Assembly (NCBI GenBank): GCA_027053075.1
Contig: JALUEE010000098.1
Span: forward strand, 1 to 27,012
Source: a candidate division WOR-3 bacterium
GTDB taxonomy: Bacteria; Hydrothermota; Hydrothermia; B15-G9; WFZT01
Direction: 5' to 3'
Length of the DNA: 27,012 nucleotides
Made by a program: the position numbers and the translations under genes. Below the pieces are notes generated by a model. That model searched no databases. It worked only from the letters and a program-made list of their open reading frames with translations, and was not told where the DNA came from. How positions within the stretch are numbered: the first letter of the stretch is position 1; each line of letters begins with the position of its first letter. Below, in pieces: positions 1-27,012 of the stretch.

Positions 1-127
1 AGGCACATATATGTGAGCACATGGAGAATAGCGCATTTGTTATTCATGAGGTTGGTAACCGCGATGAGGATAATGGAATACAGGATGTATAAATATTCAT
101 TTGCTTAAAAAACATGGGTGATGTCAG

Positions 128-160
128 CCCCTAACCCCTCCTTCCAATGGAAGGAAGGGA
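128..160 (+). repeat. REP-like hairpin repeat copy R1
   Basis: CCCCTAAC-CCCTCCTTCC-AAT-GGAAGGAAGGGA; same C-rich tail plus GC-rich hairpin layout as about 12 other intergenic copies. Confidence 0.7.
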
Positions 161-253
161 AAATTTGTTGACTGCGAGTGTCACCGTGGTTACGGGGATC
201 ACTTGGAAAAGGTAACTTTAAAATTCAGGATTTTCGAACACGCTTTCTCCCCC

Positions 254-282
254 TTGACAAATCATGGGGTGGCATTTAGAAT
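254..282 (+). promoter_or_regulatory. sigma70 promoter of the peroxiredoxin gene
   Basis: TTGACA (254-259), 17 bp spacer, TAGAAT (277-282); SD AGGAGGT at 308-314. Confidence 0.85.
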
Positions 283-290
283 TATTCCAA
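276..290. promoter_or_regulatory. PerR/Fur-type 7-1-7 operator overlapping the -10 box
   Basis: TTAGAAT-T-ATTCCAA is a near-palindrome resembling the Per box TTATAATnATTATAA, upstream of a peroxide-detoxifying gene. Confidence 0.65.
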
Positions 291-320
291 GTTAAAAGAA
301 ACTAAAAAGGAGGTAGTAAA

Positions 321-965
321 ATGGAGACAAGAATCCCTCTTATAGGAGAAAAATTCCCGGAGTTAGAGGTAACAACAACACATGGTAAGATTAAGTTGCC
401 CGATGCGTACGAGGGTAAGTGGTTTGTACTTTTCAGCCATCCGGCTGACTTTACCCCTGTTTGCACCACTGAGTTTGTCGCATTCCAGAAGAGGTACGAT
501 GAGTTCAAGAAGCTCAACACGGAGCTCATTGGGCTCAGCATTGACCAGGTTTTCTCCCACATTAAGTGGGTTGAGTGGATCAAAGAAAAACTCAATGTGG
601 AGATTCAGTTCCCCATCATTGCAGATGACACAGGTTCCGTGGCGAACCAGCTCGGTCTGATTCATCCAGGTAAAGGTACAAATACGGTGAGAGCCGTGTT
701 CATCGTTGATCCAAAGGGAATTATCAGGGCTATCCTCTATTATCCTCAGGAGCTTGGAAGGAATATGGACGAGATTCTCAGAATGGTGAAGGCCTTCCAG
801 GTCTCTGATGAGAAAGGTGTCGCAATTCCTGCGAACTGGCCCAACAACGAGCTTATCAAAGATGAGGTTATCATTCCACCAGCAGCTGACGTTAAGACTG
901 CTGAGGAAAGACCCAAGCAGTACGAGTGCTTTGACTGGTGGTTCTGCCATAAGAAATTGGGATAA
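321..965 (+). CDS. Peroxiredoxin, Prx6 subfamily (archaeal/thermophile type)
   Basis: [14 protein letters not shown] active-site motif, C-terminal CFDWWFC motif, strong SD. Confidence 0.95.
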
Positions 966-971
966 ATTTTT

Positions 972-1021
972 AAGTGAGGGGGGCTCGAAGCGTAGCTTCG
1001 CGCCCCCCTCACTTTTCTTTT
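972..1021 (+). terminator. Rho-independent terminator
   Basis: Long stem AAGTGAGGGGGGC...GCCCCCCTCACTT followed by a T-rich tract immediately after the stop codon. Confidence 0.85.
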
Positions 1022-1226
1022 CCTCTCAGTTGAAAAGACCTACCTCATAAAAAATAAAATCTCGCCCCCCACTAACACAGACTCCCACATTCTAAATACA
1101 GTCCAAAAGTGTATATTCTCTTGAATTTACATGCTAACCGGGTGTTCTCGAACCTCGCAGCGGTGGAAGATATCGCATGAATGGTATAAAATTTGTGGAC
1201 GCTCATTATAAACGGAGGTCTTCTAT

Positions 1227-2363
1227 ATGATAGTTCAAAGCTTTATCTTTCTGCTGCTGGTTTCTTTTAAACCAGCACCTGCAACCCACGTAAGAGCGTA
1301 TGATACCCCCAACGATGCCGGTGGGAGTGTTACGGTAAAATGGGACCTCTCAAAAGATGATTCTATTGTCACAAAGTATGAAATTATCAGGATAATTGGG
1401 AGTCCCAATGGCAAAAGGGTATCTGCCGGATTTGTTCTTCGAGGCACTAACTCTTACAGGGATGTGGACCTCAAAAATGGCCAGAAGTACTACTATATGA
1501 TCAGAACCTGGGCCGATGGCGAATACAGTGATTCTGAAATTACCCCCACACCTGCCATTCCAAAACCACAGTGGTTCCATACCAAGCGTGTAGTCGCTCT
1601 TGTTATCCTCGTGATATTTACACTGCTTCTGTGGTATTACCTTCAACTTGCGAAGAAGGGTGCCCCTCTCTGGATTCGTAAGATCGCGGGACTGGAGGCA
1701 ATTGACGAAGCGGTAGGACGTTCTGTAGAGATGGGAAGACCCATTCTTTACATTCTGGGTCTTGGTGCTATTTCCGATATTCCTACCATTGCCGGACTTG
1801 CAATTCTTAAAAGGGTGGCTAAAAAAGCTGCTGAATACGAGGCTGAGATCATTGTCCCGAACTACGATCCCATCGTTATGGTCGCAGCACAGGAGACAGT
1901 GAAGGAAGGCTTTATGGAAGCCGGGCGTCCTGATCTTTATCGTGAAAACAACATTATGTTTCTCACGCAGGACCAGTTTGGATACGCAGCAGGTGTAGAT
2001 GGAATAATGGTCAGGGAAAAGCCGGGTGCCATTTTCCTTCAGGGACTTTTCTTCGCGGAGTCACTGATCCTTGCAGAGACAGGTCACTCAATTGGAGCAA
2101 TTCAGATTTCGGGAACAACTTCAGTAACGCAGCTACCGTTCTTTATTGCTGCCACAGATTACACGCTCATTGGAGAAGAGATGTATGCGGCAAGTGCCTA
2201 TCTGACTCGTGATCCACTCGCTCTTTCAACACTTAAGGCTGAAGATATCATGAAAGCTCTCTTTATCGCTCTTGTGGGACTTGGCACTATCTTTGAATCA
2301 ATTGCAATTTTGACAGGTGCTCAGGGTTTCCATTTTCTTAAAAACCTATTCAACATGTTTTAA
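1227..2363 (+). CDS. Membrane protein with an N-terminal fibronectin type III-like domain and a DUF6754-like C-terminal domain
   Basis: DTPNDAGGSVTVKW...YYY FN3-like segment, a TM helix, then IRKIAGLEAIDEAVGRSVEMGRP and LIGEEMYAASAYL motifs I recognise as DUF6754-like; SD GGAGG. Confidence 0.75.
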   Translation: MIVQSFIFLLLVSFKPAPATHVRAYDTPNDAGGSVTVKWDLSKDDSIVTKYEIIRIIGSPNGKRVSAGFVLRGTNSYRDVDLKNGQKYYYMIRTWADGEYSDSEITPTPAIPKPQWFHTKRVVALVILVIFTLLLWYYLQLAKKGAPLWIRKIAGLEAIDEAVGRSVEMGRPILYILGLGAISDIPTIAGLAILKRVAKKAAEYEAEIIVPNYDPIVMVAAQETVKEGFMEAGRPDLYRENNIMFLTQDQFGYAAGVDGIMVREKPGAIFLQGLFFAESLILAETGHSIGAIQISGTTSVTQLPFFIAATDYTLIGEEMYAASAYLTRDPLALSTLKAEDIMKALFIALVGLGTIFESIAILTGAQGFHFLKNLFNMF

Positions 2364-2375
2364 CGGAGGAGGAAA

Positions 2376-3161
2376 ATGAGACGGGAAGTTCCAATTGCAA
2401 TTACTTTTTTCACTGGAGTTTTACTTGTTGTCGCATTCTTTATTCCACATGAGCCTTTTGGAAGTCTCGAGCAGAGGTTCAACGACTGGTACATTATAGT
2501 TTCGGGATTTGCCATGATTCTGGGGCTGGACTCCCTGCTTCTTCACCACTGGAATAAAGTGTCAAGAAGGAGTCAGGACTGGTTCCACTCGCTGAGTTTG
2601 ATCCTGGCGTTTTTCATAACCCTGTTCTGGGGTTTCTACTCAGGGATTCACACGGGTAACTTTCTTTCAGCCCAATCGACATTTAGAAAGTACTTTTATC
2701 TTTATGTGTTTGTGCCGCTTCAGGCAACAATGTTTTCGCTTCTGGCGTTCTTTATCGCGTCGGCTGCTTACCGTGCATTCAGGGCTGATAGATTTGAAGC
2801 GACTCTCCTGCTATTCTCAGCAGGTATTGTGATGCTTGGGCGTGTACCTATGGGTAATCAGGTTGCTCCCTGGATCATCGGGTTTGTTCTCCTCCTCTTT
2901 GCGTTCCTTCTCTACAGTGATGGGAGGAAAGAGGTCGACTCTTTGAGGCGTGCATTGAAATTCGGTGGAGCTATTTTGAGTCTTCTCCTGATTTATCCAT
3001 TAGCGTGGTTTTTCCTGAAATACACAGCTGCCACTGCCGGATGGATTATGAATATTCCACAGCTTGCTGCTAAAAGAGGTATCTTCATTGGAATCGCTCT
3101 TGGTGGAATTGCCATGTCTTTGAGAATCATACTTGGCATTGAAAAAACTTATCTGAGGTGA
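2376..3161 (+). CDS. Conserved multi-pass membrane protein of unknown function
   Basis: About 7-8 hydrophobic segments, ATMFSLLAFFIASAAYRAFR motif, SD GGAGGAGG. Confidence 0.8.
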   Translation: MRREVPIAITFFTGVLLVVAFFIPHEPFGSLEQRFNDWYIIVSGFAMILGLDSLLLHHWNKVSRRSQDWFHSLSLILAFFITLFWGFYSGIHTGNFLSAQSTFRKYFYLYVFVPLQATMFSLLAFFIASAAYRAFRADRFEATLLLFSAGIVMLGRVPMGNQVAPWIIGFVLLLFAFLLYSDGRKEVDSLRRALKFGGAILSLLLIYPLAWFFLKYTAATAGWIMNIPQLAAKRGIFIGIALGGIAMSLRIILGIEKTYLR

Positions 3162-3164
3162 GAA

Positions 3165-3986
3165 ATGAGAAAATACTTTGAAAAACTGGCACAGATTGAT
3201 AGAAGGATAATTTATCTCATCCTTTTCCTGACGGTGCTCCTTCCATATCTATTTAAAATCAGTCTCCCCATGAAACCGCTCCCAGAAGTTGTTCAGGCTT
3301 ACAAAGAAATTGACCAGCTTCCACCCGGCTCAGTCGTGATGATCTCCATTGACTACGATGCCGCGTCAATGCCAGAGGTGCAGCCCATGCTGTATGCAAT
3401 TTTGAGGCATTGTTTTAGTAAGAATTTGAAGGTCGTGATGCTTGGTCACTGGCCTCTTGGAATTCCTCTCGGTGTCACAGCTCTTAATGAGGTCGCGAAG
3501 GAATATCACAAAAAGTACGGTGTGGACTATGTGTTTCTTGGATTCAGGCCGGGTCTTGCAGCTGTGATAATTAACATGGGAAAAGAAATTCGCTCGGTTT
3601 TTGCAGAAGATTACTGGGGCACCCCTCTGGATTCGCTACCAATGATGAGGAACATTCATACGTATGATGATATTGCTGTTATTGTAGGACTTGAGGCAGG
3701 GTCTGTCGGTGATGCGTGGGTACAGTACGCGCAGGCAAGGTACAATGCGAAAATAATTCTTGGGGGAACAGCAGTTGTGGCACCTGACTGGTATCCCTAT
3801 CTTCAGTCACATCAGATTGTTGGACTAATTGGTGGATTGAGGGGAGCGGCTGACTATGAGAATCTTGTACACCACAAAGCGCTTGCCTACTACGGAATGA
3901 CTCCACAGGCGGCTGTCCACATATTGATTGTAATATTCATCATTCTCGGTAATCTTGGGTACATTGCCCTTAGGAGGAGGAAGTAA
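3165..3986 (+). CDS. Membrane-anchored protein of unknown function (N- and C-terminal TM helices around a soluble alpha/beta domain)
   Basis: TM at both ends, GLIGGLRGAADYE motif, 3-nt gap from the upstream gene. Confidence 0.8.
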   Translation: MRKYFEKLAQIDRRIIYLILFLTVLLPYLFKISLPMKPLPEVVQAYKEIDQLPPGSVVMISIDYDAASMPEVQPMLYAILRHCFSKNLKVVMLGHWPLGIPLGVTALNEVAKEYHKKYGVDYVFLGFRPGLAAVIINMGKEIRSVFAEDYWGTPLDSLPMMRNIHTYDDIAVIVGLEAGSVGDAWVQYAQARYNAKIILGGTAVVAPDWYPYLQSHQIVGLIGGLRGAADYENLVHHKALAYYGMTPQAAVHILIVIFIILGNLGYIALRRRK

Positions 3987-3987
3987 C

Positions 3988-4632
3988 ATGGCACAGGTAT
4001 TCTGGACATGGGTTGCAGCGTTTTTAACTCTGGCGATATTTAGCTTTCTTTACAAGGACAATCCTTTTTACAAATTTGCTGAGCATATTTATGTGGGAAG
4101 CTCAGCGGCATTCTGGCTGGTCTATCTCTGGTACTTTGACATCAAGCCCAAGCTCATTGACGGGTGGAGAATGAATACGGGTCTTGAAAAGTACATTCTT
4201 ATAATTCCGGCAATCCTCTCTGTATTTATCCTCCTGAGATTTATCAGGCCAATAGCCTGGATTTCGAGATGGGCAATTGCATTTACAGTTGGAATGGCGG
4301 CAGGACTTGGAATAACGGCAAATCTTCAGGGCTTTCTGGTCCCTCAGATTCAGGCCACGTTTCTCCCTGTCTGGGTGCCTTCCCATAATTTCTGGCACTC
4401 GCTCGGACTCTCGGTAAACAACTGGATACTTGTGATAGGGACTGTTGTGACCATCTTCTATTTTTACTTCTCCAAGGAGCACAAAGGTACTTTAGGGGCA
4501 CTCTCACGAGCGGGCATAGTCTTTATCATGATCGCGTTTGGAGCTTCCTTCGGTTATACGGTGATGGCACGTATTTCGCTTCTCATCGGGCGTGTTTATT
4601 TCTTAATCCACAACTGGCTGCACATTGTCTAA
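3988..4632 (+). CDS. Conserved multi-pass membrane protein of unknown function
   Basis: Start moved from the track's 3955 to ATG 3988, which follows SD AGGAGG; FSFLYKDNPFYKFAEH motif; about 6 TM segments. Confidence 0.8.
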   Translation: MAQVFWTWVAAFLTLAIFSFLYKDNPFYKFAEHIYVGSSAAFWLVYLWYFDIKPKLIDGWRMNTGLEKYILIIPAILSVFILLRFIRPIAWISRWAIAFTVGMAAGLGITANLQGFLVPQIQATFLPVWVPSHNFWHSLGLSVNNWILVIGTVVTIFYFYFSKEHKGTLGALSRAGIVFIMIAFGASFGYTVMARISLLIGRVYFLIHNWLHIV

Positions 4633-5110
4633 AAAGATTTTATCGAGCATTCTGGTTGTCGCTGGAGTTCTTGCTCTTGACCAGCTCACTAAGTTTATAG
4701 TTGTCTCGAGGATGAAGCTTTACAGCTCTATTCCTGTGATTGATGATATTCTCCGTATAACCTATATCCACAATCCTAACTCTGTCTTTGGAATAAGTCT
4801 TGGTGGTAGATTCCCCTATCCTGTAATGATTCTGCTCCTTGTTGCTGTTGTCGCCGTAATCTGGGCTTTTGAAAAGAAGCCTTCATACTATCTCCTGTAC
4901 AGTGCGATAATCGGCGGTGCACTGGGTAATTTCATTGACAGAATGAGATTTGGCGAGGTTATTGATTTTATAGATGTTGGTATTTCAAAGACAACGAGAT
5001 GGCCGGTATTTAACATTGCTGATGCTTCCATATCTGTTTCAGTTGTGTTACTATTATACCTGAGCCTGAAATCCAGCAAGGAGAAAAGGGATGAAGATAT
5101 TACTGATTAG
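4625..5110 (+). CDS. lspA: Lipoprotein signal peptidase II
   Basis: DQLTK, GGALGNFIDR, VIDFI and FNIAD motifs; TTG start overlaps the upstream stop. Confidence 0.93.
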   Translation: MSKKILSSILVVAGVLALDQLTKFIVVSRMKLYSSIPVIDDILRITYIHNPNSVFGISLGGRFPYPVMILLLVAVVAVIWAFEKKPSYYLLYSAIIGGALGNFIDRMRFGEVIDFIDVGISKTTRWPVFNIADASISVSVVLLLYLSLKSSKEKRDEDITD

Positions 5111-6125
5111 CCTTTTGTTCCAATTTTACGGTGTGGAAGGTCTTAAGTATGGAAACAATATATCCGGGTTAAACGTCCTGGATTCCCTTTACAACCCAGC
5201 GGTTTTTACCACAGGAGAAAACTGGCGGCTAAGGGTCCTGACCGAGTTTTCTTACGTCTCTGATTATCAGAGGGAATCTAAACTTGTTTATGACAGGTAC
5301 AATACGTCAATTGGTGAGTTCACAACTTATGCCGGGACGTACGGATATCTCAAGCCCTCAAATTTCACAATCAGTGTGGCGAAGAAATTTATCAACATAG
5401 AAGCCGGATACGAGCTCCTGAGGTCCTACGAATATAGGTATGATAATTACCTGAGATCTTCGCAAAACAACCTGATACAGCACGACTATTTCATATCTCA
5501 CGGTGGTTTAACCTCATACTTTGCGGGCTTTGGTTTAAAGGGCAGGATTTTTTCCCTGGGGTTAAAACTTTATAGAGCTCGTCGGGATATTGAAACGAGG
5601 ACGAATTGGGAACTTATAGGTGAGGGGAGTGGAGACATTATAGCAAGATTCTTTGCCCTTTATGGGAATCTGGATATTTTCCCGCGCTTGAGAGCTTCCT
5701 TCTCCTATCGACAGGGGGGTCGCTTTATTTTTATAAGATTAATGAGGGAGTCCGTTTTGGGTCCATACATTGATGTTGCAACAGAGCTCCAGGGGGAGCT
5801 TTATGCGGGTCTGAGCTTTACACCTCCATCAAGGCTGGTGACTGAGGCAAGTTTCATTTACGGAAAAATCGGGGATTACCCGTGGTACAGAATAGGTTTC
5901 AGACATAATTTTCTTGATATTTACCCCTTTGAGTTTGCCGGCGGTGTATATGAAACGGAGGGTAAGAGCTGGATACCGTTTTTCACCGTTGGCGCAGGTG
6001 TTAGCAGAGGTAAATTTAGATTCTCAGCAGATGTTACCTACAGAAATCTCAAGGTATCAAGTGGCCAGTACAGGCATTACTATAGTGAAGTAACAGTTGG
6101 AACAAAAGTAATCTACATACCATGA
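5091..6125 (+). CDS. Putative outer-membrane beta-barrel protein
   Basis: Short signal peptide, YNPA motif, alternating aromatic-rich beta-strand pattern. Confidence 0.6.
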   Translation: MKILLISLLFQFYGVEGLKYGNNISGLNVLDSLYNPAVFTTGENWRLRVLTEFSYVSDYQRESKLVYDRYNTSIGEFTTYAGTYGYLKPSNFTISVAKKFINIEAGYELLRSYEYRYDNYLRSSQNNLIQHDYFISHGGLTSYFAGFGLKGRIFSLGLKLYRARRDIETRTNWELIGEGSGDIIARFFALYGNLDIFPRLRASFSYRQGGRFIFIRLMRESVLGPYIDVATELQGELYAGLSFTPPSRLVTEASFIYGKIGDYPWYRIGFRHNFLDIYPFEFAGGVYETEGKSWIPFFTVGAGVSRGKFRFSADVTYRNLKVSSGQYRHYYSEVTVGTKVIYIP

Positions 6126-7000
6126 AGCTTTTGATAATCTTAACATTTCTGGGCTTTTCTAAAGGCGATGTGGGATACAACTTCCTCACTCTCCCATATG
6201 GCTACGATGGTGCAGTTTTCGGAAGTGCAGAGGTGGTAAACATAAGCTCACCCTACGCTGATTTTTACAATCCCTCAATTTTCCCGAATACTAAGGCCTC
6301 GACTTTCGTTTCTTCCTATCTCGTTGGTATAAAGTACGGTGGATTTTCTTACGCAGTAGAGCCAGATTTAAGGGTAGGAGCCTTTTTTATCACCACAGGG
6401 GCAATTGATAAAACCAACGAAGAGGGTATAAAAGTAGGGACCTATTCTTCAAATTATATAGCTTTATACGGCAGGTATAGACCCATCAAAGACTTTGAAT
6501 TCTATGGGTACACCTTTAAAACGGGGGCTGGTGTTAAATTGATTTATCAGGGGATTGATAAAGATAATTCAATAGCAGTTGTCGCTGACGCTGGTCTTCA
6601 TGCAAAGATTACAGATTTGATAACATTCGGTGCTTCCGTTACCAATGCAGGATACGAAATCAAGCCTTTCGTTGAGAAAAGATATTTCCTCCCGCTCCAG
6701 GTGGTAACTGGGGTGAGCATGACACCTACGAGCAAATTGAAAATCCTTGCCTCTGGTGGATTTGAGCTTGGATATGGAGCTATTTTTGATGTAGGAGCCG
6801 ATTTCAGCCCGATTGAACCATTATCAATTCGGCTGGGATATGCACTCAAAGGCAAAGATTTAAACACCGGGGGAACGTGGGATGTTTTTAATGGATTCTC
6901 AGCAGGAGTGGCAGTTTCCGTGAAAAATATTAGCCTGGGATACACTATTTTGCCCATGGGGGAGCTTGGTATAACACACTTCATTGGTGTTAACTTCTGA
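6122..7000 (+). CDS. PorV/PorQ-family outer-membrane beta-barrel
   Basis: Signal peptide, NFLTLP and FYNPS N-terminal motifs, beta-strand pattern, C-terminal Phe; ATGA overlap with the upstream gene. Confidence 0.7.
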   Translation: MKLLIILTFLGFSKGDVGYNFLTLPYGYDGAVFGSAEVVNISSPYADFYNPSIFPNTKASTFVSSYLVGIKYGGFSYAVEPDLRVGAFFITTGAIDKTNEEGIKVGTYSSNYIALYGRYRPIKDFEFYGYTFKTGAGVKLIYQGIDKDNSIAVVADAGLHAKITDLITFGASVTNAGYEIKPFVEKRYFLPLQVVTGVSMTPTSKLKILASGGFELGYGAIFDVGADFSPIEPLSIRLGYALKGKDLNTGGTWDVFNGFSAGVAVSVKNISLGYTILPMGELGITHFIGVNF

Positions 7001-7458
7001 TGGTTGCAATAAAAACCCTTGTTGAAAATAGAAAGGCAAAAAGAGACTACGAGATTTTAGAAACCTACGAGGCAGGTATTGTTTTAAAGGGCAGTGAGGT
7101 CAAGTCTGCAAGGCAGGGCCGAATTTCCATTAAAGATGCTTATGCTGATGTGAAAAACGGCGAGTTGTATTTAATCGACATGCATATTGCACCTTACAAA
7201 CAGGCTGGAAGATTTGGACATGACCCTGAACGACCAAGAAAACTTCTGCTGCACAAATATGAGATAAACAGGCTTATAGGCAAGGTCAAAGAGAAGGGGC
7301 TAACCCTTATACCATTAAGAGTTTATCTCAAAGGCCATTTAATAAAGGTGGAGCTTGCCCTTGCAAAGGGTAAAAGGCAGTACGAAAAGAGGGAAGCCAT
7401 CAAAAGAAGAATTATTGAAAAGGAAATTCAGCGCGCACTTAAATACGAAAAGAGGTAG
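7000..7458 (+). CDS. smpB: SsrA-binding protein
   Basis: NRKA..DY, EAGIVLKGSEVKS, RKLLLHK and GLTLIPL motifs. Confidence 0.97.
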   Translation: MVAIKTLVENRKAKRDYEILETYEAGIVLKGSEVKSARQGRISIKDAYADVKNGELYLIDMHIAPYKQAGRFGHDPERPRKLLLHKYEINRLIGKVKEKGLTLIPLRVYLKGHLIKVELALAKGKRQYEKREAIKRRIIEKEIQRALKYEKR

Positions 7459-7524
7459 CAATTCGAGGTTTCTGACTTATAATCTAAAAATCAGGAGGGA
7501 GTATCCCTTTAGGAGGAGTTAGAG

Positions 7525-9498
7525 ATGTTGCCAGAATTTACAATTAATGATGAAAATCTCGATAAACAGAAAGAGCTGGTTTTGAACCAGATTGAAGAGA
7601 ATAAAAAGAAAATTGAGGAACTATTAAAAATTGAGCCCAAAACTTACGAAAATTTTGTGAGACCATTCGAGCTGATGAACGAGAAGTTAGGAGAGCTGTT
7701 CACCCCTGTTGCGCACCTGAATTCAGTGATGAACTCAAAGAAAACACAGGAAGTCTATCAGAGTTTGATCCCAAGGATAACCGAGTATTACACAAATATT
7801 TTTCAGAATGCAGAGCTCTACCACGCGTTTAAGGAGATTTACGAGAAGGAAAAAGAACGTCTAAATCACGAGCAGAAGCGGGTTCTTGAGAATCTACTCC
7901 GTGACTTCAAGCTCGAAGGAGTGGCTCTGCCTGAGGAAAAACGTGCGAAGGTCAAAGAAATCAATATAAATCTCTCAAAATTGCAGAATAACTACGCCCA
8001 GAATGTTCTAAACGCCATAGACAAATATGAGCTAATCATTGAGAATCCAGAAGATGTTAAGGAGCTTCCAGAGGTGGACAAAAAGGCTGCAGAGATTGAG
8101 CGTGATGGTAAAACTGTATGGAGATTTACCCTGCAACAGCCGAGCTATCTTTCCTATATGACCTATGGCTCCAACAGGGAAAAGAGGGAGGAGTTATTCA
8201 GGGCCTATGTAACAAAGGCACCGGAGAATGATGAGCTCATCACACAGATTCTTGGACTCCGGTATGAAAAGGCAAGGCTGATAGGTTTCAAAAATTTTGC
8301 AGAACTCTCGCTCCAGGCTAAAATGGCAGATTCTCCTGACGAGGTCCTCTCGTTTTTGCGAAAACTTGCAAAGGAAAGTAAACCTCATGGTGAGGAGGAA
8401 TATGAGGAGTTAAACGAATTTGCTCACAGGCAGGGATTAAATGACGATGTTCAAAGCTATGATTTCTTTTACTATGCCGAGAAGCTGAAGAAGGAAAAGC
8501 TCAATGTGGATGATGAGATGTACAAGCCGTATTTTGAGTTGAAAAACGTCTTGAACGGACTTTTCACGTTTTTAAATAAACTCTTCGGACTCGAATTCGA
8601 GAAGGTTGATGTGCCTGTCTGGCATCCAGCTGTAAGGACTTACCATATCCATCGAAATGGAGAATTCATTGGCAGAATCTATTACGACCTTGAAGCTCGT
8701 AAGGGCAAGCGAAGTGGTGCCTGGATGAACGAATGGGTTACACACCATGCAAACGAGAAGGGTGAGATTGTGCCACCTGTGGCATTTATTGTTGCCAATT
8801 TTCCACCTGAGACCAAGGATTCACCGTCACTCCTGAGGCCCATGAATGTGAAAACCCTTTTCCATGAGATGGGGCACGCGCTATACCATCTTTTAAGTAA
8901 GGTGAAAGAACCCTTTGTGAGTGGCAATTCTGGAGTTGAATGGGACGCTGTTGAATTCCCTTCGCAGTTTCTTGAAAACTTCATGTATGAGAAAAAGGTT
9001 CTCGAGCTCTTTGCGAGACATTATAAAACCGGTGAGCTAATGCCTGATGAGATGATGGAGAAACTCAAAGAGGTGAGAAACTTTCTTGCTGGATTAATGA
9101 TGCTGAGGCAGCTTGAGTTTGGGCTCTTTGACATGCGAATTCACCTTGATAAATACACCTCAAAGGATGTTCATCGCATTATCTGGGAAGTGAGGGACGA
9201 GGTGGCTGTGATCAAACCGCCAGAGTACGACCGGTTTTACTGGAGTTTCAACCATATCTTTGCCGGTGGATATGCCGCTGGCTATTACAGTTACAAATGG
9301 GCTGAAGTCCTCTCGGCAGATGCATTCCTGTACTTTGTCGAAAATGGTATTTTTAACAGGGAAATCGCAGATAGATTTTATGAAAAGGTATTGACAAAGG
9401 GAGGAAGCAAGCCTGCAAGGGAAATTTTCCGGGACTTCATGGGCAGAGATCCTGATCCCGAAGCCCTCCTCCGACTGAGTGGAATAAAGAAGCAATGA
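7525..9498 (+). CDS. prlC: Oligopeptidase A (peptidase M3A)
   Basis: HEMGH zinc motif, WDAVEFPSQ, GYAAGYYSYKWAE; SD AGGAGG. Confidence 0.92.
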   Translation: MLPEFTINDENLDKQKELVLNQIEENKKKIEELLKIEPKTYENFVRPFELMNEKLGELFTPVAHLNSVMNSKKTQEVYQSLIPRITEYYTNIFQNAELYHAFKEIYEKEKERLNHEQKRVLENLLRDFKLEGVALPEEKRAKVKEININLSKLQNNYAQNVLNAIDKYELIIENPEDVKELPEVDKKAAEIERDGKTVWRFTLQQPSYLSYMTYGSNREKREELFRAYVTKAPENDELITQILGLRYEKARLIGFKNFAELSLQAKMADSPDEVLSFLRKLAKESKPHGEEEYEELNEFAHRQGLNDDVQSYDFFYYAEKLKKEKLNVDDEMYKPYFELKNVLNGLFTFLNKLFGLEFEKVDVPVWHPAVRTYHIHRNGEFIGRIYYDLEARKGKRSGAWMNEWVTHHANEKGEIVPPVAFIVANFPPETKDSPSLLRPMNVKTLFHEMGHALYHLLSKVKEPFVSGNSGVEWDAVEFPSQFLENFMYEKKVLELFARHYKTGELMPDEMMEKLKEVRNFLAGLMMLRQLEFGLFDMRIHLDKYTSKDVHRIIWEVRDEVAVIKPPEYDRFYWSFNHIFAGGYAAGYYSYKWAEVLSADAFLYFVENGIFNREIADRFYEKVLTKGGSKPAREIFRDFMGRDPDPEALLRLSGIKKQ

Positions 9499-11106
9499 AT
9501 GAAACTTGTCCATAAACTGTTTTCTGACTGGATAACCTGGGGACTTTTAGGTGCTATAGCACTTTCTATAGTTCTGGCCAGGTTTGTTCCTGACCTCAGG
9601 TGCCTCGTGTTCCCTTTTGTAGGGGCCCTAATCGGGTACATTACCAATGTTCTTGCAGTATGGATGATTTTTAACCCCAAGAAGCCAAAGAATTTCAAGC
9701 TCTTTAAATGGCAGGGATTGGTTCCAAAATCCAAACCCCGGATTTCAGAGAATTTATCAACCACAGTCGAAAAAGAACTCGTAAACCCGATGCTGATCAA
9801 GGACCATCTTATGAAAAATGACAAGAAAATTGTGGAGGGCCTGAAAGATTTCATAATAAATGAGCTAAATAAAGAGTTGCCTTCCTTACAGGAGCTCGCG
9901 GGGGATCGATATTACAGAATAAAAGCAACAATCTTGGACTTTTACGAAAGCAACGTCTCAAGACTGGTAACCCTCGTTGATGCCATGCTCAAGGAGATTC
10001 TCAAAAGACCGCTAAGGGAGTTTGTGGGAGAAGGTCAATATGCCGAGATAAGAAACCATCTCTCGGCATTTATTAAAGAAAGGATAGAGGAAGTATCCAA
10101 TCGTTCTATAGGGGATTTAGTAGGTTCACGAGACTTAAAGGCACTTGCCGAAAATTTAGTTGATAAAATAGACGAGGATGCAATTTCATCACTATACAGA
10201 ATGATTTCCTCGAAGAGCATTCACGACATTTATCCTGATTCCGAAGAGATTTCAAGAAAGGTGATCGAGTTTATTGCTCTAAAACTTCGAGAGCCCGAGT
10301 TCAGAGAAAATTTAGCAAGAATGATTATAAATGCTGTGAGAGAGCGGGAAACCTTGATAGGAAGAGCACTTGTGAACGGCATTGATTTTATTATCGACCT
10401 TGAAGCGCGTATTTCAGATTATCTCGAAAACCTTGCAGACAGGATTGAGAATGATCCGGAATTTATCGAGGATATAGAAACCAGTGTCATATCTTTTTTG
10501 AGACAGCCAATCTCGAGTTATATTGAAGAAGATAAATTTACACGATATCTTTACAGGACTTTGACGCTCATAAAGCCTATTATGATTGAAAATGTTGCCC
10601 GGATTTCCAATCGCCCCTTGAAAGATATAGTACCCATCACCACGCTGCAATCCCTTAGAGAAAAATTTATAAAATGGCTTGACTCAAAATACAGGGAAAA
10701 TCTAAACGAGCCTGTGATGCTGGACTTTTATGAAAAATATCGTGAGTCCATTGTCAAAGTAATGGAAAGTGCACTCTATTCTGCCAAAGGATTTATTGAA
10801 TCTTCTCTTGATAAGTTAAGTAACAAGCCCATAGGGGAACCATCCCGCTTCTTCAATTTAGAAGACGTAATTGATGACTTTCTTAATCTTATGTTTCCTA
10901 AAATATTGATACTTATCGAGGAGCTCATAGAAAGAATCAACATAAAAACGATAGTGCGTGAGAGAGTGGATTCATTTAGCGTTGAGGAAATGGAAGAGGT
11001 AGTTTTTGGTATGATGAACAGGGAATTCAGGACCATAGAGTTACTGGGAATCCCCATTGGATTTCTTGTAGGATTTATTCAGGGGGCATTATGCCTGATG
11101 GGGTGA
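9499..11106 (+). CDS. DUF445 family membrane-anchored helical protein
   Basis: GALIGYITNVLAVWMIF and QGLVP near the N-terminus, IELLGIPIGFLVG at the C-terminus, long helical middle. Confidence 0.8.
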   Translation: MKLVHKLFSDWITWGLLGAIALSIVLARFVPDLRCLVFPFVGALIGYITNVLAVWMIFNPKKPKNFKLFKWQGLVPKSKPRISENLSTTVEKELVNPMLIKDHLMKNDKKIVEGLKDFIINELNKELPSLQELAGDRYYRIKATILDFYESNVSRLVTLVDAMLKEILKRPLREFVGEGQYAEIRNHLSAFIKERIEEVSNRSIGDLVGSRDLKALAENLVDKIDEDAISSLYRMISSKSIHDIYPDSEEISRKVIEFIALKLREPEFRENLARMIINAVRERETLIGRALVNGIDFIIDLEARISDYLENLADRIENDPEFIEDIETSVISFLRQPISSYIEEDKFTRYLYRTLTLIKPIMIENVARISNRPLKDIVPITTLQSLREKFIKWLDSKYRENLNEPVMLDFYEKYRESIVKVMESALYSAKGFIESSLDKLSNKPIGEPSRFFNLEDVIDDFLNLMFPKILILIEELIERINIKTIVRERVDSFSVEEMEEVVFGMMNREFRTIELLGIPIGFLVGFIQGALCLMG

Positions 11107-11175
11107 TTTTATGATGGTAATAGAAATTGGTGCACCCTGTTACCTTACACATACTGCAGAAGATTTTTAAGGTTA

Positions 11176-11222
11176 CCCCTCACCTCTATCCTCTCCCCGC
11201 GAGTATTTATGCGGGGAGAGGA
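11176..11222 (+). repeat. REP-like copy R2
   Basis: CCCCTCACCTCTA tail plus a perfect 12-bp stem TCCTCTCCCCGC/GCGGGGAGAGGA. Confidence 0.85.
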
Positions 11223-11314
11223 AGTTTTGGGTTTGGAAGCAAATTTTTGCCGGAGAGAAAAATCCTTTTTGAAAGACATTCCATAGTGACCTCACACACT
11301 AAGAAGCAAAATCT

Positions 11315-11353
11315 CCCTCCTTCCTCGAGGAAGGAGGGTTTAGGTGAGAATGG
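11315..11353 (-). repeat. REP-like copy R3 (inverted partner of R2)
   Basis: 24-bp perfect palindrome CCCTCCTTCCTCGAGGAAGGAGGG plus tail TTTAGGTGAGAATGG. Confidence 0.8.
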
Positions 11354-11472
11354 TGAAAAATGGATTCTGGAAAGTTCAGAAATCCTCAAAATCATTTCGT
11401 TGTAGGAAAAGGGTAGAACCAAGAGTCCCCCTACAGGCCCTGCCTGTGTAATCGAAAGGCCAAAAATTATAA

Positions 11473-11499
11473 CCCTCCCCCGCACTTCGCGCGGGGGAG
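11473..11499 (-). repeat. REP-like copy R4, left part (interrupted by the IS110 element)
   Basis: CCCTCCCCCGC-ACTTCGC-GCGGGGGAG; the stem's last two bases and the tail lie at 13240-13256. Confidence 0.85.
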
Positions 11500-11513
11500 A
11501 TAACAATAATGTT

Positions 11514-11519
11514 TGTCAA
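11514..11519 (-). promoter_or_regulatory. Outward-facing -35 box at the IS right end (half of a circle-junction promoter)
   Basis: TTGACA on the - strand, 14 nt inside the CT core. Confidence 0.65.
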
Positions 11520-11677
11520 GATTGACAACAACAGTATCATAAAATTTGATATCGTTATTATTGTAAAACTTTGATGCCACTGCCTTCTATGGTCTTTGTG
11601 ATTTTTGACAATATTATGCCCCTCTCTAACCTGCTATCAAGCTGGACAAAATCTGAATTTTTTTCTTTCCTTCCCGC

Positions 11678-12973
11678 CTAAAATATGTTTATATCTATCT
11701 CATCACTTTCCGTTGGACGTTGTGCCCTTGTCTCCACCCCCGCCATCTCCATCCTTCTCATCGCCATCTCTTCTCCCCTCCTTATACCTTCCATCGCCTT
11801 CTCCAAACTCCACTCCTCTCCGCTAACCGCTATCGCATACACTATCTCCGCTAATTTCCTCGCTACCGCCCCTCCCGCTGCCCTCTTGCTCTTACCACGC
11901 CTCAATAACCTCTCATAATACGCCCTTATCTGCGGATTCGTCCTCCTCGCACTCACACCCGCAAGTAAAAATGCCATCTTCAACATCCTGTTCCCCTTGT
12001 TCGTCATCTTCCCCCTCCTTCGCATATCACCACTCTCCCATACCGTCGGATACAACCCACAATAACCCACAAATTTCTTCTTGCTCCTAAACCTACGCTT
12101 TATGTCCCCTGCCTCCGCTATTATCACACCCGCTGTCACCCAGCCTATCCCCGGTATGCTCGTTATCTTGCACTCCGAATAGTATTCCTCAACTATCTCC
12201 TTTACTTCCCTGTCTATCTCCTTTATCACCCCATCGATCTCCAATATCTGCCTCACTATCGTCCTTATTATCAGCATCTCCGCCTCTGTTAATTCCTGTA
12301 TCGGTGCACTCCTCGCTACATCTATTACCTTCCTGACTATGCTCCTCCTTATTTTCTGCCTACCAACCCTTATCTTCATTAATTCCTCTTCCCCAGCTCC
12401 CAGTATTAAATGGGGTGATGGAAATCTCTGGAGTATGTAAAGAAAACCAAGAGGCAACCCACTCTTCACCAGAATCCTGTATCCAGGGAAATAAATTCTC
12501 AGTATGTGGTACAATTGATTCTTTAAAGAGGCCTTGTTCTCTATGAAGGTACGTCTTGTGCGAACAAGATGACGCAGGCGTTGGAGGAAGAGGGGAACGT
12601 GATAGTCTCCCTGAGGTTTGATAGTGGCCAGGTAGCGGGCTATAATTTGAGCATCGATACGGTCGGTTTTGGCACTGACGTTGAGTGCTTTAGCGAAGTA
12701 ACGGACGGATGCGGGATTGAGTTGATGTACTTCAATGTTATCCATGGCTTCGAGGGTGTGTAGGATACCGATATGGAAGTCACCGGTAGATTCGAGGCCG
12801 CAGACGATTTTATAGTTTTTGGAGAGTGAGGAGATGAGTTGGGAGAACTCATGCCAGCCATCAGGGGTATTAGGGTATTTAGCGGAGGATATGACGGGGT
12901 GTAAATTATCATCGAAGAAGGAGGCGAATAGTTCTTTTGAGCTTACGTCTATACCAACGTATAAAGTATCCAT
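11678..12973 (-). CDS. IS110-family DEDD recombinase/transposase
   Basis: GIDVS, GLESTG and KTDRIDA (DEDD tetrad), SIPGIG, catalytic-serine loop WESG, KGNRMLK, AVARKL; SD AGGAGGTG at 12985-12978; intact 431 aa. Confidence 0.97.
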   Translation of the reverse strand: MDTLYVGIDVSSKELFASFFDDNLHPVISSAKYPNTPDGWHEFSQLISSLSKNYKIVCGLESTGDFHIGILHTLEAMDNIEVHQLNPASVRYFAKALNVSAKTDRIDAQIIARYLATIKPQGDYHVPLFLQRLRHLVRTRRTFIENKASLKNQLYHILRIYFPGYRILVKSGLPLGFLYILQRFPSPHLILGAGEEELMKIRVGRQKIRRSIVRKVIDVARSAPIQELTEAEMLIIRTIVRQILEIDGVIKEIDREVKEIVEEYYSECKITSIPGIGWVTAGVIIAEAGDIKRRFRSKKKFVGYCGLYPTVWESGDMRRRGKMTNKGNRMLKMAFLLAGVSARRTNPQIRAYYERLLRRGKSKRAAGGAVARKLAEIVYAIAVSGEEWSLEKAMEGIRRGEEMAMRRMEMAGVETRAQRPTESDEIDINIF

Positions 12974-12997
12974 AATGCACCTCCTGTTTTTTTTATT

Positions 12998-13177
12998 GGG
13001 AGGAGATGGAGAGTGGGAGCCTCCACCGAATGGGGTATAGCCTAACCTTCTGAATGGAGTGATTTTTTACACGAATAACAATCCAGGCTTATACCCCAGG
13101 TGGAGGGACCAATCTCCCCCTCGGGGTCATGCCCCAGGACCAAGGCCGGTCTCCACCCACTCATACCATCTCCTCCC
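12998..13177 (-). ncRNA. Putative bridge RNA (target-binding and donor-binding loops)
   Basis: Closing stem 12998-13009/13166-13177; two stem-internal loop-stem domains whose loop strands match the target and donor sequences. Confidence 0.85.
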
Positions 13178-13228
13178 GAAGTGTTTTCCCTATATTTTTA
13201 GTGATAACCATCATAAATAACAACAAAC

Positions 13229-13234
13229 ATTATA
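13229..13234 (-). promoter_or_regulatory. -10 box at the IS left end
   Basis: TATAAT on the - strand, 3 nt inside the CT core and upstream of the bridge RNA. Confidence 0.7.
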
Positions 13235-13239
13235 GAAAG

Positions 13240-13256
13240 GGATCAAAGGGAGGGGG
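13240..13256 (-). repeat. REP-like copy R4, right part
   Basis: GGATCAAAGGGAGGGGG completes the stem and tail of R4. Confidence 0.8.
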
Positions 13257-13292
13257 CTTTCCGCTTGGAATCTTAGAAAATTTAGATGTAAA

Positions 13293-13330
13293 CCCTCACC
13301 CCATCCCTCTCCCACGTAGTGGGAGAGGGA
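13293..13330 (+). repeat. REP-like copy R5
   Basis: CCCTCACCCCA tail plus a 12-bp stem TCCCTCTCCCAC-GTA-GTGGGAGAGGGA. Confidence 0.85.
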
Positions 13331-13367
13331 GACTCACAGATTTTTACTGAAATTTTGTCAGTTGTTG

Positions 13368-13415
13368 CCCCTCACCTCAATCCTCTCCCCGCAAGTATTT
13401 ATGCGGGTGAGAGGA
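13368..13415 (+). repeat. REP-like copy R6 (near-identical to R2)
   Basis: CCCCTCACCTCAATCCTCTCCCCGCAAGTATTTATGCGGGTGAGAGGA. Confidence 0.85.
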
Positions 13416-13477
13416 AGAATTTTGTGGCAAACAAATAATTCTCAGAAGTGCCGCCTGTGAGATAAAAAGTAAAATTT

Positions 13478-13522
13478 CCCCTTCTTCACAAGCGAAGCTT
13501 GTGAGGGATTTAGAGAAGGGGC
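13478..13522 (-). repeat. Degenerate REP-like copy R7
   Basis: TCACAAGC-GAA-GCTTGTGA hairpin with a G-rich tail. Confidence 0.55.
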
Positions 13523-13601
13523 ATACCTCTTGAAATCTTTAAAAATTCAACACGCTATCCATCACTCCCATTCTTTACCCCGGATTAACACATTTTGAAA
13601 T

Positions 13602-14711
13602 TTACTGCATGTTTTCCCGGTACTGAATATAAGGGAGGCGAGCGAGATTTTCCCTTATGGCATCTGTCAACCTGTCCATATTCTCACCTGACAGGGCAGA
13701 AACAAAGACCGAATTTTCGTACCTCTCAGCCAGCCTCTCGATCATCGTTCTATCAAGCAACATATCAATCTTATTAAACACCCTAATTAGTGTCTTCTGG
13801 TCAACTCCAAGGTCTTTCAAAACATTCTCAACTATTTCAATTTTCTCTGCAAGTCGCTCACAGGTTATGTCTATCACATGCAAGAGCAAGTCTGCTTCTT
13901 TCACCACACCCAGGGTGGCGTTGAAAGAGGCAACAAGTCCGGGCGGCAAATCCTCAATAAATCCAACCGTATCAGACAAAAGCACACGGTATGGAAAATC
14001 AGGAAGGTAGAGTATCCTCGTTGTCGCATCCAGTGTGGCAAAGAGCTTATCTTCGACCTTCACACCTGCCCTCGTCAGGAAATTCATTATGGATGACTTT
14101 CCAGCATTGGTGTAACCAACGAGGGAGACTTTCAGGACGCTCTGACGTCTTTTCCTTTGAACCTCTCTTGACCTCTCAATAGTTTTCAATCTTTGCTTCA
14201 GAAAATGAATACGATCAAGAATCCGTCTTCTGTCAACCTCCAGCTTTTTTTCTCCAGGCCCACGTGTACCGATTCCACCACCGAGACGGGAAAGCGCAAG
14301 TCCCTTTCCTGTGAGTCGAGGCAACCTGTATTCAAGTTGAGCAAGTTCTACCTGTATCTTAGCTTCAGATGTTCTTGCATGCTGCGCGAAGATATCCATT
14401 ATCACCTCGGTCCTGTCGAGCACCTTCACGCCGATAATACTTTCGAGATTGTTCACCTGTGAAGGGGTAAGCTCGGCATCAAAGACCACGAGGTCAAGAC
14501 CAAACTGCTTTACAATATCCCGAATCTCGTAGGCCTTGCCTTTGCCAATATAATACTTGGGGTCAATTTTCTCGCGAATCTGCAGAACCTTCTCGAAAAC
14601 CTCAGCCCCTGCAGTTGTTACAAGGAGGGCAAGCTCCTCAAGCCTGTCGGCCTCGTCCCACCTTTCCCTCGAACTTTTCGCCACTCCGACAAGTAACGCC
14701 TTCTCCTTCAT
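13602..14711 (-). CDS. hflX: Ribosome-splitting GTPase HflX
   Basis: GIGTRGPGEKKLE, GYTNAGKS, LFATLD, DTVGF, NKID. Confidence 0.97.
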   Translation of the reverse strand: MKEKALLVGVAKSSRERWDEADRLEELALLVTTAGAEVFEKVLQIREKIDPKYYIGKGKAYEIRDIVKQFGLDLVVFDAELTPSQVNNLESIIGVKVLDRTEVIMDIFAQHARTSEAKIQVELAQLEYRLPRLTGKGLALSRLGGGIGTRGPGEKKLEVDRRRILDRIHFLKQRLKTIERSREVQRKRRQSVLKVSLVGYTNAGKSSIMNFLTRAGVKVEDKLFATLDATTRILYLPDFPYRVLLSDTVGFIEDLPPGLVASFNATLGVVKEADLLLHVIDITCERLAEKIEIVENVLKDLGVDQKTLIRVFNKIDMLLDRTMIERLAERYENSVFVSALSGENMDRLTDAIRENLARLPYIQYRENMQ

Positions 14712-14712
14712 C

Positions 14713-17079
14713 CTACAGGCTCACCCAGCGTGCGTATTCTCCTTCCTGGAAGCTCGGTACAGCGTTTTCCCACTTCATGTCACCAAATAGTTCTTCAACA
14801 AACTCGTCCAGATTGCGGACGAAAACGAGTTTCAGCCCGCGCTTTATCTCTGGATTAAAGCTTCTGACCTTTGCTTTGTTGTCGTAAGGCAGAATCACTT
14901 TTTTAATCCCACTTCTACGCGCGGCGAGAATCTTTTCCTCAAGACCGCCGACAGGTAAGACTTCACCGGAGAGTGTGATTTCACCAGTCATTGCAACATC
15001 ACCCGAGACCGGAGTTTTTGTAAATGCAGAAATCATAGCTGCGAGAATCGCGACACCAGCAGATGGCCCATCCTTTGGAATGGCACCCTCAGGAACATGC
15101 AGGTGTAGATCAATGTCACGGTAGAAATCTTCAGGCAGACTAAACCTTCTATAGTGTGAACGGATGTAACTCAGGGCCGCCTTTGCAGACTCCTTCATCA
15201 CGTCTCCCAGCGAGCCTGTGAGCTCAAGTTTGCCCGAACCCTTCATGAGCGCAGACTCGATTTTCAAAAGATCGCCACCGAATTCCGTCCAGGCCAGTCC
15301 ATAGGCAACTCCCACAGGAAGAGTCTTCTCCCTTTTACGCATTCTGTACTTCGGCAGGCCAAGGTATTCCTTGACATTCTTCACAGTAATCTCTGCCTTT
15401 TCACCCTTCTCAATGTAATTCTTGGCGACCTTACGCATGATTCTCGCAATAGCACGCTCAAGTTCCCTCACACCTGCCTCGCGTGTATATTCTCGAATAA
15501 TTTTCAGAATGGCCCGGTCTGTAAATGAAATCACGTCCTCGGGCAGACCAATTTCGTCTCGCTTTTTAGGAATGAGGTGTCTTTTGGCAATTTGAAGTTT
15601 TTCAAAATCAAGATAGCCACGTAGCTGAATCACTTCCATCCTGTCGAGGAGTGGTCTCGGTATTCCATAAAGTGAATTTGCCGTTGTAATGAAAAGCACT
15701 TCGGAGAGGTCAAAATCCACCTCGAGATAATGGTCCTGGAAGTTCTGATTTACCTCAGGGTCGAGCACTTCCATCAGTGCAGCCTGCGGGTCACCTCTAA
15801 AATCCTGACCGACCTTATCGATCTCGTCTAAAAGGAATACAGGATTTTTTGTACCCGCCCGCCTGAGCTGCTGAATAATTCTTCCAGGCAAGGCCCCTAC
15901 ATAGGTTCTCCTGTGGCCGCGAATCTCTGCCTCGTCCCGCACTCCACCAAGAGAAATTCTGACAAATTTTCTTCCAAGTGCCCTTGCTATAGATTTGGCA
16001 AGAGAGGTTTTACCCACACCCGGTGGCCCAACAAAGCAGATCACCTGTCCTTTAATCTTCCCTTTGAGCTTTAGAACTGCAAGATATTCTAAAATTCTCT
16101 CTTTTGGCTCTTCGAGACCATAATGGTCCTCATCAAGAACTCTCCTTGCGTTTTCAAGGTCAAGGTTGTCTTTTGTCTTCTTCTTCCAGGGCAAGGCAAT
16201 GAGCCAGTCGAGGTAATTCCTGATAACAGTAGCCTCTGGTGAAACCATCGGGGTTCTTTTTAGTTTGTTCAGCTCCGCAAGGGCTTTCTCTCGCACGTCT
16301 TTGGGCATTCCTGCCTTCTTTATCTTTTCCTCGAGAATTGCAAATTCGTCGCCCTCTTCGCCACCAAGCTCCTTCTGGAGTTCCTTTATCTCCTGCTGTA
16401 AAAAGTATTGCTTCTGAGACTTCTTGATCTCCTCTCTCACCCGCTCCTCAATCTCCATCTTGAGCTTCAGGAATTCAATCTCACGCAAAAGAATCTTAAT
16501 TAGCTCCTGCAGGAAGTCCTCAAAGGTTGGAGTCTCAAGCAGCCTCTGCTTTTCCTCAAACTTAACAGGCAGGTGAATGGCGATATTGGTTGCAAGATAT
16601 TCTATCTCTGTGCTTCTGTCGAGCACATTTATTATGACATCCTCGGGGATAACTCGATTGAGCTCGGTGTACTCTTTAAAGTAGTCCTTGAGCATTCTGG
16701 CGAGATTTTCAACCTCTGATGGATTTACCTTTATCCAGGGATACTCCTCAACCTCGGCCTGATAATACCCTTCCTGGTAATCAAGATTCAGAATTTTAAC
16801 GCGCTTCAGCCCCTGAATGAGCGTGCGTATACTACCATCAGGTGCAACAATATGCTGGACGAACTTACCGATTACTCCGACATCGTAGAGGTCTTCTTTT
16901 TGAGGTTGTTCAACAGAACTCTTTCTCTGGGTAATAAATACTGCCTCGCCGCTCATTGAAATTGCATGGCGGGCAGCCTTGAGCGAAAATGGCCTTGCAA
17001 TTAAAATGGGAAATAGTGTATCTGGAAACAGCACTACCTCCCTTAATGGTATCAAAGGATATGTCTTTTTTGTTTCCAT
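14713..17079 (-). CDS. lon: ATP-dependent Lon protease
   Basis: N-domain, GPPGVGKTS Walker [16 protein letters not shown] catalytic serine. Confidence 0.98.
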
Positions 17080-17081
17080 GG

Positions 17082-18320
17082 TTATTCAGCTCTCTTCCTC
17101 CTGTTTTTGAAGTAAATATACTCGGGGGCCTTCTTCCCCTCAATAGTCTCTCTTGTGATAACTACTTCCTTCACGTCTTTGAGCGACGGAAGATGGAACA
17201 TTGTGTCAAGCAAAATCTCCTCCATTATCGCCCTCAAACCTCTTGCCCCGGTTTTCCTGCTTATTGCAATATCGGCAACCGCTGCAAGGGCATCTTCAGT
17301 AACGGTTAGTTTCACACCTTCCATTTCGAAGAAGCGTTCAAATTGCTTTAAGACAGAATTTTTTGGCTCGACCATGATCCTCATAAGGTGCTCACGGGTC
17401 AGAGCATGCATTGTAGCAATCACAGGCACACGACCTATAAATTCTGGAATAAACCCGTATTTAATAAGGTCCTCGGGTCTTATCTTCTCAAGCACCTCGT
17501 CATCGGTCAATTCTTTAAGCTCGGTCTTAAATCCAACTGTTTTCTTGCCCAGACGGGCACGTATAATATTTTCAATGCCGTCGAATGTACCACCAAGGAT
17601 AAAGAGAATATTCCTTGTATCCACCTGAATGAAAGGCTGCTCCGGATGCTTTCTTCCACCTTGAGGCGGGACATTCACAACGGTTCCCTCAAGTATCTTG
17701 AGTAACGCCTGCTGCACCCCTTCGCCTGAAACGTCCCTTGTAATTGAAGGTGAATCGCTCTTCTTGGCTATTTTGTCAACTTCGTCAAGATAAACAATCC
17801 CCACCTCCGCACGTGCGACATCATAGTCCGCAGCCTGCAGGAGTCTTACAAGAATATTCTCAACATCCTCTCCCACATAGCCCGCCTCCGTCAATGGGGT
17901 GGCATCATAGATGGCAAAAGGAACATTGAGGAGTTTTGCAAGTGTCTTGGCAAGAAGGGTTTTACCGGTCCCGGTCGGCCCTATGAGGAGCACATTGGAT
18001 TTCTCGAGCTCGATATCCTTTCGGTGGTATCCCACACGCTTGTAATGATTGTAAACAGCCACGGAAAGCACCTTTTTGGCATACTCCTGTCCTACTACAT
18101 ATTCATCAAGAAATTCCTTAATCTCTTCGGGCTTTGGTGGCTTTACACTGGCACCCTGATGGGGGGTGTCTTTCTCGTTGATTATTTCATAGGCCAATCT
18201 GATGCAGTCCTCGCAAATGTATCCGTCAATACCGCTTATGAGGCGACCTACCTCGCTCTCAGTTCTGCCGCAGAAGGAACATCTGGGCTCCATCTTTTTA
18301 CTTTTTGCTCTTCTTGCCAT
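17082..18320 (-). CDS. clpX: Clp protease ATP-binding subunit ClpX
   Basis: CSFC/CEDC zinc finger, [23 protein letters not shown]. Confidence 0.98.
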
Positions 18321-18924
18321 TGGACATCATCTCCTTCCTCGAGGTAATCACCTCGTCAATAATACCGTATTCCTTCGCCTCATCCGGCGACATGAAAAAG
18401 TTTCTATCCGTGTCTTTTTCAATTTTTTCAATGGGTTGTCCCGTGTGTTTCGAAAGTATCTGGTTTAGCATGTTTTTAAGTTTAATAATCTCTTTTGCGT
18501 GAATTTCAATATCTGTAGCCTGTCCCTGCACTCCCCCCATGGGCTGGTGAATCATTATTCTTGAATGCGGAAGTGCGTACCTCTTGCCCTTTGTACCAGC
18601 AGCCAGCAGAATTGCTGCCATGGACGCCGCCATTCCCACGCAGATGGTTGATACGTCAGGCTTGATGTACTGCATGGTATCGTAAATGGCGAGCCCTGCA
18701 CTTACCACACCACCAGGCGAATTTATGTAGATATAAATGTCCTTTTCAGGGTCTTCTGCCTCAAGGAAGAGCAACTGGGCGATGACAAGATTGGCGACAT
18801 GGTCATCAATAGGACTACCAATAAAGATAATCCTATCCTTTAAAAGTCGCGAATAAATATCGTAAACTCTCTCGCCTCTGCCTGTTTGCTCGATAACATA
18901 AGGAATGTATTGTGCTTTCATCAC
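18298..18924 (-). CDS. clpP: Clp protease proteolytic subunit ClpP
   Basis: DIYSRLL, YINSPGG, AASMAA, MIHQP; the start may be the second Met (18921). Confidence 0.98.
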
Positions 18925-20150
18925 TCTATCAGAACCTCCATTTTGACGAGATTTTTAAGCATATCATAGGCTTTATCAAATTGAAGGCTCCTTCTCAACT
19001 CCTCAAACCGATTTTCCTTCCTGTACTTTTCAACAACCTGGTCTAATTTAGACTTGTCTTCCAACCTTTCTTCGATATGCTTTATCACCTCGTCGTCTGA
19101 AACCTGAATATCGTTAAGGTCAATGAATCTGCGAAGGATAATGTATTCCTTTACCTTATGCTTCGCAATATCCTCCACGATTGATTCTTTCTGATCTGGA
19201 GGAACATCTAATTTTAATGTTTTGGCAAGTCTTTCTTTTTCCCTCTGTACGAGGGTTTCCGGAAGTTCAAAACCAATATGGTCGTAAATCTTCTCGATCA
19301 AGTCCCATTCGAATCTATCTTCTGAATCCTTTTCCGCATTCTTTCTCAAACTCTCTTCGATGGAGTTTTTCATTTCTTCAAGGGACTCAAATCCTAAAAG
19401 TTTTGCAAATTCATCGTTGAGCTCAGGTAGTTCAAGCTCCCTGATGGAAGTTACATGAAAAACTTGCCTGAAAGGTAATTTTTCACCACCCTCCACAGCA
19501 AGCTTCCTATCAACTGTAATCACATCCCCTTTCTTTGCCCCCTTTAATTTTTCATAAAGTGTCTGGTCTGTCTTGCCCCATTCAAGGCGTACATAGCCGT
19601 TTTCCTCTTTCCTTATGACCTTGTTTGTGGCCGGATCAATTTCCTCGTAAACAGCAAAAACGTAGTCACCCTCGTCAGCCGGACGGTCGACTTCTTTAAA
19701 CTGGCCAAAAGATTTTCTGTAACTTTCGAGCTCTTCTTCAACATCTGCACGTGTGATTCTATTCACTTTTTTCTCGACAACCACCTTTGAAAGATCAGGG
19801 AAGGAAAACATGGGGATCACGTCGAATTCGGCCTCCACGTAATAACTTCCGTCGTCGTTTTTCGTGTATCTGAGCCTCACAGGAGGTATGTAGTCGTACA
19901 GGTTTTTCTCGATTTCTTCCATAACCTTATTGTATGCAAGGTCATCCAGCGCTTCCTGCTCGATCTCCCTTTCGTATCTCGTCATAACCAGTTTAAGTGG
20001 AGCTCTTCCAGGTCTGAAGCCTGGAATTTTGCGGCTTTTCTGGAATATCTTAGCGACTTCTTGCTTTTTCTTTTCCAACTCCTCCGGAGTAATTTCCAGA
20101 GTAATCGTCTTATGAGCGCTTAAATCCTCTTTTGGCAATATTTTTCCCAT
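18921..20150 (-). CDS. tig: Trigger factor
   Basis: [10 protein letters not shown] ribosome-binding signature; canonical tig-clpP-clpX-lon order. Confidence 0.92.
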
Positions 20151-20188
20151 AATTTATTCTCTCCTAAGGTGAATTTGGATTGCACGTA

Positions 20189-20217
20189 ATAATAATTTTA
20201 TTTGAATTTCATGTCAA
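20189..20217 (-). promoter_or_regulatory. sigma70 promoter of the tig-clpP-clpX-lon-hflX operon
   Basis: TTGACA (20217-20212), 17 bp spacer, TATTAT (20194-20189); SD AGGAGAG downstream. Confidence 0.8.
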
Positions 20218-20243
20218 TCTTTGATGACGAGTGTTCGAATATA

Positions 20244-20288
20244 CCCCCTTCCCATCCTTCTCGCACGCACTTCGTGCGTGAGGTAAGG
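20244..20288 (+). repeat. Degenerate REP-like copy R8
   Basis: CCCCCTTCCCATCC tail plus CACGCAC-TTC-GTGCGTG hairpin. Confidence 0.7.
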
Positions 20289-20319
20289 CCAGAATTTTTC
20301 TAAAAAATTGCTCATTTCG

Positions 20320-20348
20320 TTGATATAATCGCAAGGTGTAGTTAAAAT
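20320..20348 (+). promoter_or_regulatory. sigma70 promoter of the polysaccharide locus
   Basis: TTGATA (20320-20325), 17 bp spacer, TAAAAT (20343-20348), ending 9 nt before the ATG. Confidence 0.6.
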
Positions 20349-20357
20349 AAGAGCCTT

Positions 20358-22124
20358 ATGAACTGGCTACTATTGCTTGTCACTCTAATAAGACCTGTTC
20401 CGAGGGTTTTGTTTCTTACCTCAACTATAGACGGTAAAGGGATGCTCCCCCCGGGTGCACACCTTGCCCTGGAAGAATTCAGCAGACACGGAGCTTTTGT
20501 GACCTTTCATGATAAATCCATCCTCTACAGTCCGGATTCTCTTAAATACTTTGATATAATCATCGCTCCAACTTCCTACGGATACCACGACATAGACCGA
20601 CCACTATCCCTCACCTATCTTGATACAATTTCCATGAACAACATACTCAATTGGATAAAAAACGGTGGTTTCTTTATTGCAGGTGGCAATATTGGCAGGA
20701 ATACTCTGAAAGGAAAAGACCGTGTGGTTTCGGGTAATAAATTAACCCAGGACGAATGGCCCTTAGGACGAGCTTTCGGCTTCGATATGGTTGAAATAAA
20801 TATCAAAGGCTATGCACTCCTCAATAAAGATACAGTTTTCTTCGACTGGTACAACAATCCTGTGAGGAATAAACTTGACATGGATGACTGGGTGCTCGTT
20901 CCCGTAAATGAAAAGTCCGATGTTCACAATCTCCTCGTCTGGTCTAACGGTAAAAAATCCTTCGCGGGTGCGACGATCAGGAAATATGGGAAAGGCTATG
21001 CCATGCTGCTTTCCTCGTTTCTTTTATTGCATCCTTCGTTCGATGGGGGTTGGGCAGATGTTCCAGAGATAACAAGATTTTATCATAGAGTGACCACGTT
21101 TTTTATGGGTCTAAAAGGCCATTCCACTGGAGTTGACCCATGGCCTTTTGGCAAAAAAGCTGTTCTTGCAGTTACACTCGACGACGGCGGAAAATTCTCA
21201 GAATACCAGCTTACATTAAAATCGCTTCTTGATAGGGTGCCTGGCCTCACGTTCTTTGTTACTGGAAGGCTTGAGCCAGATATACTTTCATACATCAAAA
21301 AGTTCAAACAGATCGAGATTGGTAACCACAGCTTCAACCATCCGTTCTTCAGAGACCTTAATCTCACACAGTCTATTGCAGAAATTGAGATGACTGAAAA
21401 AGTCATCGGAAAGACCAGGGTCTTTAGATTCCCCTATGTAAATTATACTTCCGAGGGGATTTACGCTCTCTGGACACATGGATTTAAATACGAATCCTCC
21501 ATCAGGGTTGACCATTTAAATGAATTTAAAGGGGCCATTTTCCCCTACAACCTTGTGATTTCCTTTGGCAGAAACCTTATAACAACCGGACTTTACGAAT
21601 TTTCGCCTGTGAAGTCGGACTGGTTCTTTTACCAGAAAATATATGCCGACAATTATCCGGAAAAGGAGCAGATCGCCAGCCAAAAAGCCTTCAAATCATA
21701 CCTCGAAACCATGTGGGAAATTATCAAAGAGGCACGAGGTGTGATGGTTCAAATGGGACATCCCATGTACGAAGGCCACACAATGGCATTCCTCAAGCCT
21801 GTGCTGGAATTTATTGACGAGGTTGAGCAGGACAAAAATGTATGGGTTGCCTCTCTCGGTCAGGTTTACGACTGGTGGAGTACTGTACGAAACGTGAGGG
21901 TTATGGTTGAAGATAAAGGTAAAAAGATTACTTACAGGATCAGCAATCCATACCATGAAAGAATAGAGGGTTTCAGCCTCTGGATTGACTCTGGCCCTCC
22001 GAAGGTTAAGTTTAAGAAATGCAGTGGCTATTACTTCCAGGAAAAAATGGGTGAGAACACAAGATACCATATTGTTCTTACGATCCCACCTGGTACCTCA
22101 TCTGTCGAAGTCAAGCTTCCATGA
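20358..22124 (+). CDS. Exported polysaccharide deacetylase (CE4/NodB domain) with an additional N-terminal domain
   Basis: TLDDG, GNHSFNHP and FRFPY NodB motifs; hydrophobic N-terminus. Confidence 0.85.
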   Translation: MNWLLLLVTLIRPVPRVLFLTSTIDGKGMLPPGAHLALEEFSRHGAFVTFHDKSILYSPDSLKYFDIIIAPTSYGYHDIDRPLSLTYLDTISMNNILNWIKNGGFFIAGGNIGRNTLKGKDRVVSGNKLTQDEWPLGRAFGFDMVEINIKGYALLNKDTVFFDWYNNPVRNKLDMDDWVLVPVNEKSDVHNLLVWSNGKKSFAGATIRKYGKGYAMLLSSFLLLHPSFDGGWADVPEITRFYHRVTTFFMGLKGHSTGVDPWPFGKKAVLAVTLDDGGKFSEYQLTLKSLLDRVPGLTFFVTGRLEPDILSYIKKFKQIEIGNHSFNHPFFRDLNLTQSIAEIEMTEKVIGKTRVFRFPYVNYTSEGIYALWTHGFKYESSIRVDHLNEFKGAIFPYNLVISFGRNLITTGLYEFSPVKSDWFFYQKIYADNYPEKEQIASQKAFKSYLETMWEIIKEARGVMVQMGHPMYEGHTMAFLKPVLEFIDEVEQDKNVWVASLGQVYDWWSTVRNVRVMVEDKGKKITYRISNPYHERIEGFSLWIDSGPPKVKFKKCSGYYFQEKMGENTRYHIVLTIPPGTSSVEVKLP

Positions 22125-22169
22125 GCATGTTCGAAAGATTTCAATTTATCTGTAATTTTAAGAGCAATT

Positions 22170-22222
22170 CCCCCACCTTTCCTCCCCCACGCAGGAAGTG
22201 CGTGGGGGAGGATGGGAGGGGG
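22170..22222 (-). repeat. REP-like copy R9
   Basis: 14-bp stem TCCTCCCCCACGCA/TGCGTGGGGGAGGA plus tail TGGGAGGGGG. Confidence 0.85.
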
Positions 22223-22267
22223 CAATATTCTCCACAGGTTCAACTACCATGAATTCAGGGAGTTTCT

Positions 22268-23716
22268 ATGGTCTTTGAGGTAAAAAGCACTCTTGATGCC
22301 CTAATCCTCATTGTCACCAACTTTTTCATCATCTATTTTGTTGTTTATGGCCTTATAAATATCTGGTTCTTCGCCGTTTTCCTCATTGATTTCATGGGAA
22401 TGAGGCCTCGTGATGAAGAGATCGTAAATCCACCTCGAGTTTCCATCCTCGTTCCATCTTACAATGAGGAGCGAGTGATAGTGAACACCGTTACCTCCCT
22501 CTTAAATCTCGACTATCCCAACTTTGACATCATTGTCATAGACGATGGGTCCCGTGATAATACAACACCAGAGCTCGTGAGACATTTCTCCATGGAGCCC
22601 GGAAATCTAACACCTATAGGAAAACTCAAAACAGCGAAAATCGAGCGGATTTATCAATCTAAAAAGTACCCCAATCTAATCCTGATTCGCAAAGAAAATG
22701 GGGGGAAAGCCGATGCCCTGAACGCGGGTTTAAATTTCTCAAAAAGTGAGATTGTGGTAACCATAGATGCTGACACCCTGCTTTCACCAAGGAGCTTGAT
22801 GAGAATGGTAAGACTCTTTAGAGAGAAAAACGCGGCCGCAGTGGGAGGCCTTCTGACAGTTTCAAACGATGCCATCATAAAAAATGGTAAACCCGTCAGC
22901 GCAAAATTTCCGTCAAACCTCTGGGTAGTTTTCCAGCTCATCGAATACCTCGTCTCCTACTCCATCGGCCGAGGAGCCTTATCGAGAATAGACTCACTGC
23001 TTGTGCTTTCAGGGGCATTTTCAGCCTTCGACAGGGAACTCCTTTTAAAAGTTGGTGGCTTCCTGTCAAAATTTGCCCACAGAAAAACAACTGTCTGCGA
23101 GGACATGGAGATCATCGTTAGACTCCATAAATTCCTGAAAGAGAAACGCATTCCCCGCCCCATCAAATTTCATTTCTTCCCCATTGCCTGGACTGAAGTT
23201 CCATCAAAGCTAAAAAACATTTTGAGACAGAGAAACAGATGGCACCGCGGACTCGGGGAGTCTCTCCTGATTCACTCAGATATGTTCCTGAACCCAAAAT
23301 TCAGGCACATAGGATTTTTTGCCGTTCCATACTACACTATTTTTGAATTTTTCTCACCCATTGCCAAGCTTCTATCAACCCTGCTCGTTCTTGTCCTTGT
23401 ATTCTTAAACCTTGTTCACTGGAAATTTGTAATAACCCTCTTCTTGCTCGTTGTTGTCCTGAATGGTCTCTACACTTCCCTTGTAACAACCCTGGTTGAA
23501 GTGAAATTCAAAAATATCTCAAGGGACAATATTGAAGCTATGAGGTTCAAAACCCTTGGAGATTGGCTTAAACTTATACTTCTTTCGTTCTTTCTTGAAC
23601 CAGCCTTTGGAGTTATAAGAACATTTGCCCAGCTCTGGGGTATTCTTGATCTTCTGAAAGGTAAATCAAGCTGGTATAAGTTCGAAAGAGAAGGAATTAA
23701 ATTAGAGGAGGAATGA
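22268..23716 (+). CDS. Processive GT2 glycosyltransferase (PgaC/IcaA-like synthase)
   Basis: DDGS, GKADALN, DAD, ED and QRNRW motifs with N- and C-terminal TM helices. Confidence 0.9.
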   Translation: MVFEVKSTLDALILIVTNFFIIYFVVYGLINIWFFAVFLIDFMGMRPRDEEIVNPPRVSILVPSYNEERVIVNTVTSLLNLDYPNFDIIVIDDGSRDNTTPELVRHFSMEPGNLTPIGKLKTAKIERIYQSKKYPNLILIRKENGGKADALNAGLNFSKSEIVVTIDADTLLSPRSLMRMVRLFREKNAAAVGGLLTVSNDAIIKNGKPVSAKFPSNLWVVFQLIEYLVSYSIGRGALSRIDSLLVLSGAFSAFDRELLLKVGGFLSKFAHRKTTVCEDMEIIVRLHKFLKEKRIPRPIKFHFFPIAWTEVPSKLKNILRQRNRWHRGLGESLLIHSDMFLNPKFRHIGFFAVPYYTIFEFFSPIAKLLSTLLVLVLVFLNLVHWKFVITLFLLVVVLNGLYTSLVTTLVEVKFKNISRDNIEAMRFKTLGDWLKLILLSFFLEPAFGVIRTFAQLWGILDLLKGKSSWYKFEREGIKLEEE

Positions 23717-25191
23717 GCATGCTGAATTTGATTTTAATATTGACCCTTATCGGAAGCAATGAGGGTGATCGACTCTGGAAACTTATCGACCAGGGGAAAT
23801 ACACCACTGTTATTGAAGAGGCAAATCAATATATCAAGAAAGGGAATGTCGAGAAGGATGTGCTTCTTGCCCTTGCATACTCGTACAGAGTCACAGACAG
23901 CACTGATAAGGCCATAAAAATTTATTACAAAATCCTCTCGGCCAATCCCTCAGACTATGATGCCCTCAGCGGGCTTGCGTTTACACTCTCATGGAAAGGA
24001 GACCTGGACAGCTCTATTAAAGTTTACAAAAAACTTCTAAAATCTTACAAAAATGACAGAGAGGCTCTCATGGGGATTGCCAGAGTCTATGGCTGGAAGG
24101 GTGACCTGAAGCAGGCAAAAAAATGGATAAAAAAGGCACTGTCTATCTATCCCGACTCTCCTGATGTTTTAAAGATCTGCGGAGATATCTATACGTGGGA
24201 TGACAGGCTCAAAGAAGCGGCCAGATGCTATGAAAAGGCCCATGAGAAATCCCCGAAGGATGTTGAAATCATCATAAAACTGGCAAGGACTTACGAATGG
24301 ATGGGAGATTACAAAAACTCCTTAAAATGGTATAGAATGGCCCTAAGCCTTGATCCTCAGAACAAGGATGCTGTGAGTGGTATCAAGCGAATTAAAAATG
24401 CCAGAAAACCCACACTGTCTTTAAAATACTCCAACGGTCTTGAGATTGACTCTACCACAAAGACAAGATGGAACTCCATGGTTCTGAATTTAAAAGGAAA
24501 ATTAAACCGCTATCTTGGATACTCTATACGCGCCTCGGGATACAACGCAAGAAAAATTGATACCTCACGGACAACATATTTCATGCAGCCGGGAATTATC
24601 TTCACTTACAATCCCTTCACCCTGACTCTCGCTCCCGGATTTGGAACCACAAACGTCATGTACAGTGAACTCTCGTTCAAAAAAGACCCCGTTACTCTCA
24701 GTGCAATCTACACTGATGAAATCCTTGAGGATGTGCATCTTATAAAAATCAAACATCTTGAGCTAAATGGTGAACTTGATATGTTTGGTTTTGAGCTCAA
24801 AACCGGATATGACAAAGGCCAGATTCCGTATGATAACAACTCACGAGTGATTTTTGATTTTACCCTTATCCGCAACCTGATCAGCAACCCTGTGAGCCTG
24901 AAAATACTTTACTCTTATGGATACAAGGATTACGCAAACTGGTCTCCTTACTACTACTCACCATCAAATTTCAGCCTTCACTCACTGGGAGCAATGATTT
25001 TTAAGAGTCTCGGTAAAGGTTACATTTATGCCGATTTCAGCCGGTCCTTTTACGGCCAGCCCCAGATGCTATCCGCATCGGCCGAGGCAGGTTTCAGGAA
25101 CTTTTACATTTCAATCTCGTACTTCGAGACATCTGAGAATTACAGCTACACCAACATTTCTGCGGGTTTGACCACAAGGTTGGGATTTTAA
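23713..25191 (+). CDS. TPR-repeat plus C-terminal beta-barrel outer-membrane protein (PgaA/YaiO-like export channel)
   Basis: Signal peptide, about 5 TPRs (LAFTLSWKG, IARVYGWKG, LARTYEWMG), YYSP motif, terminal Phe; ATGA overlap with the GT2 gene. Confidence 0.75.
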   Translation: MSMLNLILILTLIGSNEGDRLWKLIDQGKYTTVIEEANQYIKKGNVEKDVLLALAYSYRVTDSTDKAIKIYYKILSANPSDYDALSGLAFTLSWKGDLDSSIKVYKKLLKSYKNDREALMGIARVYGWKGDLKQAKKWIKKALSIYPDSPDVLKICGDIYTWDDRLKEAARCYEKAHEKSPKDVEIIIKLARTYEWMGDYKNSLKWYRMALSLDPQNKDAVSGIKRIKNARKPTLSLKYSNGLEIDSTTKTRWNSMVLNLKGKLNRYLGYSIRASGYNARKIDTSRTTYFMQPGIIFTYNPFTLTLAPGFGTTNVMYSELSFKKDPVTLSAIYTDEILEDVHLIKIKHLELNGELDMFGFELKTGYDKGQIPYDNNSRVIFDFTLIRNLISNPVSLKILYSYGYKDYANWSPYYYSPSNFSLHSLGAMIFKSLGKGYIYADFSRSFYGQPQMLSASAEAGFRNFYISISYFETSENYSYTNISAGLTTRLGF

Positions 25192-25244
25192 TGAGCTTTA
25201 TAAATGGTGAATATAAATACACCAGACAAAAAGGTGATGAAATG

Positions 25245-25673
25245 ATGTTGATTACCCATTCCACCCCAACCCTCCCTTGCCAGATGGAATGGAGGGAGTT
25301 TTATCATCTCTTAAACCAGAATAATCGAAACCTTTGTCGGAAAGCTAAGAAACTTCCCCTCCTTCCTTCGAGTAAGAAAGGGTTAGGGGAGGATGGTGAA
25401 TCAAATGGGGATTTTGAAGACTTGGAATCCATTATCTTTCACATACACCTTATGGGCATGTATGAAAATTTTGGATTTGATAAAAGACTGAACTGTGCGC
25501 TGGGTAAAGATTTGGATGAAGTAATGTTTACTATCCATTCCACCCCCTTTTCTCAAATGGAAAGTATGGAGTTTTATTCTCACACAAACCACCAGACTCG
25601 AAACCTTTCCCAGGAAGCTGAGAAACTTCCCCTCCTTCCCTCAGGGAAGGAGGGGTTAGGGGAGAATGGGAAA
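25245..25673. repeat. Two degenerate direct copies (about 25245-25400 and 25524-25673) of a REP-doublet unit
   Basis: Shared CCATTCCACCCC...GGAGTTTTAT...TCGAAACCTTT...AAGCTnAGAAACTTCCCCTCCTTCC...GGGTTAGGGGAGnATGG. Confidence 0.85.
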
Positions 25674-25738
25674 ATTTCGTGCTATAAGCCTATAGTCTCG
25701 CTGTATTCAAAAGTGACTTCTTTAAAAGGGTCAAAAGC

Positions 25739-27012
25739 ATGAAGACAAGGGTCGCCATTCTTCTAATACTTATACTCGCGGTTTTAGGACTCTCCTTTGA
25801 GCTCTATAGAATAGAAAAGCAGTACCTCTCACCCAAGGTCAAAAAGGTTGAGAAGGAAGTGGTAAAGAAGGTGGGAGTCAATCTCACCCCGGAGGAGGTT
25901 CGGAGACGTTCAAAGAACCTGAAAATTTATTCGCGAGTAAATGGCGAACACTTCGAGGTATTGAAAATTGTCTCCCGTGCCGGTGGCACAGTGGACACCA
26001 TTTTTACCCCATTTTTTGTCAAAGGAATTAATTTCGGGCCCGCCCTTCCTGGCACATACCCTGCCCAATTCGCCCCTACACGCGAAGATTATTCACGATG
26101 GCTCAGAGAGATGGGGAAAGCAGGATTTAATGCTATCCGCCTTTACACTGTTCTCCCCCCAGATTTTTACAGTGCCCTCTCGAGCTACAACATGAAAAAT
26201 TCTGCCCATCCCATTTTTCTGTTTCAGGGCATATGGGTACCTGTTCCTGATAGCGAGGATTACCTGAACGAGCAGTTTGACCTTGAAATCGAGAAGGAGA
26301 TTGAGAAAGCGGTTGACGCCATCCATGGTAAAAATGAATACTTCGTGGACGTTTCCCAGTACACCTTTGGATATATCTTCGGCAGAGAATGGGAACCCGA
26401 TGGAGTCTTGAAAACCACAAAACTTCATCCTGGAGACACAACATTTACTGGTAATTTTATCTCGATTCCACGGGGTAATCCCATGGAAATCTGGCTTGCC
26501 AGAATGCTTGACTATATCGAAACCTATGAGGCTGTTACTTACGGTGATCTTCATCCCATTTCATTTGTAAACTGGCTTACACTTGATCCGCTATACCATA
26601 TTTCGGAATTTATCGAATCACCAAGGGTGAGGGAATATGACAATGACCTTTTAACTGTTGACCCATCGAAATTTTATCGAACAGACCTCAACACTGCTGG
26701 ATTTTTTGCCTCTTACCACATTTATCCATACTATCCGGACTTTATAAACAACGAATACAGGGATTTTATAAGTCGATATGGAAAGGATAACTACGCCGGG
26801 TATCTTCACGCCTTGAAGGAAGAAACTGATGGAATTCCCATACTCGTTGCAGAATTCGGTGTCCCTTCTTCACGAGGTATTGGACATTTTAACCCATTCG
26901 GGATGAATCAGGGTGGACACACAGAAACGGAACAGGGACTCATAGATTTCAAGCTTTTCCGCGACATTCACGATGCAGGCTATGCTGGTGGCATTCTCTT
27001 TGAATGGATGGA
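25739..27012 (+). CDS. Membrane-anchored clan GH-A-like TIM-barrel glycoside hydrolase (3'-partial)
   Basis: Manual translation MKTRVAILLILILAVLG...FVKGINFG...GFNAIRLYT...GREWEP...YHIYPYYP...LVAEFGVPSSRG...GGILFEWM; open to the window end. Confidence 0.85.
   Translation, partial: MKTRVAILLILILAVLGLSFELYRIEKQYLSPKVKKVEKEVVKKVGVNLTPEEVRRRSKNLKIYSRVNGEHFEVLKIVSRAGGTVDTIFTPFFVKGINFGPALPGTYPAQFAPTREDYSRWLREMGKAGFNAIRLYTVLPPDFYSALSSYNMKNSAHPIFLFQGIWVPVPDSEDYLNEQFDLEIEKEIEKAVDAIHGKNEYFVDVSQYTFGYIFGREWEPDGVLKTTKLHPGDTTFTGNFISIPRGNPMEIWLARMLDYIETYEAVTYGDLHPISFVNWLTLDPLYHISEFIESPRVREYDNDLLTVDPSKFYRTDLNTAGFFASYHIYPYYPDFINNEYRDFISRYGKDNYAGYLHALKEETDGIPILVAEFGVPSSRGIGHFNPFGMNQGGHTETEQGLIDFKLFRDIHDAGYAGGILFEWM

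Follow-up and report, generated by a model that had tools for sequence, protein, structure and literature searches.

Does the DNA upstream of the recombinase gene in this window (the whole 27,012-nucleotide stretch that was analyzed) encode a guide RNA, and if so, how would that RNA choose the DNA to be joined? A sequence-only reading had proposed a natural bridge-RNA recombinase with all four guides readable. Our results make it quite likely that the region encodes the predicted bridge RNA of an intact, multi-copy IS110 element that resides in C-rich palindromes and undergoes IS621-type recombination, the left target guide pairing at no constant spacing from the core. On the broader proposal, that the element represents a clade of long IS110 bridge recombinases whose elastic left arm lies 0 to 4 nt farther from the CT core than that of IS621, we place even weight for and against.

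The element and its parts are as follows:

11500..13236, minus strand: IS110-family insertion sequence between its cores, with boundaries common to genome copies that have differing flanks
13236-12974, minus strand: left end (263 nt)
11678..12973, minus strand: bridge recombinase, 431 aa, with PF01548 and PF02371
11677-11500, minus strand: right end (178 nt)

This arrangement is consistent with the layout of the IS110 group, in which a long, RNA-bearing left end lies upstream of the gene and a short core is found at both ends. The core is CT at 28 of 29 left junctions and at all 12 right junctions from the element's own genome, and no end-to-end inverted repeat appears among the repeats listed for the element. 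The source genome assembly holds at least 14 left ends and 12 right ends, and an alignment-based scan of genome contigs recovered 19 loci (a scan with a single protein recovered none). These copies fall into two groups. In subfamily A, five left ends are identical to that of the window over the available length (100% identity, at least four different flanks); in subfamily B, nine left ends are 81 to 87% identical to it and the recombinase is ~90% identical. One of five same-genus genomes, G004, also carries the element. Five copies in the source genome (C22, C14, C30, C4, and C50) are mosaics of A and B sequence, and C50 has a non-A right end inside an A-type target; recombination between copies, trans mobilization, or assembly chimeras could account for both observations. 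In G004, copies L049 and L054 are cut by another insertion sequence, and L044, L046, and L049 add two more natural variants of the target loop, each in agreement with its own flank at 6 to 7 of 8 positions.

The encoded protein has the marks of an intact recombinase. It matches PF01548 and PF02371 at 82.9 and 82.7 bits (cut-offs 29 and 21.3), and its RuvC-like DEDD residues (D9, E61, D104, and D107) and the serine of its Tnp domain (S314) are invariant in all 17 proteins of an alignment composed of the window protein and 16 of 120 listed matches. The same five residues align with the motifs of IS621 and ISCro4, which also supply the best ten Foldseek matches (E 1e-16, ~20% identity) to the predicted structure (pLDDT 85.8). 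Pfam domains, modeled fold, and catalytic residues all place the protein in the IS110 recombinase family, and they bear out the proposal of an intact recombinase. Relative to IS621, the model contains an extra helical insert of ~70 aa (approximately residues 163 to 229) between the coiled-coil helices, which could accommodate looped-out DNA of an elastic left arm.

Upstream of this gene lies the predicted RNA:

12998..13177, minus strand: predicted bridge RNA body, with a basal helix and separate loops for binding target and donor, from fold and covariation

The 180-nt region folds with a z score of -6.55, and none of 200 shuffles was equally stable. Among 13 homologous RNAs, whose recombinases are ~40 to 100% identical, 98.5% of 195 helix cells are paired, and 8 of the 15 pairs show two-sided change, a result met by 0 of 500 shuffles; the structure was drawn from the same sequences, which somewhat favors it. 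Controls with slid registers were only 26 to 50% paired. The fold and covariance check called for by the sequence-only reading thus came out in favor of two internal loops, each apparently closed by a stem and an inner hairpin, which together would make four IS621-like helices. The unconstrained minimum-energy fold pairs both target guides with each other, and the energy needed to keep the loops open is 13.3 kcal/mol at 37°C (6.4 kcal/mol at 65°C), which counts against the model. An Rfam scan of the window gave no match at the gathering score.

A related structure is found elsewhere without a transposase. This bridge-RNA-like remnant lies upstream of a PorP/TraF-like gene at G000:C33:137110-137300 (L020, about 4120-4310) and has target guides that differ from those of the window. 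It recurs at the same place in G004 (C180, L052; 95% identity over 659 bp) and did not appear at the corresponding site of G005. We considered the C33 locus as an intact trans-acting guide and rejected it as decayed: it scores 53.8 versus ~125 bits, an inverted duplication stands in place of two stem strands, and the genome contains no exact copy of its predicted target.

If the RNA guides recombination, its loops should be readable against the DNA at the two junctions:

13237..13246, minus strand: left junction, with left target TTGATCC (13246-13240), core CT (13239-13238), and one extra T
11493..11507, minus strand: right junction, with left donor ATTGTTAT (11507-11500), core CT (11499-11498), and right target CCCCC (11497-11493)
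11472..11497, minus strand: right part of the interrupted C-rich palindromic repeat (a REP-like hairpin), with empty copies genome-wide

The left part of the interrupted repeat lies at ~13300-13240. At 28 of the 29 left-end-anchored junctions, CT is followed directly by (T/C)CTATA; the window alone has TT, that is, an extra T, and an alternative reading of its left junction places a TT core at 13238-13237. The empty repeat GATCCCTCCCCC (GATCC-CT-CCCCC) occurs 10 times in the genome and GATCCCTTCCCCC (GATCC-CTT-CCCCC) not once, so TTGATCC-CT-CCCCC, the target originally proposed, is likely the pre-insertion site, and the window junction carries one added T. Other junctions have extras as well, TCT at C22 and L044 and CCT at C50 and C56, beside the T at window positions 13238-13237. 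The duplication of the left end's first three bases recurs in both subfamilies and could arise if an element re-inserts at the CT inside a copy already present, or by slippage. Few repeats carry such a +1 or +3 "footprint" (1 and 2 copies), and A-type +3 forms number 0. An empty allele of the window locus was not found in the five same-genus genomes, so the repeat could have caused a false join of the two flanks; in G004, a different gene lies beyond hflX.

The target-binding loop contains two guides that behave differently:

13112..13120, minus strand: right target guide GGGGG-AG (13120-13114) and handshake AU (13113-13112)
13136..13147, minus strand: left target guide, 5' strand of the target loop, GGCCUUGGUCCU

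The strings first quoted for these guides, GGGGGAG at 13120-13114 with CTCCCCC at 11499-11493 and TTGGTCC at 13143-13137 with TTGATCC at 13246-13240, are all present on the minus strand. In the 11 linked elements, which have both ends on one contig, the right target guide matches the right flank at 47 of 55 positions. By group, the mean match is 4.29 versus 3.04, and the cognate pairing is the best of 5,040 permutations of the seven guide groups. This comparison shows the putative right guides to lie in a fixed register and to covary with the core and right-arm DNA. Together with the covarying stems, it supports the suggestion that the system follows the bridge-RNA logic of IS621. The handshake AU can pair with donor positions 7 and 6.

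The left target guide pairs less rigidly. At the window site, UUGGUCCU can pair with TTGATCCC (13246-13239). In copy C14, the best-matching site for this RNA, the subfamily A guide CCUUGGUC-CU faces CCTTGTTC-CT with a 9/10 match, and in C23 and C96, all 11 flank positions agree with the subfamily B guide UUUCCCCUC-CU. The window match is real as proposed, with a corrected register: it lies 1 nt farther from the core than in C14 and 2 nt farther than in IS621. We examined 25 sites and nine guide groups, four of them close kin, which is a small sample. L054 (truncated RNA), L033 (no flank), and C16 and C66 (contig end precedes the loop) were omitted, and L024 and L030 (flanks of 13 and 5 nt) fell outside the junction set. 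The cognate left guide is the best or joint best of the nine at 19 sites and is not the best at 6. With a 7-nt arm in IS621 numbering, 6 sites fit best with a gap of 0, 5 with 1, 5 with 2, 6 with 3, 2 with 4, and 1 with 5, so that the IS621 geometry fits 6 of 25; contiguous pairing holds in subfamily B, not clade-wide. The window site itself has a gap of 2 with the CT core at 13239-13238 and of 3 with the element-anchored core. Four identical RNAs in one complete genome match their sites at gaps of 2, 4, 3, and 2. When the gap was fixed at 0, 1, 2, 3, or 4 nt, the cognate score was equaled by 1923, 1276, 82, 356, and 1403 of 5,000 permutations, gap 2 being nominally significant. When it was free between 0 and 4 nt, only 1 of 5,000 permutations did as well, and 0 of 5,000 did so without the window and the four sites with +3 duplications. 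Thus, while the right guides of homologs covary with their DNA in register, the left target guide likely has no fixed register and sits 0 to 4 nt farther from the core than in IS621, which would imply a physical bulge or slide at the left arm.

A competing explanation, which we regard as possible and distinctly less probable, retains one fixed left register. Sites would then be chosen by the right guide and the core (a half-match), perhaps aided by the repeat hairpin, and the shifted left matches would stem from C/T-rich sequence, trans-acting RNAs, or junction-added bases. Several observations lend it substance. One-arm insertion has been published for IS621 (10.64898/2026.08.31.748434), and according to the available text on ISPpu10, a target stem-loop adds specificity (10.64898/2026.03.19.712850). 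A 6/7 left match arises in 40% of shuffles, junction-added bases exist (+1 in the window; +3 in C22, L044, C50, and C56), and the non-A right end in the A-type target at C50 hints at trans mobilization. Some subfamily A sites are poorly matched at any gap (C22, 4.0; L048, 4.5; C47, 5.0; L021, 5.0 of 8). Yet permuted guides that are given equal gap freedom score lower (5.17 for cognate versus 4.22 for permuted guides), also when the duplication sites are left out. Furthermore, in most relatives that do not inhabit repeats, the guide starts with CAU, and the matched CAT is a start codon followed by 130 to 141 open codons at 6 of 7 linked sites. A variable-distance left guide therefore remains the reading that we prefer.

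Those relatives (~33 to 49% identity) have a target type of their own. All seven linked sites read G-AG-N4-10-ATG on the other strand, with the ATG open to the end of the flank in six and only 14 codons of flank in the seventh. At three further distant loci, the ATG lies 5 to 6 nt from the core. In most of these relatives, the guide opens with CAU and AGGAG is rebuilt by the left end. The loci that target ribosome sites are L025, L028, L029, L031, L034, L036, L037, L038, L040, and L041. A natural spacer of 4 to 10 nt would favor a flexible left arm and so may supply a selective reason for it. Translation-start targeting by IS900 is the subject of a title by Doran et al. 1997, as it appears in the reference list of PMC8141618. 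Such targeting was not seen in the window lineage, where none of 20 close-family left flanks has an ATG 3 to 12 nt from the core. In a tree read without row L025, whose frame was mis-extracted, the window family groups with L023 with good support (98/97); the backbone of the tree lacks resolution, and an order with ribosome sites first and repeats later would be conjecture.

Within the source genome, the element appears to have changed its target instead. Subfamily A inserts into CCCCC-type repeats and subfamily B into TCC-type repeats, with recombinases ~90% identical in one genome, and all eight TCC-type right ends begin CT-TCC, fitting the right guide of subfamily B. As judged from these sequences, guide mutation is shown to have re-aimed the element among palindromic repeats. 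Dense clusters comprising several C-rich palindromic repeat families occupy 11170-11500, 13240-13500, and 25236-25669 of the window, and two core repeat motifs each exceed 100 copies genome-wide.

The thermophile origin that had been suspected is well supported for the host, which encodes a full-length reverse gyrase (1323.7 bits, cut-off 471.7) and for which 10 of 14 listed sequencing runs are labeled hydrothermal-vent metagenomes; none of the 14 listed is an RNA run. A temperature of ~64°C estimated from amino acid composition is only a hint, as it comes from crude open reading frames. The recombinase, from a host with reverse gyrase, may be heat stable. On the plus strand of the window, a gene for a 535-aa DUF445 protein (9499-11106) sits beside the insertion and had no DNA match at E 1e-10 in the five same-genus genomes (82 to 96% complete). 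A four-gene membrane-protein cluster (1227-4632, plus strand) encodes a DUF6754 protein followed by three proteins without a Pfam match. Farther along (20358-25191, plus strand), genes for a polysaccharide deacetylase, a GT2 glycosyltransferase, and a TPR-repeat protein (by Pfam) lie in a row and resemble an exopolysaccharide synthesis and export locus.

The donor-binding loop would read the element's own ends:

13073..13082, minus strand: left donor guide AUUGUUAU (8 nt) and core-facing UC, with 8/8 identity to 11507-11500
13045..13055, minus strand: right donor guide AU-(UC bulge)-AGA-AG (13055-13047) and handshake GU (13046-13045)

Here, too, the quoted strings stood on the minus strand: ATTGTTAT at 13082-13075 and again at 11507-11500, AGAAGG at 13051-13046, and CTTTCT at 13239-13234. 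In distant homologs, the left donor guide changes to AUUGCA or AUUACA together with the donor. Position 13074 is U or C in relatives, either of which pairs with the core G. The left donor arm is 8 nt long in the window and 7 nt, in the IS621 register, in distant relatives. On the right, subfamily A sets AGA opposite TCT and the other elements AGG opposite CCT, at 3 of 3 positions in all 11 linked elements, and an invariant AUU upstream of AGA or AGG yields the form AU-(2-nt bulge)-AGAAG. Of 11 elements, 8 can pair the first handshake base of the donor loop with target position 7 (four G-C, four U-A), one has a wobble there, and two have no pair; in all 11, the handshake A of the target loop faces its complement, donor T7, both bases being invariant. 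The sequences are thus consistent with handshake guides that each pair with positions 6 and 7 of the other substrate.

These patterns bear on what the donor is. The sequence-only reading had taken it to be TTGTTAT-CT-TTCTA, and it is doubtful, at rather long odds, that the window carries this as a separate variant read by AGAAGG with one wobble. Such pairing can be drawn, and the repeat consensus (10 versus 0) favors a CT core at 13239-13238 with the extra T on the element side. The extra T is, however, absent from 28 of 29 junctions, including four copies with an identical left end, while the register is set by the covariation of AGA/TCT against AGG/CCT, and the G at 13046 varies with target position 7. 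Because the extra T is peculiar to the window copy, the right donor guide is best read as AU..AGAAG with a GU handshake, as in IS621, and the last G of AGAAGG as a handshake base and not a core pair. By sequence, then, the family donor is ATTGTTAT-CT-TCTAT. AGAAGG, whose register had been flagged as ambiguous, keeps its AGAAG; its last G is reassigned, and an AU extension had been missed, as had both handshake dinucleotides.

Single matches between loop and DNA should be read with care. In 20,000 dinucleotide shuffles of the 180-nt region, matches as good arose at rates of 39.6% for the left target, 17.4% for the right target, 0.135% for the left donor, and 47.6% for the right donor as first drawn; two matches alone are at chance level, and all four in order appeared in 1 of 20,000 shuffles. 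The claim that four guides are readable accordingly holds for the matches, with the registers of the right donor and left target corrected. That the structure is a mere 5'-UTR or regulatory hairpin of the transposase mRNA, with targeting directed by the protein, is very improbable: the basal helix does end just upstream of the ribosome-binding site, and structured 5'-UTR control is described for ISPpu9 in the available part of PMC12288879, but loop letters that covary with distant DNA ends and insertion flanks are unexplained by a UTR role.

How might such an RNA be made? Two half-promoters lie at opposite ends of the element:

11514..11519, minus strand: -35 box TTGACA, the right-end half of the predicted circle-junction promoter
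13229..13234, minus strand: -10 box TATAAT in the left end

TTGACA stands 13 to 14 nt before the core in the listed relatives, both the close ones and those at 40 to 53%. The predicted -35/-10 spacer is 18 bp in the family circle, 19 bp with the window's extra T, and 17 bp in distant relatives. By analogy with IS621, where a circle-junction promoter drives the RNA (PMC11208158, in its available text), the joined promoter would drive both RNA and recombinase, with a transcript start predicted near 13222 from the position of the -10 box. Tandem or circle junction motifs numbered 0 in the genome and retrieved loci, as did the circle-junction pattern in viral contigs, and there was no circle joint among those listed for contigs of six DNA runs; joints that skip the element in those contigs have only 20 letters on the short side and may stem from other repeat copies. 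Taken together, the element would circularize at CT, bringing TTGACA and TATAAT 18 bp apart so that RNA and recombinase could be transcribed. The donor loop would pair with ATTGTTAT-CT-TCTAT and the target loop with the repeat, the left target guide probably doing so 0 to 4 nt farther from the core than that of IS621, as the statistics on natural sites suggest. A composite DEDD/Ser site would then exchange strands at the core, aided by the handshake pairs AU and GU, and mutation of the guides would redirect subfamilies A and B to separate repeat types.

Bridge recombinases serve as genome-editing tools on the assumption that a fixed 14-bp register provides their specificity. A sliding left arm, if true, would explain variable-spacer target sites among IS110 elements and would expose a source of off-target insertion. 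It would allow one RNA to read the variable-spacer combination of ribosome site and ATG that distant relatives occupy and, once its guides were naturally reprogrammed, several families of palindromic repeats in the thermophilic host. The source genome offers a natural test set, as it combines recombinases that are ~90% identical and nearly shared donor loops with different target loops.

Both the basic mechanism and a thermophilic representative have been published before. Guide predictions exist for 32,190 bridge RNAs (10.64898/2026.10.21.760802) and a screen has covered 72 orthologs (10.1101/2025.05.14.653916), so readable guides are ordinary. With IS621 and ISCro4/IS622, as far as the accessible portions of the sources go (PMC11208158; 10.1101/2024.01.24.577089; 10.1101/2025.05.14.653916; PDB 8wt6 and 9t56), the window element shares the DEDD and Ser residues, a left-end RNA with the target loop before the donor loop, the CT core, a split -35/-10 promoter (predicted in the window element), and REP-like targets. 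With wild-type IS621 it further shares the handshake letters AU and GU and a right donor guide with a 2-nt bulge (topology in PMC11208158), and IS621-like A-N4-G motifs precede three of the four guides in the window RNA. The differences are also considerable. The recombinase has 431 aa versus ~326 in IS621/ISCro4, with ~20% structural identity and the ~70-aa helical insert; the left donor arm has 8 nt versus 7; unlike in IS621, a long basal helix closes the RNA; the natural right target guide pairs fully (7/7), whereas that of wild-type IS621 pairs at 4; and the left target arm matches at a variable gap of 0 to 4 nt, unlike that of IS621. Durrant et al. observed off-targets that tolerate insertions (10.1101/2024.01.24.577089). 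A variable left-arm gap at natural bridge-RNA sites was not found in a literature search for which most subscription papers and bioRxiv supplements were out of reach.

Other systems touch on single aspects of this one. The distant relatives of the window element, like IS900, insert between a ribosome-binding site and an ATG with a variable spacer; the window lineage differs in occupying intergenic palindromes, and the likeness of those relatives to IS900 is one of target site. The target consensus of IS900 reportedly includes a variable spacer. CazIS110-1 of Caloranaerobacter azorensis, likened here by description only and from the available part of its report (10.1101/2025.10.25.684509), is also an IS110 present in multiple copies, has a bridge RNA with two loops, and comes from a thermophile of deep-sea vents; it is experimentally active, whereas activity of the window element is a prediction. 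ISPpu9 and ISPpu10 of Pseudomonas putida, in the accessible descriptions, are likewise REP-targeting IS110s for which transposase-less RNA modules exist and a target hairpin can add specificity, but they differ in element organization, and in the window the hairpin lies on the right-target side. Measured against these systems, what goes beyond the routine is natural reprogramming among co-resident copies together with evidence for a sliding left arm.
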